In this document: positions 1-64,000 of the stretch, in pieces
Layout of the letters: each line of letters begins with the position of its first letter
How positions within the stretch are numbered: position 1 is the stretch's first letter
Virus record (IMG/VR): IMGVR_UViG_3300005613_000001
Coordinates: 62,001 to 126,000 of that record
Length of the DNA: 64,000 nt
Strand: one strand, 5' to 3'
Made by a program: the position numbers and the translations under genes
The notes under the pieces: generated by a model
The model's input: only the letters and a program-made list of their open reading frames with translations
Database searches by the model: none
What the model was told of the DNA's origin: nothing

Positions 1-161
1 GAAGTAAGTTGAGCCAACCTCAATATCGCTTCTGCCATCAATTCCCGATTAGCCTCTACACCAAAATGATCTAATGTAGAATGTAGAGCATCTAATTGAA
101 ATCTTTGAGTGATGTTATCCCCGGCTTCATCCTGAAGTTGAGTATAAAGAACAGCGGGCAT
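1..161 (-). CDS. hypothetical protein, partial (runs off window)
   Basis: ATG at 161, just after the previous stop; frame open to the window edge (MPAVLYTQLQDEAG...). Confidence 0.55.
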   Translation of the reverse strand, partial: MPAVLYTQLQDEAGDNITQRFQLDALHSTLDHFGVEANRELMAEAILRLAQLT

Positions 162-162
162 C

Positions 163-456
163 TTAATCTCCTGTTTCGGAGAAAACCTGTTCTGTAATGT
201 CTTCCTTTCCAGAAAACTTGAACACACGAATTGTTTTGCCCGTTTCTTTTTCCATGTTCTTAGCATGAGGAATAAGGGATTGCACCCTGTCCCAATCAGC
301 CCCAACAAACGGCATCATTACCTCCCTACCATTGGGGAGGGGCATAGTTTGGGCGATTAAGCCTTCGCCGTTCTCATCTACCGCAACAAACGCATACAGT
401 GCCTCAATCTTCAGATCGGGGCCTTTACCTACAACAGTTGCCATTTCATTCTCCAA
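163..456 (-). CDS. hypothetical protein
   Basis: 97 aa ORF downstream of a sigma70-like promoter. Confidence 0.7.
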   Translation of the reverse strand: MENEMATVVGKGPDLKIEALYAFVAVDENGEGLIAQTMPLPNGREVMMPFVGADWDRVQSLIPHAKNMEKETGKTIRVFKFSGKEDITEQVFSETGD

Positions 457-483
457 TTAGAGGATTTCGCTACCCTATCTTCA

Positions 484-512
484 TTCTAACATGAATTTGG
501 AGAATGGTAAAA
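484..512 (-). promoter_or_regulatory. sigma70-like extended -10 promoter
   Basis: TTTACC...TG-T-TAGAAT on the minus strand; similar TTTACA...TGnTA(A/T)G(A/T)T elements near 6175-6203, 15160-15187, 37110-37138 and 55300-55327. Confidence 0.5.
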
Positions 513-542
513 AGAAACCGCCCCCTCTAAATGAGGGGGCGG
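508..542 (-). terminator. intrinsic terminator
   Basis: ACCGCCCCCTC/GAGGGGGCGGT stem followed by a T-rich run on the minus strand. Confidence 0.75.
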
Positions 543-544
543 TG

Positions 545-690
545 TTGTTGTCTAGGGGTCAGTCTTAATGTGCCCTGTGAAGATAGTGGAAACGGAACCC
601 ATCTGACCCCTTCCCCTACTAGTTCTAAGCTAGTCAAGGGCTCTTATTGGATAACCAATCGGGTGGTTTCTTCCTATCAGGCTTACCCTT
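545..690 (-). ncRNA. candidate structured small RNA
   Basis: about 145 nt with no long ORF, between a TATATA motif (691-696) and a terminator; GGGGTCAG/CTGACCCC stem plus small hairpins. Confidence 0.3.
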
Positions 691-714
691 TATATATGCA
701 ATTACACCCAAATT

Positions 715-1998
715 TTATGCAGCCGCTTCCGCCTCAAATAACTTCTTTTTACCCTTCACGATGCAACTTGTTATAACATGACGCTTGCCTTGGTTTTGCT
801 CAGGCAATTCATACATTATCTCTAACATTAAATCTTCTACAACCGCTCGCAAGGCCCGAGCGCCGGTTTTTCGTTCTTTTGCCAGGACGGCCAGTTCTTT
901 AATGGCATCTTCTGTGAATTCTAAATCACATTTATCCATTTTGAAGAGTTTTTGATATTGTTTTAATAAAGCATTCTTTGGTTCCAACAATACTTTAACA
1001 AGATCATCTACAGCCAATTCATCCAAGGAAACTTGAACGGGCAATCTGCCTATTAATTCAGGGATTAAACCATACTCCTGTAAATCGTCACTCGTAACCT
1101 GACGCAATAGATCATTCTTTTCTTGAGCGTCGTCCATCTCTCCTTTATGAACAAATCCAATTTGTTTTTTACCAACACGACGACCAACAATATCTTCAAT
1201 GCCCGTGAAAGAACCCCCGCAGATGAAAAGGATGTTAGAAGTGTCTAGCTGAATATATTGTTGCTCAGGATGTTTGCGTCCACCTTGGGGCGGTATGTTG
1301 GCAACCGTTCCCTCTAACATTTTCAACAAAGCCTGCTGCACGCCTTCGCCGGAAACATCTCTTGTAATGGATACATTCTGATTTGTCTTGCCGATCTTAT
1401 CAATTTCATCAATATACACGATCCCAACTTGTGCCGCCTCAATATTAAAATCGGCTGCATGAAGGAGTTTAAGCAGCAAGTTCTCTACGTCTTCCCCAAC
1501 GTAGCCCGCCTCCGTTAACGTGGTGGCATCACCTATAGCAAATGGAACATCTAGCATATGAGCTAACGTTTTTGCCAAAAGCGTTTTACCGCAACCCGTG
1601 GGACCAACCAGCAGCACATTTGACTTATCTAGAACGATATCGTCCAACTCGGCACAAGACACCTTCAAATCAAAGAGTCGCTTGTAGTGGTTGATAACAG
1701 ACACGGCAAGGATTCTCTTGGCACGGTCCTGGCCGATTACGTGTTGGTCTAAATACTCTACTATCTGTCGGGGCTTGGGCAGCACAAGAGTCTCGCCATC
1801 AACATTGAAATTTAGGGGAGACCACCCATGCTCATCTACGATTTTGTGGCATCTTTTAACACAGGTAGAGCAGATAAAAACGTACTCTTTCCCGGTTTTT
1901 ACGAGACGATTATCCGCACAACCCGGCCCCTTGAAAAGAGGACCAGCCTGGTGTGTTGGTCGTCCACAAAAGTCGCAATGCTGTCGTCGCTCTGCCAT
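715..1998 (-). CDS. clpX: ATP-dependent Clp protease ATP-binding subunit ClpX
   Basis: N-terminal C4 zinc finger, Walker [17 protein letters not shown] pore loop, IDEIDKI, RKH loop, IGF loop. Confidence 0.97.
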
Positions 1999-2019
1999 AC
2001 GCTTTCTCCTCCCGCCTCA

Positions 2020-2718
2020 TTATATCAAAGAATTTCCATTCTGAGAAGCCGTATCTTCCGATTCTGGCTTATTTAACATCCATAATTCGCCTTGCGCTGC
2101 TAGCATAACCAGCACCATAATGAGTGGAATCCAAAAACTCATATTTAAAACAAAAAATGTACCTACAACGAGGCATGTCATTTGGCTCACTCTAACCGCC
2201 ACTAATGTACCAACGCGGTGATTCATCAACATAGAACAAATTGCTCTGAAGATTCTGCCCCCATCAAGCGGAAATGCGGGCAAGCTATTAAATACAAGAA
2301 GAACTACCTGGACCACTATAAAAAACGCCAAAGCTTCAGGGGGAGTAATGCTGAAGTGCGTCAGCCAACCCCAAACGATAAACGCCAAAATGCCCAAAAC
2401 AACGTTTACCGCTGGCCCTGCTAAGGTGACCAATAGTTCCTCTTTAGGTGTAACTTCCGCTAAATCAATCTGAGCCATACCGCCAATGGGCATCAAGAAG
2501 ATTTGCTTAACCTCCAAATTATATTTTTTTGCCATCAAACAATGCCCATATTCGTGCAATACAACAGAGGCAAAAACCATCAAATATATGGGCGCAAAAG
2601 TAGGGTTGAATAGAAGTATGAAAAGGGCAAAGATAGTAAAGGTCCAATGCATGATCAATGGCACTCCAAACCATCGACCAAGTTGGAATGTTAATTTGTC
2701 CATATTATTCGCTCGCAC
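2020..2718 (-). CDS. site-2 protease family (M50) membrane metalloprotease
   Basis: HEYGH, AGPAVN and NSLPAFPLDGGR motifs; several TM segments. Confidence 0.92.
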   Translation of the reverse strand: MRANNMDKLTFQLGRWFGVPLIMHWTFTIFALFILLFNPTFAPIYLMVFASVVLHEYGHCLMAKKYNLEVKQIFLMPIGGMAQIDLAEVTPKEELLVTLAGPAVNVVLGILAFIVWGWLTHFSITPPEALAFFIVVQVVLLVFNSLPAFPLDGGRIFRAICSMLMNHRVGTLVAVRVSQMTCLVVGTFFVLNMSFWIPLIMVLVMLAAQGELWMLNKPESEDTASQNGNSLI

Positions 2719-3052
2719 ACAAGTTGGTAGACGTAGCTCTGTTTAACCGCCGTTGATAATGTATCAAAGCTAACGCCTTGGCTTCAGTATAAGTCACCAA
2801 ATCATCTTCATTCCACACAGAATTAAATGTATCCCAATAAATGGGATGTACAAGACCATGTGGAGAATTATGTTTTACAGTTTTTAATTTCTTAATAACT
2901 ACTTTTTCAAATTTGCCTTCTCCAAGCGCCTTTTGTCGTGAATACAGTATATCACCCGGTTGATAATCAACGGTAAAATTATAACTATTATCTACTATAC
3001 TGCATCCTCCTGATTCAGCACCCCCCGCAGGAGTTTCAATATATTCCGCCAT
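2705..3052 (-). CDS. hypothetical protein
   Basis: 115 aa ORF with GGAGG SD, operonic. Confidence 0.7.
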   Translation of the reverse strand: MAEYIETPAGGAESGGCSIVDNSYNFTVDYQPGDILYSRQKALGEGKFEKVVIKKLKTVKHNSPHGLVHPIYWDTFNSVWNEDDLVTYTEAKALALIHYQRRLNRATSTNLCASE

Positions 3053-3325
3053 TTAACCTCCAAGCGCCTCTATTTTTTCTTCTATACAAGCGATTTCTTC
3101 TGCCATATTTGCTTTTTTATCAACTCTCATTTCGGAAGCAGAATATAAATATTTCTCTTCCACCAGATCATCTAAGCCTATATCGTAGTAATTCTTTCCA
3201 AACATATGCATGAAAGATTCTACGATATGATTTTCATATGTGGGAGTATGTTTGCAGCATCCTCCGTGTTCTTCAGCGACATAAACTGTTTCGCCAACTG
3301 TGTATTTAAATTGTATTGAAGGCAT
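3053..3325 (-). CDS. hypothetical protein (putative late gene)
   Basis: preceded by CTATATAGAGT-ATG. Confidence 0.7.
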   Translation of the reverse strand: MPSIQFKYTVGETVYVAEEHGGCCKHTPTYENHIVESFMHMFGKNYYDIGLDDLVEEKYLYSASEMRVDKKANMAEEIACIEEKIEALGG

Positions 3326-3406
3326 ACTCTATATAGTGGACTTTAAAGTAACCTTCTGTAGCGTTAATCGCCATTTTGTTTCACACCATTGGCGATTACA
3401 ACCACA

Positions 3407-3826
3407 TTAATTCTGACTCCGAAAAGTAAAAGTAGGAGTGATTTTAAGAACATCTGTGTCTGTCATTACTCTCGCAGCAGCAAACCGTTCTGTCCAAAGG
3501 ACTTTCAGTGATGTTACACCTAAAACATAATAACCATAAACAGTATTGCCCGTTGATCCACATGTCCAACTTAATTCCGAGGCGTATTGTGTTTCTGCTT
3601 CATTACTAACATTTAAAGAGGCGGCACCAAAATTTGCTCTAGTTAATGTTTTTGAAACATAATTTGTAAAATCTGCTTCGCTGAAATCGGCAGATGTAGT
3701 GTTTCCTTCCGGGGTATAATCATTTTGAAATAATTTTAAAACATAATTTTCATCCGTATCTAACGCATCTTTTAGCATTTTATCTAAAAGTTCAAGCTCG
3801 CCTTCATTTGGAACTATAATCGACAT
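3407..3826 (-). CDS. putative virion structural protein
   Basis: T/S-rich beta-type sequence (LKLFQNDYTP...EADFTNY...YGYYV...ERF) resembling phage tail/baseplate-associated proteins. Confidence 0.55.
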   Translation of the reverse strand: MSIIVPNEGELELLDKMLKDALDTDENYVLKLFQNDYTPEGNTTSADFSEADFTNYVSKTLTRANFGAASLNVSNEAETQYASELSWTCGSTGNTVYGYYVLGVTSLKVLWTERFAAARVMTDTDVLKITPTFTFRSQN

Positions 3827-3891
3827 GGAATCTCCCTTTTGTTTACTACTATCTATGCATAAATAGAGTAGTAAACAACAAGGAGGGTTCC

Positions 3892-4860
3892 ATGAACAGG
3901 AAGATTCTTTTACTTGCTATCGCAATTCTATTCGGATTTATTATTCTTTCCAGTGAGACTCCTCAAAAAGAGGAACAAATCTCATCTCCAATTGCAATTA
4001 TAGTTCCGCCGCAAAAGGTAGCACAACCACCCAAAATCAGCATTTCAACCCCGCCTCATTTAAATTATGAGGATACCATTAGGCAAATGCGGTCATGGGA
4101 AAGCGAAGCTGAGGATTTTGTTGATGTTGTTCATTACGGAGACTCTACAAACGGTTTAGGTTTATACTGTGTCAGAATCACAAATGAATACAAAAAGGCT
4201 AAACACAAAGTTTTAATCACAGGAGCAATTCATGGGGATGAATCCTGGTCAAGCGGATTAATGATGGCTTATGCTGGAAATCTCTTGGGCTCCTATGGGA
4301 AAAATGAACGAGTTACTAAATTTCTAGATAACAATGAAATTTTTGTAGTCCCTATTGTTTCTCCTGACAGTTACCCTAATTCACGACATGTTGATGGCGT
4401 TGATCCTAATAGGGATTATCCTCCACGGGACAACCCAAATAAAAAATCAATTCCCCCGGTTGAATGTCTCAAAAACCTATTCCTTGAACACAAGTTTGAT
4501 GCCGTAATTGCAGGGCATTGCGCAGGTCGTATTTTCTTATATCCTTGGGGCGATAAGTATGAGCGTTGCCCCGACGACGATCTTTTCCAGAAAATATGTA
4601 AAAAATGGGGCGAGTCCTCTGGGTACAGAGTTGGAAGACTCTGCAATAATTACTCCTATTTAATTCACGGTGTAGATGCAGATTGGTATTACCGCAATGG
4701 GGCATTTGCTTTTGTAATGGAAATTGGCAGGCATCAGCGACCACCTTCCATGAATGAAATTAAAAGCGAATTTGATCGAACTTGGGAAGGGTTTTTATAC
4801 TTCTTAGAAGAAGCCCCAACAGCTTTAAAGCGTCCAACTTATCTCCCACTGGGCGCATAA
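3892..4860 (+). CDS. M14 family zinc carboxypeptidase with signal/TM anchor
   Basis: IHGDE, VDPNRDY, AGH and C-terminal MEIG motifs; hydrophobic N-terminus. Confidence 0.88.
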   Translation: MNRKILLLAIAILFGFIILSSETPQKEEQISSPIAIIVPPQKVAQPPKISISTPPHLNYEDTIRQMRSWESEAEDFVDVVHYGDSTNGLGLYCVRITNEYKKAKHKVLITGAIHGDESWSSGLMMAYAGNLLGSYGKNERVTKFLDNNEIFVVPIVSPDSYPNSRHVDGVDPNRDYPPRDNPNKKSIPPVECLKNLFLEHKFDAVIAGHCAGRIFLYPWGDKYERCPDDDLFQKICKKWGESSGYRVGRLCNNYSYLIHGVDADWYYRNGAFAFVMEIGRHQRPPSMNEIKSEFDRTWEGFLYFLEEAPTALKRPTYLPLGA

Positions 4861-4865
4861 AAAAT

Positions 4866-4895
4866 AGCCCTATCCGTTTTAACCCGGATAGGGCT
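4866..4895. terminator. terminator hairpin between convergent genes
   Basis: AGCCCTATCCG/CGGATAGGGCT stem. Confidence 0.75.
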
Positions 4896-5191
4896 TAAAT
4901 TAATCCCCAGACTTCCGAAAGCAATTGTCCCTTGTATAACCCAGGCTCGTTACGATCTAGAGCCTGCCCCATGCAAACAAGTGACGATTCATCGGGCAGC
5001 AAAGGCTCAGAAGTAACAGGATGATTCCTTGGGAATATTGCTAAATTGAATTCTTTCCCGCACAACTCACATCTGAAATTGCGGGAGCAACCGCCCCAAG
5101 GCCCGCCTCGTAATTCTCCTAACTCACAGGCAGGACAACAGCCTTTACTTTGATTGATGTAGTCTATTGCAGAAGGCGAAAGATTATCCAT
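4895..5191 (-). CDS. zinc-ribbon hypothetical protein
   Basis: CPAC...CELC. Confidence 0.65.
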   Translation of the reverse strand: MDNLSPSAIDYINQSKGCCPACELGELRGGPWGGCSRNFRCELCGKEFNLAIFPRNHPVTSEPLLPDESSLVCMGQALDRNEPGLYKGQLLSEVWGLI

Positions 5192-5486
5192 AATCTACTT
5201 TTTCCATGCCTTTTGTTACTTTTCTAGCAAATGGGTCACCACTAGCATTTAATGAACCCACCAGACCAACTAGAAGCGCCCGTGCTTGTTGTCTATTAAA
5301 AGCATGATCCGTAATTGTCCCTTGAGGACCGCTTTCTAATGAAACAACAACACAGTTTCTTCCTTGTTCTACATCTTCAATCGTACTAAGCGGTTCGGCT
5401 TCAACAAAAACCCTACCGCCTCTCGTTTCCGCCCTCCCTGGCTCCACACTGACAACTTTTGTTGCGAATGCTTTGAATTTCATCAT
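5184..5486 (-). CDS. hypothetical protein
   Basis: operonic 100 aa ORF. Confidence 0.65.
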   Translation of the reverse strand: MMKFKAFATKVVSVEPGRAETRGGRVFVEAEPLSTIEDVEQGRNCVVVSLESGPQGTITDHAFNRQQARALLVGLVGSLNASGDPFARKVTKGMEKVDYG

Positions 5487-5505
5487 CTACTCGCTGTCAA
5501 AGTGA

Positions 5506-6069
5506 TTAACGACGAACATGAACACTAACTCCACCATAATGAAGCCTACCATTAGGATAGCGACCATTAGCGTGATAGCGACCACGATAGCCACCATAAC
5601 GATAGCCATAGCCACCACCCCAGAACATCCGATTTGCCATCGCTTGTGCCATCACGGTTCCACGACGCATTACTTCAGCTTCTAACTTCTTTTGTGCAAT
5701 TTTCGCATCATACTCCCGTTTTAAATGGTCACGATATGCCGTCAAACGATCCCTATTGAGAACCGCCTGATTGTAAAGCATTTGCTGTTGGTATTGTGCC
5801 AACTGCTGTTGGGAAGCTTGAGCCTGGGCCAACTGCTGTTGATATATCCTATGGATAACTCTAATCTGGCTGGGTGATTGACTCTCAAAGTGTTTTCTCG
5901 CTTGCTCCATCTTCTGTGGTCCGTGAGCAACATAGATGAAAGCAAGCATTTCCTCCATCATGTCCTGCTCAGTACCCGCAAAGGCTGGACCAGGAGCGGG
6001 GGCTGGGGGCTGTCCGAATGTTACATCTGAACCTAGTACAACCCAACAAACTAAAATCAAACTCTTCAT
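5506..6069 (-). CDS. secreted Q-rich protein with G/Y/R-rich tail
   Basis: signal peptide-like N-terminus, coiled coil, GGYGYRYGGY tail. Confidence 0.7.
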   Translation of the reverse strand: MKSLILVCWVVLGSDVTFGQPPAPAPGPAFAGTEQDMMEEMLAFIYVAHGPQKMEQARKHFESQSPSQIRVIHRIYQQQLAQAQASQQQLAQYQQQMLYNQAVLNRDRLTAYRDHLKREYDAKIAQKKLEAEVMRRGTVMAQAMANRMFWGGGYGYRYGGYRGRYHANGRYPNGRLHYGGVSVHVRR

Positions 6070-6209
6070 TTTCTACCTTTCTACAAAAAGGGTGTATTTC
6101 CAACTTGTGAGGTACAATTTGGGTTTCAACACCCCTCTAGATAGGTAGTCTTTCAACTAACCTCTCCATTTACCATCTTAACACAAATTTCTGTTATGTA
6201 AAGCAAAAG

Positions 6210-6245
6210 AAAAACCCGCATCCCTCGAATGAGGGATGCGGGTTT
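6210..6245 (-). terminator. intrinsic terminator
   Basis: AAACCCGCATCCCTC/GAGGGATGCGGGTTT. Confidence 0.8.
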
Positions 6246-6270
6246 GATTAACGTGGGCTAAATGGGACAC

Positions 6271-6885
6271 TTAGGCGGCAGCTTCCTCTTTTGCTGCTTC
6301 AGCGACATGATATTTCTTGTCGTCGCCCCGAGTGATTACACCCTTCTTCGTAAGGGTATTCAGATTTGTCCGAATGTTCTGGACATACCCCTTTTCATCG
6401 GATGTAGATTGATAGCCCGCTGCGTGGCATTTTTCCACAATAGCTTGAAGTTCAAGCCCCTTCGTGGAACGACCAAGGATTTTGAGAATCAAAGCACCCA
6501 AACTGGTCTTGTTTCGGTGTCTTTTGGTGGCAGTAGTTTCTTTCCCATTGCCATCCTTGGGCTTGTTTTTACTGCCTTTTGGACGACCGCGACCGCGTTT
6601 CCCCGCAGTCGTAGGAGTTGTTTTCTTAGCAGCACCATTTGTGGCTTTTGGTCGGCCCCGCTTAGGTTTCGGGGCGGCTGCGTGGGTTTTTTGAGCGGTT
6701 TCGATTTCATTATCCAGAACCGATAATGACTCCAAAATGGCCGCTCTACGCCCAAATAAACTCTCCAACTCCCTGGCCTGCTCCACTGACTGTGCAATGT
6801 TACTCATGGTAACCCACTCATTATTTTCTCCCCCTTGAACTAAGCGGCAAAACAAGGGGGGATGAGACTTGTTTCCGCTTGCCAA
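6271..6885 (-). CDS. AT-hook DNA-binding protein with probable C-terminal winged helix (start may be 6807)
   Basis: KPKRGRPK and KRGRGRPKG motifs, N-terminal coiled coil, basic composition. Confidence 0.7.
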   Translation of the reverse strand: MASGNKSHPPLFCRLVQGGENNEWVTMSNIAQSVEQARELESLFGRRAAILESLSVLDNEIETAQKTHAAAPKPKRGRPKATNGAAKKTTPTTAGKRGRGRPKGSKNKPKDGNGKETTATKRHRNKTSLGALILKILGRSTKGLELQAIVEKCHAAGYQSTSDEKGYVQNIRTNLNTLTKKGVITRGDDKKYHVAEAAKEEAAA

Positions 6886-7118
6886 ATTCCATTTACTGTT
6901 GTTCCTCTATTCAATTATACGGTGGAAGTTCGTGATTGTATAGTCACAAAATTTCGATTTTCTCATGGTGAGAATAGGAATATCAATCCAGAAACCCCCC
7001 TGTTGGTACAATTCCTGAATTTTTACCCCCCATTTTAAGGATGTGTGCATACATATTTCTTATGGAAAAATAATACCCAGGCACTCTTTTATAGAGAACC
7101 TGAAAGAAGGGAATTAAA

Positions 7119-7310
7119 ATGCTCGTATTATCACGAAAGAAAGACGAAACAATCGTATTGAAGCAAGAAGATCGCCCGGACATTACCATCACAGTCGTCA
7201 GGATTGACAACTTAAACAAGGTCCGATTAGGCATTGAGGCTGAGAAGGAAGTTACTGTCCTACGGTCAGAATTGATTGAACGTCAAGAAGCAAAGACCTC
7301 CGCAGCCTAA
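7119..7310 (+). CDS. csrA: carbon storage regulator CsrA (divergent copy)
   Basis: MLVLSRKKDETIV...KVRLGIEA.KEV.V.R.E. Confidence 0.9.
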   Translation: MLVLSRKKDETIVLKQEDRPDITITVVRIDNLNKVRLGIEAEKEVTVLRSELIERQEAKTSAA

Positions 7311-7344
7311 GCTAAATAACGATTTTTGCCAAATTGAATTGGAA

Positions 7345-8316
7345 TTATTTCAGCAGATCGCTGATAGACTCGCCTTCATGAATTCGCCGGATAGCCTTGG
7401 CGAACATTTTGGCTGTTGAAAGGATCGTCGTGCGCTGCACCAATCGTTCTTCAAGACCACTCCAATTGCCAATCGTGTCTGTCACTACTACGTGATCTAT
7501 CTGTCCTAAATTTTCATTAACCCCTCCCACAAAAAGCCCGTGGGTAGCACAAGCACCCCACAAATGCCCTCCGTGAGCCTCTACTGCGGCCTGTGATTCT
7601 CTAAAGGTGGAACCCCCAGAAATCATGTCATCAATGCCGATTACTTCCTTGCCCTTAATGTCACCTATGATGTTCGTACCTGAAATATTCCTTCCTTTAT
7701 GGGTTTTGTCAAGGTATGCCAACTCAATTTGTTGTTTTGTACGGCGAACTAACGCATTTCTAAATCTTTCTGCACGACCCATTCCCCCGCTATCAGGGGA
7801 TAAAACTGCTAAATTCTCAAGTCCAAGACTACAAATGTAATCAGCATGGAGATTTTTCGCACTTAACTCATCAGCTACACAGGTGCGAAATGCATTCTGA
7901 TAAGCCGATAAGTTGTGTACGTCCATCGTCATAACGCGGTTCGAACCTACCGCCTCTAATAATTGAGCCACGTATTTAGTAGTGATTGGTTCCCTGGATT
8001 CCGTCTTACGATCCTGCCTTGAATACCCCATGTAGGGGATTACCACTGTAATGCGACGGGCAGAAGCATCGTAAAGAGAGCCAATAAAGAAGAGAAGTTT
8101 GGTGAATTTCTGGCAGACAGTTTCGTTTTCGTCACTGTAGAGCGACTGAATCACATAGACATCTTTCCCCCGAATATTTACTTCCGACCGAAGATACGGC
8201 TCTTTGTCGTCAAAATAACACTCCTTGTGGGGGGAGAGTGGTATATCTAATAAATCAGCCACCTTCAACGCAAACGGTTTGGTGGCATTGAGCCCGAATA
8301 GCTTGAGATTGTTCAT
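7345..8316 (-). CDS. prs: ribose-phosphate pyrophosphokinase family
   Basis: IPYMGYSRQDRK, MDVH, SPDSGG, DDMISGGST, ATHGLF. Confidence 0.93.
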   Translation of the reverse strand: MNNLKLFGLNATKPFALKVADLLDIPLSPHKECYFDDKEPYLRSEVNIRGKDVYVIQSLYSDENETVCQKFTKLLFFIGSLYDASARRITVVIPYMGYSRQDRKTESREPITTKYVAQLLEAVGSNRVMTMDVHNLSAYQNAFRTCVADELSAKNLHADYICSLGLENLAVLSPDSGGMGRAERFRNALVRRTKQQIELAYLDKTHKGRNISGTNIIGDIKGKEVIGIDDMISGGSTFRESQAAVEAHGGHLWGACATHGLFVGGVNENLGQIDHVVVTDTIGNWSGLEERLVQRTTILSTAKMFAKAIRRIHEGESISDLLK

Positions 8317-8917
8317 GTTTTACCCGTCTGAAACCTCTGACCTTTGGATGGTATTTAGCGTACAGCCGCACATTCTGAATAGCAGCTTTATCCCAAATAC
8401 AACCAGAGGCGCAATCCCAGCCGTAGTACCACAAGCCCCCATTCAGTCTTTTAGACCACAAATAGGGGGCGATTTCAAGACCAGCATACTTGCTGGCGAG
8501 CTTAGGCCAATCCAAATAATTGGGGGGTAACTCTACCCCATATGAGGTTTGACCCTGATATTGGAGAGAGAATTCATCATAAATACCATATTCGGCAACT
8601 AGGGCATCAAATTCCGCCTCATTTGTCACCTTTATAATTAAATCCTCATTAATTGTCAACTCATGAACATAAGTTGAATCAAGGTTGAAATCTTCGGCTA
8701 GACACCATTCAAGCCAAGAGTCTCCCACAGAGTACCAGAGCCCCGCTGGTTTCATTTCGGGATATTTGGTGGCACGCTGTTGACTACTACGAGGTTTAAC
8801 AACTTCATGGTGATTACTAATTATCCGGCGAGACGGGGGGATCGTCTTGAGAAACCGAATCAACGCCCTCTTGTACTCGTCGTGGTTGAGTTCCTGGGTT
8901 TTCTGGCGGCGTGGCAT
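8255..8917 (-). CDS. conserved viral hypothetical protein
   Basis: Trp-rich KPAGLWYS...WYYGWDCASGCIW pattern recalled from large-virus hypothetical proteins. Confidence 0.65.
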   Translation of the reverse strand: MPRRQKTQELNHDEYKRALIRFLKTIPPSRRIISNHHEVVKPRSSQQRATKYPEMKPAGLWYSVGDSWLEWCLAEDFNLDSTYVHELTINEDLIIKVTNEAEFDALVAEYGIYDEFSLQYQGQTSYGVELPPNYLDWPKLASKYAGLEIAPYLWSKRLNGGLWYYGWDCASGCIWDKAAIQNVRLYAKYHPKVRGFRRVKHEQSQAIRAQCHQTVCVEGG

Positions 8918-8920
8918 AAG

Positions 8921-9364
8921 CTAATTCCAACTTGGCTCCCATTGCTTGCCCCAAGGATCAGATTCATCTTCTAAATCTACCTCTACACTATCATCTACAT
9001 AACCAGTTTGATCCAAAAAATTAATGAACTGTTGGTAGTCCTCTCCCTGCCCAGTTTGGAGATAATATTTTTTACATTGACTTAAAACTTTAAAACCATG
9101 ATCGAGCGTTTCTTGAAGCAAATTAATTAATTCTTTCTTTTTCTCCGGTGACGGATTTTTTTCTTCTATTTCTCTCCTGAGATCCATAACAACACGGCCC
9201 GTTTTGGATATTTCATCTAAATATTTTCTTTCGGGCGCATCAAGAGGCACAGTCCTCTCTACCACTTTTTCAGCTTGGGCAATAGCTTCCTCAATCTGAT
9301 CTAACGAAAGCCCATTCAAATCACCTGGGCCTTTTATGTCCCACCAATTCATTGTTCCCACCAT
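8921..9364 (-). CDS. hypothetical protein
   Basis: operonic ORF. Confidence 0.65.
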   Translation of the reverse strand: MVGTMNWWDIKGPGDLNGLSLDQIEEAIAQAEKVVERTVPLDAPERKYLDEISKTGRVVMDLRREIEEKNPSPEKKKELINLLQETLDHGFKVLSQCKKYYLQTGQGEDYQQFINFLDQTGYVDDSVEVDLEDESDPWGKQWEPSWN

Positions 9365-9669
9365 TCAAATTGGACATGAGGCATTGCTTCAGTCATAATC
9401 TGTCTAAAATCTTCAAGCGTTGCTCCATTAATGCCCCTTTCAGCATAAGGAGCAAATTCCTCAGCAGGCACCAATTCTCCTAAATGTGGGCGCATCAACT
9501 CAGGATCGCCTTTTCCTTTAACTGACGAAAGACATAGCACGAAATCTTTCGGCTCAATCCAATAAAAAACATAATGAAGTTGGTCACCCTTTGAAAGAGG
9601 GTGTTCATCAAACCCAAATCCAACAAGGCGACCTTCACCTTTTAAATCAGCCCTACTAATATTCTTCAT
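9349..9669 (-). CDS. hypothetical protein
   Basis: operonic ORF, ATGA overlap. Confidence 0.7.
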   Translation of the reverse strand: MKNISRADLKGEGRLVGFGFDEHPLSKGDQLHYVFYWIEPKDFVLCLSSVKGKGDPELMRPHLGELVPAEEFAPYAERGINGATLEDFRQIMTEAMPHVQFEWWEQ

Positions 9670-10040
9670 TTTGTCATGGCCTTCCTTTTTTGCCTGGCAA
9701 CAGTAGCACAGATGCCAAGAATCTTAGAGTCATTCGGATCATCGAAATCAAAATTAACACGATCTCTTAATTCATTAAGATCTTCTGCATCTTGGAAGAC
9801 GATCCCACCATCAATGGTAAGTTGAAAAGTATCGCCTTCAATAACCAGTGAAACAATGAATTCATTGAATAATGATCCTTCTGATACCTCAAAACCCCAC
9901 TCATCAACACTGTATTGTTCAGGCAAGCCATACACAGTGTAATAATTGTCAATCTGGTTTTGTAGCCATGCAAGAAAATCATAAATTGCATCATCTGTCA
10001 TTCTTTTCTCCTTAATCTTCGGCTTTACTGCCATCTCCAC
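9666..10040 (-). CDS. hypothetical protein (start probably about 10001)
   Basis: AAGGAG SD before MTDDAIY. Confidence 0.65.
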   Translation of the reverse strand: MEMAVKPKIKEKRMTDDAIYDFLAWLQNQIDNYYTVYGLPEQYSVDEWGFEVSEGSLFNEFIVSLVIEGDTFQLTIDGGIVFQDAEDLNELRDRVNFDFDDPNDSKILGICATVARQKRKAMTK

Positions 10041-11439
10041 ACATTCTCACAATTCTTGGATCAAATCTAGCCACAATTTGAACTAAATCATTTTGTGAAG
10101 CCATAACATTGTGGATGTTCTTATACGCCCCAGGAACTTCATCTGCGGCGGCGGAAAGAACTTTAACACCCTTCTTTTCCAAATCCTTCTGAACTGCTCT
10201 CCACGTATATTTATCTTTTGCCTTCTTACGAGACATTTGACGACCGGCTCCATGAGATGCTGAATACAGACTTTCAGCATTACCCTTACCTTGCACGATA
10301 AATGCAGGGGTAGCCATTGAACCGGGAATCACACCCCATACGCCAGGACCAGCAGGGGTAGCACCTTTACGATGCACAATAACATCACCCTGCTCCAAAT
10401 CGTGTAACTCTTTCCACGCAAAGTTATGGTGGTTCTCCACGCCCCAAATAATTTTGGAGCCAAGCAACTTAGAAACACCCTTATGGATTACATCGTGGTT
10501 GGCAGCAGCGAATCTTCCCATAAGTTCCATCGCTGCCCAATATTCTTGTCCTTCTTCTGTGTCAAGATCAAGCCAAGCAAGCCTTCCAAGATCTTTATAT
10601 TTTGCCGGTAGTTTAGCCTGCGCAATGCCGCTGTACTGGTTGCAGACAGCAGCACCGGGGCCTCTTGAGCCGGAATGGGTCATAAGGGCCACATAACTTC
10701 CCGCCTCAAGATTGCCTGGATGTCGAACGTGGGCATCACCATCATGAGTTATATCTTCGGCTATTGTTACAATGCCAAACTCCGCGAAGTGATTACCACT
10801 ACCGGAAGTTCCAAGTTGCTTCCAAGCCTTATCCTTCTGGTCTTCTGTTACTTTAGTTACAGACCAATCCTCATCCATAACAGGGTGATTCTTCGGCTGA
10901 TCGTATACGGCGTTCCCTTTGACACCAATACCAAACCGAGTGCCCCCTTCAAGGGATTCTTTGCATAAATTAAATTTAGAATCCAGTGCTTCAACAGGAA
11001 TATCCAACACTGAAAACTTCATTCTACATGCAATATCTACACCCACAGCAAATGGGCAGACTGCATTTTTTAGAGCCAACACACCACCAATGGGAAGTCC
11101 ATATCCCAAGTGTGCATCTGGCATAAGCGCACCGCTAACCGCATTCGGCAAGCTACAGGCTTGTTTCATTTGAGCATGAGAGCCTTCATCAATGTCTGTC
11201 CCGAAAGTTTTATATTCAACGGGTTCAGAGCGCACAAACTCCCTATCCTCAATGATTGACTTAGCCAAATCACCGTAGTAACGATCTGTAGTGTATGTCT
11301 CAGGGCTTTCTACTAAAGCTGTAAGAACACTTTTAACTTTTCTAATATCATGTTCACGTTTTGCTGTCTGGATGCAGACAATAGCATCCTTCACGCAATC
11401 TTCTGGAACACCTGCTTTTATTAATTGTCTTGAATTCAT
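10012..11439 (-). CDS. rtcB: RtcB family RNA ligase
   Basis: MPDAHLGYGLPIGG, GVDIAC, GSGNHF, HSGSRG, NHHN, HRKGA, SHGAGR, DEVPGAYK. Confidence 0.96.
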   Translation of the reverse strand: MNSRQLIKAGVPEDCVKDAIVCIQTAKREHDIRKVKSVLTALVESPETYTTDRYYGDLAKSIIEDREFVRSEPVEYKTFGTDIDEGSHAQMKQACSLPNAVSGALMPDAHLGYGLPIGGVLALKNAVCPFAVGVDIACRMKFSVLDIPVEALDSKFNLCKESLEGGTRFGIGVKGNAVYDQPKNHPVMDEDWSVTKVTEDQKDKAWKQLGTSGSGNHFAEFGIVTIAEDITHDGDAHVRHPGNLEAGSYVALMTHSGSRGPGAAVCNQYSGIAQAKLPAKYKDLGRLAWLDLDTEEGQEYWAAMELMGRFAAANHDVIHKGVSKLLGSKIIWGVENHHNFAWKELHDLEQGDVIVHRKGATPAGPGVWGVIPGSMATPAFIVQGKGNAESLYSASHGAGRQMSRKKAKDKYTWRAVQKDLEKKGVKVLSAAADEVPGAYKNIHNVMASQNDLVQIVARFDPRIVRMCGDGSKAED

Positions 11440-11563
11440 CTACCGTACCGTTGCGTTAATACTGTTAATGGGAAAAATTCATTTTCATGTTGCTCTTTGT
11501 ACTCATGTAATTTCTCTAAGCACTCTTCAACGCTTAACCTTCCCCAGCTAGATAAAGTTCTCC

Positions 11564-11953
11564 CTAGCAATTTCCCAACCCCAACGCCACACCACCAAAA
11601 CTGGCTGACCAGAACTTCGCAATCAAATCATCAAATGTATATCTTTTAGTTGGGAAAATGTAGTGGTAGTTCATATCTAAGCACGCTCGGTGATTGTGTA
11701 TGCCGTGAAATGGCATCATACACAAAACACAGTCTGATTGTTCAAAATCATCTGTTAAACTGAACGTTGCATAAAGTGACTGTGCCGCACCTTCAGCATA
11801 ATAGTGGCGGTAAAACATAATGTACGGCAAGGGCAAATAATGGAATTCAGTAGTCATACTATGCGTAGAAACCCTTTTTGCAAACGGAACAGACCGTTTA
11901 CGAGGGGGATATACCCGTACATCCTCAGTTATTTCTTTATATACTGCTGTCAT
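11564..11953 (-). CDS. prokaryotic E2 family D-like protein, paralog 1
   Basis: LPLPYIMF...PFHGI...ACL...FWSASF pattern; clear paralog of the next gene. Confidence 0.5.
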   Translation of the reverse strand: MTAVYKEITEDVRVYPPRKRSVPFAKRVSTHSMTTEFHYLPLPYIMFYRHYYAEGAAQSLYATFSLTDDFEQSDCVLCMMPFHGIHNHRACLDMNYHYIFPTKRYTFDDLIAKFWSASFGGVALGLGNC

Positions 11954-12567
11954 CGATAGTAGCCCGAAAATAATTGACTCAAGGGGAAGAATGTCCCTCT
12001 ATTCCGCCTCGTTCTCATCCAATTATTAATACCTTCAGGAACGCCTTCCCCAAGACAATGCCCCTCTTTTAAACCTTGCAGCCTTTGACAGCATTCATCT
12101 GGGCTTAACTGCTCCCAACTATGGAGGCTACCACCAAACGCTTGCTTAACTACATCACTAAAGCCACCGTGGTAGCCGCCAAAGGTGTTGCTCCAAAACA
12201 TTCTAATTAAATCATCAAAATTAAATCTGTTTGCAGGGAAATCATAATGATAATCTCCCGAAGCAAGACAAATCTTATGCTCTTCATCTATGTTGTTCAA
12301 TGGAATAGGACACAGAACATTCTCATCTTCCGCTTCACTTAGACCAAATGCCACATGAAGCGATATGGATTCCTGCGCATCCCGCCATAGACCAGAATGC
12401 CCATAACGCATATATCGCTCTGATCCTCTCACCCGACGCATACCAAATACCATATGCGGAAAGGGCAAAAAGAACCTCTTGCGATTCCTGGTATGGACAA
12501 ACAGGGTTCGCTTGCAAGGTGGGTATATGCGAACCTCACGACCAACACATGGCACATCACCCGCCAC
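11950..12567 (-). CDS. prokaryotic E2 family D-like protein, paralog 2
   Basis: LPFPHMVF...PLNNI...ICL...FWSNTF pattern. Confidence 0.55.
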   Translation of the reverse strand: MAGDVPCVGREVRIYPPCKRTLFVHTRNRKRFFLPFPHMVFGMRRVRGSERYMRYGHSGLWRDAQESISLHVAFGLSEAEDENVLCPIPLNNIDEEHKICLASGDYHYDFPANRFNFDDLIRMFWSNTFGGYHGGFSDVVKQAFGGSLHSWEQLSPDECCQRLQGLKEGHCLGEGVPEGINNWMRTRRNRGTFFPLSQLFSGYYR

Positions 12568-12668
12568 ATGCGAAGGGCCAAGATCAATCGTTTTATACGT
12601 TCTCGCAGACTGAACGTTTGCGAACTCTGGGGCAGTCGGTGTACCGCCTCTTATTAAAAGATGATACT

Positions 12669-12995
12669 TTGGAGATACGCAAGTATTATCCGTCTAAGCG
12701 GGTAATCTTTGCGAGGCGGTCGGACAATGAGTTTTATCTACAATTTCCCTATTCTGTCTTAGAATGTCTTCTTCCGCCTCAACCCAGAACCTATTCGCTT
12801 CTCCATTCGAAGGACAGCCAGCTTCAAGCCACTTGTAATAAGCCGCCTCACGAATTTGATCTTCCATTCTTTAATCCTTTGTCCGATTGCTGTGATCCGG
12901 CATTCCAATTTTACCTTGCCTTCTCTTTTCCCAAACTTTTCGCATTGATTCGCTACGTTGTTTTTTTTGCTCATCAGTCAACTTTGAGCCTTTAA
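12669..12995 (+). pseudogene. inverted third paralog fragment of the E2-D-like genes
   Basis: EIRKYYPSKRVIF...FYLQFPYSV aligns with EVRIYPPCKRTLF...FFLPFPHMV; the 3' part overlaps the endonuclease gene. Confidence 0.45.
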
Positions 12996-13515
12996 GTTTA
13001 TTGCTTATTTTTTTCTTTGTGACTTCAGAGCGTTGTTTTCCATAACACCAATGCAACTCTCCGCTTGTGGCAGCAACCGCTTTTTGTATGGATTCTTCTG
13101 ACCTTTTTTTTCCATACATGGGATTATTCTTACCCAACCTTAATTCTCTTAATAATCTCTTAGTTTGCTCTGTGTGTTTTCGCCCTTTAAATGAACTAAA
13201 ACCAGAAACCCCTTGACCACCAATGGTTTGATTTGTTAGATTTTCTTTTCCAATTTTAACTATCCATTCCCTCTCTCTTTGAAGGGCTGTTTCTTCAGAT
13301 AGATTTTCTTCTAACTTCTCAACAATTGGCGACAAACCGCTAGCAGTAATTTCTCGAATGAGCCTATTCTTGGGATTGTCTTTTTCTAACATTTTAGGAC
13401 GAAGATGGAATCTCCAACGATAATTCTTCCCCTTTCCTATGTAAAATATCTTGTTATTACGAGGATCAATATACGCATAAACATAATAAATTGGTGTTAA
13501 ATCAAGTTCTTTCAT
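12871..13515 (-). CDS. GIY-YIG (LEM-3-like) homing endonuclease with NUMOD3 repeats
   Basis: YYVYAYIDP...FYIGKG; GRKHTEQTK, GKKRSEES, GKQRSEVTK repeats. Confidence 0.9.
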   Translation of the reverse strand: MKELDLTPIYYVYAYIDPRNNKIFYIGKGKNYRWRFHLRPKMLEKDNPKNRLIREITASGLSPIVEKLEENLSEETALQREREWIVKIGKENLTNQTIGGQGVSGFSSFKGRKHTEQTKRLLRELRLGKNNPMYGKKRSEESIQKAVAATSGELHWCYGKQRSEVTKKKISNKLKGSKLTDEQKKQRSESMRKVWEKRRQGKIGMPDHSNRTKD

Positions 13516-13553
13516 ACAGTTATATACACGCCAGTATGAAGAAAACCTTCCAT

Positions 13554-14009
13554 TTATTTCTTCGCCTTTCTAAGTTTATCTCTAATTTTCATCAAACGAG
13601 AACAAAACTCAGACTGTGTGAGAACTGTCTCTTTTGGATTGTTCTTCCCAATTTTATGTGTAAGAACAACATCGCCAGTATCCAGCAACGCTTTTTTGGC
13701 TTTTTCGTTCTTAAATAAAGCCTCAAAAATATCATCAAGCAACTTCTGGTATTCAGGCGATTCTCTTTTGATCGGACTTCCCTGCCACCACAATATTTGG
13801 GTTCGTTTCCAATTTTTGTTTGCGCCTCGCCTCTTAGCACCATAGCCAGTCAGTTGAAAAACTGCACATTGCATTTCGGGAGACTTAAATTTCAACCCCT
13901 GAACAACACCCTCTACAGACGCACATTCAATACCTCTTACTTTAAAGGGGCGGGGCACAAAGTTTGATAAAGCTCCAGCAGGATACGGCTTCTTCGATTT
14001 GATATCCAT
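13554..14009 (-). CDS. NADAR-superfamily protein (T4 gp30.3-like)
   Basis: PAGALSNF..RPF...CASVEG..QGLK...LWWQG...ALLDTG. Confidence 0.8.
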   Translation of the reverse strand: MDIKSKKPYPAGALSNFVPRPFKVRGIECASVEGVVQGLKFKSPEMQCAVFQLTGYGAKRRGANKNWKRTQILWWQGSPIKRESPEYQKLLDDIFEALFKNEKAKKALLDTGDVVLTHKIGKNNPKETVLTQSEFCSRLMKIRDKLRKAKK

Positions 14010-14653
14010 TACAATAACCCTTCTGTTAAATCATCAAGTCCTACATCCCAGCGTTGTTCATTAGCATATTCCCTTGCTAACTGCAATTCTTCATCAGTTA
14101 GATGAATACTAGAAAACCTCTTGTGGCATTTCAAAGCATGATCCTTATACCAAGCGAATCGACGTTTTATTTGTTCAGGTGTAAAATGTTCTAATTCGCC
14201 CTTGGCAATTCCTGTAGTTACCCAAAATTCCGCAAACCTTCGAGCATGGTGTATTCCCACACCCGCTATAACTGACTGAGGGTAATAGTATGTGGGCACC
14301 ATATCACCCACATCAAATCTCGTCTTGTAAATAGGTCTTATAATCCAACAACTAGCGACAGCATACATTCCCACTTCATCTGACAATATTTCATTGTTAC
14401 AGGGGTCTTCATCCTCAACACTACAACGGATTGTTACACCAGCCGGTTTAGCAACATCGCCTCTTATTATTATAACGTCTTGGAAGTTGATACCATTTTC
14501 TTTACAGAACGCCTCTAATGTTCCCAGCGTCCCATATTTTATACCAATATTTTGATCTTTAAATGGAAGGTCACCCTTTTCATCTTGTCCCCAAACGCGA
14601 ACTCTCTTCTGTTCTAACGGGAACAACATGAAATGAAATTTTTCAGCCCCCAT
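14009..14653 (-). CDS. hypothetical protein
   Basis: 214 aa operonic ORF. Confidence 0.7.
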   Translation of the reverse strand: MGAEKFHFMLFPLEQKRVRVWGQDEKGDLPFKDQNIGIKYGTLGTLEAFCKENGINFQDVIIIRGDVAKPAGVTIRCSVEDEDPCNNEILSDEVGMYAVASCWIIRPIYKTRFDVGDMVPTYYYPQSVIAGVGIHHARRFAEFWVTTGIAKGELEHFTPEQIKRRFAWYKDHALKCHKRFSSIHLTDEELQLAREYANEQRWDVGLDDLTEGLL

Positions 14654-15164
14654 TTTCTTCTTCGCCTAATAGTTTGAAGACTGTTGATAGGAATTCTTCG
14701 GTGAATTTCTCGATGCCAGGACATTTACTTTCTCTATTACCAGCGACATTCAGCACTTCAATTTTCTTATCTTTGATCCATGCTGCTACTTTTTCGGGAG
14801 AAGTAGGATTGTTGAAATCTACATCAATACATTCTTTTCTATTTGCCAGGATGGCACGGCGAGTACATATCTCTCCGGGGGAAGCAAAGTTGCCCGCGAA
14901 GCGTATGGTTCCGTCTGAATCTTCTACATTATACTTTGTTCGGGGTGTATAGCTTACAGAAGTAGTTTCTTTCAATCCAAAGTCAGCCAAATCAGGTTTT
15001 AGACCATTTTCGGTTTGGAACCCTTTAGGTATCCATCCACCTGTTTCTATACCGCACTTTTGGGCGGCGAGAAGACCCCCCATATCTGCCCCCGTTTGCC
15101 CGCCGCTGATTATCTTCCGTAACACCGGCAACTCCTTAGGTAAGGAAGCCCTCATGTTTAACAT
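14643..15164 (-). CDS. SLOG superfamily cpYpsA / putative molybdenum carrier-like protein
   Basis: KIISGGQTGAD...GGWIPKG...RT..NV.DSDGT...LNVAGNRES. Confidence 0.88.
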   Translation of the reverse strand: MLNMRASLPKELPVLRKIISGGQTGADMGGLLAAQKCGIETGGWIPKGFQTENGLKPDLADFGLKETTSVSYTPRTKYNVEDSDGTIRFAGNFASPGEICTRRAILANRKECIDVDFNNPTSPEKVAAWIKDKKIEVLNVAGNRESKCPGIEKFTEEFLSTVFKLLGEEENGG

Positions 15165-15189
15165 ACCATGAATCTTACTATTGTAAACT

Positions 15190-15483
15190 TCACGCTGTCA
15201 TTTTGCGATCTTCAAATAGATCAACAACTTTTAGGAATTCATCGTGTGAATAGCCCTCATCAAAAACATACTTCTCTACAAATTCTGCCTCTTGTTCTGT
15301 TAGAATTTTAGAGAATCTAATTTCTTCAATGCTTTTAAAGTAATGATGGCGAATTGCCCAGGCAACAGAGAGTAGACGATTCCTAGTAGTGCTATCGAAA
15401 ATGCGATTGCAATGTGAGCAGCTTGAGATTCCCTCAATAAGCATCTGGTATAATGAATGACCACAGTAGGGACAATAATTCAT
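15190..15483 (-). CDS. zinc-ribbon hypothetical protein
   Basis: CPYC...CSHC. Confidence 0.7.
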   Translation of the reverse strand: MNYCPYCGHSLYQMLIEGISSCSHCNRIFDSTTRNRLLSVAWAIRHHYFKSIEEIRFSKILTEQEAEFVEKYVFDEGYSHDEFLKVVDLFEDRKMTA

Positions 15484-15500
15484 TCTATAACTATTTATTC

Positions 15501-15887
15501 TTATGAAATTAATTTCTTGATCGCATCCTGTAATCCTGATGGTAGTCCTTCTGGTTGTGGGCGGGGCATAATAGCGGGAATACTGGCCTCTACTTTTTTC
15601 CCAGCATCATTAAATGCAGCAACTAGTAAATCCTCTAGAAACTCGGGGTCAGTAGCCAACTTAGCACACACCGTTGGGTCAATTTTAATTGATTGGCACT
15701 CTTTAACTCCATTAACCACAACCTCTACCATGCCAGCGCCAGCAGTTCCAGTGACTCTTTTTGCTGTTAATTCATCCACCATTTTCACCAGCGAAGGCAT
15801 TTTACCCATAGAACCTCTCAGTTTTTCCAAAGCAGCACGGGCTTCATCAGCATTATTAATTGTCATTTTAATTCTCCTTAGGCTCAA
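15501..15887 (-). CDS. YbaB/EbfC nucleoid-associated protein (start probably 15866)
   Basis: GTAGAGMVEVVVNG...IKIDP...LEDLLVAAFNDA. Confidence 0.88.
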   Translation of the reverse strand: MSLRRIKMTINNADEARAALEKLRGSMGKMPSLVKMVDELTAKRVTGTAGAGMVEVVVNGVKECQSIKIDPTVCAKLATDPEFLEDLLVAAFNDAGKKVEASIPAIMPRPQPEGLPSGLQDAIKKLIS

Positions 15888-15921
15888 AAAAAACCTCGTC
15901 CCCCCAACGGAGGACGAGGTT
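15886..15921 (-). terminator. intrinsic terminator
   Basis: AACCTCGTCC/GGACGAGGTT stem plus T8 on the minus strand. Confidence 0.75.
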
Positions 15922-15941
15922 AAATGTTAAGAACAAAAAAC

Positions 15942-17228
15942 CTAGATTAGAGATTCTTCCTCATCCTCAACATCTTCATCATCGACATAACCTAAATCAT
16001 CTTCGGGTACGACAGAATCTACTTCGTCACTTTCATCGTACTCCAAATCGCCCCCTGCTTCAAAATCTGCTTCGGATTCAAATTCTTCTTCCTCAACATC
16101 ATCTTCGGCAGGAATCAATTCAAGAACATCATGTAGAACCTTGGACAAATCCTTTTCGCCCGATAAGATTCCATTTACAACTTCACGCACAATGCGAAGC
16201 ACTTCAACTTCACACAGGTACTCATCCTCATCGTCTTTACCGTCGTTTTCAATAAAGGAATCTAATTTATCAAGATAAAGCTTCTTGATTTTAGCTTTCC
16301 CCAACGCGGCGGCAACTTGATGCTGAGCGCCAGCCTTTTTCCCCGCCTCAGTAAGACTCTTATTCTTAACTTGAGGCGTGGTTTTGGCGTGGTTTTCTAT
16401 TGCATCTTTTGCCTCTTCAAGCTTTTCCTCTGCCTCTTCTTGTTCCTTCTCAGCTTCATCTACCGTAGCAGGATCAGCGCCGAGAAGTTTTGCGGCGGAG
16501 ACAGTTGCTTTGGCAGTTTCTACCTTATCCTCAGCACGATCTACCGCTTTGGTGAACTTCGCCAATCTATCTTCCCAGACTTGTTCAGCATCAGCCAAAG
16601 CATCCTTATACAACTGGTGCCGTAAGTCTAAGTCGTCAATCTTGGCAAGAATCTCAGCTACTCTTAATGTGAGGCGACCTTCCTCATAGCCCCGGAAACA
16701 CAGAGGGTCCAACTCCCCAAGCGTGTTCATCTTTTTCAGCCATTGTTCGCTCCGATCAAACATGGCTAAAATGTCGTCTTTTTCGTATCCTTCTTCTTCC
16801 TGAAGATACTTAACAAGACCAGCGGTGGCATTATCTCCAATCGGTTCGGCTGTGTCATTGCAACGAATCGCCGCAACCCAAGCATCCTTATCAGACATTT
16901 CCTTAATGTGACAAGGAACCGTAGGGAGATTCAGGTCAAGCGAACAACGCAATCGTCGTTCACCGGCAAGAAGATGAAGTTCTTCTTCGCCGTCTTTGAC
17001 AACCTTCCGACAAACAAGAGGATTTTGAATTCCTCTTAATTTAATGTCAGCCCTAAGCCGCTCCATCTTCTCATCTTGAAAACCCAGACCGAGTAGCCCC
17101 TTCTCCTTATTAACTGCTCGGTGAAAGTGTCTCGGATTCGCAAAACCGCCATCTCCAATGGTATCGGAAATAACTATCTTGCGGGGATCAACCATAAATA
17201 AGTCATCCGTGAATTCCCCTTGATTCAT
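15942..17228 (-). CDS. ParB/Srx N-terminal domain protein with coiled coil and acidic tail
   Basis: NPR, L.ADI..RGIQNPL, LLAGERRLR. Confidence 0.85.
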   Translation of the reverse strand: MNQGEFTDDLFMVDPRKIVISDTIGDGGFANPRHFHRAVNKEKGLLGLGFQDEKMERLRADIKLRGIQNPLVCRKVVKDGEEELHLLAGERRLRCSLDLNLPTVPCHIKEMSDKDAWVAAIRCNDTAEPIGDNATAGLVKYLQEEEGYEKDDILAMFDRSEQWLKKMNTLGELDPLCFRGYEEGRLTLRVAEILAKIDDLDLRHQLYKDALADAEQVWEDRLAKFTKAVDRAEDKVETAKATVSAAKLLGADPATVDEAEKEQEEAEEKLEEAKDAIENHAKTTPQVKNKSLTEAGKKAGAQHQVAAALGKAKIKKLYLDKLDSFIENDGKDDEDEYLCEVEVLRIVREVVNGILSGEKDLSKVLHDVLELIPAEDDVEEEEFESEADFEAGGDLEYDESDEVDSVVPEDDLGYVDDEDVEDEEESLI

Positions 17229-17253
17229 CTCAACGCTCCTTACGGGTTAATGG

Positions 17254-17880
17254 TCAAAACGAGTAACTCTTATGCTCCTTTCTGCAACGTAGTTGCCATG
17301 AAACCTCATACTCTTTTGCACCAAAATCATCAAGCACAGACCTTTTCTTCTTCAGAACAAGACCTTCAATTTCATCTAGCTCAATCCTAGATTCCCAATG
17401 GTCTGTAAAGTTGGAAGCAAAAGTCTCCGCAAGCCAAACGTTTTCTGTGACCTTTAGCGCCACACCATTCTTAGGCTCTAATTCTGTTGGGCGACCACAA
17501 AGATTAAACAACAATTCATGCCGCCCCATTAAATCAGGATCACCAAATAGGTAATGCCCCGCCTGTAATACATCAAATAATACGAGGCGGTTTTTGTAAT
17601 GGGGGTCCGTTGTTTTGTTGTTTAGAAGTTCGGCATCCAGCCAGTATTCGAGACCATCCTGTATTCCAAGAGATCGCAACTGGTCCGCAACATCCGAACT
17701 CAACTCCCACTGCTTGTGGGGGGTTCCATGCCGGGTCCAAGCCACTACCTCTCCGGTGGGCTTAATGTTAATCGGACTCCTAGTGCCATTAAACTTTAAC
17801 TGAGCTACCCAAATTCCCTGTTTTTCGTACTTAGGTAGATCAGCCGGGCGAATACGGTGTTTGGGGCGGGGTGGGAACAT
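17254..17880 (-). CDS. ATP-dependent ligase-like protein, adenylation domain only
   Basis: KFNGTR (motif I), LDAEL (III), LFDVL (IIIa), EGLVLK (IV); no OB domain. Confidence 0.78.
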   Translation of the reverse strand: MFPPRPKHRIRPADLPKYEKQGIWVAQLKFNGTRSPINIKPTGEVVAWTRHGTPHKQWELSSDVADQLRSLGIQDGLEYWLDAELLNNKTTDPHYKNRLVLFDVLQAGHYLFGDPDLMGRHELLFNLCGRPTELEPKNGVALKVTENVWLAETFASNFTDHWESRIELDEIEGLVLKKKRSVLDDFGAKEYEVSWQLRCRKEHKSYSF

Positions 17881-18015
17881 GACATACTCCTAGTTTCTTA
17901 GGAGTAGTACAATTCCAATTTCCCCCCCTCTCTCCCCACTATAACACAATGTCCAGAGATGTTAAGTGGGATTGAAAAAGACAATTTCCTGTTAGAAGGT
18001 TTGTAGCAATATTCA

Positions 18016-19107
18016 CTACAGCAAATCTCTATATTCCACCCCCCATGCAATTACCTGGATAATTTCGTCTAACTCTAACTTCTTCTTAATCCTCGCTAAA
18101 TAACTATCCACTGTGGACCTCGCAACATTCAAACGAACGCTAGCAGCCTCGGCGCAAAGCCCGTCTGCTATCATTGCTATCACTTCCTTTTCTCGTACAG
18201 AAAGTAGTTCAAATCGTGACGGCATCACCTTACATTTGGCAATCAACGCCACGGACTCTCGGGGGGTATCTTCCCCCTTTAAGATGGGTTCTAGATGCAA
18301 TTTACACCAACAATTCGGCCAAAGCCGATTATCCGGCAACAATTTAACAGTAACATCAAGGGGTTCTCCTAGTGCTAAACACCTAGTGAGAGCTACTTTT
18401 GCTACCTCAGCAGAATCCGGCGTGAGCCAAGACCACCAGTAATTTCCAATAATGCGATTAACATTAGGAACCGGATCAGCAGCCTGAGTATCCGGCGTGA
18501 ATGTGGGCGGAAACCAACAAACCCGACCTTCACCATCGAAAAGAATGGCAAACTCAGAGGATGGTTTTCCAACCTGTATTGCTTTGTTGTATCTTGCCGC
18601 CCATATGATTACATCTAAAATTTCATGTAAATCTAATTTTTCCCTAATTCGGCGCAGGTGGGTATCAACAGTCGTTCTCTCTATAAATAAATCCTTCGCC
18701 GCCTTACTAGCGGAAACCCCTCTTCCCAAACGAGCGAGAATATCGATTTCTCTCTCACTCAAGACTTCTAATTGTTCTGGAACGATTATACACTCACTTA
18801 CAACAGATGCACAATTGCGGGTAGGAGCCAAAGCCGGTGAAATAGGGTGAAACACCAGCCTAGCGCGTTGGCCCGGCCAATCCGGGTCGCCCTCAAGCAA
18901 CCGGGCGATCAAAGTTTCCATCTGATTTAAAACGACACAACGAGATATTGCCGTTTTAATTTTATCCGCCGAGTCTTCTTGAAAGAAATCCCAGGGGTAT
19001 GTATCAACAATTTCATTATTCACATCTTGAACGGTAACAGCTTGAGGAAACCAAACTGTTCGTCCTGTGCCATCAAACAAAACTTGAAATACCGGATTTT
19101 CAGACAT
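18016..19107 (-). CDS. tandem (sensor-like + LuxR HTH) x2 regulator
   Basis: two repeats of LFDG.GR..WFP...LS.RE..I...A.G...TVD..L.RI..KL. Confidence 0.85.
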   Translation of the reverse strand: MSENPVFQVLFDGTGRTVWFPQAVTVQDVNNEIVDTYPWDFFQEDSADKIKTAISRCVVLNQMETLIARLLEGDPDWPGQRARLVFHPISPALAPTRNCASVVSECIIVPEQLEVLSEREIDILARLGRGVSASKAAKDLFIERTTVDTHLRRIREKLDLHEILDVIIWAARYNKAIQVGKPSSEFAILFDGEGRVCWFPPTFTPDTQAADPVPNVNRIIGNYWWSWLTPDSAEVAKVALTRCLALGEPLDVTVKLLPDNRLWPNCWCKLHLEPILKGEDTPRESVALIAKCKVMPSRFELLSVREKEVIAMIADGLCAEAASVRLNVARSTVDSYLARIKKKLELDEIIQVIAWGVEYRDLL

Positions 19108-19122
19108 ATTTTTGCCTCAAAT

Positions 19123-19152
19123 TAAAACAGCCACCGATAAGGTGGCTGTTTT
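19123..19152. terminator. terminator hairpin
   Basis: AAAACAGCCACC/GGTGGCTGTTTT. Confidence 0.75.
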
Positions 19153-19159
19153 CACCGGG

Positions 19160-19462
19160 CTACCATTCAACATCTAACCGATTTTGAAGGGTTAGTGCTA
19201 AATAGGGGCAACCATTTCCATTTGGCGAAGTGTTATCAATGACCCGGATTGCTGCTACTTGGGCCATTTGTTTTAAATAAAAGGTGGGGACTTTCCCCTT
19301 CAGCAATACATCGCCATCAACACATTCAACTTCAATCTTACAGTTTCCTACGTGTGGGTCAGCAGAAATTTCTCTCCGTACCCTTTCTGCTACTTGCTGC
19401 ATTCCGTTACTCTCCTTATTCAGTGCATTTAAAAGGTTCTCCACAATCTCCGCATATTGCAT
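19160..19462 (-). CDS. BON domain protein (start probably about 19402)
   Basis: VLLKGKVPTFYLKQMAQ...NRLDV. Confidence 0.8.
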   Translation of the reverse strand: MQYAEIVENLLNALNKESNGMQQVAERVRREISADPHVGNCKIEVECVDGDVLLKGKVPTFYLKQMAQVAAIRVIDNTSPNGNGCPYLALTLQNRLDVEW

Positions 19463-20087
19463 TTAAACGGCGGCGACTCTCAGGCCGACGACCAGACCGT
19501 ATGCTATTGTGCGGTGGCGGACAACTACAGGTGTATTTTAAGAAAAATTGCTTACGAGGAACACTACCGTCAAAATTTAATTTCTCTTTCAAAGCTTCGA
19601 AAACCGTTTTGTCACAGCTTTCGCTTAACGATAAATAAATTTGCTCCCTTTTTTCGTTATTTCGTCGTGTTGGAAGAAAAACATCTTCACCACATGAAAC
19701 AGGATAAGACGTTGTTACCCATCCAAAAGTCTTGTGGCGAATTACGGTAAGCCCTACTTTGAGAGCCGAATCCAAGAACTTGCGATTGTGATACGAATTT
19801 ACAGTCCTGTCCCTTACTCCCTTTTGGAAATTGCGGATATGGCACATTTGATGCAAGATATTATCAAGCATCTCTCTGAAGATGGCATCCTCAAAGTGTT
19901 CGCCAATCACCAAGGCGTAAGGTTCGGGCGTAAAGCGAAAAATCCCCCTTTTTCTAGGGTTTATCCGAATCTTGGGTTCATTCAACTCACCATGAAAGAA
20001 CCCCTCATTGAAATGGCGAAACGCACGCCTAATGGGTGTAACAAGAGCCTTATCCATAACTAAATACGATCCCCCTGTCAAGCCCAA
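19416..20087 (-). CDS. SprT-like protein with HQxxH variant motif
   Basis: F..FN..FF.GEL, ILHQMCH, YHNRKF, C-terminal CSC...CGDC. Confidence 0.75.
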   Translation of the reverse strand: MGLTGGSYLVMDKALVTPIRRAFRHFNEGFFHGELNEPKIRINPRKRGIFRFTPEPYALVIGEHFEDAIFREMLDNILHQMCHIRNFQKGVRDRTVNSYHNRKFLDSALKVGLTVIRHKTFGWVTTSYPVSCGEDVFLPTRRNNEKREQIYLSLSESCDKTVFEALKEKLNFDGSVPRKQFFLKYTCSCPPPHNSIRSGRRPESRRRLNAICGDCGEPFKCTE

Positions 20088-20111
20088 ACCTGCCCATTTT
20101 AAAAATGAGCC

Positions 20112-20291
20112 CTATTTGACTACTTGTTCATTACGGCGGATCGCATCGAATACTTCGCGGCGGTGAACAGGCACTTCCTTCGGAGCCTCAACCCCCAGGC
20201 GCACCTTGTCGCCACGAATTTCAACAACAACAATGGTAATGTCGTCGTTGATTACGATACTTTCATTTTTCTTCCTTGATAAAACCAGCAT
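20112..20291 (-). CDS. csrA: carbon storage regulator CsrA (canonical copy; absent from ORF track)
   Basis: hand translation: MLVLSRKKNESIVINDDITIVVVEIRGDKVRLGVEAPKEVPVHRREVFDAIRRNEQVVK; GGAGG SD. Confidence 0.95.
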   Translation of the reverse strand: MLVLSRKKNESIVINDDITIVVVEIRGDKVRLGVEAPKEVPVHRREVFDAIRRNEQVVK

Positions 20292-20955
20292 TTTTGTCTA
20301 CCTCCATAAAGAGTTCATCAACCGACTCGCTCAGATCGGTGAAATGATTCGCCGCCTCTTTAAGTCTCGGTGAGCAATCCGATCCAAAAAAAGCGACTTC
20401 TACGGTAATACCCGTATCTTGCCGAAGCCTTTTCACCGTCCTGGCATAACTGGCGTCACCGGCCACTAATATAAATGTATCATATTTCCCCATGCGACTC
20501 AAGGCGCACATATCATAAATTACATCCCCACTCACAGGTTCTACCGAAAACGACTCTTCTGCCCGAAAATCCTGTGTTTGGGGAACGCAGATGGTAAAAT
20601 AACCGCCTCGTTCTAAAGCATAATAGAACGTTTCTCTTTTTTCGGCGGCTTTTCTAGCCATGTCAAAACCGATTTTAGGAAGTTGTGGCTCGCTAAAATA
20701 AAAATAAGCGCAACCTAGATTCCTACTGTCGGCAAGATGTTCCTTCAACTTAATGTAATCCATTCTCCTTCCTCGGAGAACTGTTTTGGGCAGGTTCCGA
20801 ATCGCCTCAAAAATTTCACTATTATCGACAAAGATTGCTACATTTTCTCTAGACTGCGCAATTTCCCAAAGTTCATCTATTGTCTCATGTATCCCCTCTA
20901 ATTGGTGGGCCAATGATATTTCTTCCCGCTTTGTCAATTCAGCCATTTTCAACAA
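20263..20955 (-). CDS. NYN domain (PIN-like) protein
   Basis: AIFVDNS, D..IL.AGDASY, VEVAFF...S.RLKEAANHFTDL. Confidence 0.82.
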   Translation of the reverse strand: MLKMAELTKREEISLAHQLEGIHETIDELWEIAQSRENVAIFVDNSEIFEAIRNLPKTVLRGRRMDYIKLKEHLADSRNLGCAYFYFSEPQLPKIGFDMARKAAEKRETFYYALERGGYFTICVPQTQDFRAEESFSVEPVSGDVIYDMCALSRMGKYDTFILVAGDASYARTVKRLRQDTGITVEVAFFGSDCSPRLKEAANHFTDLSESVDELFMEVDKNAGFIKEEK

Positions 20956-21054
20956 CTCCCTGTGTCAAAATTCTAGGATAAAAAAAGTTGAAATTGTACC
21001 TCTGCCGGTGAGACAACTCAAATTTTTATGTTATATTGAGGAAAGAGGTTCTTT

Positions 21055-22419
21055 ATGAGGATTACCATGAAAGACCGACCAAGCGGCTTAAAGTATCGCA
21101 CCACCCGAAAGAGGGTTGAAGTGGAAGCCCGATATCGCGCATTGGGGCCACACGTACCAATACAATTTCGTCAGCTTTTTCAATGGCTCTTGAAAGAATC
21201 TGACGACTTTCCCGACCTTACGGAAGCGATAAACTACCAACTGCCCATAGAAAGCATTACCACATTGGGGGGGGACGATACTAAAGAGGCTCCCACTACC
21301 CCTTTGCCCAGTATACCACAGATTGATCCAACGTCAACAGAAACTCGTTCCCTTCAGGAATTAGTAGAAAATGTCCTTTCACCAAATGGGCACAATAATT
21401 CCTATCAGCATCTTACTCATACTGCCCCGCCTGAAAATCACACTCCCATTCCAACCATTGCTGAATTGAAGGCTTCATTTGTTAAAAATCGCTACTTTAT
21501 TGACGATCAACAGATTTTCAGTATTCATCAAGCGATCCAATCGGCGCAACCCATCATTGTAGATGGACCCCCAGGAACCGGAAAAACCGAACTGGCAAAG
21601 CAAATTGCCCTTGCTATGGGCTTAGATGTAACCGACCGAAATCACTTCGGTAAGTTGTTTTGCACTCCTGACGTTTCTAAAGATGAATCCGTCTACAGTT
21701 GGAATGATGCAAAACGCCTCATGGACCAACAACTTATTAAAGACTTGGCCGCTCGCCTAGATTTCAATGAATTGTTGGCAATCTACAAGCAAGTGGCGAA
21801 CAATACGTACTCGGAAAGATACCTTGATATTCATGTATTGCTTCGCCATTGCATTATCCCATTCCGTAGTGTGGTGCTTATTGATGAAGTAGATAAGACA
21901 TATCCTGAATTTGACAATTATCTTCTGGATATTCTTATCAACAACAACTTTGAAATCCCTGAATACGGGCGAATGGGAAGACCAGATAGAGCAGAAGGTG
22001 AAAATGCAATTCACCGCCCCATTTTTGTTCTCACCACTAACCGAGAACGTGATCTTTCCGGTCCATTGGCGCGGCGTTGTAAGCCGGTGTGGTTTAACTA
22101 CCTACCCGAGAATCTTGAAGCGAAAGTAGTTCAAGCAAAATGTGGTGTTGAAGAAATGGAGGCGGGGCGAATTGCCCAGTTCTTCAAGAAGATTCGCACC
22201 GACCAGACTTTACACCTACAACAGCCACCTTCTACGGCTGAAGTTATTGAAACCGTAAATGCTATTGTGGCAGGTGTTGGGGCGCAAGAGTACGAACAAT
22301 TACGATCTTCAGCAACTATTTTTCAACATCATTGTCATTGGATTAAAAATCGCCGTGACTTTGAAGTAATTCATGGCAAATATACCGATGCCAGTGGAAA
22401 TTGGAGGGAAGTAATATGA
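21055..22419 (+). CDS. MoxR-like AAA+ ATPase
   Basis: GPPGTGKTELA, LIDEVDK, LTTNRERDLS.PLARRC. Confidence 0.9.
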   Translation: MRITMKDRPSGLKYRTTRKRVEVEARYRALGPHVPIQFRQLFQWLLKESDDFPDLTEAINYQLPIESITTLGGDDTKEAPTTPLPSIPQIDPTSTETRSLQELVENVLSPNGHNNSYQHLTHTAPPENHTPIPTIAELKASFVKNRYFIDDQQIFSIHQAIQSAQPIIVDGPPGTGKTELAKQIALAMGLDVTDRNHFGKLFCTPDVSKDESVYSWNDAKRLMDQQLIKDLAARLDFNELLAIYKQVANNTYSERYLDIHVLLRHCIIPFRSVVLIDEVDKTYPEFDNYLLDILINNNFEIPEYGRMGRPDRAEGENAIHRPIFVLTTNRERDLSGPLARRCKPVWFNYLPENLEAKVVQAKCGVEEMEAGRIAQFFKKIRTDQTLHLQQPPSTAEVIETVNAIVAGVGAQEYEQLRSSATIFQHHCHWIKNRRDFEVIHGKYTDASGNWREVI

Positions 22420-23054
22420 TCCGAGGTCTAATCAAAACCGATGTCTTTAAAGAAGATCAATACCTTTATCTAAAATTTGTTGAAAGCCGAACTACCGGCG
22501 TATACTATCTGACTCGCCGGGAAGCAGAGGCAGATGAATATGGTGAGTACCTATGTGATTTAGAACACTTCCAAAAGAGATGGAGAATTCGTCTTAGAGG
22601 CGGCGAGATATTGCCTGAGTCTATCCAACGCATGGGCTTTAACGAACGAGAAGACGCCGCACAATTCTATCTTGCTTTTAAACTTAATGTAGCAGAAGAA
22701 ACTGCAAAACATCCACTTCCAGAGGATGTAACAAACTACATAGAACGCCGCTCAAGGGACATTAGAGAGGAAGCAAAAGATCTAAGTGATAGATTACACA
22801 GTGTCGTTATGGAACAACGAAGCCTTCGGTATCTAGCTGAACAATATAACTTGCAACGAGTTATGTGGGAAACAGAGGAAGCTGATGATAAAGAGGCTGT
22901 CAAAGATCTACTTGAATTTAAAATTGGTGATGTGCCATTCTTTTCAGAAGCATATCTTTATGATGCAATCGGCAAGGAAGATGCAAGAACGGTACTCGCC
23001 CTAGTGCGAAACTTAGTCCGACTTGTTGATCCCGCTCAACAATTTGGAGTTTAA
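22416..23054 (+). CDS. hypothetical protein
   Basis: ATGA overlap with the MoxR stop. Confidence 0.75.
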   Translation: MIRGLIKTDVFKEDQYLYLKFVESRTTGVYYLTRREAEADEYGEYLCDLEHFQKRWRIRLRGGEILPESIQRMGFNEREDAAQFYLAFKLNVAEETAKHPLPEDVTNYIERRSRDIREEAKDLSDRLHSVVMEQRSLRYLAEQYNLQRVMWETEEADDKEAVKDLLEFKIGDVPFFSEAYLYDAIGKEDARTVLALVRNLVRLVDPAQQFGV

Positions 23055-23055
23055 A

Positions 23056-23370
23056 ATGACAACCTTTGGCCTGCTACTGGTTTGTTTTGCATTAATGCTG
23101 AATCAAACTGCTGTAAAAGATCCACACTTAAGATGGCATTGGATAATATTTTCAGCACTAAATGTATTATACTTCAGCATACACCAGCAATGGTTTTTCG
23201 TAATTGTTTGGATGCCTTTGCTCATCCTAAATACAGGACTTCTGATTTCATGGTACAAAAAGCTTCGCCCTATGATTGTAGCCCACGAACAGGCACTTAT
23301 AGAAATATCACAGCGACCAATCCCCGCTGATCCAAATGCAATATTTCCCACGGACGACGACGATGAATGA
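23056..23370 (+). CDS. small membrane protein
   Basis: three hydrophobic segments. Confidence 0.65.
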   Translation: MTTFGLLLVCFALMLNQTAVKDPHLRWHWIIFSALNVLYFSIHQQWFFVIVWMPLLILNTGLLISWYKKLRPMIVAHEQALIEISQRPIPADPNAIFPTDDDDE

Positions 23371-25564
23371 AACCGCCTTACTAACCCGACAAATGCACAC
23401 GCTCACCACGAATGAGATTGGAGAGCTTAGGCGCATTGCTAAGACGGTCTTTGAACCGCTTATTCGTCCATTCCGCCAAAAACGCACAGTCGCTCAATTT
23501 GACTACCGTAAAACTATTAGAACCGCTCAAAAGATCGGGCATCTGCTTCCTGCCTACTCTCGGGTAGAAAGAGAACATAGGAAAAGCCGCCTCGTTATTG
23601 CTATGTCCCTCTCTGGGATTGACCGTTGTGCGGCTGTATCTTTAATTCCTTTATTCGCTGAACTGCGACGGTTCCTAGACTTCAAACTTTATATCTATAC
23701 ATCAGATTTAATTGAGGCGGAATTCACGCACGATGGTTTCCTTGCCAACGATCATGAAATTTGTTGGAATAATGTTGCCGCGCCCATTGTATTCTCCCGC
23801 CTCGCTGAAATGGATTTTGATAATCAAGAGGATACCTTGCTTCTAATTGATTCTTTAGGAGGCGGGGATTCTGAATGGTATTGGTACTGGAATAAGACGA
23901 ACCAAAAGGAAGTTCGTGACGAACAAAAGAAATATCTCATTCCGGCAGATGAATGGGGCGGATACTGGACGAGGCTCCGAGAACGACTTGCCGGTGATTA
24001 TGATATTAGCAGACTAAAGAAGAGCGAAATACCGGCTGGGTGGAAGAAGGCGGTAGAGCGTAATTGTGTCCAAAGATGGGTAAATGCACCCGCCTTAGTA
24101 GATTATCTTGTACGATGGATGTTTAATCCTGAATTCGGGAAGAGAACACATGGCGATTGGTTCCCGAAACCCAAGCATTATTGGGATGAAACGATTAATG
24201 TAAGCGATGCCCTTCCCAAACTACGTCAGAAGTTTCGTTCCATTCATTTGCTTTCGCCAAACTACAACGAAGACACCGAAGACCGACTTCATGATATTTT
24301 AAACTTAAACACCATTGACTATTGCCACAGAACGGACACTATTGAGGGGTTGGCGGCTGTGCTTGCCAACATCGTTCACAACCGTTGCACAGACAAATTA
24401 ACTTATGACCTACCTAAGTTCCAAGAATTCATTGATACAGAAGATGAAACTGTGCCGGATGATGAAGGGGAGGCGGTTCATGACGAGCAGGTAGCCACGC
24501 CTCAAGATTGTTTTGCCGACTGTGCCGATGCATTCCCCTGGCTACCGACAGAAACTCAATTCACTGTTCAAACTAGGAAGCGGGGAACGGAAGAACTAAA
24601 AGAAACTACCGTACCTTACAATAAGTGTGACGTAGGGGAATGGTTCCCAAATGCTTATCAGCACACTCGTTACCATTCTATGTTTAGTTGTACTCCTGAA
24701 TTAAAAATTGATTCAGGGGATTCAAAATTTACACAACTGCAAGCATGTGAGGCGTTTCTTAGGGCGGTACAAGAAAATCATATTGTAGCTTTGACGAACT
24801 ATACCACGCCTCAAATCACAATGAAAGCGCGACCAGAGGAAACAATTAAGCTTTCCCCTGAATTTACCGCTCACCGTACCCGTGCATTGCAAGAGTGCGT
24901 TCAAGAGGTAGCCCAACTATTTGCACCATGCTATAAGCCCTATGTAGGTGCGACTCCTTTAGCCAATGTGGTTTGGTGTAGTGTTGGTAAGTTTAAACCG
25001 GAGAAATTATCAATTGGCGTTAAGCCGGATGATAAAAAAGACTGGAAGAGGACGACATTCCATGAAGTGGGACACTACTTTGAACATATCTCTCCCGAAG
25101 TTGGTGCATTTACTAATCATTTAATCAGGAAGAAAGTAGGCACCATCCAAAAACAGAAACTCGTTAATGTAATGCCGGGCGAGAAAGCCATGCCGGTGCA
25201 AGACGGATCAACAGATTGGATTCACATTTATGCAGGAAAGTGGTACAAAAGGGATCACGCCGATCTTCCAAATCCCACTGAAATCCTCAGCATGCACCTA
25301 GAATACTTCGCTTCGCCTGAAAAACTACTTGTACTCGCCAAACACGATCCCTTTATGGTGAGATTTATCGCTTACATCATAATGGGCGGGCCTGTTGCTG
25401 CCTTTAAGGCGAGCAAGGAAGCAAAACTTCAAAAGGCTCTACAAGAAATTGACCAGCGTAACCGACCTTCCCACGGCTATTCCTACAGAGGCAGAAGGGG
25501 CAGTTATGGAGGCGGCGGTTCATCTTACACCCCCAAGAAAAAGGATAAGAAATTCGGTGTCTAA
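23363..25564 (+). CDS. CoxE/VWA-like N-terminus fused to zincin-like domain
   Basis: FDYRKTIR..(CoxE-like), RLVIAMSLSG (degenerate MIDAS), C-terminal FHEVGH...EILS. Confidence 0.6.
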   Translation: MNETALLTRQMHTLTTNEIGELRRIAKTVFEPLIRPFRQKRTVAQFDYRKTIRTAQKIGHLLPAYSRVEREHRKSRLVIAMSLSGIDRCAAVSLIPLFAELRRFLDFKLYIYTSDLIEAEFTHDGFLANDHEICWNNVAAPIVFSRLAEMDFDNQEDTLLLIDSLGGGDSEWYWYWNKTNQKEVRDEQKKYLIPADEWGGYWTRLRERLAGDYDISRLKKSEIPAGWKKAVERNCVQRWVNAPALVDYLVRWMFNPEFGKRTHGDWFPKPKHYWDETINVSDALPKLRQKFRSIHLLSPNYNEDTEDRLHDILNLNTIDYCHRTDTIEGLAAVLANIVHNRCTDKLTYDLPKFQEFIDTEDETVPDDEGEAVHDEQVATPQDCFADCADAFPWLPTETQFTVQTRKRGTEELKETTVPYNKCDVGEWFPNAYQHTRYHSMFSCTPELKIDSGDSKFTQLQACEAFLRAVQENHIVALTNYTTPQITMKARPEETIKLSPEFTAHRTRALQECVQEVAQLFAPCYKPYVGATPLANVVWCSVGKFKPEKLSIGVKPDDKKDWKRTTFHEVGHYFEHISPEVGAFTNHLIRKKVGTIQKQKLVNVMPGEKAMPVQDGSTDWIHIYAGKWYKRDHADLPNPTEILSMHLEYFASPEKLLVLAKHDPFMVRFIAYIIMGGPVAAFKASKEAKLQKALQEIDQRNRPSHGYSYRGRRGSYGGGGSSYTPKKKDKKFGV

Positions 25565-25831
25565 ATGGATCACTTTACAGAAGAACAACCTAAAGACGGC
25601 GATACGATGCTCCATTGTGACCATATAAAAGGAGGCGGCAAGTGTCATTTCTTTAAAATCTCTGAAACAGCTTTTACCAGACCAGATGGCACTTCGGGAA
25701 CATCTCACTGGATTATGTTATGTGATGCCTGTTTTCAAGCACACGGCGAGACAAAAAATTTCCAAATTACAGGCGATTCACAATGGGTTGGCGATGAACC
25801 CGAAATAAAAATCAACCCAGATATGAATTAG
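25565..25831 (+). CDS. hypothetical protein
   Basis: abuts previous stop; Cys/His pairs. Confidence 0.65.
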   Translation: MDHFTEEQPKDGDTMLHCDHIKGGGKCHFFKISETAFTRPDGTSGTSHWIMLCDACFQAHGETKNFQITGDSQWVGDEPEIKINPDMN

Positions 25832-26322
25832 ATCAATAATGGCCCACCAATTAAGGCTGTTGTCGGCCATGCGTCATTATAATGTCTAACAAAGTAATTT
25901 TTTAAAATGAAATTTACAAACCCCTTATGCCTTTTCATATACCATCCGAAATCATGAATGATACAGAAGTGAAAACTTTCCTTCAAATACATAAAAGAAC
26001 CTATTCTTGCATACATGGGGCTTTAATCGATGAAAATCAAACTATACTTCTTTTCCAAATTTAATTTGCGAAGATTTTTCCAACTATTTATAAACTGAAA
26101 TTGGTAATTATCTCTTTGATATCTCTTTTGTGTTTTTTTAAACCATGCTTGGTTAGATTCCAACCCTAAAATACAAACATTGGAATGGGTTTTGGCATAA
26201 TCTGAAAATATCTTGGCGCTGCCGTCTCCTGTTCCTAATTCCAAGATGAAATGATCTTTGTCTTTGTTTAATTTATTTAAACAATTTGTCAAACAAGGTC
26301 TGTGAGTGTAATAAGGATTCAT
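25828..26322 (-). pseudogene. class I SAM methyltransferase-like gene with in-frame TAA
   Basis: ILELGTGDGS motif; LIFID*SPMYAR...IIHD is one frame interrupted by TAA at 26023-26025. Confidence 0.7.
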
Positions 26323-26331
26323 TAGGAAAAT

Positions 26332-26365
26332 AAGGCGACGAGGGAATTCCCCTCGTCGCCTTTTT
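26332..26365. terminator. terminator hairpin
   Basis: AAGGCGACGAGGG/CCCTCGTCGCCTT with flanking A/T runs. Confidence 0.75.
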
Positions 26366-26411
26366 GTTTGCTTTCATTGCTACGCTAGCGATTCTAACAA
26401 CGAAGCGTTAA

Positions 26412-26579
26412 TTATGCAGAGGCGAAGCCCGTTCCCCACAATCTTTGCGTACAAATTGTGATTGCTGCGACATAAGCACCACTATTACCCGAACACAATC
26501 GGTTAGTAGAGGGGCAGTTAGCATAAAAGTAACGCCAAGTAGTCGTTGTATATACGTTATTTGGCTTTTTACATCTCAT
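26412..26579 (-). CDS. small Cys-containing peptide
   Basis: GGAGG SD then MRCKKPNNVYTTTTWRYFY... Confidence 0.55.
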   Translation of the reverse strand: MRCKKPNNVYTTTTWRYFYANCPSTNRLCSGNSGAYVAAITICTQRLWGTGFASA

Positions 26580-26628
26580 AAGATTTCCTCCATAAATAGC
26601 CTTTAATAGTATGTATGATAGATAACTT

Positions 26629-27450
26629 CTATTTTGAAGCAATATCTCGCATATACAGATTTTTATTCCCCTCCATTATTTTTTTCGCATGGGGATTGGT
26701 TCGCCTCAAATATTGAAGTGTAGCATCCCCCTCATGGTGTACCCAACTAGAACCACACACGGCTTGCTTATATCCATAGCTCCGCATACGGTCAGCTAGT
26801 TCTCTATTTTCATAACCAGCGTAAGGGTAATGCTTTATAAATCCCTTAATATAATGAAATAAATGCCTATGACACAGGGCACAATAGAGGGGTAAGTATC
26901 CTTCTTCCAAAACTACATCCTCTGTAGGTTCGGCGTGTCTCTCCGCGTAGAGCTTATTCTTCAACTCTACATCTTCCACGGTTGGGTTATTAGTTCTAGA
27001 ACCAACCATCTTTACCCCTTCTGCTTTTAATTTTTGCATAGTCTGCCCCATTGCCAACAGCCAATTGGCATCTTCTATCAGGCAGTCAGAGTGCAAAAAA
27101 ACTACCCAAGGGAACACATTGGGTTCATTTTCCATTGCTTTCATCCCATATTCCAATGCGCCTCCAAACCCTAATTGTTCTTCAGTTTGTACTGATTTCA
27201 AATTAGGCACATCTTCAAATCCATCAAATACAAAATTAGAATTAGGAGAACAATCATCTACTAGGCAGATTCTAAAATGATTACTTCTGGTAAGATATAT
27301 TAGACTACTTACCAGGGAGGCGACCTTTTCGTATTGCCCATGAAATGGAATAATAATATCAACATATTGATCGGAAAACAATTTGCCCTGTTTAATAAAA
27401 TCACTCTTCAGAACTTTGCTGCCCGGTTTCATCTTGGGGAAGTTTGACAT
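26629..27450 (-). CDS. glycosyltransferase family 2
   Basis: VDIIIPF, LVDDCS, LGFGGA, FLHSD, WVHHEG. Confidence 0.88.
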   Translation of the reverse strand: MSNFPKMKPGSKVLKSDFIKQGKLFSDQYVDIIIPFHGQYEKVASLVSSLIYLTRSNHFRICLVDDCSPNSNFVFDGFEDVPNLKSVQTEEQLGFGGALEYGMKAMENEPNVFPWVVFLHSDCLIEDANWLLAMGQTMQKLKAEGVKMVGSRTNNPTVEDVELKNKLYAERHAEPTEDVVLEEGYLPLYCALCHRHLFHYIKGFIKHYPYAGYENRELADRMRSYGYKQAVCGSSWVHHEGDATLQYLRRTNPHAKKIMEGNKNLYMRDIASK

Positions 27451-28006
27451 CTACGTTTCCTTTTCCCTTTCCTGTCTGTGTTCTTACAAAATTGACGAGA
27501 ATATCTTTTAAATCAGTAACATCTTCGAGAAATGTAACTTCAGCCTGATTTTCTAAGGTTTTAATGGATTGTTCACACTTGCCAAATCCAAAGAGCATTA
27601 AATTTATATCAAAGCCTTTAGTTTCATTTAAATTAAAAACTTGCCTACAGGGGATTTCATCTTTAGCTCGATATTTGTCAGTAATTACAATTACATACCG
27701 TCTAAAATCTTCCGGTTCACATGCCAAGAGCAGCATGGTCTGTTCTATTGCCATATCCAATTCAGTCAATGGTGGCTTGTAAGAAAGCAACCTCTGGATC
27801 GCTCCGCCTTTTTTCTCAGGAATCACTTCAATTTCAGGCTCAAAGAAGTAGACCCGATCTTCCGGCTCTAAGCAGTCCGTATTCAGAACTTCACCTAACG
27901 CATTTTTTAGCAATGTAGAGTTTTTAATTCCATTTGTTCGACGTTCTGAGCAATCAAACACTACTCCCAATAACAAGGGAATATACCTATTAAATTCATC
28001 AAACAT
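27401..28006 (-). CDS. VWA-like hypothetical protein
   Basis: VVFDCS, VIVITD, LFGFG pattern. Confidence 0.5.
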   Translation of the reverse strand: MFDEFNRYIPLLLGVVFDCSERRTNGIKNSTLLKNALGEVLNTDCLEPEDRVYFFEPEIEVIPEKKGGAIQRLLSYKPPLTELDMAIEQTMLLLACEPEDFRRYVIVITDKYRAKDEIPCRQVFNLNETKGFDINLMLFGFGKCEQSIKTLENQAEVTFLEDVTDLKDILVNFVRTQTGKGKGNVDVKLPQDETGQQSSEE

Positions 28007-28802
28007 TCTTTCTTTTCTCCCTGTGGAACTTTCTAATAGGGTGGTCATAATCTTTTAATGGATGCATAAGGCAGGCTTCAGAGAAGTTTTCTACTTCGGG
28101 GTGCAAATCTGGTCTGAATCTCAGGGGGAACTTTTGATAAGCACCATGCCAGGCACCATCTGCTGTTGTCCAACTGGCAAACTGTGACACTTTCCCTCCG
28201 AAGTGAGCGGCTAAACTTGGATATAGATGTTCCGCTAGGTCATACCCCCCTTGGGCTTCATAGCCAGGGAAATATCCCCCTGAAAAATCATTAGTGAGGT
28301 AGAGAAATCTTTCAAAAAAATTAATTTCCGCCAACTTTCTAATAAACTCTCCACTATAGAAAACACAACAACCCAATAAATAGTGGCTGCCGTATATTTC
28401 CGTTTTCAACATAGATTCCAACAATTCAAACTGATACCCTCCCAATCGATGATCGTTACCAATTGCCCAAACTCCCATCTTTTGCGCAATTTGTAATTCT
28501 CGCAAGAAAGCATCAGATCCCACAAGGCAATCATACTCTAAATAACAATACCAATCCATATCCGACCACAGAGTATTCGCCTCTTTTAAAGCTAGTGTAA
28601 CATTCCTGTATGGGCCTCTATTGTGCTCATGATGGAAGCCTTCCAGTTTATAACAGGGCATATTCACTGATTCCAACTCTTTCCAACCTGCTCCATCCAC
28701 AACCATTAAAACATCTTCTGTCATCCATTTTTGGACAGAATCTAAAGTGTCATGAACAACTCTTGAGTTTTCATGCGTATTTAATATTGTGGCTATTTTC
28801 AT
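27999..28802 (-). CDS. putative GT-A fold glycosyltransferase
   Basis: MVVDG, YLEYDCLV, HPLK; cluster context. Confidence 0.55.
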   Translation of the reverse strand: MKIATILNTHENSRVVHDTLDSVQKWMTEDVLMVVDGAGWKELESVNMPCYKLEGFHHEHNRGPYRNVTLALKEANTLWSDMDWYCYLEYDCLVGSDAFLRELQIAQKMGVWAIGNDHRLGGYQFELLESMLKTEIYGSHYLLGCCVFYSGEFIRKLAEINFFERFLYLTNDFSGGYFPGYEAQGGYDLAEHLYPSLAAHFGGKVSQFASWTTADGAWHGAYQKFPLRFRPDLHPEVENFSEACLMHPLKDYDHPIRKFHREKRKNV

Positions 28803-28851
28803 AAAATTACTACTATAAGTAAGTAAGTTAATTTCAAACGGAGAGTTAATA

Positions 28852-29769
28852 ATGAATGAAAAAGATACCGAAATTTTGAGGAAATTATACTACACGCTAG
28901 CTAAGAAAACCAACGACAAAGACATATCGCCCTTTCTACCCACCCTAGCAAGCATGTTAGGTGAAGATCGCGCTGAACTGGTTAATCTCAAAAACCTACT
29001 TAATGCTAATGAATGGCCGAAAGCTGTTGATTCTAATTTAATTTGTGATGTAGACTCAGACGATGATAAATTATCAAGAGCGGAAGGAATTTTAGAGTTA
29101 ATCATAGAAAGAAACTTGCAAAATAAGAGTTTTCTAGATTTCGGCTGCGGAGAAGGACATGTGCCATTAAAATCCCTTGCTCAAGAACCAATCAAGGCAG
29201 TAGGATATGACATTGAAAAAAATGCCACTTGGGATACCTTTGAGAAAAATGAAAAGCTACTGCTCACTACAGATATGAAAGAAGTAGAAAAATTTGCCCC
29301 TTACGATGTTATTCTTCTTTATGATGTTTTAGACCACATGGAAAGCGGTCAGGTAGAAATTCTCACAAAGGTCAAAGAACTCCTTGCTGACGGTGGGGCT
29401 GTTTATGTGAGATTCCATCCATACTGTTCCCGACACGCACTTCATCTTTATCATGATATTAATAAGGCATATATTCACCTAATCTTCACAGAAAAAGAGC
29501 TTACTGACCTGGGTTATAAAGTAGAACCAAATGCTAAAGTAGTGCATCCCATTGTGGAATATGGCAAATGGATTAAAGAAGCCGGTCTAATAACTAGCCA
29601 TAGCAACACTCTACGCGAACGAGTTGAACCATTTTTCGGCAAAAATAAAGCCATTAAAGAGAGAGTTAGATTGCACTTTACAGGAAGTACAGATAAGCAT
29701 ATTAAAAAAGGCGGTTTCCCAACCTTCCAGTTAGAACAACAATTTTGTGACTATGTATTGAAAAAATGA
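28852..29769 (+). CDS. class I SAM-dependent methyltransferase
   Basis: FLDFGCGEG, GYDI, YDVILLYDVLDH. Confidence 0.88.
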   Translation: MNEKDTEILRKLYYTLAKKTNDKDISPFLPTLASMLGEDRAELVNLKNLLNANEWPKAVDSNLICDVDSDDDKLSRAEGILELIIERNLQNKSFLDFGCGEGHVPLKSLAQEPIKAVGYDIEKNATWDTFEKNEKLLLTTDMKEVEKFAPYDVILLYDVLDHMESGQVEILTKVKELLADGGAVYVRFHPYCSRHALHLYHDINKAYIHLIFTEKELTDLGYKVEPNAKVVHPIVEYGKWIKEAGLITSHSNTLRERVEPFFGKNKAIKERVRLHFTGSTDKHIKKGGFPTFQLEQQFCDYVLKK

Positions 29770-30866
29770 GCGAACAATACGATTTAGAACTTATACTACC
29801 TGTCTGTAATAAAAATCAGTATGGCCGAAGATTAGCTGATTTCAAAAAATACGGTCTTTTAAATATAAAAGATAAAAAGGTAAGAGTTGATCTCTTAGTC
29901 GGGCCTGAGAAATTCCGTGAGAATCCAAAAGAAGGATGGCCTAGTGGGGTAGATGTAACTGTTGTTGTAGAAAAACAAACTCCAGAAACAGCTAAAATAT
30001 ACAATTACCTATCCACTTGGACAGCCGAAGACGCACTCAGATCTCGATGGTTCGCTAAATTTGATGATGATAGCATAAATGATCTCTCTCATTTGGTTGA
30101 CATGCTAGACTTAGAATATGACCACCAAAGGGAATACTACATAGTAACTGAATTTAGACACGAACAACACAAGTATGAAGATAACCTACTACGCAAAATG
30201 GGCTTTGAACGATGGTTTAGACAAAGAAATCCATTATGGCACGAATTAGAAGGCTCAGTTGCCTCTCAGGCCGCAATGAAAAGAATAGTAGAAAATAAAA
30301 CTGCTATGAAATTCATGAAAGAAAGATCAAAAATATTAGAAGGATACTCCGACTACTGTTTAGCTTGTGCCGCTAGAATTTGTAAAATCTACCCCTCCGA
30401 TGCTTACTTCCTCTCAAAAGATCCGCAAATCGGACAATTTTCTATGCTCGGAGGACATTTAGCCCACATTCATACCATTTCACATGATAGAGCGCCTCAT
30501 GCATTTGATCTATTGCAACGAATGCTCAACAAGACAATGCATAGCTCTAATGGACAGGGGAAAAGATTATATGAACAAGTATTAAATAGAGATTTTGTCT
30601 TCAAACGTGATTCTTTAGATAAAATAGCTATGATTCATTTAAGCCCAAACGGCATAATTGAACACAATAACTCAGAAGAGCGAATTTGGCATATTACAGA
30701 TACAGGAACCCTAGAATTTCTTGCTAATGATGGAACACTAAGAATTGTTTTTGATAACTTCGATGATGATTTTAAAATGTTAGAAGGATATTGCGTCTTT
30801 AAGAAAGCCACACACAACAAACTTGAAGTTAATCCAGCAAAACCATTTATAAGAAGACTTGCTTAG
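29766..30866 (+). CDS. putative glycosyltransferase
   Basis: LILPV, WFAKFDDDS (DxD); cluster context. Confidence 0.55.
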   Translation: MSEQYDLELILPVCNKNQYGRRLADFKKYGLLNIKDKKVRVDLLVGPEKFRENPKEGWPSGVDVTVVVEKQTPETAKIYNYLSTWTAEDALRSRWFAKFDDDSINDLSHLVDMLDLEYDHQREYYIVTEFRHEQHKYEDNLLRKMGFERWFRQRNPLWHELEGSVASQAAMKRIVENKTAMKFMKERSKILEGYSDYCLACAARICKIYPSDAYFLSKDPQIGQFSMLGGHLAHIHTISHDRAPHAFDLLQRMLNKTMHSSNGQGKRLYEQVLNRDFVFKRDSLDKIAMIHLSPNGIIEHNNSEERIWHITDTGTLEFLANDGTLRIVFDNFDDDFKMLEGYCVFKKATHNKLEVNPAKPFIRRLA

Positions 30867-31611
30867 TATAACCATATCTGTCCATCATGGTGAGAAATTT
30901 GTTCTTGATTTCCCCATCAGGAATATCATCTGATGTGAGATCCTTTTCCCTATTACGCATAGTATTAATTTGCTTGTTCTTAAAGACTACACGCTGAACA
31001 GGAACCTTCAAAAATTCAAAAAACCCATCAGGAAATTCATCTTCCGCCCGATGAAAATAATAGGGGCGACTCTTACCAAGCTTCTCAATACGCCCGTTCC
31101 ATTCCAATAAATAAGAACAGGCCCGTTCAATGGGATTCTCTACACTACTCAATGATTTACAATGATGCCACATCCACTGCTCCCAACCCCTTTTATTAAA
31201 TGGGTTTTCTTTCAATCCTTGAAAATATTGTAAATCTTTAATAAAAGAACTAATCACGGAAAGGGGATTTCTTACGACATGAATAACAGGTACGTCTTGT
31301 AGATTAAATTTATTTAAATAAGGCAGTGCCATATAGCTTGAATCAGCCACTATATCATTCAAATGAACCCAACCGTGATTCCCAGCGCATTTGCTCATTG
31401 TGGGTTTTCGTTCACCAAATACTCGCTTCTCAATCACACCAGGCTTTGCTTGATTGAAAATGCTCTCATGCCCACAAGGGACTCCCAATGATGTGAGCAC
31501 CCTTGCCATATAGACAGTACCACATCTTCCCGTTCCTGTAACAATATACTTTAAAAATGTCATATCATTATAAATTAGTTTTACTTCTTTAAATGTATGC
31601 GAAGTTATCAT
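30847..31611 (-). CDS. sulfotransferase-like P-loop protein (start probably about 31563)
   Basis: IVTGTGRCGT, CGHE, IHVVRNPLSVISS. Confidence 0.72.
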   Translation of the reverse strand: MITSHTFKEVKLIYNDMTFLKYIVTGTGRCGTVYMARVLTSLGVPCGHESIFNQAKPGVIEKRVFGERKPTMSKCAGNHGWVHLNDIVADSSYMALPYLNKFNLQDVPVIHVVRNPLSVISSFIKDLQYFQGLKENPFNKRGWEQWMWHHCKSLSSVENPIERACSYLLEWNGRIEKLGKSRPYYFHRAEDEFPDGFFEFLKVPVQRVVFKNKQINTMRNREKDLTSDDIPDGEIKNKFLTMMDRYGYTKQVFL

Positions 31612-32694
31612 TATCTAATCGTCGGAAGTGGGCTTTTTGGCGCTACGTTTGCTAGAGAATTAAAAAAAGCCGGGAAAAAAGTCCTGGTTATTGAAAAAGA
31701 CGATCATGTTGGTGGTCATGTCTACACAAAAAAAATACACGGGGCGGAAATTCACCTGTATGGCCCTCATATCTTTCATACTGATAGTAAAAAAATATGG
31801 GACTACGTGAATAACGTAGTAGAATTTGAACCCTACTTCCATAAAGTGAAAGCTAAATACGGCAACAAGATATACTCCCTGCCGTTCAATATGTCAACAT
31901 TCTACGAATTGTGGGGATGCACAACACCTGGGGAAGCTTACCAAGAGATTGAGAAACAAAAGGTCAAAATAGAAAACCCACAAAATTTAGAAGATTGGGT
32001 ATTATCTCAAATCGGCCCAGACTTGTATCAAACCCTCATTTATGGTTATAATAAGAAACAATGGAGTAAAGAACCTCGTAAGCTGCCCGCCTCTTTAATT
32101 AAAAGGCTACCCCTAAGATTCAATTACAACGACAATTACCACCACAGTCGCTATTCGGGGTTGCCTGTTGGGGGTTATACAAACTTTGTAAATGAATTAT
32201 TAAAAGATGTAGATGTTCAATTAAATACAGACTTCTTTGAGATTAAGAAATGGCAGAAGATTGCCAAAAAATTAATTTATTCAGGCCCTATTGACCAATT
32301 GTTTGATTACAAATATGGGACATTAGAATATCGGAGCTTAGAATTTAAACATGTAGTATTAGACTACAGTTTTCAAGGCATCCCCCAGATGAATCACACA
32401 GAAGCAGATGTGCCATTTACGAGGACGGTTGAACACAAATACTTCCGCAGAGAAACAGCCGACAACCCCAGATCGGTTGTAACTTATGAATACCCAATCA
32501 ATTGGGAGCCAGGGAAGAAGAGATACTACCCAATCAACGACGATAGGAACAATGAGATAAATCGGAAATACCAAGAGGAATTGGGAAAACAACCCAAAGT
32601 CATAGCCGGGGGACGGCTCGGCACTTACCGCTACCTAGATATGCACATGGTTATTGGACAAGCACTCAAAATGGCAGAAAAGGAGTTGTCGTGA
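31597..32694 (+). CDS. glf: UDP-galactopyranose mutase
   Basis: IVGSGLFGA, YGPHIFHT, LEYRSL, YYPIND, GRLGTYRYLDM. Confidence 0.96.
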   Translation: MRSYHYLIVGSGLFGATFARELKKAGKKVLVIEKDDHVGGHVYTKKIHGAEIHLYGPHIFHTDSKKIWDYVNNVVEFEPYFHKVKAKYGNKIYSLPFNMSTFYELWGCTTPGEAYQEIEKQKVKIENPQNLEDWVLSQIGPDLYQTLIYGYNKKQWSKEPRKLPASLIKRLPLRFNYNDNYHHSRYSGLPVGGYTNFVNELLKDVDVQLNTDFFEIKKWQKIAKKLIYSGPIDQLFDYKYGTLEYRSLEFKHVVLDYSFQGIPQMNHTEADVPFTRTVEHKYFRRETADNPRSVVTYEYPINWEPGKKRYYPINDDRNNEINRKYQEELGKQPKVIAGGRLGTYRYLDMHMVIGQALKMAEKELS

Positions 32695-33212
32695 AATTGA
32701 AATTCGTTGAAAACCTATTTGGTGTGGGCGATAAACCTAATACTAAATGTTGTGTGTTTGAACAGGAACGATATGAAGATAATCGGGGGTTTTTCCAAGA
32801 ACTATACCGCACAGACTTCTTTATTGACCAAATAAGCTACTCAACATCTAATAAAAATGTGGTAAGAGGCTTACATTGCTCGCCGTATCCAAAACTGTGC
32901 CAATGTCTTAGGGGAAGACTCTTTGATGTGGCTGTGGACATGCGGAAAGATTCCCCAACCTATTTACAATGGGGCGGGGTGTGGTTAGATGAAGATAACC
33001 GCAGACAGCTTTATGTGCCACCCAATTGCGCCCACGGATTCTACGCCGCAGAGGACAATACTATACTCTTGTATGTCCAAGGTGGGCAATGGAGCCACGG
33101 AAACGACAAAGAATATAACTGGCGTGACCCTGCATTCAGCATAGATTGGCCGGAAGCCGAAGAATACATCTTATCTGAAAAGGATAAAAATGCTGCTTTT
33201 CTTGATATATAA
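32691..33212 (+). CDS. rmlC: dTDP-4-dehydrorhamnose 3,5-epimerase
   Basis: DNRGFFQE, VVRGLH, DVAVDMRKDSPT, LYVP..CAHGF, LSEKD. Confidence 0.94.
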   Translation: MKLKFVENLFGVGDKPNTKCCVFEQERYEDNRGFFQELYRTDFFIDQISYSTSNKNVVRGLHCSPYPKLCQCLRGRLFDVAVDMRKDSPTYLQWGGVWLDEDNRRQLYVPPNCAHGFYAAEDNTILLYVQGGQWSHGNDKEYNWRDPAFSIDWPEAEEYILSEKDKNAAFLDI

Positions 33213-33216
33213 TCCT

Positions 33217-33405
33217 ATGGACGAACAACAGGAACTTGAATTCAAGAAATGGCTTCAAAAAGAAGGACTTTGGCTAAATGACTCAAACGCCGAAGAAACA
33301 AGAGGCGGCGTTCGGGCAAAAGCAATGAGCAAACGAGGCCAGCCCGGCTCTCTAGCCCCAATGGGAGGCGGCATGGGTGGGATGGGCTCTCTAGCGCTTA
33401 GATAG
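33217..33405 (+). CDS. small putative late protein
   Basis: TATATA-ATCCT-ATG; FKKWL motif; Gly/Met tail. Confidence 0.55.
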   Translation: MDEQQELEFKKWLQKEGLWLNDSNAEETRGGVRAKAMSKRGQPGSLAPMGGGMGGMGSLALR

Positions 33406-33407
33406 CT

Positions 33408-33743
33408 TTACCAACAGATTTCAATTAGAATCTCTTCAACACCCGTTAAATCAACTTCGGTATCAACAAGCCACTTCTCAATGGCAAGCCCATACCTGTC
33501 AATGAACTCTTCTAATGTGCCATCGAAGTTGTTAGTTTCCTGTTGATCCCTATGATAAGCTTCTATATTCGCCTGTGTCAATTCGTCAGCCCATGTTGAA
33601 CCTTCATCCGGTTCAAATTCCGACCACAATTTCAAATAGATATCATTTGCAAATCTTTCTGCCACCTTATTTTGAACGGCTTCCTGAATTTCTTGGGGAA
33701 GTTCAGTGTACTTGAGAAATAGAACTGTTTTTTTAGAAAACAT
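33408..33743 (-). CDS. hypothetical protein
   Basis: GGAGG SD. Confidence 0.7.
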   Translation of the reverse strand: MFSKKTVLFLKYTELPQEIQEAVQNKVAERFANDIYLKLWSEFEPDEGSTWADELTQANIEAYHRDQQETNNFDGTLEEFIDRYGLAIEKWLVDTEVDLTGVEEILIEICW

Positions 33744-33757
33744 TTATCACCCTCCAC

Positions 33758-33794
33758 AAAAAACGACCCGCCCAGATGAAACCTGGACGGGTCG
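33758..33794 (-). terminator. intrinsic terminator
   Basis: CGACCCG-C-CCAG/CTGG-A-CGGGTCG stem plus T6 on the minus strand. Confidence 0.7.
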
Positions 33795-33827
33795 CGTAGC
33801 CGGGGCCGCAGAACCCCGAACCGTAAA

Positions 33828-35462
33828 TCATTTCTGCTTAGTGAGGGGCACCGTTGGAGTGACATTCTTCAAATCAGTCCAAAGGGTTCCTTCACCGGCA
33901 TACAGAAAGTTCAACTTAATATCTTCAGGCAAACCTTCAGCAAACTGCCAATTGGTGTAAGCAATTGAATCACCGAACGCCTGAACAGCTAACGCAAACT
34001 TCTGCGATTTAGCTTCCTGTTGAAGTTTTTCAGCCGTTGCTTCGGCTTCTCCAACCACAACAGTTCGTTGGGCATCTAGCTCGGCAACCTGTTTATCAAT
34101 CGCTGCTACCAATTTTTCGGTTTCAGCTTCAATTTCGCCAGCCTGCTTTTCACCTTCAGCAACAGCCTCGGCGGCGAGTTTCTTGGTTTCCTCTGAAATC
34201 CTAGCCGCACCCAAAACAACCATTTGTTCAGCTTCACGAAGATTAGCTTCAACTTTGGCTGTATCCTTCTCTTGACTTCGGGTTAGCTTCAATTCATCGG
34301 CAATGTATCCCTCTTGAATAGGAATCCGCACTTCTTGAGGAATATAAATGTGCCGTACCAAGCCATAAAGTAAGGTTACATTCTTCCCACCTTCCATTAG
34401 GGTTGTGCCGTCCTCTTGTGGAACTTCACCACCCTCCAAGACACTCTTAAACTGGGAAGATGTATCCGTTTGAAATTGCTGGCGACTCTCACCAACAAGC
34501 AGATCAACAGCACCCAACTTGCTACCATTGTTACGACAAATGGATTCAGATTGAGGGATAATAACCTTTTGCTCTACCGCCTCAACATTTCCAAAAGTTC
34601 TAACAATTTGTGGGGCTTGCTCGGGCATGATTCCCCAAATGGCGGTGAAATCCAAATGAATTTTAAAGCCATCATTTGAAGGGAATGAAATACCAGTATC
34701 TTCCACCGGCAGATGCTCACCACTTTCATCCACAAAATACACGGGACGTTCAGGAGTTGAGCCTTCTCCCAGTTTCTTATCTACGGTAATGCTGGTTTCG
34801 CAATATCCAATTTCAACAATATCAACCTGCGCTTCTCGGGGATTCACAGGATACAACCCAGGTGGCAGAACCTTCTCTTGAATGCCCGCTACAAGCTTGG
34901 CTGTCTTGTCGTCAGTCAGATAAGTAACAACACCAACATAACCAGCAGGAATCTCTACCCATCCAGAGTGTTTTACCTGCAATCCTACCTTCTCGGTTTG
35001 AGTTTGCACAGTTTTAAACTCATACGCATAAGGGTGCGCCCGATAACGACCAGGACCGAAACACTTCCGAAGGATACCCTTGTATTTAGTATCTCCCAAA
35101 TCACCATCTACAAGGAATTGTCCCTTGTCCAAGTTGTCGCCCAATTTACTTGTGCAAATGCCAACTTGACCGGGTTGAATAACAACATCCGGCACAATGG
35201 TTCGCTCATACCAAATGGGGCAGTAAAAATGCCGACCAGGGCCTCTAAGATTTGCCAAAACTCCAATTTCCCCCTCTTGGGCGAAATGTCCCACTTTGGC
35301 ATAATTCTTACTACCAAAAATAAGCGGACCTTTGTACCTCAGCATGAGGTTGTAGCCCTCGGGCACATAAACCCGATTGACCGTCCAATTGAAAGCCTCA
35401 TAGCCTAAGTAAAGTCCCAAACACGCGACAATAGCAACAACTGTAATTCTAATAGACTTCAT
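33828..35462 (-). CDS. SPFH/band 7 domain membrane protein
   Basis: N-terminal TM, repeated GI...VL.PG.Y..NP units, FPSNDGF, Ala/Glu coiled coil. Confidence 0.85.
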   Translation of the reverse strand: MKSIRITVVAIVACLGLYLGYEAFNWTVNRVYVPEGYNLMLRYKGPLIFGSKNYAKVGHFAQEGEIGVLANLRGPGRHFYCPIWYERTIVPDVVIQPGQVGICTSKLGDNLDKGQFLVDGDLGDTKYKGILRKCFGPGRYRAHPYAYEFKTVQTQTEKVGLQVKHSGWVEIPAGYVGVVTYLTDDKTAKLVAGIQEKVLPPGLYPVNPREAQVDIVEIGYCETSITVDKKLGEGSTPERPVYFVDESGEHLPVEDTGISFPSNDGFKIHLDFTAIWGIMPEQAPQIVRTFGNVEAVEQKVIIPQSESICRNNGSKLGAVDLLVGESRQQFQTDTSSQFKSVLEGGEVPQEDGTTLMEGGKNVTLLYGLVRHIYIPQEVRIPIQEGYIADELKLTRSQEKDTAKVEANLREAEQMVVLGAARISEETKKLAAEAVAEGEKQAGEIEAETEKLVAAIDKQVAELDAQRTVVVGEAEATAEKLQQEAKSQKFALAVQAFGDSIAYTNWQFAEGLPEDIKLNFLYAGEGTLWTDLKNVTPTVPLTKQK

Positions 35463-35480
35463 ACTTTTCTCCTTATTCTT

Positions 35481-37061
35481 TTAGTTCTCGGGTTGAACGG
35501 CGGGAATTCCTTGAGCAGAACTCTCACTGAATTCTTTGAAAATGGATACCAGAGGACTAGACTCGCCCTTAATAGGACCGTCCGCTGTATTCACCATCAT
35601 TGCACGATAAGCGGGGGCAATCTTCTTGAACAAAGTCCAACGAGCATACTCATTGCCATCCCCACTAAAGGCTGCTACAGCAGCTTTCCAACCCGCTGCT
35701 TCCGCCTCATTGTTGAACATGATAACTTCAGCTTCGGCCTTACCTTTAGCCAAAATCGCAGAAGCTAAATCTTTTGCCGCTTCAAGTCGCTCTGTTGCCA
35801 CTTGAAGATCTTTGTTGGCAGCAATCAAAGCCAATTCCTGCTTTTTCTTGGCTTCCGTTACTTCAACAACCACTTCCTGATCGGCTTCAACTAAAGCTTT
35901 CTTCTGTAATACTAAAGCATTTTCAACAGCAAGTTCTTGTTCAGAAGTTTGCTGTTCAATTTGCTTCTCGTACTGTCCAAGCTGTTGAAAAGCAATTTGA
36001 CAATCCCGAACAGGACCAGCAATCTTTTGAGGCGGGCGAATCTTGGTAATCAAAGCTTGAATGATTTCCACGCCCTGAGAACTACATGTCGCTTGAAGGT
36101 CTTTTTGGAATTCCTCTTGGAATTGAACGCGGGTTTCGCCAGAGATGAATTCTCTACCAGAATGGTTAGAACCCTTCAAACGAGCAAATGTGCGAGCATT
36201 GGGGAGGATAATCTTCTTGATGATTTCCTCATCAATCGCATCACCATTTTCTGTGTCATTATAAATGACATAAACAGAAGATGCTTTATCTGGCATTACC
36301 CTGAATTCAATAATCCCTTCCAGAGAAACCCAGAAACCATCCTTAGTTGGGAAGCCCAAATCTCCCGCCACGGTGCCAGCCTCAGACAAATTAAACCTCT
36401 GACTGCGGCAATCCACCAAGTTAATGTCAGTCACATAAGGATTGACATAATATGTTCCGGGGTCCAACATTGTATCTTGAACACCACGGGAATTGCTGTC
36501 TACCAAAAGAACATTTGGATCTTCAGGTACAGGGGCGCTCAAGTTAGTTACGATGCCCTTGAAACCAGCGGGGACAGTTACAGGCGAGAACATTTCAATA
36601 TGTTCTGCGTAGTTGTCAATTGCTCGCTTAGGAGTACCAATAACCCAAGCATTCAAAGCATAACGTCCAGGTCGTAAGACTTCGGGGACAATACCCTTTT
36701 GGGTTTCTTCCCAGGCAATAAGAGTTCGTGGGGGTAGATCTTCCCCATAGAGCCGAACCCTCACTCCTAACTGACCCTCTGGAATTTCAATCTGAGGGTA
36801 AACTTCCCAATCCCAAACAAACGGGTTCTTGAAATACCGACCTTCTGCCAGTACGTCCTTTTGAACCCCTTTATACTCATCGGTTAAGGCAATCTCTTCA
36901 TTGGGAGGAAGATCGGTGCCTGTCTTTTTCGTCAAAACTGCCAAACTTTTGCTCGGAACTTCAATCCGGCAGTTTGTGTAGATGAAAAAGGGAGAAAAAA
37001 CCAAAATAAACACACCTAACACACACCACGCAATAATCTTTAGACCAGTCGTACTTTCCAT
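35481..37061 (-). CDS. SPFH/band 7 domain membrane protein
   Basis: paralog of neighbour; GVQ..VL..GRY..NP, FPTKDGF. Confidence 0.85.
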   Translation of the reverse strand: MESTTGLKIIAWCVLGVFILVFSPFFIYTNCRIEVPSKSLAVLTKKTGTDLPPNEEIALTDEYKGVQKDVLAEGRYFKNPFVWDWEVYPQIEIPEGQLGVRVRLYGEDLPPRTLIAWEETQKGIVPEVLRPGRYALNAWVIGTPKRAIDNYAEHIEMFSPVTVPAGFKGIVTNLSAPVPEDPNVLLVDSNSRGVQDTMLDPGTYYVNPYVTDINLVDCRSQRFNLSEAGTVAGDLGFPTKDGFWVSLEGIIEFRVMPDKASSVYVIYNDTENGDAIDEEIIKKIILPNARTFARLKGSNHSGREFISGETRVQFQEEFQKDLQATCSSQGVEIIQALITKIRPPQKIAGPVRDCQIAFQQLGQYEKQIEQQTSEQELAVENALVLQKKALVEADQEVVVEVTEAKKKQELALIAANKDLQVATERLEAAKDLASAILAKGKAEAEVIMFNNEAEAAGWKAAVAAFSGDGNEYARWTLFKKIAPAYRAMMVNTADGPIKGESSPLVSIFKEFSESSAQGIPAVQPEN

Positions 37062-37178
37062 TGCTTGCTCCTTTCATGAGAGCCATTCGAAAACATTCGT
37101 GTCTTTCCCATCATATCATAAAAACCGCCAATGTAAACTGGCGGTTTGGGTAAGATAGAACCTCTCAGGGTACAATTC

Positions 37179-37508
37179 CTATTCCAGCCACTCTCCATCC
37201 TTTTTAAATCCCCGCCTCTCTAATTCTTTATTGACGCGGGTTGCTATTTTTGCCCTGAAGAATTCATCCTCTTCTTCTAATCCATCGGCAGTCAAACCCA
37301 TGTCGTCAAGAACCTCATCTATGAGGCGGCATCTTCTCTCTCGCCTCTCCAAAATACGCCGAAGTGTTTTGCCCAATTCCGCAGCACTTTCAGCTACCTT
37401 GCGAGATGTTTCCGCCGCCTCAGTATTTCCAGCCGCTTCTTCTCTAGCTGCAACCTGATCGTAAGCACTCGTAACCAAAGCAGACTTGTCAAGAAGTTCA
37501 TCTTTCAT
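37179..37508 (-). CDS. hypothetical protein
   Basis: 109 aa ORF. Confidence 0.65.
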   Translation of the reverse strand: MKDELLDKSALVTSAYDQVAAREEAAGNTEAAETSRKVAESAAELGKTLRRILERRERRCRLIDEVLDDMGLTADGLEEEDEFFRAKIATRVNKELERRGFKKDGEWLE

Positions 37509-37541
37509 ATTTAATTTCGGTGTTGCCCACCTATATAGAGT

Positions 37542-38198
37542 ATGAAGACATGTTCAAAATGCAATTTAACTAAAGACGAAACGCTATTTTCTAAGAACTC
37601 TTCCACTAAAGACGGGTTGTACGCATGGTGTAAGGCGTGTGCGAAGGAATACCGGAAAACTGAATATAAAAAAAACAAGGCTCAACACAAAGCAAGAAAC
37701 CGCAAGTGGCGAGAAGAAAATGTTGAACATAATAAGGCTCGCAATCAAAAGTGGTTGAAAGAAAACGCCGAACACCGTAAAGTATATAAAAAGGAATATC
37801 GCAAAAAAAACCAAGAATCAATTAATGCTTATAAGCGGGAGAAATACCAACGAGACATGCAAAATCCTTACTTCAGGCTCAAGGAGTGTCTTCGTAATCG
37901 CCTCCGTAAATACATAAAACGAAAAGGAAACACCCAACGATCTAAAGACTTAACCGGATGCACCATTGAAGAACTTGTACTCCATCTTGAATCAAAATTT
38001 ATGGAAGGAATGACATGGGACAACTATGGGAAGTGGCACGTTGACCATATCATTCCTATTTCCAGCTTCAATCTCACACTAGAAACCGAAGTTGAAAAAT
38101 GTTTCCATTTTACCAATCTTCAACCTTTGTGGGCAAAAGATAATTTAAAAAAAGGCAATCTTATTCAGGATGAACTAACGAAAACTCACCCTTCATAA
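37542..38198 (+). CDS. HNH homing endonuclease
   Basis: CSKC...CKAC, GMTWDNYGKWHVDHIIP...HFTNLQPLW..DN..K; antisense to neighbours. Confidence 0.9.
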   Translation: MKTCSKCNLTKDETLFSKNSSTKDGLYAWCKACAKEYRKTEYKKNKAQHKARNRKWREENVEHNKARNQKWLKENAEHRKVYKKEYRKKNQESINAYKREKYQRDMQNPYFRLKECLRNRLRKYIKRKGNTQRSKDLTGCTIEELVLHLESKFMEGMTWDNYGKWHVDHIIPISSFNLTLETEVEKCFHFTNLQPLWAKDNLKKGNLIQDELTKTHPS

Positions 38199-38954
38199 CC
38201 CTTTTTATGTTCTTAGTCTTAACACCAAAACGATGATCTACACACCTTGATTCCATAAAATTGTAGGTGCGAATTTTATCGCCTCGGTTACCACTTCCAA
38301 CTAAAAACCTACGTAACCTGCTGTACTTCTCATCCGACTTAGACCTGTAGTGATCCTGCACTTTGGCTGTTAGGACTTTTAATGCAGTACGACGATTGGT
38401 ATGTTGATCTCTACCGTTTATGAAAACAGACAGTTTAGTAGGCAAATGTTTCATCCTAACTGCGCTGTCCGTCTTGTTTTGGTGTTGACCACCTTTACCG
38501 TGACCCCCTTGTGTGGTCACTTCTAAATCAGACTCTTTTAAAACAAGCCCATTTTGCTTGTGAATAGGCAGGATTGCTACCTTAATATAGGAAGTCTGCT
38601 TTCTGCCTTTGGATTCGGTTGGTGGGATTCTTTGGCAACAATGCTGCCCACCTTCATACTGAAAAGCCCTACCTGCGCCTTTGCCGAAAAACCTAACGGT
38701 AACATGCCCGTTAGTGCTTTCTAACAATTCGCTCTTGAGGTTAAGGGTTTTCGCATATTTAAGGTATGCAGCAAGCAATTCATCAACAAAGATTTTGGAG
38801 TCTTCACCGCCTTCGCCAAATTGAATCTCTACAACTACTTCATTGGTAGTCTTAAGAAATTCTTTGTAATCATCTAATTCTTGGCTAAAGGCACCCCCTG
38901 TTCTTCAATGCTGCATTGCTAAAGACACCCCCTATTCTTTTTTTTCTCTTTCAT
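38161..38954 (-). CDS. RF1-like class I peptide chain release factor lacking domain 1, predicted to need two +1 frameshifts (about 263 aa)
   Basis: GGQ (GKGGQHQNKTDSAVR), RF1-type PxT (QRIPPTE), EIQFGEGGED, KIRTYNF; AAGGAG-N7-ATG at 38954; segments 38954-38922, 38920-38888 and 38886-38161. Confidence 0.85.
38884..38899 (-). promoter_or_regulatory. programmed +1 frameshift cassette 2 (prfB-type, UAG)
   Basis: AGG GGG TGC CTT TAG C in the +1 frame of cassette 1; its own +1 frame is the RF ORF. Confidence 0.85.
38918..38933 (-). promoter_or_regulatory. programmed +1 frameshift cassette 1 (prfB-type, UAG)
   Basis: AGG GGG TGT CTT TAG C in frame with ATG 38954. Confidence 0.85.
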
Positions 38955-39357
38955 CTTTCATCTCCTTTAGATGGTTCATAAGTCTAGGCACCAAATCGGC
39001 TGCCATTTTCTTTATTGTATCATATTCTATGTAGGGTTGAATAGCCCCGGAATACTCCAAAACATTGACATTTACCTCTTTTGGGGGGAAGTAAGTATCC
39101 CCCAACCACGATCCCTCTTCCCTCTCATGATCTAGTTCGTGTTCCAAGAACTGTACAATTTCAAAACAATTTGCATCATCTTTAGGAACGAACCAATTAA
39201 TATAGCCCGGCAATGAATGTTCTTTGTGGGCTGTCGGCAAACCCGGTTGGTAATGGAACATCGTATAGGTTCCCCACCGGAAAATAATCTCCTGGTGGAG
39301 TGACCACAACTTCATCAAAAAACCAGATATTAAGTCGTCGCCGTTCATTTTATTCAT
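38932..39357 (-). CDS. hypothetical protein
   Basis: 141 aa ORF overlapping the RF start. Confidence 0.7.
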   Translation of the reverse strand: MNKMNGDDLISGFLMKLWSLHQEIIFRWGTYTMFHYQPGLPTAHKEHSLPGYINWFVPKDDANCFEIVQFLEHELDHEREEGSWLGDTYFPPKEVNVNVLEYSGAIQPYIEYDTIKKMAADLVPRLMNHLKEMKDEREKKE

Positions 39358-39659
39358 CCCTCATCGGCTTCAACCTTCCAGATAACACTTTACCTCTTAG
39401 CGGGCAGAAAGCCCCTACCAATTCTAAAAGAATTGGCTGGTCATAAGCGAAGTGAGCGGAGCGAACGAGCATGACCAGCCCTTTAGGGTAGTGGGATGAA
39501 TGCCCGTGGGCTAAAAATGTCATAAAACATGACGCAAATTAACGCAAGATGAAGCTGGTTTCATAGGACTCACTGCCTTCAACTTTCTTTCCCCAAGAAA
39601 TCGGCTCAAAAATCAGTTTTCTTTGCTCAAAAAATGTTCTGGCACACTATATACAATGT

Positions 39660-39809
39660 ATGAGCAAGGAAAACAAAGATAAAGATATGCTGGTGCGAGT
39701 TCAGCCCACGCTCTTTGAGAAATTCAAGGAGAAGTGCGAAGCAAACTACAAGAGCATCAGCGAAGTCATCCGAGACTTCATGCAACAATACATCAAAGAG
39801 GACAAGTGA
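39660..39809 (+). CDS. ribbon-helix-helix protein (absent from ORF track)
   Basis: MSKENKDKDMLVRVQPTLFEKFKEKCEANYKSISEVIRDFMQQYIKEDK; GTGA overlap with tnpB. Confidence 0.8.
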   Translation: MSKENKDKDMLVRVQPTLFEKFKEKCEANYKSISEVIRDFMQQYIKEDK

Positions 39810-41017
39810 AACATCTATATTCTTACAAGTTCAGTCTGAAACCAACAGCACAACAAGAAGTCTTGCTTAACAAGCACTTCGGTTGTGTAAGATGGGTCTA
39901 TAACCATTTTTTGAATGAACGCATGGAAGAATACAAAGCAAACAAGCGAAGCCTCAAACGAAGTGATAACGAGAAAGAACTGCCAACGCTCAAGCAAGAA
40001 TATACTTGGTTGAAAGAAGTAGGCAGTCAATCACTGCAATACTCGGTCGAATGTTTGCAGAACGCATACAACAATTTCTTTCGCAAGTGCAAGCAGAAAG
40101 CCAAAGGCAAGAAAGGTTTTCCTCGTTTCAAGAAGCGGCATGGTAAGCAGTCCTTCAAGGTTAAGCAGAATATCCACTTAGTTGAAGGCAAGTTGATGTT
40201 TCCTAAGTTCTTGGACGGAATTGCTATTGTTCAACATCGTGAAGTAGAAGGCGAAATCCAGTTTGCTACTATCAGTAAGAACAAGGCAGGACAATACTAT
40301 GTGAGCATTACTGTTTCCAGAGAGATGCCGCAACTTAGTCCTACTGACAAAATGGTTGGCATTGACTTGAATGTAAAAGCAAACGTGGATAGTGATGGCA
40401 ACGCCGAGCCTAATCCAAGACCTGCAAAAGAATACCGAGCAAGATTGAAACTTCTCCATCAAAGAGTGAGCCGCAAAGAAAAAGGTGGAAAGAATAGAAG
40501 TAAGGCTAAGAGACAGTTAGCCAAGTTATACTTGAAAGTAACGAACAAGCGTGAAGACCATTTGCACAAACTATCGAAACGTATGATTGACGAAAACCAA
40601 GTCATTGTATGTGAAGACCTAAGTGTGGAGTCCATGCTTGCTAAAGTAAGTCCTGATGAACGCAAAGAAACTAGACATAAAGAGAAGAAACGTCATCAGG
40701 ATATACAGGATTGTGGTTGGTCAAGTTTCCTCAACAAACTCAAGTATAAGGCTGAGTGGTATGGACGAGAGTTCATCCAAGTGAGCCGATGGTTTCCAAG
40801 TTCTCAGTTGTGTAATCATTGTAGTTGGCGTTATCACGACTTGCCAAAAGATTGCAAGGAATGGACATGCTGGAATTGTTGGGAGTATAATGACCGTGAC
40901 CACAACTCAGCGAAAAACATCCTTGAAGAAGGATTGAGAATAAGAACCTCTGGAACAGAGGGAATAGCCTATCGCCCTGATATAAGACCCGCTATGAGTG
41001 GGCTATTGGTTGGATAG
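39806..41017 (+). CDS. tnpB: RNA-guided endonuclease TnpB
   Basis: HFGCVRWVYN, RuvC GIDLN / CEDL / DRDHN, CNHC..CWNC zinc finger. Confidence 0.95.
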   Translation: MKHLYSYKFSLKPTAQQEVLLNKHFGCVRWVYNHFLNERMEEYKANKRSLKRSDNEKELPTLKQEYTWLKEVGSQSLQYSVECLQNAYNNFFRKCKQKAKGKKGFPRFKKRHGKQSFKVKQNIHLVEGKLMFPKFLDGIAIVQHREVEGEIQFATISKNKAGQYYVSITVSREMPQLSPTDKMVGIDLNVKANVDSDGNAEPNPRPAKEYRARLKLLHQRVSRKEKGGKNRSKAKRQLAKLYLKVTNKREDHLHKLSKRMIDENQVIVCEDLSVESMLAKVSPDERKETRHKEKKRHQDIQDCGWSSFLNKLKYKAEWYGREFIQVSRWFPSSQLCNHCSWRYHDLPKDCKEWTCWNCWEYNDRDHNSAKNILEEGLRIRTSGTEGIAYRPDIRPAMSGLLVG

Positions 41018-41031
41018 GAAGCCCCTACCCT

Positions 41032-41334
41032 TTAGGGTAGGGGTAGTTCACACTCATCAACTTGCATTAGAAGACCACGCCCAAGATGAATTTCTCCCAC
41101 AACTATTAATTTCTCAGTTCCGTCTTCAAAATAAGCAGCAGTTGCTCCCTCGTTCTGTATAAGATTTGCAATCGCTCGTTGGTAGCCCAAATTGAGTGGT
41201 TCCGGCAACAGTATAATAGAATCTTTATTTTGATTGATCCAGTCCAGAATCCCAACCAAAGAACTTTCCACAGAAGGCAACATGACAACATCTTTAGCCA
41301 CAGCAGTCCTCCCTAGCTGGACGAAGATTACCAC
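41032..41334 (-). CDS. hypothetical protein, C-terminus replaced by IS insertion
   Basis: last codons run into the IS right end; original tail lies at 39350-39393. Confidence 0.65.
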   Translation of the reverse strand: MVIFVQLGRTAVAKDVVMLPSVESSLVGILDWINQNKDSIILLPEPLNLGYQRAIANLIQNEGATAAYFEDGTEKLIVVGEIHLGRGLLMQVDECELPLP

Positions 41335-41539
41335 AAACAGGACACTTTAATTCTTCTTCAATCATATTTAATCTTGTCAACAATTGATCTACTTTTTCTT
41401 CATTCTTTTCCTGTTGCTGCGTCACTTCAACAACCAACCTAGCAATCGTCATTTCAGTATGATTGCTTAAAACTATATTGCTCCCCGTCTTGTTATCAAT
41501 CAAAAGAGGCGGGCGTCCTTGGATTTCAAACCTTGGCAT
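41294..41539 (-). CDS. hypothetical protein
   Basis: operonic; C-terminal CPVC. Confidence 0.6.
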   Translation of the reverse strand: MPRFEIQGRPPLLIDNKTGSNIVLSNHTEMTIARLVVEVTQQQEKNEEKVDQLLTRLNMIEEELKCPVCGNLRPAREDCCG

Positions 41540-41755
41540 CTAATCACCCAATTCTCTCAAGGCAATCTGTTTCATATCTTCGGGAGAACAAGTTGTGCAA
41601 GTTCTCGCCGCTGCAAACACCTTTGAGAAAAAATCTGCAAGTATGGTTGAATCATAAGACTCAGGAAAATCATCCTTCAATGATCCAATCATAACATTTA
41701 AAACAAAGATGCAACCTTGGCTCTTTATCAGTCGCTTAAGTAACCATCCAATCAT
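41540..41755 (-). CDS. hypothetical protein
   Basis: operonic ORF. Confidence 0.55.
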   Translation of the reverse strand: MIGWLLKRLIKSQGCIFVLNVMIGSLKDDFPESYDSTILADFFSKVFAAARTCTTCSPEDMKQIALRELGD

Positions 41756-42157
41756 TTAATACCAATCCTTTCTGAGTTTTTTCATACGAGCCCGAGTTTT
41801 CTTTTGTGCCTCAATCAACTCAGGGACCGCCTCATTTATTTCTTTGGTAATTTGTTTATTCTGCTCTTTGAGCAATTGGTACTCTTGCCACTCCTTAACC
41901 TCTTCGTCAGACAATCTCCTCACAAAAAGTTCACTATTACGAGAATAATAATGAATTTTAATTGTTGTTTCGGGTTTAGCACTTTTTAGCCTTTTTTGAA
42001 TGGTCTCGCTCAAAGGGAGTTGAAGCATTTCCTCTAAAGTGAAAACATAATCTTTTCTACCAACAGCTTCTATATGTTCATTATAATGTGGACCCCTAAA
42101 AGCCCGAGGTCTGGGACCACCGTAAGTATGAATTTCCCAAATAAAATACTTATCCAT
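41756..42157 (-). CDS. hypothetical protein
   Basis: operonic ORF. Confidence 0.65.
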   Translation of the reverse strand: MDKYFIWEIHTYGGPRPRAFRGPHYNEHIEAVGRKDYVFTLEEMLQLPLSETIQKRLKSAKPETTIKIHYYSRNSELFVRRLSDEEVKEWQEYQLLKEQNKQITKEINEAVPELIEAQKKTRARMKKLRKDWY

Positions 42158-43280
42158 CTTTCCAAACTAACCTTTCCTTGGGAGAACCAACCGCCTCACA
42201 TAAAAATGGAGTCGGATCGGTCATTTCTAGTTCTTTCCTGCCCTGTTGCCATGATTTAGAAGCTTCCGTAGTGCCGTGCTTATACAACTCAACGTGCAAC
42301 ATGCTCCTAGAATGGCCGGGAATATCGGCGCGTTCTTTCCCCTCTCGCAAGACAGGAACAAGACAACCCACATAATCGCCACGCCTCACGGTTTGTCCCA
42401 CTTTAACATATGGATTGATTTCACCATAACAAACCACTCCGCTTCTACCTTCAACCAACACGGCATCTGTATCATTCCACCACGGCGAATCGTCTTGGGG
42501 TCCGGTGAAACCCTCCACACCGACGACCGTACCGCCTTCTACGGCATGCACAGATTGATTTTCCATTCCATAAAGATCAACACCCGTATGGTTAGAATGC
42601 TTTCTCTGAAAACCGAAAGCACCAGGATGATAATTAATTGGAATTCCACTGCAATTCTGAAGTGGGAACTTCCATCGTAAAGCATCTGCTGTCGCTTTGG
42701 CAATATCAGCAATGTTAGCTAAAGCGCCCTCTCCCTCATCCTTACAAGCCAATTCCTTCTTGATGGGTGGAACCAAATGCCAACTGCCTTTGTGCAAGCC
42801 ATTTAAGAAGTTTAAATTTCTAAAGGTGAGTGGGTTCTTCCACATGTGAGTATTCATTGCCGGGGCAACAACCACGGGGCGAGTGAAATCCCAAGCGTAA
42901 AACACACTTGTCAAAAGGTTATCACAAATACCCGCATTCATTTTCCCAAGCGTATTCGCCGTAAGTGGAGCAATTACAAAAACATCAGCCCACTTCCTCA
43001 ACTCAATATGAAGAACGGGATCATCCTTTTGCCATTCGTACCGCCACATTTCCTGTGGCTCACCTTTGTATTCGCGCGTGTATTTCCAAGCCCATTCTTC
43101 ATGCTCGGTAAAAACATCTACAACTTCTCGCAACTCAGAAAGTTTAACAAACGTTCTAAGTGCCGACTCTGTTACTACCACCTTGACTTCCCCAATCTCT
43201 TCAAGCGCGGCTACTAATTTGGGCGCAAGAGTGGTAGCAACAGAACCAGTCAAACCTAATAGGATTCTAGGCTTATCCAT
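42150..43280 (-). CDS. coaC: CoaC/HFCD flavoprotein fused to M23-like domain
   Basis: LLGLTGSVA, LHIEL..WAD..VIAPLTANTL.K, PAMNTHMW, LAC.D.G.G; C-terminal HTGVDLY...VHAVEGGTV...LHVEL. Confidence 0.85.
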   Translation of the reverse strand: MDKPRILLGLTGSVATTLAPKLVAALEEIGEVKVVVTESALRTFVKLSELREVVDVFTEHEEWAWKYTREYKGEPQEMWRYEWQKDDPVLHIELRKWADVFVIAPLTANTLGKMNAGICDNLLTSVFYAWDFTRPVVVAPAMNTHMWKNPLTFRNLNFLNGLHKGSWHLVPPIKKELACKDEGEGALANIADIAKATADALRWKFPLQNCSGIPINYHPGAFGFQRKHSNHTGVDLYGMENQSVHAVEGGTVVGVEGFTGPQDDSPWWNDTDAVLVEGRSGVVCYGEINPYVKVGQTVRRGDYVGCLVPVLREGKERADIPGHSRSMLHVELYKHGTTEASKSWQQGRKELEMTDPTPFLCEAVGSPKERLVWKDG

Positions 43281-44047
43281 CAGAAGTCCTCAGTAGTATC
43301 TTTGTAGATATGATCTGTGATCTTGTCCATGATACCGCCAAGCAATCTTTGAATGTGCTTGAACAACTTATAGACAATATCATCCAACATACTCCAAGCC
43401 GCAGAAAACGGCCAGTAAGTCATCCAACAAATAATTCTTCCCTTATTCTTCCAAGCCTTCGGCTTGATTGTAATAATTGGATCGCCACGATCATCGTCTG
43501 GATCGCGGGGGTTGTAATACTCATTAGTCCATCGCCCCCAACGAGTATTATTGCAAAGGTGTTCTGACCATCCTTCCTTTTGATTATCAGGAACCTTCCA
43601 GGGGCCTTCCGTCATACCTCCCTCTTCTAACCAACGTCGCTTTTCAACGGTGTAAAGTTCGTGTTCATTAGTGGCATGAAAATACCACTTAATGCAACCC
43701 CACACGGCTCCAAGGGCAATATATCCCCCAACAATCCCAACACCTTTCCAGGGATTAGCCGCCAACCACCTTAACCATTCCGCTCCCGGTCCAAAAATCA
43801 GTATCAAAAATCCAAAAAACACGGCTACAGCAGTCGCGCCTTTGCCCGTCATTCCCCTCCCTTCCCGACGAATATCACTGAAATCTTCCTCTATTGCCCA
43901 TACAATTAGACAAAATGCAGCAATAGACAAAATCCAAAACCAAATACCCGGCACTACAAACAAAGCAATCCAAGGAAGTTCAAACATTTCTTCTCTCCTC
44001 ATAAAAAGGGAAATTGGGTTACACCCAAAGGCGACAACCCAGGGCAC
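43280..44047 (-). CDS. membrane protein (start probably about 43987)
   Basis: three TM segments, Trp-rich. Confidence 0.7.
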   Translation of the reverse strand: MPWVVAFGCNPISLFMRREEMFELPWIALFVVPGIWFWILSIAAFCLIVWAIEEDFSDIRREGRGMTGKGATAVAVFFGFLILIFGPGAEWLRWLAANPWKGVGIVGGYIALGAVWGCIKWYFHATNEHELYTVEKRRWLEEGGMTEGPWKVPDNQKEGWSEHLCNNTRWGRWTNEYYNPRDPDDDRGDPIITIKPKAWKNKGRIICWMTYWPFSAAWSMLDDIVYKLFKHIQRLLGGIMDKITDHIYKDTTEDF

Positions 44048-44050
44048 ATA

Positions 44051-44230
44051 TCACGAATTTTTTCTTCTATTTTCTTTACCCTCTCGCTTTTCCTTAGCTT
44101 CATTATACAACTTCCAACCGGGATAATTTAGAGCAATATATTCCGTTAATTGCTCATATGGCATTAGTTGTTTAAGGTTTATACTCATAAAAGTTCCAGT
44201 AGACAGTCTTTCTAGTGTTACATGAAACAT
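44051..44230 (-). CDS. small hypothetical protein (absent from ORF track)
   Basis: 59 aa ORF filling the gap, MFHVTLERLSTG... Confidence 0.5.
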   Translation of the reverse strand: MFHVTLERLSTGTFMSINLKQLMPYEQLTEYIALNYPGWKLYNEAKEKREGKENRRKNS

Positions 44231-44233
44231 AAA

Positions 44234-44980
44234 TTACTCCAATTTTAATACTTTTTCTGCAACCACACGGGCAAGATGCTCGGGGTCTTGGGTGTCGGTA
44301 TGGTATTCCTCCACTCGGAAATTCTCAGGGTCCGGTTGCGACACAATTAAAAGCTTGTGTTCGCCCGCCTTAATGTCACGTAAATCATTTGCCACAACGA
44401 ATGAACATCCATTTTCCACGATGCTCTTCTTCGCCGCCTCAATTAATTGTGCTTTTGTGCTATCCACCAACAACTTAAACCCAACAAGATGGGTTTTTGG
44501 ACAAATTTCTTTGATGATTTTAATAAGTTTTGGGGCGGGCTCTAATTCAATGTTCCATTCTTCACTTGATCGAATTTTCCCATCCACTTGATTTGCTACA
44601 AGATAATCGCTAACTGCGGCTGCTAAAATCACTACATCAAAGCCACCTAATTGCAGCAAGTCAGAAAGGGCAACCTGATATTGTTCAAAGGTTTTGTAAG
44701 TTTGTTCAAAATAGCGATCTTGGCACCTTAAATATTCTTCGTAAAGATGAGCGCCCCGCATAAAAGCAGGGGCAAACTCTTCTTGTGCGAAATTAATTTG
44801 TGTAGAAAATGGTGTTCTAAACTCAGCCGCCCCCAAATAAGTCAATCTTGTATTAGGATCGCCACAAAGGAAAATTTGACGCGCAATCTTAGCACCAAAA
44901 GTACCACGGCTCATATTCGTGATGCTTCTCACGCGGTCAATAGGGACTTTTGTGCCACCGCTAGTCAATAAGATCTTCAT
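44234..44980 (-). CDS. coaB: phosphopantothenate-cysteine ligase CoaB
   Basis: TSGGT.VPIDRVRSITNMSRG.FG, AAAVSDY, KIRS, LVGFKL, VVANDL. Confidence 0.92.
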   Translation of the reverse strand: MKILLTSGGTKVPIDRVRSITNMSRGTFGAKIARQIFLCGDPNTRLTYLGAAEFRTPFSTQINFAQEEFAPAFMRGAHLYEEYLRCQDRYFEQTYKTFEQYQVALSDLLQLGGFDVVILAAAVSDYLVANQVDGKIRSSEEWNIELEPAPKLIKIIKEICPKTHLVGFKLLVDSTKAQLIEAAKKSIVENGCSFVVANDLRDIKAGEHKLLIVSQPDPENFRVEEYHTDTQDPEHLARVVAEKVLKLE

Positions 44981-45277
44981 TTAATTATTCCTATGCGAAC
45001 CAAAAGCAGGATTGGGAATAACACGCAAAGGTTCTTCCTCTTCTGCCATCATTTTATAACGACTTATAGCACATTGATTACACAAAAAACGATGCTCTCT
45101 ATCATGTTCTTCCTTTTGCTCTCTCATTACTTTTTTAGTGGTCTCAGCCACCCACACCTTAGTTCCGCAATCAAAACAAGGTTCGGCGGTAGATTGATGA
45201 GCAAGATGAGGCGCAATCGTTACCTCGTCAATACGACCACACTGCACCAAAATCACACTTTCAGGCCAATCATCCAT
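44981..45277 (-). CDS. zinc-binding hypothetical protein
   Basis: CFDC...CNQC. Confidence 0.6.
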   Translation of the reverse strand: MDDWPESVILVQCGRIDEVTIAPHLAHQSTAEPCFDCGTKVWVAETTKKVMREQKEEHDREHRFLCNQCAISRYKMMAEEEEPLRVIPNPAFGSHRNN

Positions 45278-45279
45278 TG

Positions 45280-46164
45280 CTACCTACCAATACTTGCATT
45301 TGGTCCATCATAAAACAGAAAAGCCGGAACTGGTTTGTATACTAACAACTCCCTTTCTTCGGGAGTACGGCAAATAAGACTATGCCACAGCTTAATTCTC
45401 CTCTTATACTCTGCCGCAGCTTCCTCTACTTTCCTAGTAGTCAACTTACGTGTTGATTTGCGGGCTGTTGCAATATCCCGAGACTTAATATTAAAAGCCG
45501 TCATAGGTCGTTGTGCCCCAGAGGCAGGCTTTCCGAAAAATCCTCCAATCAACTCCAGACTCCATCCATTCTCAACATACATCCTACCCATCACCAAAGA
45601 AATGTATAATCTTTCAGCAACAACAACTGCTGAATTGTGATTCTTTATAAGATTTCCAAGAAAAGGCTTGCGTAAAACAGTTTCATGAGGCATACCACAA
45701 ACTCGTTCAAGCAAAAACCTAACTACATTCGGGCTAGCTTTCCTCTTATCTTCAGAAAGCAACTGACGTAATAAATATGCTTTTCGCTCCCAATCAGAAG
45801 GATTCTTTTTCGTTGTGTGGGGAGATTTACCTCTTAATGGATCTTTACTTGCCTCCCAATTGTATTTTTTTAAAACTTGTCGTACTCTTTCTCTTGATAT
45901 CCCAAACTGCTTTCCCACCCTCAGCAATGATGCTCCCTCTTTAACAACTAAACGTATAATCTCTGACTCTCTATCATTCACATCAACATTTGCAATTGTA
46001 GCCTTTACTTCCCCAACACCCACCTGAAAAACTCTTTGGCAATTCCAACAAACAAAAAAAGCGGGTGTTGGCTTCCCGGCTTCAGGAAGAATCCCCGTGA
46101 CATTCTTCTCGCAACCGGGGCAAAAACTCTTTGCCATCAGTATTTTGCCGTATTTTTTGTGCAT
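45280..46164 (-). CDS. sigma-70 region 4-like HTH protein with N-terminal zinc ribbon
   Basis: SLLRVGKQFGISRERVRQV; CPGC..CWNC. Confidence 0.7.
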   Translation of the reverse strand: MHKKYGKILMAKSFCPGCEKNVTGILPEAGKPTPAFFVCWNCQRVFQVGVGEVKATIANVDVNDRESEIIRLVVKEGASLLRVGKQFGISRERVRQVLKKYNWEASKDPLRGKSPHTTKKNPSDWERKAYLLRQLLSEDKRKASPNVVRFLLERVCGMPHETVLRKPFLGNLIKNHNSAVVVAERLYISLVMGRMYVENGWSLELIGGFFGKPASGAQRPMTAFNIKSRDIATARKSTRKLTTRKVEEAAAEYKRRIKLWHSLICRTPEERELLVYKPVPAFLFYDGPNASIGR

Positions 46165-46168
46165 TACA

Positions 46169-46627
46169 TCAATCTAAAACATGAGGCGGAACTAAAAATC
46201 TACAAAGTTGTACTGCCATATTCCACCCCTCTTGTGTAGGCACAAATCGGGCGATAGGTGACGTAAATCTCTTCTTGTCAGAGAAATGAGGATCAATTAA
46301 CTTTTGATTCCGCAATTCCTCTAGAGTAATATCCTTATAGACAAGAATCTTTTCACCTTCATAATTGATGCAATCAGGGTATTTAATTCGAACTACGAGA
46401 TAGTATTCTTCACAGATATCCCCACAAGCCCAATCTTCAAGAATCTCGTAGTTAGCAGGATCAGGATTAGGTAGCTTTTGGGCAGGCTCACGATCCACTA
46501 CCACTACAAGAGGTTTTTCCTCTGTGGGGTAGCTGTCGCTGCTAAATTTTGGTCCAAGTCCCATGATAATCCCCAATATTAAAAAAGCCCACTCGCCCAT
46601 AGGGCGAGTGGGCATACAGAAGATCAC
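46169..46627 (-). CDS. conserved phage hypothetical protein
   Basis: YPDCINYEGEKILVY...DPHF...SPIARF.PT..GW. Confidence 0.65.
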   Translation of the reverse strand: MIFCMPTRPMGEWAFLILGIIMGLGPKFSSDSYPTEEKPLVVVVDREPAQKLPNPDPANYEILEDWACGDICEEYYLVVRIKYPDCINYEGEKILVYKDITLEELRNQKLIDPHFSDKKRFTSPIARFVPTQEGWNMAVQLCRFLVPPHVLD

Positions 46628-47334
46628 TTCTTCATCTTCTTTTTCTTTTTCTTTTTCTTAGACAGGATACGCGGACCAGAACGCTTGCCCTTTGTAGTTT
46701 CCTCGTCTTCTTTTTCGTCGTTCGCCAACGGAACTTCCCAGTACACTTCGCTGATGAAGTGCTTCCAGCTATTGCACGGGATATCACCCTTGAACAAACG
46801 GTACTTCGGCTTGAAAGGTTCTCTCGCCAACTTCATACCGCACTCTTCAGGGGTTTTGTCAGCTTTCTTACTGTTACAGGGCAAACATGCCAAGACACAG
46901 TTTAGCCATGTAGTTGGCCCGCCACGGCTTTTAGGAAGAACGTGGTCGATAGTTAGTTCTTCCGAGCCGGGCTTACAACCACAATACTGACAGGTGTAAC
47001 CGTCCCGCTTGTAGATCGTTCTACGCGAGAAAGTAACACGATGCGTCGGCAACTTATCATATCTACTCAACACAATTACTTCAGGAATCTTGAAGAAATC
47101 ATGCGTAGATGCGATGTAATCTTCACCCTCTTCGGGCTTTAATGCCGACCAATCATCCCAAGTGAAAGTGGTGAAGCTTTCGGGATGAACAATCAACGCT
47201 TTGGGTTGCCCGCTTGGGTGTTCTTTGGTCGGCGCATATGTTCCAAATAATAGGCTGACGGCATCCTTGATGGATACCACCCCTACCGGCGACCAATTCT
47301 TGTTTAACACTAACACCCTTCTGCGAGCTAACAT
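46624..47334 (-). CDS. HNH endonuclease (McrA/HNH_5-like)
   Basis: RVLVLN, RDGYTCQYCG, TIDHVLPKSRGG.TTW.N.V.AC..CN..K. Confidence 0.92.
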   Translation of the reverse strand: MLARRRVLVLNKNWSPVGVVSIKDAVSLLFGTYAPTKEHPSGQPKALIVHPESFTTFTWDDWSALKPEEGEDYIASTHDFFKIPEVIVLSRYDKLPTHRVTFSRRTIYKRDGYTCQYCGCKPGSEELTIDHVLPKSRGGPTTWLNCVLACLPCNSKKADKTPEECGMKLAREPFKPKYRLFKGDIPCNSWKHFISEVYWEVPLANDEKEDEETTKGKRSGPRILSKKKKKKKKMKK

Positions 47335-47424
47335 TTTTTTCCTGCTTTCTGACGTTACCTAAGTCATGTCTAGATACCTTTAATAGAGTTTGAAAAAATG
47401 TTGAAACACCATTGTCCCAACAAG

Positions 47425-47497
47425 TAGCGACGGGCGGGTTTGAACCGCCACCCTTCGGCTTATGAAGCCGCTGCTCCACCAATTGAGCTACGTCGCC
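47425..47497 (-). tRNA. tRNA-Met/Ile2 (CAT), non-initiator, no encoded CCA
   Basis: cloverleaf GGCGACG...CGTCGCT-A, loop TTCATAA, TTCAAAC T-loop. Confidence 0.9.
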
Positions 47498-47535
47498 TCC
47501 AAACATAGTTATCCCCGTACAATTTGGTTTTTCTA

Positions 47536-47898
47536 CTAGTCCTCCCAGGGGTCCACTCCATGCCCCAAAATAGTTAGTCCCTTCTTTTCCTCTCTTTCCT
47601 CATTTGCCCTAGTCATGGCTTCCCTTAAATGAGTAATAATCGCCCATTGTTTCTCATCTGCCTTAATCTCCGCAAGTTCCTCTTCCGTGGGATTTCTCAA
47701 CTGTAAATTTTCCCCATATTTTAACAGGGAAGAACAGTAAAAGCAAATTGAGACATCCCCCTCTTTTGGCTGGGATTTTGCATCTGGTTGGTCACCCTCA
47801 AAAACTCCCGTGGCACCATCCAAGAATCCACCACACTCAGGACAATGACTGCCCGTTACAAGTTCGCCTTTAGGTATAGTTAATTGGGGTTTCGTCAT
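47536..47898 (-). CDS. zinc-binding hypothetical protein
   Basis: CPEC...CFYC. Confidence 0.65.
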   Translation of the reverse strand: MTKPQLTIPKGELVTGSHCPECGGFLDGATGVFEGDQPDAKSQPKEGDVSICFYCSSLLKYGENLQLRNPTEEELAEIKADEKQWAIITHLREAMTRANEEREEKKGLTILGHGVDPWED

Positions 47899-48082
47899 CT
47901 GATTCTCCTAACAAAGCAATGCGATTTTCATCTTCTGTAAACCTCTCCGCTCGGGCAAGAGCCTTTACTTCCTTTACGCCATCGCCACCGTAAAAGGTCG
48001 CTACAAGTTGCTTCTTGTCCCTCCTTACCCTCTTAAACACTTCATAGTTTTGTCCCGCTTGTTCGTAGAAAAACATACGCAC
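47870..48082 (-). CDS. hypothetical protein
   Basis: GAGGA SD before GTG. Confidence 0.6.
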   Translation of the reverse strand: MRMFFYEQAGQNYEVFKRVRRDKKQLVATFYGGDGVKEVKALARAERFTEDENRIALLGESDDETPINYT

Positions 48083-48116
48083 TCCTCACGGTTGCGTTGC
48101 TTTTCCATCCGGCAAG

Positions 48117-48189
48117 TATCCCCGGTAGGAGTCGAACCTACAGTCGTCAGCTTCGGAAGCTGGTGCTTTATCCATTAAGCTACGGGGAC
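48117..48189 (-). tRNA. tRNA-Arg (CCG)
   Basis: cloverleaf, loop TTCCGAA, GGTTCGACTCC. Confidence 0.92.
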
Positions 48190-48398
48190 TCTATTACTTC
48201 AAACCCTAATTCTTCAGCAATTTGTGGCAATGTTGCCGCCTGTAATCCATGCAATGCAATATAATGGCGGGGAATTTTATATGTCCTGCCACCTTCCCGA
48301 ACATTTACAAATTCACCCAACTTATCCACTAAATTTTGTACCACTTCTTCAGAGGCGGGGTCAATGTAATGCAACGGTTGACCACAAGCACAATCCAT
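48180..48398 (-). CDS. hypothetical protein
   Basis: 72 aa; stop codon lies inside the tRNA 5' end. Confidence 0.6.
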   Translation of the reverse strand: MDCACGQPLHYIDPASEEVVQNLVDKLGEFVNVREGGRTYKIPRHYIALHGLQAATLPQIAEELGFEVIESP

Positions 48399-48407
48399 TT
48401 CTCTATC

Positions 48408-49706
48408 CTAACGTGAAAAATTAACCCATAGGGGAGCGTAAATGTGTATGCTTTTTGGTTTTATTCTTTTGAGAATGTGATAAGTTGCTTGGAGCGTACC
48501 ACTTGATGCAATGTTATCATCCACTAATAAAATTCTACGGTTCCTTAACCCTGATCGTTCATGCTCAGGACGAACATCTACTTCAGGATCAACTTCCCAA
48601 TTTCTTACATAAGGTCTAAGGTGTTTAAGATCTCGCCCCAAATTCTTAATTTGGCCTCTTGTATTCTGCAACTGTTGCTGCATTCTTTGTACTTTTTTCC
48701 TCTGCCATTCCTTATCCGAATAATTTTGTGCAAGTGAATGCGTGTCAATTGTTGGAGACTCTAGCTTTCTCAACCCTCGTACTGCGGTAACGCCATATCT
48801 GGATGCTAAAGCCTCGCCTAACTTAGTGTTAAATGAACTCCCGCTTTCAGGATAGACAACATAATCGTATGGAAAACTGGGGCGGATTCTTAAATAATTA
48901 TCAACTGAAAGTTCTATTAACCACTCTTGTAGTGTTATATCGTGGGGATGATTGGGATATTTTACCTTCTTCAGAAATGCCTTTTCTATTACACCCGCAA
49001 ACCGCCTCTTATATTGTATACTCTCTGTTGTTTCATCCAATTCTTCCTGCAATTGTGCTTTTCTCTTTCTCAAAGAACCAACACTTTGAGCATTATCTCT
49101 CCTTGAGCTAATATAAGTTCTGAGGCGTTTCTGTCCTATTCTGTTTAACGTCCCATCTGTTTTACGTTTTAACAGTCCCATTGATTCCAATTTAGAATTC
49201 ACAGAATCAAACAGGTACTCAAACAGTTTATCGTCAAACAACCCTTTCTCTATCCACCGATCATACTCTTTATCAATAATATCTCTTACTTTTTGGGTCA
49301 TACCCGTGGCGCGACTATTGGCGACCTTCAGGGCAGCCGTAACCTCTTTTAGTTCTTTCTGTAATTCGCTTTTTCTCTTCTTTAGTGCTTGTGAAATCTC
49401 TTCTTCAGGGACAGAAAACTTAAATCCGTATAAAATTTGACCGTCAAAAGAGGGTAGTTTGTCTTGTATTTTGAAGTTTGGCAGTTGAGTTGCTTGATTT
49501 AAGGGTTCAATCTTAATAAAATCTTCTGGTCTATCCTCAAAGCTAAAGTCAATAACATCCCGTCCGTGTAAATCAGTTACAGCTTGTTTTGCAACACTCT
49601 TGTTCTTGAGTTTAGAAAAAACACGCCAATCTGGTGGTACATTTTGGACATTTACTCCAAAACCTTCTAACCATTGTTTAAAATCAAGCGTAAAACCATG
49701 AGACAT
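48408..49706 (-). CDS. coiled-coil protein with C-terminal phosphoribosyltransferase-like domain
   Basis: ILLVDDNIASSGTL; N-terminal FKQWLE; TAAATA-AACTT-ATG. Confidence 0.65.
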   Translation of the reverse strand: MSHGFTLDFKQWLEGFGVNVQNVPPDWRVFSKLKNKSVAKQAVTDLHGRDVIDFSFEDRPEDFIKIEPLNQATQLPNFKIQDKLPSFDGQILYGFKFSVPEEEISQALKKRKSELQKELKEVTAALKVANSRATGMTQKVRDIIDKEYDRWIEKGLFDDKLFEYLFDSVNSKLESMGLLKRKTDGTLNRIGQKRLRTYISSRRDNAQSVGSLRKRKAQLQEELDETTESIQYKRRFAGVIEKAFLKKVKYPNHPHDITLQEWLIELSVDNYLRIRPSFPYDYVVYPESGSSFNTKLGEALASRYGVTAVRGLRKLESPTIDTHSLAQNYSDKEWQRKKVQRMQQQLQNTRGQIKNLGRDLKHLRPYVRNWEVDPEVDVRPEHERSGLRNRRILLVDDNIASSGTLQATYHILKRIKPKSIHIYAPLWVNFSR

Positions 49707-49714
49707 AAGTTTAT

Positions 49715-49999
49715 TTATGTCTCTTCGGGCGGTTTTGGTGTTGAATCGCCTGTGTTATCTCTATGCCCTCTAATGCCTTTTCGGTAATCCGGTGGTTCAT
49801 CTACTAAATCACCCGCAGATTCAACAATCCACCCATTTGTCCATTTCCCAGTATCTTCATCCTTTAATTTCAACACTTTCCCAACTATAGCAAACTTCTC
49901 GGGAAGAAAGGAAACCATTCTGGCTTCTCCATTCTCCACTTTTCTTGTAAGACGGCATTGCCTGAATTTGGGCTTCTTTTTCTTCATAGCAATACCCAC
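49715..49999 (-). CDS. hypothetical protein
   Basis: operonic ORF. Confidence 0.65.
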   Translation of the reverse strand: MGIAMKKKKPKFRQCRLTRKVENGEARMVSFLPEKFAIVGKVLKLKDEDTGKWTNGWIVESAGDLVDEPPDYRKGIRGHRDNTGDSTPKPPEET

Positions 50000-50523
50000 C
50001 TATGACCCTCTCCAGAGCGTATAAATTGAATATTTAATCTTTCTCCATCAGGGAGCCTCATATCACCTAATTCTTCTTGCAATTGTTCAGTTTTACCACA
50101 GAGCCCATTACCGGCATTAAAATAAGCTTGCTCACTATTATCATAATGTCTAGCTATTTCCACCGCCTCTAAGAATGAATAAACCTTACCGGACTCTGGG
50201 TGTGCGAAATAACCCCACTCTTCAGGGTCTTTATGTTCATAATGCTGGCATAGGATGATGCTTCCCCAGCTTAATTCTGTTAATAATTCTCCATGTGCTA
50301 CATCAACATCTTGTGAATATTCATCAAAACCTATCATAGAACTACAATGAACCGCTTTTTTCCCACTTGGGCTTACCCAAAGCTTAGCTTCAAACCCTCG
50401 TTCTTTGTGGGTTTCTCCCGTATCCGTCCAACCTCTTTCTCGCAACCATGCCGTATCATCCTCCACAGTTTTAACGGCATCATCGAGAAATTGCTCTAAT
50501 TCTTCGCCTGTTAGTGATGTCAT
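49984..50523 (-). CDS. hypothetical protein
   Basis: operonic ORF, ATGA overlap. Confidence 0.7.
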   Translation of the reverse strand: MTSLTGEELEQFLDDAVKTVEDDTAWLRERGWTDTGETHKERGFEAKLWVSPSGKKAVHCSSMIGFDEYSQDVDVAHGELLTELSWGSIILCQHYEHKDPEEWGYFAHPESGKVYSFLEAVEIARHYDNSEQAYFNAGNGLCGKTEQLQEELGDMRLPDGERLNIQFIRSGEGHRWVLL

Positions 50524-50759
50524 GTGAAAGACGCCTCAAATAATTCTGTACTTTCTTTTAATTCAAATGAATGTCTGGTATTCTTAAGTCCGAAACTCAC
50601 GGTGTATTTTCCAGGGAGTAATCTTGTCCAAAGTCTTCCCACTTCTTTCTGGACAAAGTTTCCTTCCTCATCGCCCACCCAAATCTCCGTTTTTGGGTCT
50701 TTGGCTGTAATCTCAAGAGATTTATAATCCTTGGGATCGTACTCGGGAAGGGCATCCAT
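50520..50759 (-). CDS. hypothetical protein (start 50759)
   Basis: AGGAG SD then MDALPEYDPK; the track's upstream extension lies in the IS end. Confidence 0.65.
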   Translation of the reverse strand: MDALPEYDPKDYKSLEITAKDPKTEIWVGDEEGNFVQKEVGRLWTRLLPGKYTVSFGLKNTRHSFELKESTELFEASFT

Positions 50760-50785
50760 TAATTTTCTCCTGGGTGTTAGAATCC

Positions 50786-52209
50786 GTGACGTACCACGGG
50801 GCAAGCCCCGTGGCTTCTCAGTTCATTGAAGACCACTGCCACATAGGGCTGTAACCTTATCTTCTCCCTGAGCGTTAATTTGGGTGCGTCCCACCCTATT
50901 ATTTCCTAAATTCTCAATTAAACTTTGTCGATCAAAAGCAAACGCTTTTATGTTATTCGCCGCAAGCACATCCCTATCATGGAGTTTTCCACACTCTTTA
51001 CAAGTCCAAGACCTGTCTTTAAGTCGCAATTCGTGATTGATTACTCCACAACTACACATCTTGCTTGACGGATCAAACCTTCCGATTTGTAGGATGTTAG
51101 TCCCATACCACTCGCCCTTGTATCGTAGCATTTCTACGAATTTTGACCAAGAGGCAGATGATATTGAACGAGCCAACTTATGGTTTTTCAACATTCCCTG
51201 CACATTCAAATCTTCAAGGCAGACCGATTGGTTCTCTCTAATCAACCTTGTAGATAATTTGTGCAGGAAATCGTTTCTTTGATTGGTAATTCGTTCATAC
51301 AATTTAGCAAGTTTAAGCCGTGCTTTTTCTCTTCGTTTGCTTCCTTTTTCTTTTCGTTTTGTCCATCGGTCAAGTCGTTTCAACTCACCAGTGGATTTTT
51401 GTAAATGCTTTGGGTTATCAACCTTCTCGCCAGTATCCAAAGCGATGAAATGTTTTAGTCCAAGGTCAATACCCACTGCTTTATCTTGTTTGGGCTTCTT
51501 TGGTTTCTTTGGCTTATCTGGCGTTTCCACCAATACCGAAGCAAAGTATTTTCCAGTTGGTGTTCTACTGATGGTAACGGTCTTAATTTCTCCATTGAAT
51601 TTCCTGTGCAGGACTGCCTTGATATTCTTTACTTTGATAATGCTAATTGTTCCCGCCTCAAAATCAACTTTTGATTTTTGAGGGCATTGAAACGATTGCC
51701 TTCCTACTTTTTTCTTGAACTTCGGGAAGCCTTTCTTCTGTCGAAAGAACCTTGTGTAAGCATTATCAAGATTACGGAGAGCCATTTGTAGTGTTTGACT
51801 ATTGACTTCTCCTAACCATTCCAGTTCTTGTTTTAATTTCGTCAAGCGTGCGGATAATTCAATGGACGATAGTGATTTTTGTGTTTCCTGATACTCTTTG
51901 ATTCGTGTTTCTAATCCCCAATTATAAACGAACCTTGAACAGCCAAAATGCTTATTCAAAAGTGTCTTTTGCTCATTCGTGGGGTAGAGTCTGTATTTGA
52001 ATGCTTTAAGTATCATCACCTTTATATAGTGACGACACTTTCATTTCTTACGGAAAAATTCTATTTTCCGTAAAATAATTTATCCACACTATGGCGGCTT
52101 ACATCCACGACCCAAGGGCTGGCACTTTTGTTCGTCTCGCTACGCTCAACTCGCTCTCAGTGCCAGCATTTTTGCTCCGCAAAAATGTCATGGTTTTACG
52201 CCGCCGATT
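50786..52209 (-). mobile_element. IS200/IS605-family TnpB-only element
   Basis: TTAT target, AAAA + CCATGAC left-end hairpin; right end GAAG-CCACGGGGC-TT-GCCCCGTGG...TCAC; excision restores the flanking stop. Confidence 0.88.
50823..52019 (-). CDS. tnpB: RNA-guided endonuclease TnpB
   Basis: KAFKYRLYPT, RuvC GIDLG / LEDL / DRDV, CSC..CKEC. Confidence 0.96.
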   Translation of the reverse strand: MMILKAFKYRLYPTNEQKTLLNKHFGCSRFVYNWGLETRIKEYQETQKSLSSIELSARLTKLKQELEWLGEVNSQTLQMALRNLDNAYTRFFRQKKGFPKFKKKVGRQSFQCPQKSKVDFEAGTISIIKVKNIKAVLHRKFNGEIKTVTISRTPTGKYFASVLVETPDKPKKPKKPKQDKAVGIDLGLKHFIALDTGEKVDNPKHLQKSTGELKRLDRWTKRKEKGSKRREKARLKLAKLYERITNQRNDFLHKLSTRLIRENQSVCLEDLNVQGMLKNHKLARSISSASWSKFVEMLRYKGEWYGTNILQIGRFDPSSKMCSCGVINHELRLKDRSWTCKECGKLHDRDVLAANNIKAFAFDRQSLIENLGNNRVGRTQINAQGEDKVTALCGSGLQ

Positions 52210-52452
52210 ATAACAAAGAGGACTCAAGAAAATTGTTAAATCAGGGGCTTGCACTACACCTTGCTCTACTGCAATTAATCTATCCAATCCTTGCTCTAGC
52301 ATTTCCTCTTCCATGCTCCATGTGTCAATCCAATGAGAGTCGGAAATGTCTTTTGCATTTTCCAGTAATTGTCCCAATCTCCAATCAGGGTTTTTCTCCC
52401 ACAAAATTCTGATCTTTTCTAATATCTTTGGGATGCGCTCTGGATCACGCAT
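52099..52452 (-). CDS. hypothetical phage protein, C-terminus extended by IS insertion
   Basis: MRDPERI..IL..I...W...PDWRLGQL; runs into the IS left end. Confidence 0.7.
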   Translation of the reverse strand: MRDPERIPKILEKIRILWEKNPDWRLGQLLENAKDISDSHWIDTWSMEEEMLEQGLDRLIAVEQGVVQAPDLTIFLSPLCYNRRRKTMTFLRSKNAGTESELSVARRTKVPALGSWM

Positions 52453-52459
52453 GTTAGCC

Positions 52460-52783
52460 TCACTCGTTAATCTTGAGAGGTTTGCCATAATAAATCAAAA
52501 TATTGTAACGCACAGAATCCGCAGCCTGTCCGTATCGATCATTCTCTAAAGTAAAATCAATAAGAACACAACCTTCAGGGCAAAGTTTTTTAAGAGCTTC
52601 AGGAAGGGGAATATAACGACTGCGAAAATTATATTCCTTTTTCGTCCTTCCAAACCACCCCTTCTTTTCTACTTCTATATCAACAAAATCATCAAATACC
52701 CGAACTTCTTTCGTTTCTTTATCAACCACAAACCGACGCTTGACTTGGAATACATTTTCAAATACTTCTGGGTCTATCTTCAT
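52460..52783 (-). CDS. hypothetical protein
   Basis: 107 aa ORF. Confidence 0.65.
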   Translation of the reverse strand: MKIDPEVFENVFQVKRRFVVDKETKEVRVFDDFVDIEVEKKGWFGRTKKEYNFRSRYIPLPEALKKLCPEGCVLIDFTLENDRYGQAADSVRYNILIYYGKPLKINE

Positions 52784-52949
52784 CCTTAAAGTCCCTATTT
52801 TTTAATTGGAATACTTGCTAACTTTCTTACTTTTCCATCTATCATCCCAAGCAATACCCTAACCCACTTACAACTCTCCATGTCAATGACAGGTGGACTA
52901 AGCCAAACCTTATCTGCTTTAGCAATAAATTCTGAATTATATCTCATAG

Positions 52950-53023
52950 TACGCCCGGTAGGACTCGAACCTACGACCTACAGATTAGAAATCTGTTGCT
53001 GCTGTCCTCTGAGCTACGGGCGC
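52950..53023 (-). tRNA. tRNA-Arg (TCT)
   Basis: ACAGA/TCTGT stem, loop TTTCTAA, GGTTCGAGTCC. Confidence 0.92.
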
Positions 53024-53243
53024 TCCAAATCTTCCTTTCTTGTTGTAAAGCCTTAATCAAATCATCAATGTCTTCAGGTACATCTAATGAAATTTGCACC
53101 TGTTTGCAATCATCTGATAATTTCATCAAACCAACGTAATCAATTACCAAATCATAATCGCCAGTTTGAACATGCTCGTCTACACAAACATCCCACACAC
53201 CTTCAGAGCCATTACCAGCCAAACCCATTCTCTCTTCATCCAT
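52971..53243 (-). CDS. hypothetical protein (3' end overlaps tRNA)
   Basis: AAGGTG SD; 90 aa. Confidence 0.55.
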   Translation of the reverse strand: MDEERMGLAGNGSEGVWDVCVDEHVQTGDYDLVIDYVGLMKLSDDCKQVQISLDVPEDIDDLIKALQQERKIWSARSSEDSSNRFLICRS

Positions 53244-53308
53244 TTTATCACCTTTAAAAATCGGCCTGGGGGCAGGACTTCACCTTTTCACCTTCCCCCT
53301 AGACCGAT

Positions 53309-53563
53309 TTAGCAACATCTAACTTCGGGGGATTCTAATACGTCCGCAATCAAATCTTCATCCCTTAAACCTTCCGGTATGTCGTTCCCCGGACAAACCC
53401 ACGCAAATTCAGGATCGCGGTGGCACAATAAACCATTTCGCTCTTCCATTCTGGTTACTTCAACAGGAGCTAAAGCAAACAAACCGTACTTCAATAAAAT
53501 CTTACGAACGGCTTGCTGGTCAGCATTCAAATCAGTAATTACTTGCATACTTGTTCTCCCCAT
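53309..53563 (-). CDS. hypothetical protein
   Basis: operonic ORF. Confidence 0.55.
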   Translation of the reverse strand: MGRTSMQVITDLNADQQAVRKILLKYGLFALAPVEVTRMEERNGLLCHRDPEFAWVCPGNDIPEGLRDEDLIADVLESPEVRCC

Positions 53564-53946
53564 TCTAAATAAATTTCTTCCATTTTTTTAACATCCAGTC
53601 CCACAAATCCACCTTCCTTTGAAATCGCCTCATTATTCATTCTCTCCACAATATTTTGAGGCGGCTTAATCAACAGTGGAATTACATTGTAACAAAAATG
53701 AACCGACTCATGGGGATGTTCCCGCATCGCTCTAAATAAATGAGGCGCGGCTTCTTCTCCCATAGCGACAACGGCAACGCAACTTGGATCATCGGGCTTA
53801 TGAAATGACATAAAGGCATTTCGCTTGTGGTAATCCAAAACGTGCTTTAGAACGCATTCATAAGTCACTGTATCACTCAGCATCGCCATCATCCCTACGA
53901 TAATTTCGCAGTTCGCCAATAACTTGTGCAACCTGCAAGGGGTCAA
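53539..53946 (-). CDS. hypothetical protein (start probably about 53891)
   Basis: operonic ORF. Confidence 0.55.
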   Translation of the reverse strand: MTPCRLHKLLANCEIIVGMMAMLSDTVTYECVLKHVLDYHKRNAFMSFHKPDDPSCVAVVAMGEEAAPHLFRAMREHPHESVHFCYNVIPLLIKPPQNIVERMNNEAISKEGGFVGLDVKKMEEIYLEWGEQVCK

Positions 53947-54265
53947 GTTTCAATTCATTTTTCAGGAAACCAAAAACACAAGCATCATGTTCAGCCGCTT
54001 CTGCACAATGCAAAAGGTTCATCGCATGTTGTCTTGCAACTTCAGGAGTCCATTGAGTCTTCCTGGTATCTCCTTCCCAGAAATAATGCACAAATGGCTT
54101 CCCTTCAGGGTTACAACCAGAAGCCATGCTTATTCGTTCTCGCCCATCCGGGGGATCATCGGGAAGTTCTTCTACTTTGAAAGTACCCAAATTATCTTGA
54201 GCAATTTCATACGCATCTTCTAGATTGCCAGCTTCTACTTCGTAACTGAAGAGGTATTTCGGCAT
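53873..54265 (-). CDS. hypothetical protein
   Basis: 130 aa ORF with SD. Confidence 0.65.
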   Translation of the reverse strand: MPKYLFSYEVEAGNLEDAYEIAQDNLGTFKVEELPDDPPDGRERISMASGCNPEGKPFVHYFWEGDTRKTQWTPEVARQHAMNLLHCAEAAEHDACVFGFLKNELKLDPLQVAQVIGELRNYRRDDGDAE

Positions 54266-54329
54266 TAGAATCCCCCACTAAAAATGAACCAAAGAAACAA
54301 AATGGTTCCACCCACTACGACTAGGGATG

Positions 54330-54821
54330 CTAAGTATTCCCTAATTGTTGGCGTTCCTTGTACCATTTCCATCTCCATCTTAGTTTTTTCCACACGCCCC
54401 ACGGAAGGTCAATTTCATAATTATAAAGATGTATGGATTTGCCATCTTTGCGATAATATATTATGCGGGAAAAATCATCCATTCCATACATCCATACATT
54501 CTCTGTAACTTCTACTTTACCGACGCCTGGAACTTGAACGATGTTTGATCTATGAAGATGAACTACGATAGGAAATCCAATTTCGGGAAGATCTTCCAAA
54601 TAAACTGCGGTTGCCTTTATTTGATAGTCCCCAAGACCCCGACTATACTCAGTCGCCGGGGGCCACAACGCCCAGCCTAGCAGTAAGAATTTAGCCATTT
54701 TCTCTTGCGGCTGTGATAGCGTCTTCCAGCCATCCTTCATTTTCAAGACCGCTACACTGACTACATGTTGAATAAGGTCGGAACAAGTAGTCTTCGGGCA
54801 GCTTTTCAAGTGGAATGCCAC
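54330..54821 (-). CDS. hypothetical protein (start probably about 54698)
   Basis: operonic ORF. Confidence 0.5.
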   Translation of the reverse strand: MAFHLKSCPKTTCSDLIQHVVSVAVLKMKDGWKTLSQPQEKMAKFLLLGWALWPPATEYSRGLGDYQIKATAVYLEDLPEIGFPIVVHLHRSNIVQVPGVGKVEVTENVWMYGMDDFSRIIYYRKDGKSIHLYNYEIDLPWGVWKKLRWRWKWYKERQQLGNT

Positions 54822-55026
54822 AATGGCGACAATATGTGAATACAGGCGATCCAGCAGGCAGAGTGGAATTATTCACCTTTTTGACTTTTTCATCTACAAA
54901 TTTCTTACGTCGAACAAATTGAAGAATCGCCGTTTCCTTCGCCAGTTCCATTGTGGTCGGAGGAACATGTCTTTCTTCAACTGCCATCTCTTCCAGCAGG
55001 CCAAAAAAGTCATCACTCATGCTCAT
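54691..55026 (-). CDS. zinc-ribbon hypothetical protein
   Basis: CRHC...CSQC. Confidence 0.65.
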   Translation of the reverse strand: MSMSDDFFGLLEEMAVEERHVPPTTMELAKETAILQFVRRKKFVDEKVKKVNNSTLPAGSPVFTYCRHCGIPLEKLPEDYLFRPYSTCSQCSGLENEGWLEDAITAARENG

Positions 55027-55028
55027 TC

Positions 55029-55331
55029 TTACTTTTCCTGATATCTACGGTCTCTTCTTCTTAGTCCACCGAGAATTTCCATCAAATCATTAAGAATGAA
55101 TCCCATTCTAAAGTCAAACTCTACTTTTTCCGTGCCGCCACTTGGAATTTGGTCACGATAATCAGTCAAAACTTGTTCTGCCAACTGTTCCGCATTCATG
55201 AAAACGATATTTCGCATTCTACTTGCAGCTTCTTTACATATCGCCTCAAATTCCGCATCACTTACAGCTTCATTAACATTCATCTTATCACCCATTCTTA
55301 TCATACCATAAAAAATAGCATTGTAAAGCAT
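55029..55331 (-). CDS. hypothetical protein (start probably about 55283)
   Basis: ORF downstream of a sigma70-like promoter. Confidence 0.6.
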   Translation of the reverse strand: MLYNAIFYGMIRMGDKMNVNEAVSDAEFEAICKEAASRMRNIVFMNAEQLAEQVLTDYRDQIPSGGTEKVEFDFRMGFILNDLMEILGGLRRRDRRYQEK

Positions 55332-55401
55332 CCCCGGCAGGATTCGAACCTGCGACCTACAGTTTAGGAAACTGTTGCTCTATCCCCTGAGCTACGGGGA
55401 C
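55329..55401 (-). tRNA. tRNA-Arg (CCT)
   Basis: ACAGT/ACTGT stem, loop TTCCTAA, GGTTCGAATCC. Confidence 0.93.
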
Positions 55402-55417
55402 TCTATTATTAAAACAG

Positions 55418-55693
55418 TTAAGTTTTTGCTTTTTTCTCTGTTGGCTTAGCCTTCATATTAGCCTTTACCTCTTCAGGCTTAATTTCAGGTTTTTTGCCAT
55501 TCCCATTTCCACGCCCATAATCCGTAATATAAAACCCTGTGCCCTTAAAAATAAGTCCGCAGCCACCCGAAATAACCCGCCTCAATTTTAATTTGCCACA
55601 ATCGGGACATTTCTTTTTAGGTCGATCTTTAATACCTTGAAAAATTTCGGTGGTTTTCCCACAGGCATCGCACTCATAATCATAATGTGGCAT
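55418..55693 (-). CDS. FmdB family zinc-ribbon protein
   Basis: MPHYDYECDACG...CPDCG...IFKGTGFYITDY. Confidence 0.9.
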   Translation of the reverse strand: MPHYDYECDACGKTTEIFQGIKDRPKKKCPDCGKLKLRRVISGGCGLIFKGTGFYITDYGRGNGNGKKPEIKPEEVKANMKAKPTEKKAKT

Positions 55694-56564
55694 TTTTCTT
55701 CCTCGCTTTATACTTCCTATCAAACGAGTCAAGTTTAGCCAAATCCATATTGGCTGATTGACTCCGCATTTTCCCGCCTTCAAAAAATAACTCTAACATT
55801 CTTTCTCTGGGCAGGAGTTTAGTGGTTTTATCATCAACCCGTGGTCCCCAGCCCAATCTTGCCATAAAATTCAGCAATGCATCGGGATCATAGTGTTTGC
55901 TTGCATATTCTAATACACTCGCTGCCCCGTCGCGCTTAGATAGCTTCTTCCCCTGAAAATGTATCAATCCCACATGGGCATACTTGGGAATCGGAGCCCC
56001 AGATGGTGAAACCGCATCCAACATTTTATATAGTGCAATTTGCCTGCTTGTATTGGTAATGTGATCGTGACCCCGAATTACAAAATTAATTTCGTAATTC
56101 CAATCATCTACAACACACGACCAATGATAAGTTGCCATCCCATCTGATTTAATCAGAACAATACCTTTATTGATATGGCCTTTATCATCTTGGGAAATTG
56201 GAATTTCACCGGCAATTTCATCTACCCAAAAGTCAGGAACATCAATTGGATTTGAGATAATCGCCCCATTTTCTTCTCTAGCAAACCCTTCTCGCACCAG
56301 AGATTGAGCCATCCTTTGATATTCGTCAACATTATTACATTGTTGAATAATTGTCTCATAATCAAGACCCAACCAAAGCATACAATCAATAATGTTAGCC
56401 GCATGTTCCCATTTGCTTCTTTCCCTATCTGTATTATCCAAGCGCAGAAAGAACTTCCCCCCTGTAGAGCGGGCTGCTAACCAGTTAAAGTAGGCAGTTC
56501 GGGCTGTTCCCAGGTGGAAATCCCCCGTTGGAGAGGGGGCAATCCGGGTATTGTAGGTATTCAT
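55680..56564 (-). CDS. glutamyl-tRNA synthetase-like catalytic domain, no anticodon-binding domain
   Basis: RIAPSPTG.FHLG.ARTA.FNW, VVDD, IRG.DH, KLSKR, LLNF.ARLGW. Confidence 0.88.
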   Translation of the reverse strand: MNTYNTRIAPSPTGDFHLGTARTAYFNWLAARSTGGKFFLRLDNTDRERSKWEHAANIIDCMLWLGLDYETIIQQCNNVDEYQRMAQSLVREGFAREENGAIISNPIDVPDFWVDEIAGEIPISQDDKGHINKGIVLIKSDGMATYHWSCVVDDWNYEINFVIRGHDHITNTSRQIALYKMLDAVSPSGAPIPKYAHVGLIHFQGKKLSKRDGAASVLEYASKHYDPDALLNFMARLGWGPRVDDKTTKLLPRERMLELFFEGGKMRSQSANMDLAKLDSFDRKYKARKKNATL

Positions 56565-56582
56565 GGCTCTTCTCGTACAATT

Positions 56583-56924
56583 TCAGTATCCAGAGCTACG
56601 TTTACAAACAGCGTAACTTAGGCCAGTGGAATCATCTGTTAAGACGATATTTCCATTTTCCTGAATGAGTTTCGCTGTTCTGAAATCAAAGTCATTATCA
56701 AGTACATTTACGCACTCAATTCTAGCCCAAGGAATTATTCGCTCAACACAATCTCCTACAGCCACACTTTTTTCACCCATTGCAGATGATGAACCAAAAT
56801 GAAACGTCCTACATAGTAGTCGCACATGAGTAATGGTGTATTCTTTGAGTTTTCCGATGAATAAATGATTTTTAGCCTCTTTATAAGGTTTTACTGATCT
56901 TACTTTCCAAATTTCGTCGTACAT
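56583..56924 (-). CDS. hypothetical protein
   Basis: AGGAG SD; directly after the tRNA-like RNA. Confidence 0.7.
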   Translation of the reverse strand: MYDEIWKVRSVKPYKEAKNHLFIGKLKEYTITHVRLLCRTFHFGSSSAMGEKSVAVGDCVERIIPWARIECVNVLDNDFDFRTAKLIQENGNIVLTDDSTGLSYAVCKRSSGY

Positions 56925-56940
56925 AATTCTCCTAAATTAG

Positions 56941-57023
56941 TGGAGGCGAGGGGATTCGAACCCCTATCTCACAAGATCTCCCGAAGGTTTTAACGTGTGG
57001 CTCTCCCGTTGAGCTACGCCCCC
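56941..57023 (-). ncRNA. tRNA-like RNA with Ala-type G3:U70 acceptor and expanded anticodon loop
   Basis: GGGGGCG/CGCCTCC-A acceptor, GCTC/GAGC D-stem, AGGGG-TTCGAAT-CCCCT T-arm, 18-nt anticodon loop. Confidence 0.75.
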
Positions 57024-57027
57024 TGGA

Positions 57028-57900
57028 TTATATACCCGACAACCGACGACCAATTGTAGGATTTAATCCATCCTGGTTGCATTCCACTTCTGGTTCTGCA
57101 CCATTAAAAACAACATCTGACTGGTTAATCACCTTAGTCAAAATTGGCATTTCCACAGCAGCAATCTCACGACGAGTAATAACCAAATCAGGATTACTAC
57201 GAGCTTCATGCCGTTCGGGAAGATTACTAAGCTCTTCCGCTGTGAAAGCACGCTCTATGTGCCTTCTTTGGAAATAGCCGCCTCTTTTATCTCTATCCCG
57301 AGTATCATTCCAATTAATACCCTTCTCTGAGAAGAGTAATTCTTGGATTTCATCACAACTCTTATTCTGCAACCGAGCATGCGAAAAGTTCGCTTGACCC
57401 AGCATTTGAATTGAATTGCGCGTTGCATCTTGTTCCCTCCAAACAAGAGCATTTACTGCCTCTGCTTTGTTTGGAACACTGAAACAACGACAATCAAACT
57501 GCGGACGTTGCCCTGCCTTTGAAGGAATATAATCCTCCAAATGGCTCGCAAAATATAACGAGGCGGCTGATGCCAGTAGTGAATTTAACTTATCCACTTT
57601 ACCATCTAGGTGAATTTGCGAATTATGACTTTCAGCATACAAAACCAACGTGATTTCATCGCTTTGGGTGTATCCGATACATGCATTCGTTTCTTCAACT
57701 AGATATCGGGTTGTTCTATCCATAAGATCGGTCATTCCACGATCAAACGGACGGTCTAATCCTCTAGTGAATGTGTGAAATGCTCTCCCGTCCAGACGAA
57801 TTACCGCTGGAACTAGGGGCATTAAATAAGTTAAATTTGAACCGAAGTGTCGCTCATAGAACTTCATTCGGTCGCCTAAACTTTCATGTTTTGGCATCAT
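57028..57900 (-). CDS. tRNA(His) guanylyltransferase Thg1-like protein
   Basis: LGDRMKFYE, RLDGRAFHTFT, YTQSDEITL, FDCR, WREQDATRNSI. Confidence 0.94.
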   Translation of the reverse strand: MMPKHESLGDRMKFYERHFGSNLTYLMPLVPAVIRLDGRAFHTFTRGLDRPFDRGMTDLMDRTTRYLVEETNACIGYTQSDEITLVLYAESHNSQIHLDGKVDKLNSLLASAASLYFASHLEDYIPSKAGQRPQFDCRCFSVPNKAEAVNALVWREQDATRNSIQMLGQANFSHARLQNKSCDEIQELLFSEKGINWNDTRDRDKRGGYFQRRHIERAFTAEELSNLPERHEARSNPDLVITRREIAAVEMPILTKVINQSDVVFNGAEPEVECNQDGLNPTIGRRLSGI

Positions 57901-57950
57901 TTGCTCCTTGTGACCATTTTCCTGGCTTCGGGAAAATGGTACAATTCCAA

Positions 57951-58208
57951 TTAACCGTTAGCCTTTTCCTCAAAATCCTCAGGACACCAACCCCCGCCTG
58001 CCGCAAGTCTAGCCATGTCATACATAATTTGCATCAAATTAACATCTTGAACAGTTCTCATAATGCCCAACGCTTCACTTGCAGCGGCGATAAGCTCAGC
58101 GCCTTCTTCCATTTCGCCAACAGCATTGCCTACCGCACCATCAATTGCATCCTCAAGCTTCTTAATGGTTTCCTTCATCATCAATCCTCCCAAGGGAACT
58201 TGATCCAA
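57951..58208 (-). CDS. hypothetical protein (start probably about 58181)
   Basis: GGAGGA SD. Confidence 0.55.
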   Translation of the reverse strand: MDQVPLGGLMMKETIKKLEDAIDGAVGNAVGEMEEGAELIAAASEALGIMRTVQDVNLMQIMYDMARLAAGGGWCPEDFEEKANG

Positions 58209-58618
58209 TCTTCACCCTTTAGCCGAGTGAAGAAATCAGGCTTATAAACATCATTCGGCTTCCAGAACAAAACCCCAACTGCATCCTGTTCTCGTAGCCC
58301 AAAATGCTCCCGAAACGTAGTAATCGTAGAACCGCCATCAACTAAATCGTCTATAATTAAACACGCCTCAAAATTTGAAACATGAAAAGACGATGTTTCA
58401 ACTAGAGGCGCAGTGCGGTATTCAGTATCATTATAGTGGCTTATTCTTACCGAAAAATGCGGTAAGCTAAGAGCCTGGGCTACTTTCCTACTTAAATAGA
58501 CGCCTCCCTCTCTAATCCCAACAACAACGTGAAACTGTCTGCCACTTTGTTTTACCTGAGATATTAATTCTCTTAAAAGAGCATCAATTTGTTGATCGTT
58601 ATAAAATACTTCGTTCAT
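58181..58618 (-). CDS. type I phosphoribosyltransferase (purine-PRT-like)
   Basis: VVGIREGG, LIIDDLVDGGST, WIKFPWE. Confidence 0.9.
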   Translation of the reverse strand: MNEVFYNDQQIDALLRELISQVKQSGRQFHVVVGIREGGVYLSRKVAQALSLPHFSVRISHYNDTEYRTAPLVETSSFHVSNFEACLIIDDLVDGGSTITTFREHFGLREQDAVGVLFWKPNDVYKPDFFTRLKGEDWIKFPWED

Positions 58619-58640
58619 AATAGAAGTATTTTATAATATA

Positions 58641-58955
58641 TCACCTTAATCTGCAAGGAAATACTTTGGTAACTCTATTCTCTGGGAGCGGACCTCTCAT
58701 TTTAAAACATTTGGGGCACATATCACAATCAAACATACTATGTATGCCGCCCCATAAAAACTTATGCCAATTGTGACCGCCTGTAATCCAACACCAAAAC
58801 TTTTGCCATTTTGTCGTTGGGGGCACAGAAGTATTGGGAAACTTCTCTCGGGCATAAAATTCTTGCGGTTCAACCATATCCAACTCCCTTAAATCGATAA
58901 AGTCATTTGGACCGCCTTTATCCAATGTGAGCCTCACGCTGCTGCTCTTAGACAT
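58641..58955 (-). CDS. hypothetical protein
   Basis: operonic ORF. Confidence 0.55.
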   Translation of the reverse strand: MSKSSSVRLTLDKGGPNDFIDLRELDMVEPQEFYAREKFPNTSVPPTTKWQKFWCWITGGHNWHKFLWGGIHSMFDCDMCPKCFKMRGPLPENRVTKVFPCRLR

Positions 58956-59188
58956 GCCATTATCTCTTGATCTATTTCCTGATTTATCTCCCGTGCCAAC
59001 AACTCCGTTAGCTCGCTTTCACAATCTAATTTGTGCCATTGTCTTAAATCCTCTGCCGAATCACGGGACCAAACAGCCCTAAGCTTTCGGTCTTTAGGAG
59101 GCGGAGGAACAGAGGCTTTAGGCGGAGTAAGAGCAGTAGGTGCTGCCACAAAGGCGGCAAACGCTTTTAAGAATGATCTACGATTCAT
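58934..59188 (-). CDS. Tat-like leader fused to T4 gp23-like major capsid fragment
   Basis: MNRRSFLK; RKLRAVWS.DSAEDL...H.LD.ESELT..LA.EI..EID.EI. Confidence 0.7.
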   Translation of the reverse strand: MNRRSFLKAFAAFVAAPTALTPPKASVPPPPKDRKLRAVWSRDSAEDLRQWHKLDCESELTELLAREINQEIDQEIMACLRAAA

Positions 59189-59471
59189 TCTCTTCTCCCT
59201 TAGAAAGACGCTTTTTTCGCTCTTGATACTTAACAACAATAATAAATATCACAAGAGCAGCAATCACCACCAAAAATGCCCAAGAGGTTGCTAGGTACTT
59301 AAAGAAAATGCCAACACCGACCCAACCGTATTGTTGGACTCCCTCATATGTAGCCCAACCCAACGCGCCAACATACACGGCAACCAGAAGAACCCAAAAA
59401 TACCAAGGCGGCGGCTCTGGATTCTTTTTCCGCTCTTCTAAGCGTTCGTTCCATTGTTTGAAAAATTTCAT
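59178..59471 (-). CDS. small membrane protein
   Basis: two or three TM segments. Confidence 0.65.
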   Translation of the reverse strand: MKFFKQWNERLEERKKNPEPPPWYFWVLLVAVYVGALGWATYEGVQQYGWVGVGIFFKYLATSWAFLVVIAALVIFIIVVKYQERKKRLSKGEENES

Positions 59472-59791
59472 TCTATCACCTGTATGAACTGCCTCAAAGG
59501 TCCAAATTTGATTGGAAGTTCTAAAATCTTGCCGGAACCATCAAGAAACGCCTCAACAATCTTCTGGGTGATATCATCCGGGGCGGTTGTCTCGTTCTGC
59601 CCAACTGAAAGATGCCAAATTGGTTTTGGGAAATCAGGAACTATTTCATACGTTAAGAATATTTTTAAACTCAAACCCTCAAACTCAACATCTCGCAATC
59701 CCTGTTTGGGAGCTATAACATTCTCCCTAAGATCGTGGGGAAACTCTCTTGCCACACGGCGCATATCCAAAACCGTATCGTGCAAGTCCAT
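59468..59791 (-). CDS. hypothetical protein
   Basis: operonic ORF. Confidence 0.65.
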   Translation of the reverse strand: MDLHDTVLDMRRVAREFPHDLRENVIAPKQGLRDVEFEGLSLKIFLTYEIVPDFPKPIWHLSVGQNETTAPDDITQKIVEAFLDGSGKILELPIKFGPLRQFIQVIE

Positions 59792-59793
59792 GA

Positions 59794-60264
59794 TTAATTC
59801 TCTTCAGGATGAATTTGATGTTGTTCGTAAATCGTCTCATTTGGCTTTTCGCAATGAATATGCCAACGAGTAATCTCTGGATTCCACCTAACAAAACACT
59901 TCATTGCAATCGGACCATTCTCGTATTCCCGCAAATCAAATTGCCTCATTGTCATTGCCTGAGATGGTGCAGGCGATTTTAAAGAACTACAGAGTTCCTC
60001 ATTGTTTTCAAAAAATTGAGCCAATGAAGCGAGTTGAGAAGGCAAATCAGGGACGGGGATTCGACCCTTTTGTATATCATCCTGTAGCTCTGGGCTAAAC
60101 GAAACTGCATAAGGAGTTAAACCCTCTTTGGGAGGATCAAGAGACACCTTAATTCTTTCATCCGGCACGATGAGTCTCCTTAAGATAATATGCATTGCAG
60201 AATCAAAAATAACAGAACTGGAAGCGAAAACATGACGCCTCCAATTATCACTGTTACCCTCCAA
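59794..60264 (-). CDS. hypothetical protein (start probably about 60195)
   Basis: operonic ORF. Confidence 0.55.
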   Translation of the reverse strand: MEGNSDNWRRHVFASSSVIFDSAMHIILRRLIVPDERIKVSLDPPKEGLTPYAVSFSPELQDDIQKGRIPVPDLPSQLASLAQFFENNEELCSSLKSPAPSQAMTMRQFDLREYENGPIAMKCFVRWNPEITRWHIHCEKPNETIYEQHQIHPEEN

Positions 60265-60365
60265 AGCCCTTCATACCCTGGATCGGGTTTTCCATTCCAC
60301 CAGTAAGTGACTCCACAGCCTATTAAGAAAACTATTAAAAGAATAAGTCCACTGTTCATTAACAC
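60180..60365 (-). CDS. small membrane protein
   Basis: two TM segments. Confidence 0.55.
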   Translation of the reverse strand: MLMNSGLILLIVFLIGCGVTYWWNGKPDPGYEGLWRVTVIIGGVMFSLPVLLFLILQCILS

Positions 60366-60559
60366 ACCTTCGCGGACGATCCGCCACCTGATTTATGAGA
60401 GGCGGTATTCCCCGATTTGTGTCTTGTGAAACAAAATCTCTTGGGTGGGGGATCAGGCGGATCTTCGTCGGGGCCACACCCGCATCCACAACTGTTTTCG
60501 GGTTTTGGCACACCATTGGACATCCCTGGTCCTACACCTGTTACTGAATTTGCACCCAT
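60359..60559 (-). CDS. small Gly/Cys/Pro-rich putative late protein
   Basis: TAAATA motif plus AGGAGG SD; MGANSVTGVG. Confidence 0.6.
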   Translation of the reverse strand: MGANSVTGVGPGMSNGVPKPENSCGCGCGPDEDPPDPPPKRFCFTRHKSGNTASHKSGGGSSAKVC

Positions 60560-60574
60560 AGATACCTCCTGTAT

Positions 60575-61162
60575 CTATTTAGTCCATTTCCTAAGAAGTC
60601 TTACACGTTCTTTGCAAAAATCTCTTCTCTCGTCAGACGACAACGATTCAACATTAGAAACTTGCACCCACGTTGCCCAAACATCATCTTCTTTCGGAAA
60701 AGAAGCTACATGCTCTCGCAAACAAGTTAGCCACTCTTCGGGCAATCTATCTAATTCCTGTTTGGTTATGTGTTCAAAGATTGAATTGATAGCTTCATGC
60801 TTCGTAATTTTGCCCTGTTCGTATCGCTCAATAATATTTACAGCCTTGTATTTTCCTGAACGTCTATGCACTTCTTCAATCCCTAAATTTGCGACTTCTT
60901 TTTGTGACTGCTGATTATTACATTGATTACAAGCAAGCACAGTACGAGCTTCAGACGTATGATTAGGCTCCCGCCTCTTTTTATGTAATTTACTTCGTAG
61001 GTGTTCTAAGGTAGCTCTCAAGGGGAAGTTGGAAAACCTCAAGGGCATATTTTGTTTGGGTGCAACTTGAACCAAAACCGTAGGCTTACCGCAGTAATAA
61101 CAGTTGGGATTCTCCAACCAGAGTTTCATTAACCTTTTTCTATTGCGTCCCGTGTGCGCCAT
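60575..61162 (-). CDS. HNH-like endonuclease domain protein
   Basis: CYYCG...ATLEHL...VLACNQCN. Confidence 0.75.
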   Translation of the reverse strand: MAHTGRNRKRLMKLWLENPNCYYCGKPTVLVQVAPKQNMPLRFSNFPLRATLEHLRSKLHKKRREPNHTSEARTVLACNQCNNQQSQKEVANLGIEEVHRRSGKYKAVNIIERYEQGKITKHEAINSIFEHITKQELDRLPEEWLTCLREHVASFPKEDDVWATWVQVSNVESLSSDERRDFCKERVRLLRKWTK

Positions 61163-61403
61163 GTCTTACAGAGTTAATCTTTTCTTGATTTATAATTGTC
61201 TCAATAGCCCCATAGTCCGCATGATTTATCTCTACGGCGGCTACCTCGCCAACTATTTTACCATCTTCTTCAACATCTTTCAACTTCATACTTATACAAA
61301 CTTCCAATAATTTATGTTTTTGCCAAGGGGTAAGGTTCATACACGCAAGCCATTTAACTTCTCCATCCGGTGTCTTTCTTCCAGCTAGCCTCTTTTCCGC
61401 CAT
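61140..61403 (-). CDS. hypothetical protein
   Basis: GAGG SD. Confidence 0.6.
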   Translation of the reverse strand: MAEKRLAGRKTPDGEVKWLACMNLTPWQKHKLLEVCISMKLKDVEEDGKIVGEVAAVEINHADYGAIETIINQEKINSVRHGAHGTQ

Positions 61404-61738
61404 TTAAGATACCTCGATAACTTGGGGTGGGATTTCAGTTTGCTACGAGTGTTGTATTTTCTGCCCAATTCCTTTTCTTTAGCTACCGTGTGTATCATCT
61501 TATGACACAGTTTGCAAACATCCATGCCTTCTTGAAGTTGTTCTTTGGTGTATCGTTTCTTGAACCATTTATTCTTATGAAGGGTGCTTGGAATGAAGTG
61601 GTGGAAATTATAAGCGTCTTCGCAATTGCAGAATTCACAGCTTGATCTTACAGAAGTCTTCCCATAGTTTTCTTTCTCTTTCATAAGTTCTCTTCGTTTT
61701 TCTAGGCGGTTCCCAATCGCTTTTATCACCTTTTTCAA
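61385..61738 (-). CDS. HNH-like protein (start probably about 61684)
   Basis: CEFC...FHHFIP...VCKLCHKMIH. Confidence 0.7.
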   Translation of the reverse strand: MKKVIKAIGNRLEKRRELMKEKENYGKTSVRSSCEFCNCEDAYNFHHFIPSTLHKNKWFKKRYTKEQLQEGMDVCKLCHKMIHTVAKEKELGRKYNTRSKLKSHPKLSRYLKWRKRG

Positions 61739-62168
61739 ACGCCTCTAATGCATTCCTTACCTTTCCTATATCCACTTCATATTGATCTTCCCAATCTTGT
61801 TCAGCATGCCCCCAACTCTCATCAACATGCTCCCCCGCGACAACGCGGTAATAATCAAAACCTAATGAGGCGGCTAATGCTCTGTAATATCGGGGCGTTC
61901 TCTCTTCACGATGGATTTCAAATATCCTGGCCCCTTCTTGACAACAAATAATATTAGCAAAACCCGCCCCGTGTGTCCCCCCAACAGCAATTGCCTCATG
62001 CATTACCCTAAACTGCTCGGCCATTGGCATAGTTTCAAAATGAACCGTTTCATACCCATAATGTTCAAACAGCTTCCTTATTTCCACTTCATTTTCAGCC
62101 TTACGCCATTGAAGTTCCCTTGAAATGAATATTTTTCTAGTTACGTAAAACAAATCGCTTGAAATCAT
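61635..62168 (-). CDS. glycosyltransferase family 61 (DUF563) C-terminal part
   Basis: KIFISR...R...NE, EQ, HGAGFAN. Confidence 0.78.
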   Translation of the reverse strand: MISSDLFYVTRKIFISRELQWRKAENEVEIRKLFEHYGYETVHFETMPMAEQFRVMHEAIAVGGTHGAGFANIICCQEGARIFEIHREERTPRYYRALAASLGFDYYRVVAGEHVDESWGHAEQDWEDQYEVDIGKVRNALEAFEKGDKSDWEPPRKTKRTYERERKLWEDFCKIKL

Positions 62169-62427
62169 TTGCTTTACCTAACTTCTGCCACATGGTAAAT
62201 AATGAAACAATGCGATCCCAAGGATTTCGTGCAATTGTGAATTTAAAATAGTCCCTGCATTCTATTGGATGTTCAATTTCATATTTAGAAATCCACCAGT
62301 GTTTGCCGGGATAAATAATATCACCACGTTCATCCAAATGAAGTTCGGGACGAAGAGCTTTAGCTATGCTGGTCCCGCCAGTTTTAGCCATGTGGATAAA
62401 AATAAATTTATGCCGATGACAGATCAT
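62137..62427 (-). CDS. sulfotransferase family 2 N-terminal part
   Basis: HKFIFIHMAKTGGTSI, YFKFTIARNPWDRIVS. Confidence 0.8.
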   Translation of the reverse strand: MICHRHKFIFIHMAKTGGTSIAKALRPELHLDERGDIIYPGKHWWISKYEIEHPIECRDYFKFTIARNPWDRIVSLFTMWQKLGKANDFKRFVLRN

Positions 62428-62594
62428 TTCAACCACTCAACCAATGCATCGTAGTCAGCAAAATCCCGCTCTTCTAACCTATCATACGCAGCTAAATATC
62501 CCGCCTCTATAAGAGAATCAAATGCAGCCGCTTTGGCTTTGCCTCCTAAAAAGTGAACCGGGACATCCTCACAATACGCTATAGTTACTTTCAT
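62424..62594 (-). CDS. small hypothetical protein (absent from ORF track)
   Basis: 56 aa, ATGA overlaps at both ends. Confidence 0.55.
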   Translation of the reverse strand: MKVTIAYCEDVPVHFLGGKAKAAAFDSLIEAGYLAAYDRLEERDFADYDALVEWLK

Positions 62595-62812
62595 TTTTCA
62601 AACCAATTATTTGTTTCTTCTTTTAACTTATCAGAACCCTTTTTTGCAGCATCTTGGACACCATCTTTCAGGGTGTTAAGTGGCTGTTCCACCTTCTGTC
62701 TGACATTATCCACATCACGTTTAACCTTATATGCTTCAAATGCTACCATTGCTACAATAAATAAAATAACGGCTAGTAGAACTACAATGAGTCCCATAAA
62801 TAAATTTTTCAT
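62591..62812 (-). CDS. single-TM protein
   Basis: AAGGAG SD, TATATA motif upstream. Confidence 0.65.
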   Translation of the reverse strand: MKNLFMGLIVVLLAVILFIVAMVAFEAYKVKRDVDNVRQKVEQPLNTLKDGVQDAAKKGSDKLKEETNNWFEK

Positions 62813-62832
62813 GTTAGTCTCCTTACTAACAC

Positions 62833-63069
62833 TTATATATCGTTATTAAACGTGGGTTTGGGACTTACCACACTCCCTTCTTTCTTGTATCTCTCAATCG
62901 CCTCTTTTAATGTAGTACCACAACTACCAACTTGTTCTTCACCATCCTTCCACCAGGCATACTCTTTTAGCCCAGCAAGAAAACCGGCTTCGTAACCAGC
63001 ATCATATGCATTGTGCTCTAAATCACGCAACTCTTGTTCAATTCTAGGATCAATTTCTGGTTCGCTCAT
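62833..63069 (-). CDS. hypothetical phage protein
   Basis: YAWWKDG...VG..G motif. Confidence 0.65.
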   Translation of the reverse strand: MSEPEIDPRIEQELRDLEHNAYDAGYEAGFLAGLKEYAWWKDGEEQVGSCGTTLKEAIERYKKEGSVVSPKPTFNNDI

Positions 63070-63773
63070 TTAATTGCCGCCTTGTAAATGAGTTCTACTA
63101 CGTTCTTCAACACCGGGTAACCCAACATCCAATGGTATTCATGTCTTCTAATTTGAATTGCCGTATGAACACCCTCAGCTATCTGCCCGTCTTGAAATTC
63201 AGGCTTTTCACCAGAGGCTATTAATTGTCCCGCCTTAAAATTTCTACTCTTGTTGCTGAGACACGTTACGGCTAAATCTGCCATGTGGCGATTTATAGAA
63301 GTAATCCCCTTTAATTCTTCCCACGCATCAGCAAAATATACAGCCGCCATATTATCGCCATTGGTGTGTTTTTCAATTGAATAACCAATAGCGTAAACAT
63401 TTTTAAGAACACCAACCCACTCTAACTCATTGTATCCATATGATATGTCCAATTTCTCCTCAGTGGAAATACAAGCGCCTCCTAAAACAGAGATATATTT
63501 AGATCCCCAAATATCCCGAATGGCTTGAGTAGGCAAGTGACCCTTGCTATCCAATCCCTTGGTTGCCGAATGGACCGTTATATCAGGATCAACTTCATCA
63601 AAAAGCTCCAGGGTTTCTCTTAAATATTGCCCTGGAATTGCTACGATAATCTTATCCGCCTCTTTTATTTCAAATGGATCTTCAGGATGATTCCACGTTT
63701 TGATCTTAAACTTGGGGGCAAATTCTTTTTTGAGGCGGGCTCCCCATTTACCTTGACCGAGTATGATAATCAT
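63066..63773 (-). CDS. gpsA: NAD(P)-dependent glycerol-3-phosphate dehydrogenase-like (reduced)
   Basis: GQGKWG, ATKGL, LKNVYAI, DLAVTC.S..SRN...G, AEG. Confidence 0.85.
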   Translation of the reverse strand: MIIILGQGKWGARLKKEFAPKFKIKTWNHPEDPFEIKEADKIIVAIPGQYLRETLELFDEVDPDITVHSATKGLDSKGHLPTQAIRDIWGSKYISVLGGACISTEEKLDISYGYNELEWVGVLKNVYAIGYSIEKHTNGDNMAAVYFADAWEELKGITSINRHMADLAVTCLSNKSRNFKAGQLIASGEKPEFQDGQIAEGVHTAIQIRRHEYHWMLGYPVLKNVVELIYKAAIK

Positions 63774-63776
63774 ACT

Positions 63777-63959
63777 CTAAGATAGTAATTCCGCGTCATC
63801 AATTGCTTTTATTATACCCCTCATCAGGCTAACGCTTATTGAAGAACCATTGTGCAAGGTAAAAACTTGCCCATCGTATGTCCCCATGTGCGCACCTTCC
63901 TTGGTTACAACCCTCTTTAAATACTCAGGATAAGTTTCATCTAAATCATCAAAACACAC
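63777..63959 (-). CDS. hypothetical protein
   Basis: AGGA SD before GTG. Confidence 0.5.
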   Translation of the reverse strand: MCFDDLDETYPEYLKRVVTKEGAHMGTYDGQVFTLHNGSSISVSLMRGIIKAIDDAELLS

Positions 63960-64000
63960 TTCCTGTATCAGCGGCTTCTTTCTTCGCCTCTTCCAAGATA

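What the first reader, a model, noticed from the sequence alone, without database searches (positions are those of the whole stretch)
38161..38967. Phage RF1-like gene gated by two tandem prfB-type +1 frameshifts at CUU-UAG: a predicted amber-termination sensor
Seen: RF homology (EIQFGEGGEDSKIFVDELL) extends upstream of the track's TTG, and that frame has no ATG/GTG/TTG back to a TGA at 38905-38907. An AAGGAG SD sits 7 nt before ATG 38954, giving MKEKKKN then AGG GGG TGT CTT TAG C. The +1 frame reads SNAALKN then AGG GGG TGC CTT TAG C. A second +1 shift enters the RF frame exactly (SQELDDY...GGQ). Established: the E. coli prfB autoregulatory site is AGG GGG UAU CUU UGA C (internal SD, CUU-U slip, stop read by RF2), and PxT-type RF1 reads UAG. 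Inference: the cassette was rewired to UAG to match an RF1-type factor and then duplicated. Output would scale roughly as p squared, so the phage RF is made only when UAG termination fails and then shuts itself off. I know of no described UAG version or double cassette, but could not search.
Basis: partly seen in the sequence, partly recalled or inferred. Interest (0 to 1): 0.96.

Follow-up and report, generated by a model that had tools for sequence, protein, structure and literature searches.

The report
Phage release factor behind two frameshifts
A giant phage carries a shortened copy of the bacterial protein that ends translation at UAG/UAA, and this gene can only be read in full if the ribosome slips forward one base at two consecutive UAG stop signals; dozens of related phages share the arrangement, which probably lets the phage make the factor only when the cell is terminating poorly.

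Summary
On the minus strand a good SD and ATG 38954 open an 11-codon leader that ends AGGGGG-TGT-CTT-TAG-C. The +1 frame gives 11 more codons ending AGGGGG-TGC-CTT-TAG-C. A second +1 shift enters a 241-codon RF1-type body (PPT and GGQ motifs, no domain 1) that has no start codon of its own. This is not chance or artefact. A 94%-identical relative from another sample keeps both cassettes and their register although the spacer has diverged and lost 3 nt. Most of about 55 diverged relatives carry one or two CTT-T-stop cassettes in the required register (35 strict matches, none in the wrong register). One of them is a published 595-kb huge phage. Relatives with the same RF1-type reading head use TGA, TAG and TAA in nearly every combination, and about half use TGA only. 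So "UAG chosen to match RF1" is not a family rule. The general model is a sensor of termination capacity, which becomes self-feedback where the stop is UAG or UAA, as here. CUU-UAG-C frameshifting and a doubly recoded viral RF gene are already known from Mimivirus. I found no report of tandem +1 cassettes or of frameshifting in an RF1-type gene.

The parts
38962..38967 (-). Shine-Dalgarno AAGGAG for the leader, 7 nt before the ATG
   Evidence: Read directly.
38919..38954 (-). Leader ORF (frame 0): 11 sense codons (MKEKKKNRGCL), then TAG
   Evidence: Lys/Arg-rich short leaders recur in relatives.
38918..38933 (-). Cassette 1: AGGGGG-TGT-CTT-TAG-C (internal SD, 3-nt spacer, slippery CTT-T, stop, +4 C)
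   Evidence: The same layout is present in 18 of 18 first-of-double cassettes of relatives.
38885..38920 (-). Intermediate ORF (+1 frame): 11 sense codons (SNAALKNRGCL), then TAG
   Evidence: It has no start codon with a usable SD.
38884..38899 (-). Cassette 2: AGGGGG-TGC-CTT-TAG-C, 34 nt after cassette 1
   Evidence: It is conserved in L151 with a 31-nt spacing.
38161..38886 (-). RF1-type body (frame +2): 241 codons plus TAA, covering domains 2-4 only
   Evidence: Pfam PCRF and RF-1. NCBIfam prfA 224 bits, aligned to model positions 103-332. AF2 pLDDT 94; TM 0.90 and rmsd 1.4 A to ribosome-bound RF1.
38617..38625 (-). Tripeptide 'anticodon' P-P-T inside QRIPPTESKGRKQTS (RF1-type stop reader)
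38485..38493 (-). Catalytic GGQ motif
   Evidence: Invariant in 78 family members.
38932..39357 (-). Upstream 141-aa ORF of unknown function. It is in the RF frame, and its TAG (38934-38932) overlaps the SD of cassette 1. That TAG and the TGA at 38907-38905 keep its ribosomes out of the RF body.
   Evidence: no Pfam family. It is not conserved upstream of the 94%-identical RF in L151.

Best explanation
This is a gene of a huge phage (527-kb contig) for a short RF1-type class-I release factor. The protein has domains 2-4, the PPT and GGQ motifs, and no domain 1. Its body has no initiation codon.

Proposed path of the ribosome:
1. Ribosomes start at ATG 38954 on an 11-codon leader.
2. At cassette 1, with CUU in the P site, UAG-C in the A site, and the internal SD AGGGGG 3 nt upstream pairing with 16S rRNA, either a release factor terminates or peptidyl-tRNA-Leu slips from CUU to UUU (+1).
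3. Eleven codons later the same choice is made at an almost identical cassette 2.
4. Only ribosomes that shift twice make the roughly 263-aa factor.

Both stops are UAG, which RF1-type factors read. Output should therefore fall steeply, roughly as the product of two shift probabilities, as UAG-termination activity rises. That activity comes from host RF1 plus the phage factor itself. The result would be a termination-capacity sensor with negative feedback.

Shown here: the anatomy, the RF1-type fold and motifs, the lack of any other start, and strong conservation of cassettes and register across the family.

Inferred: that shifting actually occurs, its efficiency, its dependence on RF1, and the feedback.
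For: Anatomy and chance.

No alternative start.

RF1 type:
- prfA 224 bits against prfB 146.
- RF1 structures 152 bits against RF2 95, with the QR-P-x-T-ES-GR-x-x-TS block aligned.
- AF2 pLDDT 94, and TM 0.90 to RF1 on the 70S ribosome.

Close relative L151 (94% aa identity, different sample and different upstream gene): both CTT-TAG-C cassettes are kept. The SD is AGGAGG in both. The spacer has diverged and is 3 nt shorter, so the register is kept.

Family evidence:
- One or two CTT-T-stop cassettes sit between a short ATG leader and the RF frame in most of about 55 non-redundant relatives.
- A frame-blind scan for GGRGG-N3-CTT-T-stop found 35 hits in the leaders: 17 enter the RF frame, 18 need exactly one more +1, and 0 are in the inconsistent register. 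The rest of these loci (338 kb) gave 3 hits.
- First-of-double cassettes have GGRGG exactly 3 nt before CTT in 18 of 18, and +4 C in 14 of 18.
- A published 595-kb huge phage, LR756511.1, has a TAA+TGA double.

Window properties:
- C after a stop is avoided in the window's own genes (6 of 90), as expected for a weak terminator context.
- The leader RNA has no significant structure (z = +1.5), which fits an SD/slip/stop device.
- The window uses the standard code. Stops are TAA 41, TGA 30, TAG 19, and alternative codes give no gain in coding density.
Against: - There are no expression data of any kind.
- The host is unknown, so its tRNA-Leu, its anti-SD use and its RF1 level are unknown.
- Two serial shifts may give very little protein.
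- In the family, 24 of 46 gated genes carry only TGA although their reading head is RF1-type. Self-feedback therefore cannot be the general reason for the gate. The UAG choice here may be one state of a rapidly changing character: at least 9 changes of the proximal stop and at least 14 changes of cassette number on the tree.
- Stop identity correlates neither with GC content (p = 0.37) nor with the tripeptide.
- Three close relatives have lost the gate altogether (L071, L084, L096).
Confidence: 0.72

Rival explanations
1. The cassettes are a fixed attenuator or delay, not a sensor. The two frameshifts occur, but at a roughly constant low rate. They only keep a potentially toxic release factor at a low dose, independent of RF1 or RF2 activity.
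For: Stop identity is highly variable and not matched to the RF1-type head. Some second cassettes lack an SD (L069, L079, L099). Excess RF2 is toxic in B. subtilis (PMC12421855).
Against: A stop codon follows CTT in every cassette, and no case with a rare sense codon was seen. The +4 base is C in 28 of 37 double-cassette sites. Competition with a release factor is intrinsic to a stop in the A site, as established for prfB.
Confidence: 0.15
2. The first event is termination followed by re-initiation, not a frameshift. Ribosomes stop at TAG 38921-38919 and restart at TTG 38908 in the intermediate frame, so only cassette 2 needs a frameshift.
For: A TTG lies 11 nt after the first TAG in the intermediate frame. 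L151 has an ATG in its intermediate ORF.
Against: Relatives such as L069 have no start codon in the intermediate ORF at all, and others have one only upstream of cassette 1. Re-initiation would not need CTT, nor an SD exactly 3 nt before it, yet 18 of 18 first cassettes have both. The cassette-1 SD is 19 nt from the TTG.
Confidence: 0.05
3. The phage uses a different genetic code. It reads TGA as sense, and the gene starts at ATG 38916 (M-Q-H-TGA...) in the RF frame, so no frameshift is needed.
For: ATG 38916-38914 is in the RF frame with only TGA 38907-38905 between it and the body. Some relatives do come from TGA-recoded phages, with in-frame TGA at Trp-like positions.
Against: - The window ends 30 of 90 ORFs with TGA, and code 4 gives no gain in coding density.
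- No suppressor tRNA lies in the window.
- The ATG is not conserved in the 94%-identical L151, whose RF frame has two TGAs upstream.
- TGA-recoded relatives mostly have plain ATG starts and no cassettes.
- This reading leaves the two perfect in-register cassettes unexplained.
Confidence: 0.03
4. The gene is a decayed pseudogene or an assembly artefact, and the repeat is meaningless.
For: Gene callers truncate the ORF at a downstream TTG in the window and at position 534 in L151.
Against: - The body is intact: all catalytic and decoding motifs are present and pLDDT is 94.
- The same architecture is found in another sample at 94% identity.
- It recurs in dozens of lineages at 45-60% identity, with none of 35 strict cassette matches in the wrong register.
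Confidence: 0.02

Closest known systems
Bacterial prfB (RF2) programmed +1 frameshift autoregulation
   Same: The cassette grammar is identical: an SD-like GGRGG/AGGGGG 3 nt before CTT, the slippery CTT-T, a stop in the A site, C at +4, and a downstream +1 ORF encoding a class-I release factor (PMC12421855).
   Different: - In prfB there is one cassette, inside domain 1 at about codon 26. The stop is TGA in 98.6% and TAA in 1.4% of 8,164 genomes, and never TAG. No frameshifting is found in prfA.
- Here the factor is RF1-type and lacks domain 1.
- The cassettes lie in a short non-homologous leader and are often doubled.
- They use TAG, TGA or TAA without matching the factor's specificity.
Mimivirus R726 / Megavirus mg280 class-I release factor (Jeudy et al. 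2012, PMC3521657)
   Same: It is a virus-encoded release factor whose synthesis needs two recoding events at two internal stops. One of them is a +1 shift at CUU UAG C (Mimivirus) or CUU UAA C (Megavirus). The authors interpret it as autoregulation.
   Different: - The protein is the eukaryotic/archaeal eRF1 type, not homologous to RF1.
- The first event is UGA-C readthrough, not a second frameshift.
- No SD element is involved.
- The host is an amoeba, not a bacterium.
Release factors of huge and stop-codon-recoded phages (Al-Shayeb et al. 2020, PMC7162821; Borges et al. preprint 10.1101/2021.08.26.457843)
   Same: RF1 and RF2 genes are already listed in huge phage genomes and in 'code-change modules'. 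LR756511.1 from that data set belongs to this family.
   Different: Those papers do not mention frameshifting. Family members from TGA-recoded phages mostly lack the gate. The window's phage uses the standard code.
PrfH (RF-H), the RtcB-linked rescue factor
   Same: It is also a class-I release factor without domain 1 (PMC6514570).
   Different: The window protein scores only 66 bits against a prfH cutoff of 167. It keeps a canonical RF1 stop-reading head. No RtcB gene was seen among its neighbours.

Membership tests
prfB-type +1 programmed frameshift cassette | In-frame premature stop directly after a CTT codon (CTT-T slippery run) | tested here: met
   CTT TAG occurs twice, each in the frame of the ORF that reaches it.
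prfB-type +1 programmed frameshift cassette | SD-like purine run 3 nt upstream of CTT (6 nt upstream of the stop) | tested here: met
   AGGGGG lies 3 nt before CTT in both cassettes. In relatives, 18 of 18 first cassettes and 16 of 19 second cassettes have it.
prfB-type +1 programmed frameshift cassette | C following the stop (weak termination context) | tested here: met
   Both cassettes read TAG-C. C at +4 occurs in only 6 of 90 ORF ends in the window.
prfB-type +1 programmed frameshift cassette | The +1 frame downstream encodes the functional release factor, and there is no other start | tested here: met
   Two successive shifts are needed.
prfB-type +1 programmed frameshift cassette | Stop codon cognate to the encoded factor (autoregulation) | tested here: inconclusive
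   In the window, UAG is paired with an RF1-type head, which is consistent. In the family, 24 of 46 gated genes have only TGA with an RF1-type head.
prfB-type +1 programmed frameshift cassette | Frameshifting demonstrated and responsive to release-factor level | not testable with these tools
   This needs reporters, in vitro translation or proteomics.
Release factor 1 (prfA equivalog) | PCRF and RF-1 domains with GGQ and a P-x-T tripeptide | tested here: met
Release factor 1 (prfA equivalog) | Full length with N-terminal domain 1; score above the NCBIfam equivalog cutoff | tested here: not met
   The match covers model positions 103-332 only. It scores 224 bits against a cutoff of 400. The short phage RFs form their own clade (support 100) beside full-length RF1.
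PrfH | Score above the TIGR03072 cutoff; RtcB neighbour | tested here: not met
   It scores 66 bits against a cutoff of 166.65. The neighbours are a predicted HNH-like ORF, an unknown ORF and a TnpB.
Code-change module RF of stop-recoded phages | Phage genome with in-frame recoded stops and a suppressor tRNA | tested here: not met
   The window uses the standard code. Its five tRNAs include no suppressor. Only 64 kb of the 527-kb contig were examined.

The most novel reading that the evidence does not exclude
A large, previously unrecognised family of phage-encoded, domain-1-less RF1-type factors is controlled by modular prfB-like +1 frameshift cassettes. These are used singly or in tandem, and with any of the three stops. 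Tandem cassettes with different stops (UAG+UGA, UAA+UGA, UAA+UAG) would act as coincidence detectors of host RF1 and RF2 activity. The UAG+UAG version in this window would be an ultrasensitive amber-termination sensor with self-feedback. If so, this is the first programmed frameshift in the RF1 lineage, the first tandem +1 frameshift device in bacteria or their viruses, and a natural read-out of how phages monitor and top up host termination capacity.
Probability: 0.4. Interest if true: 0.9.

Novelty: new variant of a known kind. Interest (0 to 1): 0.8.

Why it matters
A 2025 survey of 12,753 genomes concluded that frameshift autoregulation belongs to RF2 only and that TAG never occupies the frameshift motif (PMC12421855). 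This phage family breaks both rules, and it does so in dozens of lineages.

It offers a natural series of one- and two-cassette devices carrying UAG, UGA or UAA. With these one can test directly how termination efficiency sets +1 frameshifting, and whether serial cassettes give switch-like control.

It raises the question of why standard-code huge phages bring their own domain-1-less RF1-type factor, which by analogy with truncated RFs may act without RF3, and why they release it only conditionally.

It also shows that these genes are systematically mis-annotated with truncated starts. The cassettes are compact parts of possible use as termination sensors in synthetic biology.

Tried and rejected
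1. TGA-as-sense code with a start at ATG 38916. Rejected on the window's stop usage and coding density, on the absence of a suppressor tRNA in the window, and because the ATG is not conserved in L151.

2. An 'in-frame TGA readthrough gate' as a third architecture (L004/L091, L116, L077, L109). L004 and L116 come from TGA-recoded phages, because TGA also sits inside the conserved RF body. For them it is ordinary recoding. L077 and L109 stay unresolved.

3. Stop identity explained by GC content (Mann-Whitney p = 0.37) or by the tripeptide variant (PPT occurs with every stop type). No association was found.

4. A stimulatory RNA structure around the cassettes. None was found (z = +1.5).

5. A -1 slip on the A-run (A AAA AAG) in the leader. 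It would land in the upstream ORF's frame and meet TAG 38934-38932 at once, as read from the sequence, so it is not a route.

6. The odd tRNA at 56941-57023 as a four-base-anticodon frameshift suppressor. Rfam aligns it as a tRNA with about 11 extra nucleotides in the anticodon loop. ARAGORN's 'aaac' would read GUUU, not CUUU. No link could be made.

7. Translational coupling to the upstream 141-aa ORF as part of the device. That ORF is absent upstream of the 94%-identical gene in L151.

8. Literature searches for phage RF frameshifting. Nothing was found beyond Mimivirus.

9. Whether the copies in MAGs labelled Pirellulaceae and Obscuribacterales are cellular or mis-binned phage. Flanking genes were uninformative.
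Full report
**1. What is in the sequence**

All features lie on the minus strand.
- A Shine-Dalgarno AAGGAG (38967-38962) lies 7 nt before ATG 38954.
- That ATG opens an 11-codon leader (MKEKKKNRGCL) ending at TAG 38921-38919.
- The last 16 nt of the leader read AGGGGG-TGT-CTT-TAG-C.
- Reading from AGC 38920, one base forward, gives 11 more codons (SNAALKNRGCL) ending at TAG 38887-38885 within AGGGGG-TGC-CTT-TAG-C.
- One more base forward, AGC 38886 opens a 241-codon frame that runs to TAA 38163-38161.
- The two cassettes are 34 nt apart, so the second is in frame only for a ribosome that shifted +1 at the first.

The pattern AGGGGGNNNCTTTAG occurs only at these two places in the window and in none of 100 shuffles.

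The RF frame has no ATG, GTG or TTG between the TGA at 38907-38905 and the family-invariant G-x-G-G-x-D-S block. The TTG that gene callers choose (38778) removes that block.

**2. What the protein is**

- The body has the PCRF and RF-1 domains.
- It scores 224 bits against NCBIfam prfA, 146 against prfB and 66 against prfH. The match covers RF1 positions 103-332 only, so the N-terminal domain 1 is missing and the equivalog cutoff of 400 bits is not reached.
- Solved RF1 structures are the best sequence matches, at 152 bits against 95 for RF2. The decoding block QR-P-x-T-ES-GR-x-x-TS is aligned.
- The tripeptide is PPT (38625-38617) and the catalytic GGQ is at 38493-38485.
- An AlphaFold2 model built on 78 family members has pLDDT 94. 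It superposes on ribosome-bound T. thermophilus RF1 domains 2-4 with TM 0.90 and rmsd 1.4 A.

The protein is thus RF1-type by sequence and fold, but it is not a prfA equivalog.

**3. Where it comes from, and the genetic code**

The window is part of a 527-kb viral contig (IMGVR_UViG_3300005613_000001).

The window uses the standard code. Its ORFs end with TAA 41, TGA 30 and TAG 19, and coding density does not rise under TGA-sense or TAG-sense codes. None of the five tRNAs is a suppressor.

**4. Comparative evidence that the frameshifts are programmed**

*A close relative.* L151 comes from another sample and has a different upstream gene. Its RF is 94% identical. It keeps two CTT-TAG-C cassettes, and both SDs are AGGAGG instead of AGGGGG. 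The spacer has many substitutions and is 3 nt shorter (31 nt against 34), so the +1 register is preserved.

*Viral contigs.* Relatives at 53-62% identity show two cassettes with TGA+TGA (L002), two with TAA+TGA (L003), or one with TGA (L005, L006).

*Metagenome scan.* One scan returned 80 more loci. After removing near-duplicates, 65 RFs were classified:

| Architecture | Count |
|---|---|
| Single TGA | 20 |
| Single TAG | 4-5 |
| Double TAG+TAG | 5 |
| Double TAG+TGA | 5 |
| Double TGA+TGA | 4 |
| Double TAA+TAG | 4 |
| Double TAA+TGA | 2 |
| Double GTT-TAG + CTT-TAG | 1 |
| In-frame TGA | 3 |
| Plain start | 3 |
| Plain start, TGA-recoded phage | 9 |
| Full-length RF1 outgroup | 2 |
| Classical RF2 outgroup | 2 |

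*Frame-blind scan.* GGRGG-N3-CTT-T-stop was searched in the 200 nt before the conserved block of 55 loci. It gave 35 hits. Seventeen lead directly into the RF frame. Eighteen need exactly one more +1 shift, and each of these has a further CTT-stop site downstream. None lies in the third register. The remaining 338 kb of the same loci gave 3 hits.

*Cassette profile.* First-of-double cassettes have GGRGG exactly 3 nt before CTT in 18 of 18, a T after the SD in 15 of 18, and C after the stop in 14 of 18. This is the prfB grammar.

*A published genome.* The 595-kb huge phage LR756511.1 carries a TAA+TGA double.

*Family size and annotation.* The protein database holds more than 1,200 relatives at E <= 1e-20. 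The best 120 are all 172-300 aa long and are annotated at most as 'peptide chain release factor 1'. The truncated starts are therefore systematic.

**5. Evolutionary pattern**

The short phage RFs form a clade (support 100) next to full-length RF1. Architectures are interspersed on the tree. The minimum counts are 14 changes of cassette number, 9 changes of the proximal stop, and 13 changes of 'an RF1-readable stop is present'.

The window's nearest relatives are single-TGA genes (L067, L070) and a TAG+TGA double (L068).

In doubles, the distal cassette nearly always carries TAG or TAA (16 of 18). The proximal one carries TAG (11) or TGA (8). Singles are mostly TGA (21 of 28).

Stop type is associated neither with GC content (p = 0.37) nor with the tripeptide.

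Within a genome the two cassettes tend to resemble each other. They are identical over 22 nt in L151 and differ at 3 positions in the window.

**6. Mechanism**

The part that follows from established prfB biology is this. With CUU in the P site and a poorly terminated stop (C at +4) in the A site, an SD-anti-SD duplex 3 nt upstream promotes slippage of tRNA-Leu onto UUU. A release factor that reads the stop competes with the slip.

Applied here, each cassette is a decision point between termination at UAG and a +1 shift, and the RF body is reached only after two shifts. Three observations from the window are consistent with this:
- stop-plus-C is avoided at genuine gene ends (6 of 90);
- the leader RNA is unstructured;
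- two stops in the RF frame (TAG 38934-38932 and TGA 38907-38905) keep ribosomes of the upstream 141-aa ORF out of the body.

The inferred part is that output falls roughly as the product of the two shift probabilities, and that it responds to host RF1 and to the phage factor itself.

For the family as a whole, self-feedback cannot be the common principle, because half of the gated genes use only UGA. The model that fits all members is a sensor of termination capacity at whichever stop is installed. Self-feedback is added where that stop is UAG or UAA.

One possible rationale for UGA gates is my inference only. Extra RF1 could take over UAA termination and so free RF2 for UGA.

**7. Rival readings**

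Five were considered: a fixed attenuator, termination followed by re-initiation at the first site, a TGA-sense code with a start at ATG 38916, a pseudogene, and an assembly artefact. The evidence for and against each is listed in the rivals section. Only the fixed attenuator retains appreciable weight.

**8. Comparison with what is known**

- Bacterial prfB has the same cassette grammar. In 8,164 motif-bearing genomes its stop is TGA (98.6%) or TAA (1.4%) and never TAG. The same study found no programmed frameshifting in prfA (PMC12421855).
- All CUU-stop +1 sites in RECODE are prfB (PMC10885494).
- The closest functional analogue is the Mimivirus/Megavirus eRF1-type gene. It needs UGA-C readthrough plus a +1 shift at CUU UAG C or CUU UAA C, shown experimentally (PMC3521657). 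A UAG version and a doubly recoded viral RF gene are therefore already described, but in a non-homologous factor of eukaryotic viruses and without tandem frameshifts.
- Papers on huge phages and recoded phages list RF1 and RF2 genes without mentioning frameshifting.
- Seven full-text searches found no report of frameshifting in phage RF genes or in RF1-type genes. The library does not cover subscription-only papers, so an earlier report cannot be excluded.

**9. Verdict**

- The feature is real, conserved and almost certainly functional.
- The idea of an amber-termination sensor is plausible for this phage but is not the family rule.
- The claim of complete novelty must be tempered by the Mimivirus case.

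I class it as a new variant of a known kind and of high interest to the recoding and phage-translation fields.

Noticed in passing
window 56941-57023 (-): A tRNA-like gene (Rfam tRNA, 47.5 bits) has an anticodon loop about 11 nt too long (UUAAAACCUUCGGGAGAU, containing a CC-UUCG-GG hairpin). ARAGORN calls it tRNA-??? with a four-base anticodon 'aaac'. Its identity and function are unresolved, and no link to the CUU-U slip sites could be made.
   Followed up: partly
L006 3301-5672 (IMGVR_UViG_3300049617_000144): In this relative the RF gene is split after residue 160 by a 2.37-kb insert. The insert ends in a group II intron domain V/VI match (RF00029, 44 bits, 5595-5671) and contains a 571-aa ORF. 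The second exon resumes at 5673.
   Followed up: partly
L101, L108, L111-L114, L116, L004/L091, L147-L150 (LR756501-4, LR745206): Family members from apparently TGA-recoded phages have in-frame TGA at Trp-like positions inside the RF body. Most start at a plain ATG without any cassette. L101 combines an internal sense-like TGA with a perfect CTT-TGA-A cassette, which is hard to reconcile.
   Followed up: partly
L154-L169 (MAG contigs labelled Pirellulaceae, Planctomycetota, Obscuribacterales): The same short RF1-type gene occurs in many metagenome-assembled 'bacterial' bins. It has one SD-less CTT-TAG-C cassette (a few have TGA-C) after a 15-43-aa Lys/Arg-rich leader. Whether these are cellular genes, prophages or mis-binned phage contigs was not resolved.
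   Followed up: partly
L142 (Ga0098035_1024052): A short, domain-1-less factor with an RF2-type SPF tripeptide sits behind a single CTT-TGA-C cassette. This looks like a phage-style 'mini-RF2' with a cognate stop.
   Followed up: no
window 39734-41017 (+) and 50823-52019 (-): Two TnpB / IS605 OrfB-type ORFs (HTH_OrfB_IS605, OrfB_IS605 and Cas12f1-like TNB domains) lie inside the phage genome. The first is 400 bp upstream of the RF locus on the other strand.
   Followed up: no
window 37542-38198 (+): A 218-aa Cys- and Lys-rich ORF converges on the RF gene and overlaps its last 38 nt. It has no Pfam hit. Its C-terminal part looks HNH-like by eye only.
   Followed up: no
window 33828-37061 (-), 42150-43280 (-), 44234-44980 (-), 31597-32694 (+): The neighbourhood carries auxiliary genes: two adjacent SPFH/Band-7 proteins, a flavoprotein-M23 peptidase fusion with a separate DFP-like ORF (a split CoaBC-like pair), and a UDP-galactopyranose mutase. 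None is linked to translation.
   Followed up: no

What the first reader, a model, noticed from the sequence alone, without database searches (positions are those of the whole stretch)
38161..38886. Domain-1-less RF1 in a phage that uses the standard code
Seen: about 263 aa with PPT and GGQ intact but without the N-terminal helical domain. Intact genes end in TAG (csrA 20112, tnpB 41017, parB-like 15942), so the genome is not recoded. Established: phage RFs are mostly reported in stop-recoded phages, and domain 1 contacts RF3/L11. Inference: a backup terminator or rescue factor against host RF1 inactivation or amber suppression, possibly RF3-independent.
Basis: partly seen in the sequence, partly recalled or inferred. 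Interest (0 to 1): 0.6.

Follow-up and report, generated by a model that had tools for sequence, protein, structure and literature searches.

The report
Frameshift-gated minimal RF1 of a huge phage
A 527-kb phage encodes a release factor 1 without its N-terminal domain, and the gene can only be translated through two consecutive prfB-style +1 frameshifts at UAG, a self-limiting control so far described only for RF2.

Summary
On the minus strand, 38161-38886 encodes RF1 domains 2-4. PPT and GGQ are intact. NCBIfam scores are RF1 224 bits, RF2 146, PrfH 66. The AF2 model overlays ribosome-bound RF1 at TM 0.90.

This frame has no usable start codon. Translation must begin at ATG 38954 and pass two tandem +1 frameshift cassettes, each AGGGGG-N3-CUU-UAG-C. 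That is the E. coli prfB site with the RF1-specific UAG in place of UGA. The product is 11+11+241 = 263 aa.

- The cassette occurs three times in 527 kb (0.12 expected).
- A 94%-identical relative keeps both sites across a 3-nt indel.
- 33 of 41 unique homologous loci carry one or two such sites (binomial p about 1e-44). Many of these loci lie on contigs over 100 kb.

The genome uses all three stop codons. It encodes no RF3, and its RtcB lies 27 kb away.

Best reading: an on-demand, probably RF3-independent UAA/UAG terminator, made only when cellular UAG termination is slow. The literature I searched reports frameshift control for prfB but not prfA, and never with TAG. The closest viral precedent is Mimivirus eRF1. 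Nothing here has been tested experimentally.

The parts
38962..38967 (-). Shine-Dalgarno AAGGAG, 7 nt upstream of the leader ATG
   Evidence: Sequence read. Homologous leaders also start at an ATG preceded by AAGGAG or GGAGG.
38922..38954 (-). Leader segment 1: ATG plus 10 codons (MKEKKKNRGCL), ending in the slippery CUU. It overlaps the 3' end of the upstream 141-aa ORF in another frame.
   Evidence: In frame with CTT TAG. Close relative L154 has an equivalent leader.
38918..38933 (-). +1 frameshift cassette 1: AGGGGG (38933-38928), TGT, CTT (38924-38922), TAG (38921-38919), C
   Evidence: Aligned with the E. coli prfB site AGGGGG TAT CTT TGA C. The motif occurs 3 times in 527 kb against 0.12 expected.
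38888..38920 (-). Segment 2, read after the first shift: AGC...CTT, 11 codons (SNAALKNRGCL)
   Evidence: A 3-nt indel relative to L154 preserves the frame relation between the two sites.
38884..38899 (-). +1 frameshift cassette 2: AGGGGG (38899-38894), TGC, CTT (38890-38888), TAG (38887-38885), C. It is a near-exact direct repeat of cassette 1, 34 nt downstream.
38164..38886 (-). RF body, 241 codons: RF1 domains 2, 3 and 4
   Evidence: Pfam PCRF + RF-1. NCBIfam RF1 224 bits. PDB RF1 152 bits. AF2 pLDDT 94.6, TM 0.90 to ribosome-bound T. thermophilus RF1.
38800..38817 (-). GEGGED, the conserved GxGGxE/D element at the start of domain 2. A start at TTG 38778 would delete it.
   Evidence: Invariant G30, G32, G33 and D35 in the family alignment. 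Sequence.
38617..38625 (-). PPT tripeptide (the RF1-type PxT 'anticodon') within QRIPPTESKGRKQTS
   Evidence: Q, T-E, G-R and T-S are conserved as in RF1.
38485..38493 (-). GGQ catalytic motif
   Evidence: Invariant in 52 homologs.
38161..38163 (-). Stop codon TAA of the RF gene. It lies inside the convergent 218-aa ORF 37542-38198 (+).
38932..39357 (-). Upstream 141-aa ORF with no Pfam match. Its TAG stop (38934-38932) is embedded in cassette 1, and the RF leader ATG lies 20 nt before that stop, so translational coupling is possible.

Best explanation
The gene encodes a minimal class-I release factor of RF1 type, with codon-recognition domains 2/4 and the GGQ domain 3 but no domain 1. It most likely terminates translation at UAA and UAG on host ribosomes without needing RF3.

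Its mRNA cannot be read straight through. Ribosomes start at ATG 38954 and after 11 codons meet CUU-UAG-C, preceded by an internal Shine-Dalgarno-like AGGGGG 3 nt upstream. Two outcomes are possible:
- If RF1 activity (host RF1 plus this protein) is ample, the UAG is recognised and an 11-aa peptide is released.
- If UAG recognition is slow, peptidyl-tRNA-Leu slips from CUU to UUU (+1).

Eleven codons later an almost identical second cassette repeats the test. Only ribosomes that shift twice make the 263-aa factor. Output should therefore fall roughly with the square of RF1 sufficiency, giving a steep negative feedback that keeps the phage factor off unless termination at UAG is failing.

Shown: the gene anatomy, the RF1-type sequence and fold, the two cassettes, and their conservation.
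Inferred: that frameshifting occurs, that RF1 activity controls it, the UAA/UAG specificity, and RF3-independence.
For: Protein identity:
- RF1 model 224 bits, RF2 146, PrfH 66, ArfB 25.
- PDB sequence search: RF1 136-152 bits, RF2 about 94, PrfH 40.
- AF2 model pLDDT 94.6. Its best Foldseek hits are ribosome-bound RF1, at TM 0.90 and rmsd 1.4 A over 231 columns.
- In the tree the short family is monophyletic (98*) and falls on the RF1 side of the RF2 split.

Need for recoding:
- The RF frame has no start codon before conserved domain 2.
- A leader ATG with an SD is in frame with CTT TAG, and each +1 shift leads into the next segment.

Site quality:
- Both cassettes match the E. coli prfB site element for element: AGGGGG, 3-nt spacer, CTT, stop, C. 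The elements are described in PMC12421855.
- The motif is found 3 times in 527 kb against 0.12 expected.
- UAG-C is an uncommon context at real stops, 13 of 90 TAG stops.

Conservation:
- 33 of 41 unique homologous loci have one (22) or two (11) CUU-stop sites in the required frame. The background expectation is 0.027 per locus, giving a binomial tail of 2e-44.
- After the shift the site reads F-D/E/S/R/N, with Ser only as AGY and Arg only as AGA. The constraint is therefore on nucleotides.
- Relative L154 (94% aa identity) keeps both sites. A 3-nt indel between them preserves the frames while the leader peptide diverges.

Support for activity without domain 1: PMC1586002, summarising Mora et al. 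2003, states that deleting domain 1 leaves codon specificity and in vitro release intact but abolishes RF3 stimulation. The phage encodes no translational GTPase or RRF.
Against: - There is no experimental, transcript or peptide evidence.
- The host is unknown, so use of the internal SD cannot be checked.
- Across the family, 17 of 44 sites use UGA, which a PxT-type factor should not read. One gene (L003) has both UAG and UGA. Self-regulation therefore cannot be the whole story for the family.
- Many single-site homologs lack an SD-like element.
- Codon specificity rests on motif conservation only.
- Tree support for the RF1-side placement is 86 SH-aLRT, which is not starred. PrfH and ArfB sit on very long branches.
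Confidence: 0.72

Rival explanations
1. The RF works as described, but the frameshift sites sense the host's termination capacity in general rather than the phage factor's own activity. Alternatively, the phage factor has broadened (omnipotent) stop-codon specificity, so any stop codon can serve in the cassette.
For: Family sites use TAG 24, TGA 17 and TAA 3. L003 combines TAG and TGA in one gene. The near-identical proteins of L022 and L024 differ in site codon, TAA versus TAG. Site stop type shows no link to GC content. In prfB, where autoregulation is accepted, the stop is TGA in 98.6% of motifs and never TAG (PMC12421855).
Against: In this window both sites are UAG, the one codon an RF1-type factor reads exclusively. 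The decoding elements (Q-R-x-P-x-T-E, G-R, T-S) are RF1-like and nearly invariant. Under the tripeptide rule, which I state from memory, Pro at the first position restricts the second base to A.
Confidence: 0.12
2. It is part of a genetic-code-switch module like those of stop-recoded phages. It would boost termination at UAA/UAG while another stop codon is suppressed late in infection.
For: RF1 is reported in TGA-recoded Jade phages next to a suppressor tRNA and TrpRS (bioRxiv 10.1101/2021.08.26.457843). The genome has a tRNA(UUA) and a weak tRNA-like(CUA) call. Three family-1 loci and a second short-RF1 family carry in-frame TGA.
Against: This genome uses all three stops. Treating any one stop as sense does not lengthen its large genes. 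It has no tRNA(UCA). The suppressor-like tRNAs read UAA/UAG, the codons this factor should terminate at, and they lie about 66 kb away.
Confidence: 0.07
3. It is a PrfH- or ArfB-like rescue factor that releases peptides from damaged or non-stop ribosomes rather than at stop codons.
For: Like PrfH it lacks domain 1. An RtcB gene exists in the same window (10048-11172).
Against: PrfH model 66 bits against a cut-off of 166.65, and ArfB 25 bits against 100. PDB PrfH scores 40 bits against 152 for RF1. It retains the RF1 PxT loop that PrfH has replaced. RtcB is 27 kb away, not in an operon. It does not group with PrfH or ArfB in the tree. It has no ArfB-type basic C-terminal tail.
Confidence: 0.05
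4. The interruptions are damage or error: a decaying pseudogene, an assembly artefact, or a shorter protein started at TTG 38778 or a non-canonical codon.
For: A naive ORF call gives a 205-aa protein from TTG 38778. Gene callers in public data mis-start most homologs.
Against: The same two sites occur in an independent metagenome contig, with a frame-preserving indel. 33 of 41 loci keep such sites, with leader ATG plus SD. The body is under strong conservation, with 34 invariant columns in 52 sequences. A TTG 38778 start would remove the invariant GxGGxD element.
Confidence: 0.03

Closest known systems
Autoregulatory +1 programmed frameshift of bacterial prfB (RF2)
   Same: Same cassette architecture: SD-like AGGGGG, 3-nt spacer, slippery CUU, in-frame stop followed by C, and a short leader of about 10-25 codons before the shift. 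The logic is the same: a release-factor gene gated by a stop codon.
   Different: The protein is RF1-type, not RF2. The stop is UAG, whereas no TAG was found among 8,164 prfB motifs, and PMC12421855 states that the mechanism is not known for prfA. There are two cassettes in tandem. The shift lies before domain 2 because domain 1 is absent. Across the family all three stops occur.
Mimivirus R726 / Megavirus mg280 class-I release factor (PMC3521657)
   Same: A virus-encoded release factor whose translation needs two recoding events. One is a frameshift at CUU UAG C (Mimivirus) or CUU UAA C (Megavirus). It was interpreted as stronger buffering of expression.
   Different: Those are eukaryotic/archaeal eRF1 homologs in viruses of amoebae. 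They combine one readthrough with one frameshift and are full-length. This is a bacterial-type RF1 in a phage, with two +1 shifts and a domain deletion.
PrfH (RFH), partner of RtcB2
   Same: A bacterial-type RF that lacks domain 1 and keeps GGQ. It is about 200-260 aa.
   Different: PrfH has a remodelled decoding loop and sits directly downstream of rtcB (L129). This protein keeps PxT and scores far below the PrfH cut-off. Its genome's RtcB is 27 kb away.
Engineered domain-1-deleted E. coli RF1 (Mora et al. 2003, as summarised in PMC1586002)
   Same: Same domain content (2-3-4). It is reported to retain codon specificity and peptide release, and to function in vivo, without RF3 stimulation.
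   Different: That is a laboratory truncation. This is a natural, diversified family that also lacks about 20 C-terminal residues.
RF1/RF2 genes noted in huge and stop-recoded phages (PMC7162821; bioRxiv 10.1101/2021.08.26.457843)
   Same: Phage-encoded class-I release factors. RF1 is reported in huge phages and in TGA-recoded Jade phages.
   Different: The passages I retrieved by term search in those papers do not mention loss of domain 1 or a frameshift-gated gene structure. This genome is not recoded.

Membership tests
RF1 (prfA; NCBIfam NF001859 / TIGR00019) | PxT decoding tripeptide with flanking Q-R-x-P-x-T-E...G-R..T-S | tested here: met
   QRIPPTESKGRKQTS. T, E, G, R, T and S are invariant in the family.
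RF1 (prfA; NCBIfam NF001859 / TIGR00019) | GGQ peptidyl-hydrolase motif in an RF-1 domain | tested here: met
   PF00472 83 bits against a cut-off of 35. GGQ at 38485-38493.
RF1 (prfA; NCBIfam NF001859 / TIGR00019) | Full-length equivalog score, including N-terminal domain 1 | tested here: not met
   224 bits against a cut-off of 400. Only model positions 103-332 of 347 are matched. It is therefore an RF1-derived family, not an equivalog of prfA.
RF1 (prfA; NCBIfam NF001859 / TIGR00019) | Closer to RF1 than to RF2, PrfH or ArfB by sequence, fold and tree | tested here: met
RF1 (prfA; NCBIfam NF001859 / TIGR00019) | UAA/UAG-dependent peptide release | not testable with these tools
   Needs a biochemical assay.
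prfB-type autoregulatory +1 frameshift site | SD-like element 3 nt upstream of CUU, with an in-frame stop followed by C | tested here: met
   Present twice. Aligned with E. coli prfB.
prfB-type autoregulatory +1 frameshift site | The +1 frame continues into the conserved protein, and the zero frame has a start codon with SD | tested here: met
prfB-type autoregulatory +1 frameshift site | Site conserved among homologs beyond chance | tested here: met
   33 of 41 loci, p about 2e-44. L154 shows a compensating indel.
prfB-type autoregulatory +1 frameshift site | The stop codon in the site is cognate to the encoded factor | tested here: met
   Both sites are UAG and the factor is PxT-type. For the family as a whole the result is inconclusive, because 17 of 44 sites are UGA.
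prfB-type autoregulatory +1 frameshift site | Frameshifting occurs and responds to RF concentration | not testable with these tools
   Needs a reporter or in vitro translation.
RF2 (prfB; TIGR00020) | SPF tripeptide and best score to the RF2 model | tested here: not met
   PPT, not SPF. RF2 scores 146 bits against 224 for RF1. The RF2 clade is separate.
PrfH (TIGR03072) | Model score above cut-off, and a remodelled decoding loop | tested here: not met
   66 bits against 166.65. PDB PrfH 40 bits.
PrfH (TIGR03072) | Operon with rtcB immediately upstream | tested here: not met
   The upstream gene is a 141-aa ORF without a Pfam match. RtcB lies at window 10048-11172.
ArfB (NF006718) | GGQ domain alone plus a basic C-terminal tail, about 140 aa | tested here: not met
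   25 bits against a cut-off of 100, matched over residues 117-152 only. The protein has a full decoding domain.

The most novel reading that the evidence does not exclude
Huge phages carry a diversified family of minimal, RF3-independent RF1s whose synthesis is gated by stop codons. The gates are single or tandem +1 frameshifts at UAG, UGA or UAA, or in-frame UGA. This would be the first frameshift-autoregulated RF1. The tandem UAG cassettes would act as an ultrasensitive sensor that switches on phage-made termination capacity only when host RF1 is depleted, inactivated or outcompeted. That could include competition from the phage's own tRNA(UUA) and tRNA-like(CUA), giving the phage a tunable termination and readthrough state.
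Probability: 0.4. Interest if true: 0.9.

Novelty: new variant of a known kind. Interest (0 to 1): 0.8.

Why it matters
Programmed +1 frameshifting in prfB is the textbook case of translational autoregulation. A 2025 survey of 12,753 genomes concluded that it is not used for RF1 and never uses TAG. This phage family shows the same device on an RF1-type gene, with the RF1-specific codon, and duplicated in tandem. It gives a natural test of whether the stop codon in the site sets the feedback specificity, and whether two sites sharpen the response.

It also shows that nature has repeatedly settled on a domain-1-less RF1, which bears on what domain 1 and RF3 are needed for.

On the practical side, public gene calls for this family are systematically wrong: starts are misplaced and proteins truncated. 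Phage annotation pipelines therefore miss these genes. The compact cassette of about 70 nt could serve as an RF1-activity sensor for synthetic biology and genetic-code-expansion work.

Tried and rejected
1. In-frame readthrough. My first idea was readthrough of the in-frame ATG-CAG-CAT-TGA at 38916-38905. I rejected it because that TGA is part of TTG-AAG (Leu-Lys) in leader segment 2, and the same pattern in L006 and L008 is explained by the frameshift chain.

2. Genome-wide recoding of TGA, TAG or TAA. Rejected: all three are used as stops, standard-code ORFs cover 91% of the genome, and the large genes do not lengthen.

3. The third genomic copy of the motif, at genome position 301303 (+). 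It lies between two minus-strand genes with no plus-strand ORF, so I took it as chance.

4. PrfH reference sequences. A search of 151 genomes of one class found none above the cut-off. That sample included the unpublished genome G044, and no claim here rests on it. I took PrfH from an E. coli RefSeq genome instead.

6. Site stop codon against GC content or the decoding motif. No relation was seen.

7. Sigma-70 promoter and terminator scan around the gene. Nothing exceeded the shuffled controls.

8. Literature. Seven full-text searches and term look-ups in ten papers found no description of a domain-1-less phage RF1 or of a frameshift in an RF1-type gene. The library is open-access only, so a prior report elsewhere cannot be excluded.
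Full report
**Setting.** The window is bases 62001-126000 of a 527,112-bp IMG/VR virus record that CheckV rates as complete. The genome is 41% GC. ARAGORN finds 59 tRNA genes in it. It therefore belongs to the huge phages.

**The genetic code is standard.**
- Stop-to-stop ORFs of at least 100 aa cover 91% of the genome under table 11.
- Treating TGA, TAG or TAA as sense does not lengthen the large genes.
- A non-overlapping set of 499 long ORFs ends in TAA 262, TGA 147 and TAG 90.

**The protein.** On the minus strand an open frame runs from 38904 to the TAA at 38163-38161.
- It matches Pfam PCRF positions 99-194 of 194 and RF-1 positions 5-116 of 116.
- NCBIfam scores are RF1 224 bits (model positions 103-332 of 347), RF2 146, PrfH 66 and ArfB 25.
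- Against PDB sequences, RF1 scores 136-152 bits, RF2 about 94 and PrfH 40. The alignment ends near E. coli RF1 residue 339 of 360.
- An AlphaFold2 model built on 52 homologs has mean pLDDT 94.6. It superposes on ribosome-bound T. thermophilus RF1 at TM 0.90 and rmsd 1.4 A over 231 columns. Closed crystal forms give TM about 0.52.
- The decoding loop reads QRIPPTESKGRKQTS and GGQ is intact.

**The start problem and its solution.** The RF frame has no ATG, GTG or TTG until TTG 38778. That codon lies downstream of the invariant GEGGED element of domain 2. Public gene calls for the closest homologs also begin at odd places, and several carry an N-terminal 'VSLA' peptide. Lining up the upstream DNA of 33 IMG/VR homologs explained both observations. 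A CTT-T(AG/GA/AA) motif sits at a nearly fixed distance before the GxGG motif. 'VSLA' is that motif read in the wrong frame.

In the window the chain is as follows:
- SD AAGGAG (38967-38962).
- ATG 38954, then ten codons ending in CTT 38924-38922, then TAG 38921-38919.
- After a +1 slip, AGC 38920 and ten further codons ending in CTT 38890-38888, then TAG 38887-38885.
- After a second +1 slip, AGC 38886 and the 241-codon body.

The product is 263 aa.

Each cassette is AGGGGG, three bases, CTT, TAG, C. Aligned with E. coli prfB taken from RefSeq (AGGGGG TAT CTT TGA C), the elements coincide one for one. The two cassettes form a 22-nt direct repeat with two differences, 34 nt apart.

**Is it more than chance or error?**
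- AGGGGG-N3-CTTT-stop occurs three times in 527 kb, both strands counted, against 0.12 expected. Two copies are these. The third lies between two minus-strand genes with no ORF on its strand.
- An independent metagenome contig encodes a 94%-identical protein (L154). It has the same two sites, with AGGAGG in place of AGGGGG. A 3-nt deletion between them keeps the frame relation, while the leader peptide itself diverges. This argues for selection on the recoding cassettes and against assembly error.
- Among 41 unique loci of the family (IMG/VR contigs, many of 100-570 kb, plus MAG-binned contigs), 22 have one such site and 11 have two. In each case the site lies in the frame that leads into the body. 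Most are preceded by a leader ATG with an SD.
- The same pattern inside the bodies occurs at 0.0009 per codon. The binomial tail for 33 of 41 is 2e-44.
- In the RF frame the site reads Phe followed by Asp, Glu, Ser, Arg or Asn. Ser appears only as AGY and Arg only as AGA. The constraint is therefore on nucleotides, not amino acids.
- The base after the stop is C in 33 of 44 sites. The preceding codon is UGU in 25 and UGG in 8.
- In this genome C is the rarest base after genuine stops.

**Family and relatives.**
- A search of 5.8 billion proteins returned 120 best hits that are all 172-300 aa. Many lie on contigs of 100-660 kb.
- An exhaustive profile search of 50%-identity representatives put about 25 short clusters ahead of the first full-length RF1.
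- A 92-row maximum-likelihood tree gives the short family as one clade (SH-aLRT 98). Cellular RF1 (88) and RF2 (85) form separate clades. The short family falls on the RF1 side of the RF2 split (86). E. coli PrfH and ArfB-like proteins sit on very long branches outside it.
- The genome's only RF-1-domain gene is this one. It has no translational GTPase, so no RF3. It has no RRF and no PrmC above the cut-off.
- Its RtcB is at window 10048-11172, 27 kb away. The immediate neighbours are listed under the other observations below.

**Mechanism.** For prfB, the accepted model is that slow recognition of the in-frame stop lets the SD-like element and the CUU-U slippery sequence drive a +1 shift, so that RF2 limits its own synthesis (PMC12421855). 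Every sequence element of that model is present here, twice. The stop is the one codon that only RF1-type factors read.

I therefore infer that total UAG-termination capacity (host RF1 plus this factor) sets the yield. Two sites in series should make the yield depend roughly on the square of the per-site efficiency. The result would be a low basal level and a steep response.

Published work summarised in PMC1586002 reports that deleting domain 1 leaves codon specificity and peptide release intact and abolishes RF3 stimulation. This makes a functional, RF3-independent terminator plausible.

The likely biological role is to keep UAA and UAG termination going during a long infection when host RF1 is running down or is targeted. 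These two codons end about 70% of the phage's genes. That last step is inference.

**What does not fit neatly.**
- Across the family the site stop is TAG 24 times, TGA 17 and TAA 3.
- One gene (L003) has TAG and then TGA.
- Near-identical proteins differ in site codon, TAA against TAG (L022, L024).
- There is no link to GC content or to the decoding motif.
- A PxT-type factor should not read UGA. Those sites would then sense host RF2, or specificity is broader than the motifs suggest.

For the window itself, with two UAGs, self-regulation is the simplest reading.

**Literature.**
- Al-Shayeb et al. list RF1 and RF2 among huge-phage genes.
- Neither these nor two later phage papers nor Burroughs and Aravind's survey of release factors mention a domain-1-less phage RF1 or a frameshift in it, in the passages my term searches returned.
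- The 2025 prfB survey states that the frameshift is shown for prfB but not prfA, and that none of 8,164 motifs uses TAG.
- The nearest precedent is the Mimivirus and Megavirus eRF1 homolog. It needs a readthrough plus a frameshift at CUU UAG C.

Within the open-access library I searched, this appears to be undescribed.

**Other observations.**
- A second family of short phage RF1s (L036-L081, about 218 aa) starts at an ATG directly at domain 2. In 44 of 46 loci it carries an in-frame TGA after Gly, where cellular RF1 has Trp. Those loci are not obviously TGA-recoded.
- Three family-1 loci (L013, L018, L019) have an in-frame TGA in a short leader instead of a frameshift. Stop-codon gating of phage RF1 genes therefore seems general.
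- The genome also carries a tRNA(UUA) and an adjacent weak tRNA-like call with CUA.
- Ten of the 16 homologous contigs found in species-representative genomes are binned with Planctomycetota. This may hint at the hosts or may only reflect binning.
- The gene's neighbours are a Band_7/SPFH protein, an unassigned 218-aa ORF with an HNH-like motif that overlaps the RF 3' end, a 141-aa ORF, and an RHH-TnpB element.

**Limits.**
- No reads, transcripts or peptides could be examined.
- The host is unknown.
- Frameshifting, codon specificity and RF3-independence are inferred.
- sampled one unpublished genome (G044), and nothing reported here depends on it.

**Verdict.** The feature is a new variant of a known kind and is of high interest.

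Noticed in passing
L036-L081 (IMG/VR loci), e.g. L037 about 2995-3654: A second family of domain-1-less phage RF1s of about 218 aa, with decoding loop PPTERKGRVHTS. It starts at an ATG directly at domain 2. In 44 of 46 loci it has an in-frame TGA after Gly, at the position where cellular RF1 has a conserved Trp. The flanking ORFs do not clearly indicate TGA recoding.
   Followed up: partly
L013, L018, L019 (IMG/VR loci), about 60 nt upstream of position 3001: Three family-1 genes have no CUU-stop site. Instead a short ATG or GTG leader is followed by an in-frame TGA in the same frame as the RF body. Expression would need UGA readthrough or suppression.
   Followed up: no
L083:766-926 (-), which is genome 167265-167425, outside the window: Two adjacent suppressor-like tRNA calls in a standard-code phage. 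The tRNA(UUA) scores 53 bits in Rfam but has A at position 33. The 86-nt tRNA-like call with CUA scores 32 bits and has a 20-nt insertion in the anticodon arm, possibly an intron.
   Followed up: partly
window 10048-11172 (-): An RtcB RNA ligase gene (PF01139, 280 bits). It is 27 kb from the RF gene and not in an operon with it.
   Followed up: partly
window 37542-38198 (+) and 39660-41017 (+): The RF gene is flanked by likely mobile elements. A 218-aa ORF with an HNH-like motif and no Pfam hit overlaps the RF 3' end by 38 nt in convergent orientation. On the other side lie a weak RHH ORF and a TnpB (OrfB_IS605, HTH and TNB domains).
   Followed up: partly
window 56940-57023 (-), and genome 158908-158994 (-): ARAGORN reports two tRNA-like genes with four-base anticodons (aaac and aaag) of unassigned identity.
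   Followed up: no
L082:1803-1820 (+), which is genome 301303: The third and only other copy of AGGGGG-N3-CTTTAGC in the genome. It lies between two minus-strand genes with no plus-strand ORF, and is probably chance.
   Followed up: yes
L084-L099 (genome contigs): Ten of the 16 family-1 homologs found in species-representative genomes sit in MAGs labelled Pirellulaceae or other Planctomycetota, on contigs up to 176 kb. The two nearest to the window's protein (L084, L086) are among them. This may be a host hint or may reflect mis-binned phage contigs.
   Followed up: no
P0122 (477 aa) and P0130 (481 aa): Two high-scoring representatives are twice the family length and match the profile in two stretches. 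They may be tandem or fused short RFs, or merged gene calls.
   Followed up: no
window 38932-38954 (-): The RF leader ATG lies 20 nt before the TAG stop of the upstream 141-aa ORF. That TAG is embedded in the first AGGGGG element, an arrangement compatible with translational coupling.
   Followed up: no

What the first reader, a model, noticed from the sequence alone, without database searches (positions are those of the whole stretch)
56941..57023. tRNA-like RNA with alanine identity pair but no normal anticodon loop
Seen: intact acceptor (G3:U70, A73), D- and T-arms, but the anticodon stem ACACG/CTTGT closes an 18-nt loop, TTAAAACCTTCGGGAGAT, containing a CC-TTCG-GG mini-hairpin. Established: G3:U70 alone directs AlaRS charging, as in tmRNA. 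Inference: either a chargeable non-decoding tRNA mimic (anticodon-nuclease decoy, rescue RNA or Ala donor), or a tRNA with an 11-nt insert at 37/38 whose removal would give an AAA anticodon. RtcB is in the window and Thg1 lies directly upstream.
Basis: partly seen in the sequence, partly recalled or inferred. Interest (0 to 1): 0.65.

Follow-up and report, generated by a model that had tools for sequence, protein, structure and literature searches.

The report
Alanine tRNA without an anticodon
A 527-kb phage encodes an otherwise perfect alanine tRNA whose anticodon is replaced by a small capped hairpin, so it can probably be loaded with alanine but cannot read any codon; at least two unrelated large phages carry similar RNAs, which suggests an undescribed kind of non-decoding tRNA mimic.

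Summary
On the minus strand (57023->56941) lies an 83-nt cloverleaf: Rfam tRNA 47.5 bits, and ARAGORN calls it 'tRNA-???'. It has perfect acceptor, D and T arms, all tertiary-contact bases, and the full bacterial alanine identity set (A73, G2-C71, G3.U70, G4-C69, G20). Its weak anticodon stem closes an 18-nt loop containing a CC-UUCG-GG hairpin. Three independent assemblies give the identical sequence. Cellular tRNAs with the same D and T arms are mostly normal tRNA-Ala. The same phage encodes normal tRNA-Ala(UGC) and tRNA-Ala(GGC) 15-25 kb away. The genetic code is standard, so this is not a suppressor. No true orthologs exist in any collection, so covariation cannot be tested. Two unrelated large phages do carry Ala-identity tRNA bodies with closed anticodon arms: L106 (8 bp + UUCG) and the L135 type (7 bp + UACA). 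Neither can be rescued by removing an intron. Best reading (about 0.5): a processed, AlaRS-chargeable, non-decoding tRNA mimic whose downstream role (decoy or alanine donor) is unknown. Rivals are a recently dead tRNA gene (about 0.22) and a spliced short intron (about 0.1; the resulting anticodons GAG, AAG or AAA would not match alanine identity, and there is no bulge-helix-bulge). Links to Thg1 and RtcB are circumstantial.

The parts
56941..57023 (-). Whole 83-nt tRNA-Ala-derived RNA gene (G1 at 57023, discriminator A73 at 56941); CCA not encoded
   Evidence: ARAGORN; Rfam tRNA 47.5 bits; identical in L102 and (3' part) L076
57017..57023 (-). Acceptor stem 5' strand GGGGGCG (G2, G3, G4 are identity positions)
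   Evidence: Read from sequence; 7/7 pairs with 56942-56948
56941..56948 (-). Acceptor stem 3' strand CGCCUCC plus discriminator A73 (U70 at 56944)
   Evidence: Read from sequence; G3.U70, G2-C71, G4-C69, A73 match the bacterial Ala identity set (PMC9976931)
57000..57014 (-). D arm GCUC-AACGGGA-GAGC with A14, A15, G18, G19, G20, A21
   Evidence: Rfam alignment; the same D arm occurs in 15 cellular tRNA-Ala genes
56994..56998 (-). Anticodon-stem 5' strand ACACG
   Evidence: pairs with 56971-56975 apart from the C30.U40 mismatch
56976..56993 (-). 18-nt loop UUAAAACCUUCGGGAGAU in place of the 7-nt anticodon loop; contains no NGC alanine anticodon
   Evidence: Sequence; 17-nt insertion in the Rfam alignment
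56980..56987 (-). CC-UUCG-GG mini-hairpin (C(UUCG)G tetraloop)
   Evidence: Pair probabilities 0.76-0.77; chance about 6e-4; unique in the window
56971..56975 (-). Anticodon-stem 3' strand CUUGU
56966..56970 (-). Variable loop GAGAU (G46 and U48 kept for the C13-G22-G46 and A15-U48 contacts)
   Evidence: Read from sequence; compared with cellular tRNA-Ala
56949..56965 (-). T arm AGGGG-UUCGAAU-CCCCU
   Evidence: Rfam alignment; identical T arm in cellular tRNA-Ala L090
57028..57900 (-). Context: Thg1-like 3'-5' nucleotidyltransferase gene (290 aa); its stop codon lies 4 nt before the RNA
   Evidence: Pfam Thg1 E 3e-29; PHROG tRNA-His guanylyltransferase E 6e-77
56583..56924 (-). Context: 113-aa protein starting 16 nt after the RNA (AGGAG ribosome-binding site between them); tentative Sm/LSm-like beta-barrel
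   Evidence: No family hit; model pLDDT 66.5; Sm/LSm top hits at Z 5-7.2
55680..56564 (-). Context: GluRS catalytic core without an anticodon-binding domain (294 aa)
   Evidence: Pfam tRNA-synt_1c E 7e-53; NCBIfam gltX_bact 250 bits, more than GluQRS at 142
10012..11439 (-). Context only: RtcB RNA ligase, 46 kb from the RNA
   Evidence: Pfam RtcB E 1.4e-84

Best explanation
This is a tRNA-Ala-derived gene that has been turned into an anticodon-less tRNA mimic. Shown: it has an intact tRNA-Ala body and no decoding loop. Inferred steps follow. It is transcribed with the Thg1-like / 113-aa / GluRS-core genes. It is cut out by the same 5' and 3' processing that matures the phage's other tRNAs, since it shares their A(-1) leader and C74-U75 trailer, and it is then completed with CCA. 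Host AlaRS alanylates it, because AlaRS reads only the acceptor stem and G20 and all of those determinants are present. Its anticodon arm ends in an 18-nt loop locked by a C(UUCG)G hairpin with no alanine (NGC) triplet, so it cannot pair with a codon and stays out of normal decoding. The phage's ordinary tRNA-Ala(UGC) and tRNA-Ala(GGC) do the decoding. What is used is therefore the chargeable tRNA-Ala body itself. My rough split of the ~0.5 is: a stand-in for tRNA-Ala towards host factors that recognise the acceptor/T-arm or the aminoacyl end (decoy or sink), about 0.2; an alanine carrier for a non-ribosomal transfer, about 0.15; another role, about 0.15.
For: The tRNA body is intact: Rfam 47.5 bits and an ARAGORN call; 7/7, 4/4 and 5/5 paired acceptor, D and T stems; and all tertiary-contact bases read from the sequence. 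The full bacterial Ala identity set is present (PMC9976931). Of 21 cellular tRNAs sharing its D and T arms, 15 are tRNA-Ala with 7-nt loops. Only the anticodon arm deviates, and it carries a hairpin unlikely by chance (about 6e-4). The phage has normal tRNA-Ala(UGC) and tRNA-Ala(GGC) at contig 134-144 kb. All 16 tRNA genes seen in this phage, the odd one included, have C74 and no encoded CCA; 15 of 16 have C74-U75. No promoter or terminator consensus flanks the RNA on its strand. There are independent analogues. L106 (288-kb phage, about 60% GC) has the full Ala identity and encoded CCA, an anticodon arm of 8 bp plus UUCG (-14.1 kcal/mol, 99% of the ensemble), scores 49.2 bits on the tRNA model, and lies 52 nt from a normal tRNA-Ala(UGC). 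The L135/L143/L149 lineage has Ala identity and a 7-bp plus UACA arm. Neither analogue can yield a U33-containing 7-nt loop by simple excision, so they are anticodon-less rather than intron-bearing. A phage precedent for non-translational use of aminoacyl-tRNA exists in Mu Mom (PMC13219725).
Against: There are no diverged orthologs. The only other copies are the same phage population (1 mismatch in 6.6 kb), so selection on the RNA cannot be shown. Expression, processing and charging are all untested. The anticodon stem is weak and mismatched, unlike the rigid arms of L106 and the L135 type, which could indicate decay. No aminoacyl-tRNA-dependent transferase was found among about 60 annotated window ORFs, and no target nuclease is known. 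The T stem is the same as in decoding tRNA-Ala, so there is no sign of tuning away from EF-Tu. The search patterns were biased towards Ala-type D arms and acceptor ends. Abnormal anticodon arms also occur on non-Ala bodies, so specificity to alanine identity is not demonstrated. The GNAT gene beside the L135-type RNA is not a conserved partner.
Confidence: 0.5

Rival explanations
1. It is a dead tRNA gene. A phage tRNA-Ala copy, made redundant by the normal tRNA-Ala(UGC) and tRNA-Ala(GGC), was recently inactivated by an indel or replacement in the anticodon loop. It persists because too little time has passed for the rest to decay.
For: The phage has two normal tRNA-Ala genes, so loss of this copy would cost nothing. 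The anticodon stem is weak and mismatched, and the arm is no more stable than shuffles. The RNA is a singleton lineage with no conserved orthologs or conserved neighbours. Homing endonucleases (HNH, GIY-YIG) and TnpB elements that could cause local damage are abundant in the window.
Against: Every other stem is perfect, and all tertiary and identity bases are intact. No remnant of a UGC/GGC loop is present, so this is not a simple insertion. The insert contains a C(UUCG)G hairpin (chance about 6e-4). Two unrelated phages have Ala-identity bodies with perfectly helical capped arms, which is hard to obtain by drift. The gene keeps the phage-specific processing flanks.
Confidence: 0.22
2. It is a tRNA with a short protein-spliced intron. 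An unknown phage or host endonuclease removes 11 nt from the loop, and RtcB (or another ligase) joins the halves. This would give a normal 7-nt loop UU-NNN-AU with anticodon GAG, AAG (Leu codons) or AAA (Phe codon).
For: Excising 11 nt always leaves U32 U33 NNN A37 U38. RtcB is encoded in the window, as is a NYN-domain RNase. L009, in a 323-kb phage's tRNA array that has no other tRNA-Ala in the 5 kb available, is a tRNA-Ala body in which removing about 30 nt restores UUUGCAA.
Against: There is no bulge-helix-bulge at any placement (by inspection). No splicing-endonuclease homolog turned up among the annotated ORFs. Protein-spliced tRNA introns are not described for bacteria or phages in the literature searched. 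Every possible anticodon conflicts with the complete Ala identity and would insert alanine at Leu or Phe codons. The body has a 5-nt variable loop, unlike bacterial tRNA-Leu. A34 is essentially unused for Phe. The closest analogues (L106, L135 type) cannot be repaired by any excision. RtcB is 46 kb away and is explained by tRNA repair (PMC7824862).
Confidence: 0.1
3. It is mainly an RNA-processing handle. The tRNA fold recruits RNase P and the 3' tRNA-processing nuclease to cut the polycistronic transcript between the Thg1-like gene and the downstream genes. The anticodon and charging would then be irrelevant.
For: The RNA lies 4 nt after the Thg1 stop codon and 16 nt before the next start codon, with no flanking promoter or terminator consensus. 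All tRNAs in this phage are interspersed with ORFs on the same strand. The L135-type RNA also directly precedes an RBS and an ORF. L071 has a different, very stable structured RNA at the same place after its Thg1 homolog.
Against: It does not explain why the complete Ala identity set, including G20, is retained, nor the capped arm. L106's analogue sits inside a pure tRNA array where no mRNA needs separating. Thg1 homologs in L072-L074 abut the next gene with no RNA at all.
Confidence: 0.08
4. It is a decoding oddity: a stop-codon suppressor for an alternative code, a frameshift or quadruplet decoder, or a tmRNA-like rescue RNA.
For: Huge phages often recode stop codons. ARAGORN prints a 4-base 'aaac' anticodon. 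The tmRNA model gives 35.4 bits, E 1.4e-10, because tmRNA shares the Ala-type acceptor and T arm.
Against: The code is standard. ORFs that lengthen when TAG is read as sense show no homology across the stop, and all three stop codons terminate long ORFs. An 18-nt loop cannot present a canonical anticodon. The tmRNA score is below the 47-bit gathering threshold and reflects only the acceptor and T arm. At 83 nt there is no tag ORF or pseudoknot, and a normal D stem is present.
Confidence: 0.03

Closest known systems
Canonical bacterial or phage tRNA-Ala
   Same: Cloverleaf, tertiary-contact bases, full Ala identity set (A73, G2-C71, G3.U70, G4-C69, G20), and a T stem identical to cellular tRNA-Ala genes.
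   Different: It has no 7-nt anticodon loop and no NGC anticodon. Instead it has an 18-nt loop with a UUCG-capped mini-hairpin and a weak, mismatched anticodon stem.
tRNA-like domain of tmRNA
   Same: Both have an alanine-accepting acceptor and T arm with G3.U70, no anticodon, and a helix in place of the anticodon arm. There is a sub-threshold hit to the tmRNA model.
   Different: Only 83 nt, with no mRNA-like domain, tag ORF or pseudoknots. It has a normal D stem, which tmRNA lacks and where SmpB binds. ARAGORN does not call it a tmRNA.
Non-proteinogenic tRNA-Gly of staphylococci, and aminoacyl-tRNA donors for Fem transferases, MprF and phage Mu Mom
   Same: The concept is the same: a charged tRNA used outside ribosomal decoding. 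Mom is the phage precedent (PMC13219725).
   Different: Those tRNAs keep a normal anticodon loop, and as I recall the staphylococcal ones avoid EF-Tu through T-stem changes. Here the anticodon is removed, the T stem is unchanged, and no transferase has been identified.
Archaeal or eukaryal intron-containing pre-tRNAs
   Same: An extra short segment in the anticodon loop that forms a hairpin. An RtcB-type ligase is present in the genome.
   Different: There is no bulge-helix-bulge and no splicing endonuclease was found. The host is bacterial (sigma-70-type, ClpX, FmdB and TnpB genes). The resulting anticodon would not match the identity.
Phage tRNAs that evade or neutralise host anticodon nucleases (PMC10264068, PMC11464382, PMC11555353)
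   Same: A phage-encoded tRNA with an altered anticodon loop, in a genome that also carries tRNA-repair genes.
   Different: The known cases remain decoding tRNAs with point changes in a 7-nt loop. This RNA cannot replace a cleaved tRNA in translation.
Bacterial Y RNA YrlA tRNA-like module (from memory), and engineered 'tRNA scaffolds' in which the anticodon arm is replaced
   Same: A tRNA-shaped RNA whose anticodon arm is replaced by another helix and that is handled by tRNA-processing enzymes.
   Different: As I recall, YrlA has its ends at the anticodon-arm side and is not aminoacylatable. There is no Rfam YrlA hit and no Ro/TROVE gene was seen here. tRNA scaffolds are artificial.

Membership tests
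tRNA (Rfam RF00005) | Cloverleaf scoring above the family gathering threshold | tested here: met
   47.5 bits against a gathering score of 29, E 4.8e-7; ARAGORN
Elongator tRNA-Ala | Bacterial alanine identity set: A73, G2-C71, G3.U70, G4-C69, G20 | tested here: met
   All five read from the sequence against the set given in PMC9976931
Elongator tRNA-Ala | 7-nt anticodon loop with U33 and an NGC anticodon | tested here: not met
   The loop is 18 nt (UUAAAACCUUCGGGAGAU) with no GC dinucleotide. All 15 cellular tRNA-Ala genes with the same D and T arms have 7-nt loops.
Elongator tRNA-Ala | Actual aminoacylation by AlaRS and use on the ribosome | not testable with these tools
   Needs in vitro charging and in vivo assays
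tmRNA | Alanine-type acceptor and T arm with G3.U70 | tested here: met
   Sequence; the tmRNA model aligns both of its ends
tmRNA | mRNA-like domain with tag ORF and pseudoknots; score above the gathering threshold | tested here: not met
   83 nt only; 35.4 bits against a gathering score of 47; ARAGORN finds no tmRNA; a normal D stem is present
BHB-type intron-containing tRNA | Two 3-nt bulges separated by a 4-bp helix at the splice sites | tested here: not met
   Checked by hand for the 37/38 placement and for the hairpin-centred placement, using the sequence. No such motif was found.
BHB-type intron-containing tRNA | Splicing endonuclease encoded by the virus or host | tested here: inconclusive
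   None among about 60 window ORFs scanned. Only 64 kb of the 527-kb genome was searched, and the host is unknown.
BHB-type intron-containing tRNA | The mature anticodon matches the body's identity | tested here: not met
   The possible anticodons GAG, AAG and AAA (and arithmetic) conflict with Ala identity
Group I intron in a tRNA | Catalytic intron of about 200 nt or more in the anticodon loop | tested here: not met
   The insert is 11 nt, and there is no Intron_gpI hit in the window
Suppressor tRNA of a recoded phage | A reassigned stop codon in phage genes, and a CUA, UCA or UUA anticodon in a 7-nt loop | tested here: not met
   Standard code; no 7-nt loop is possible
tRNA pseudogene | An essential element is disrupted | tested here: met
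   The anticodon loop is abolished
tRNA pseudogene | Decay spread over the molecule, or lack of conservation in relatives | tested here: inconclusive
   There is no decay outside the anticodon arm, but no diverged relatives exist to test conservation
Proposed class: anticodon-less Ala-identity tRNA mimics of large phages | Full Ala identity, an intact cloverleaf, and an anticodon arm closed by a small hairpin or tetraloop, alongside a normal tRNA-Ala in the same genome | tested here: met
   Window RNA with L134; L106 with a neighbouring tRNA-Ala(UGC). The L135 type has the capped arm, but a normal tRNA-Ala was not looked for.

The most novel reading that the evidence does not exclude
Large phages encode a previously undescribed class of anticodon-less, alanine-accepting tRNA mimics. 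These are intact tRNA-Ala bodies whose anticodon arm is sealed by a tetraloop hairpin, kept next to normal tRNA-Ala genes. They would be charged by host AlaRS but kept off the decoding pathway. Possible roles are as alanine carriers for a non-ribosomal reaction, or as decoys or sinks for host factors that attack or sense tRNA through the acceptor end.
Probability: 0.4. Interest if true: 0.85.

Novelty: new variant of a known kind. Interest (0 to 1): 0.68.

Why it matters
AlaRS is the textbook example of a synthetase that ignores the anticodon, so a tRNA-Ala body is the simplest starting point for a chargeable RNA that never decodes. tmRNA is the one widespread natural example of that idea. This finding would add a minimal, 83-nt phage version, with independent counterparts in other large phages. 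It would extend current work on phage tRNAs as counter-defence tools from 'resistant replacements' to 'non-decoding mimics'. It would also offer a directly testable RNA, by charging, EF-Tu binding, and effects on tRNA-targeting defence systems. If it is only a dead gene, it is still a useful warning for tRNA annotation in huge phages, because ARAGORN with introns labels it tRNA-Leu(GAG) and labels L106 tRNA-Arg(UCG).

Tried and rejected
1. Orthologs and covariation. The exact 5' half occurs only in the phage's own contig. Thg1 relatives at 42-71% identity have no tRNA downstream. The 113-aa protein has only a near-identical copy and one bacterial homolog in a pstB-phoU context. The metagenome scan found only the same phage population. 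Covariation analysis is therefore impossible.
2. A dedicated link to the GluRS-core gene. Its roughly 290-aa family is very large. Relatives sit near ordinary tRNAs (L077 has tRNA-Gln 4 nt downstream) or near none, and never near an abnormal one.
3. Stop-codon recoding or suppressor. Rejected by homology across in-frame stops.
4. tmRNA or two-piece tmRNA. Rejected.
5. Bulge-helix-bulge intron. No motif was found by inspection.
6. The loop as a repeated motif or antisense element. The only other match has 3 mismatches, within chance.
7. Cultured-phage counterpart. None for the window RNA or for L106's analogue.
8. L009 relatives, to test whether inserts are conserved. It is a singleton.
9. A GNAT gene as a conserved partner of the L135-type RNA. 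Its homologs lie in 7-deazaguanine clusters without a tRNA upstream.
10. The 113-aa neighbour. No sequence family was found. The fold is only tentatively Sm-like (pLDDT 66.5; Foldseek E >= 0.16; VIA Z <= 7.2, within the tool's background range), so no binding claim is made and no complex prediction was run.
11. Literature. No description of such RNAs was found in the searchable papers.
Full report
**What is there**

The finding's coordinates hold a gene on the minus strand, running from G1 at 57023 to the discriminator at 56941. ARAGORN reports it as 'tRNA-???' with a four-base 'anticodon'. The Rfam tRNA model scores it at 47.5 bits (gathering score 29, E 4.8e-7) with a 17-nt insertion in the anticodon loop.

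Reading the RNA directly gives this layout:
- Acceptor stem GGGGGCG/CGCCUCC, all seven pairs formed, with G3.U70 and discriminator A73.
- U8 and A9.
- D arm GCUC-AACGGGA-GAGC.
- C26.
- Anticodon stem ACACG/CUUGU.
- An 18-nt loop, UUAAAACCUUCGGGAGAU.
- Variable loop GAGAU.
- T arm AGGGG-UUCGAAU-CCCCU.

The usual tertiary partners are all present: U8-A14, A15-U48, G18/G19 with U55/C56, C13-G22-G46, and U54-A58.

It left out four points:
- The anticodon stem has a C30.U40 mismatch. It is so weak that the isolated arm (-3.0 kcal/mol) is no more stable than shuffled sequence, and it has a competing slipped register.
- The CC/GG-UUCG mini-hairpin is the most probable element of that arm (pair probability about 0.77).
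- CCA is not encoded.
- The thermodynamic optimum of the naked sequence (-29.1 kcal/mol) is not the cloverleaf (-24.6). This is common for unmodified tRNA sequences.

**It is real sequence**

The window is part of IMGVR_UViG_3300005613_000001, a 527,112-bp contig. Its gene content points to a bacterial host: ClpX, sigma-70 region 4 proteins, ParB, an FmdB zinc ribbon, two TnpB genes, HNH and GIY-YIG endonucleases, and a T4 Gp30.3 homolog.

Two further assemblies from other JGI datasets carry the RNA. L102 has the whole RNA, identical. L076 has the 3' 42 nt, identical, and that contig begins inside the loop. Both belong to the same phage population, differing by 1 mismatch in 6,565 bp and by 1 mismatch plus 1 gap in 2,415 bp. 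They rule out an assembly artefact but contain no divergence to analyse.

**Where the body comes from**

I scanned one genome for each of 185,579 species for tRNAs with the same D arm and T arm, allowing any anticodon-arm length. This returned 21 tRNAs. Fifteen are tRNA-Ala (13 UGC, 1 GGC, 1 CGC), and all have 7-nt loops. The closest, L090, differs from our RNA outside the anticodon arm essentially by one compensated acceptor pair, position 26, and two variable-loop bases.

The bacterial alanine identity set is A73, G2-C71, G3.U70, G4-C69 and G20, with no anticodon element (PMC9976931). All five are present. The loop contains no NGC triplet, not even a GC dinucleotide, and no remnant of a UUGCA loop. 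This is therefore not a simple insertion into tRNA-Ala(UGC). The anticodon arm as a whole is different.

**Is the loop cassette random?**

A random 18-mer of this composition contains a closed C(UUCG)G hairpin with probability about 6e-4. CCTTCGGG occurs once in 64 kb. The cassette is not a repeated motif in the window. This test is post hoc, but it argues against random filler.

**Genomic context**

The RNA starts 4 nt after the stop codon of a Thg1-like gene (57028-57900; Pfam E 3e-29, PHROG E 6e-77). It ends 16 nt before the start codon of a 113-aa gene, with an AGGAG site in between. Next comes a 294-aa GluRS catalytic core that lacks the anticodon-binding domain. No promoter or terminator consensus flanks the RNA on its strand. 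Co-transcription is inferred from this, not shown.

Four ordinary tRNAs lie nearby on the same strand: Met-CAU, Arg-CCG, Arg-UCU and Arg-CCU. RtcB is present but 46 kb away. RtcB and Thg1 are described as sporadic tRNA-repair genes of jumbo phages (PMC7824862).

The 113-aa protein has no family hit. A moderate-confidence model (pLDDT 66.5) gives consistently Sm/LSm/Hfq-like top matches, but at scores the tools themselves rate as background level (Foldseek E >= 0.16; VIA Z 5-7.2). I note this as a hint of an RNA-binding fold and nothing more.

**The search for orthologs**

This would have been the decisive comparative test, and it came up empty:
- The exact 5' half is unique in IMG/VR.
- Thg1 homologs at 42-47% identity (L002-L004) and at 63-71% identity (L071-L074) have no tRNA downstream. 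L071 instead has an unrelated, very stable 90-nt hairpin RNA at that spot.
- The 113-aa protein has only a near-identical copy and one 48%-identical bacterial homolog, which sits between pstB and phoU.
- The GluRS-core family is very large, with more than 4,600 hits, many on 100-400-kb contigs. Members sit near ordinary tRNAs or none. In L077 a normal tRNA-Gln(UUG) follows 4 nt later.

The neighbourhood is therefore a generic translation-related island, not a dedicated partnership, and covariation analysis is impossible.

**Readings that were tested and rejected**

*Recoding or suppressor.* Several ORFs near 58-64 kb looked truncated, and they lengthen if TAG is read as sense. Homology does not continue across the stops, however. 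The G3PDH-like gene begins with its own Rossmann motif right after the TAG, and the glycosyltransferase's upstream stretch contains three stops. Long ORFs end in TAA, TGA and TAG (22, 15 and 7 times). The code is standard.

*tmRNA.* The tmRNA model reaches only 35.4 bits against a 47-bit threshold, by aligning its two ends. The RNA is 83 nt, has a normal D stem, and has no tag ORF.

*Archaeal-type intron.* No bulge-helix-bulge can be drawn for the 37/38 placement or around the mini-hairpin. Any product would be an alanine-accepting tRNA reading Leu or Phe codons. Papers found on tRNA splicing describe protein-dependent splicing only in archaea and eukaryotes.

**The evidence that changes the picture**

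First, the same phage encodes ordinary tRNA-Ala(GGC) and tRNA-Ala(UGC). They sit in a dense array at contig 134-144 kb, 15-25 kb from the odd RNA (L134). Alanine decoding is already covered, and the odd RNA is a third alanine-identity gene.

All 16 tRNA genes seen in this phage, including the odd one, have C74 after the discriminator and none encodes CCA. Fifteen of the 16 continue with U. The odd RNA thus keeps the phage's own processing context.

Second, pattern scans of IMG/VR found independent analogues.
- **L106** is from a 288-kb contig of about 60% GC. It has acceptor GGGGGGA/UCCCUCC with G3.U70, A73, G20 and an encoded CCA, as most tRNAs of that phage have. Its anticodon region is CCUGA-CCCUUCGGGG-UUAGG, a continuous 8-bp helix capped by UUCG (-14.1 kcal/mol, 99% of the ensemble). 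It scores 49.2 bits on the tRNA model. It lies 52 nt from a normal tRNA-Ala(UGC) in a 20-tRNA array. ARAGORN can call it tRNA-Arg(UCG) only by accepting two stem mismatches, and it lacks the A20 arginine determinant.
- **The L135/L143/L149 lineage** is one phage (its contigs are over 98% identical), with one contig of 236 kb. It has an alanine-identity body whose eight 'loop' bases close into a 7-bp helix with a UACA tetraloop (-34.3 kcal/mol, z -4.5).

In neither analogue can any simple excision produce a U33-containing 7-nt loop. They are anticodon-less, not intron-bearing.

A fourth case is L009, from a 323-kb phage. It is a tRNA-Ala body with a roughly 30-nt insert that turns the arm into an 18-bp rod and buries a UGC. 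It sits in an array that has no other tRNA-Ala in the 5 kb available. That one could be either an intron or a mimic.

Caveats apply:
- My patterns required an Ala-typical D arm, and in two scans the UCCA end, so enrichment for alanine identity is not demonstrated.
- Abnormal anticodon arms also occur on non-Ala bodies. Some are giant-virus tRNA-Tyr genes with eukaryote-style introns.
- The UUCG shared by the window RNA and L106 was partly imposed by the search pattern. The full Ala identity and the cloverleaf of L106 were not.

**Interpretation**

The best-supported reading is a tRNA-Ala-derived, non-decoding mimic. Shown: an intact tRNA-Ala body with every AlaRS determinant, no decoding loop, normal tRNA-Ala genes elsewhere in the genome, genome-typical flanks, and independent analogues in other large phages. 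Inferred: co-transcription, RNase P and 3' processing, CCA addition, alanylation, and exclusion from decoding.

The downstream role is unknown. A decoy or sink for host factors that act on the acceptor or aminoacyl end, and an alanine donor for a non-ribosomal reaction (precedent: Mu Mom uses Gly-tRNA, PMC13219725), are the two most natural options. No transferase or target was identified. The known phage counter-defence tRNAs (PMC10264068, PMC11464382, PMC11555353) remain decoding tRNAs, so this would be a different strategy.

One candidate partner was followed up. It is a GNAT-type acetyltransferase that starts 24 nt after the L135-type RNA and carries an acetyl-CoA motif. Its homologs sit in 7-deazaguanine DNA-modification clusters with no tRNA upstream, so that adjacency is lineage-specific.

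**Main rival**

The main rival is a recently inactivated, redundant tRNA gene. The weak, mismatched anticodon stem of the window RNA, its singleton status, and the abundance of endonucleases and TnpB elements nearby all fit that reading. The perfect remainder of the molecule, the UUCG cap, and the capped arms in two unrelated phages argue against it.

I put the functional mimic at about 0.5, the dead gene at about 0.22, a spliced intron at about 0.1, a pure processing handle at about 0.08, and decoding oddities at about 0.03.

**Novelty**

tRNA-like RNAs are a known kind: the tmRNA tRNA-like domain, viral tRNA-like structures, and YrlA. I found no description of an intact alanine-identity cloverleaf with a capped anticodon arm encoded by phages alongside normal tRNA-Ala genes, neither in the review of non-canonical tRNAs (PMC7609411) nor elsewhere in the searchable library. 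I rate it a new variant of a known kind. It is directly testable by RNA-seq and an AlaRS charging assay.

Noticed in passing
L106:4539-4615 (-), contig IMGVR_UViG_3300028177_000001: Ala-identity tRNA body (G3.U70, A73, G20, encoded CCA) whose anticodon arm is an 8-bp helix capped by UUCG. It lies 52 nt from a normal tRNA-Ala(UGC) in a 20-tRNA array. ARAGORN mislabels it tRNA-Arg(UCG).
   Followed up: yes
L135:7235-7309 (-), L143:11310-11384 (+), L149:11755-11829 (-): One phage lineage with an Ala-identity tRNA body whose arm folds as a 7-bp helix plus a UACA tetraloop. A TATAAT-like box lies just upstream. A 245-aa GNAT-type protein (RRQGIGTAL motif) starts 24 nt downstream. That protein's homologs lie in QueC/FolE/QueF 7-deazaguanine clusters without any tRNA.
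   Followed up: partly
L009:2161-2263 (+), 323-kb phage contig: tRNA-Ala body in which a roughly 30-nt insert converts the anticodon arm into an 18-bp rod that buries a UGC (-52 kcal/mol, z -5.3). It sits in a 13-gene tRNA array with no other tRNA-Ala in the 5 kb available. It could be a short intron or another non-decoding mimic, and it has no relatives in IMG/VR.
   Followed up: partly
L134 (same phage, contig 134092-144507): Dense tRNA array: Gly-CCC, Ala-GGC, Ala-UGC, five Val genes, Gln-CUG, Arg-UCG, Arg-ACG and Arg-UCU. Together with the window, the phage has at least six tRNA-Arg genes covering five anticodons. All 16 tRNA genes seen carry C74 but no CCA.
   Followed up: partly
window 55680-56564 (-): A 294-aa GluRS catalytic core without an anticodon-binding domain. 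It scores closer to bacterial GluRS than to GluQRS. It belongs to a very large family of roughly 290-aa proteins (more than 4,600 hits), many on 100-400-kb contigs. In L077 a tRNA-Gln(UUG) follows 4 nt downstream.
   Followed up: partly
L071:4856-4962 (+): Directly after a 70%-identical Thg1 homolog lies a roughly 90-nt, very stable branched hairpin RNA (-39.9 kcal/mol, z -5.8). It contains a D-arm-like GUAGCUC...GAGC, but neither ARAGORN nor Rfam recognises it as a tRNA.
   Followed up: partly
window 56583-56924 (-): A 113-aa protein just downstream of the RNA has no family hit. Its only distant homolog (48% identity) sits between pstB and phoU in a bacterial contig (L075). The predicted fold is tentatively Sm/LSm/Hfq-like.
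   Followed up: partly
window 39734-41017 (+) and 50823-52019 (-); 46624-47334 (-); 12871-13515 (-): Two TnpB (IS605 OrfB) genes, an HNH endonuclease next to tRNA-Met, and a GIY-YIG/NUMOD3 homing endonuclease. The phage genome carries many mobile nuclease genes around its tRNA region.
   Followed up: no
window 20263-20955 (-); 14643-15164 (-); 13554-14009 (-): A NYN-domain (PIN-like) ribonuclease, a circularly permuted YpsA SLOG protein and a T4 Gp30.3 homolog lie near RtcB (10012-11439).
   Followed up: no
window 58934-59239 (-): A 101-aa ORF matches only residues 147-198 of the T4 Gp23 major capsid protein model (E 1.5e-11). It lies among several short overlapping ORFs in different frames and may be a gene fragment.
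   Followed up: no
whole window: CTTCGG occurs 48 times on both strands, against about 20 expected from base composition.
   Followed up: no
L087 (uncultured beta-proteobacterium MAG), minus strand: The only cellular hit with an enlarged loop: a tRNA-Val-like gene with a 10-nt anticodon loop (75 nt).
   Followed up: no
L003:8337-8638 (+): A sub-threshold group I intron match (33.6 bits against a gathering score of 50) lies about 3.6 kb downstream of a Thg1 homolog in a 138-kb viral contig.
   Followed up: no
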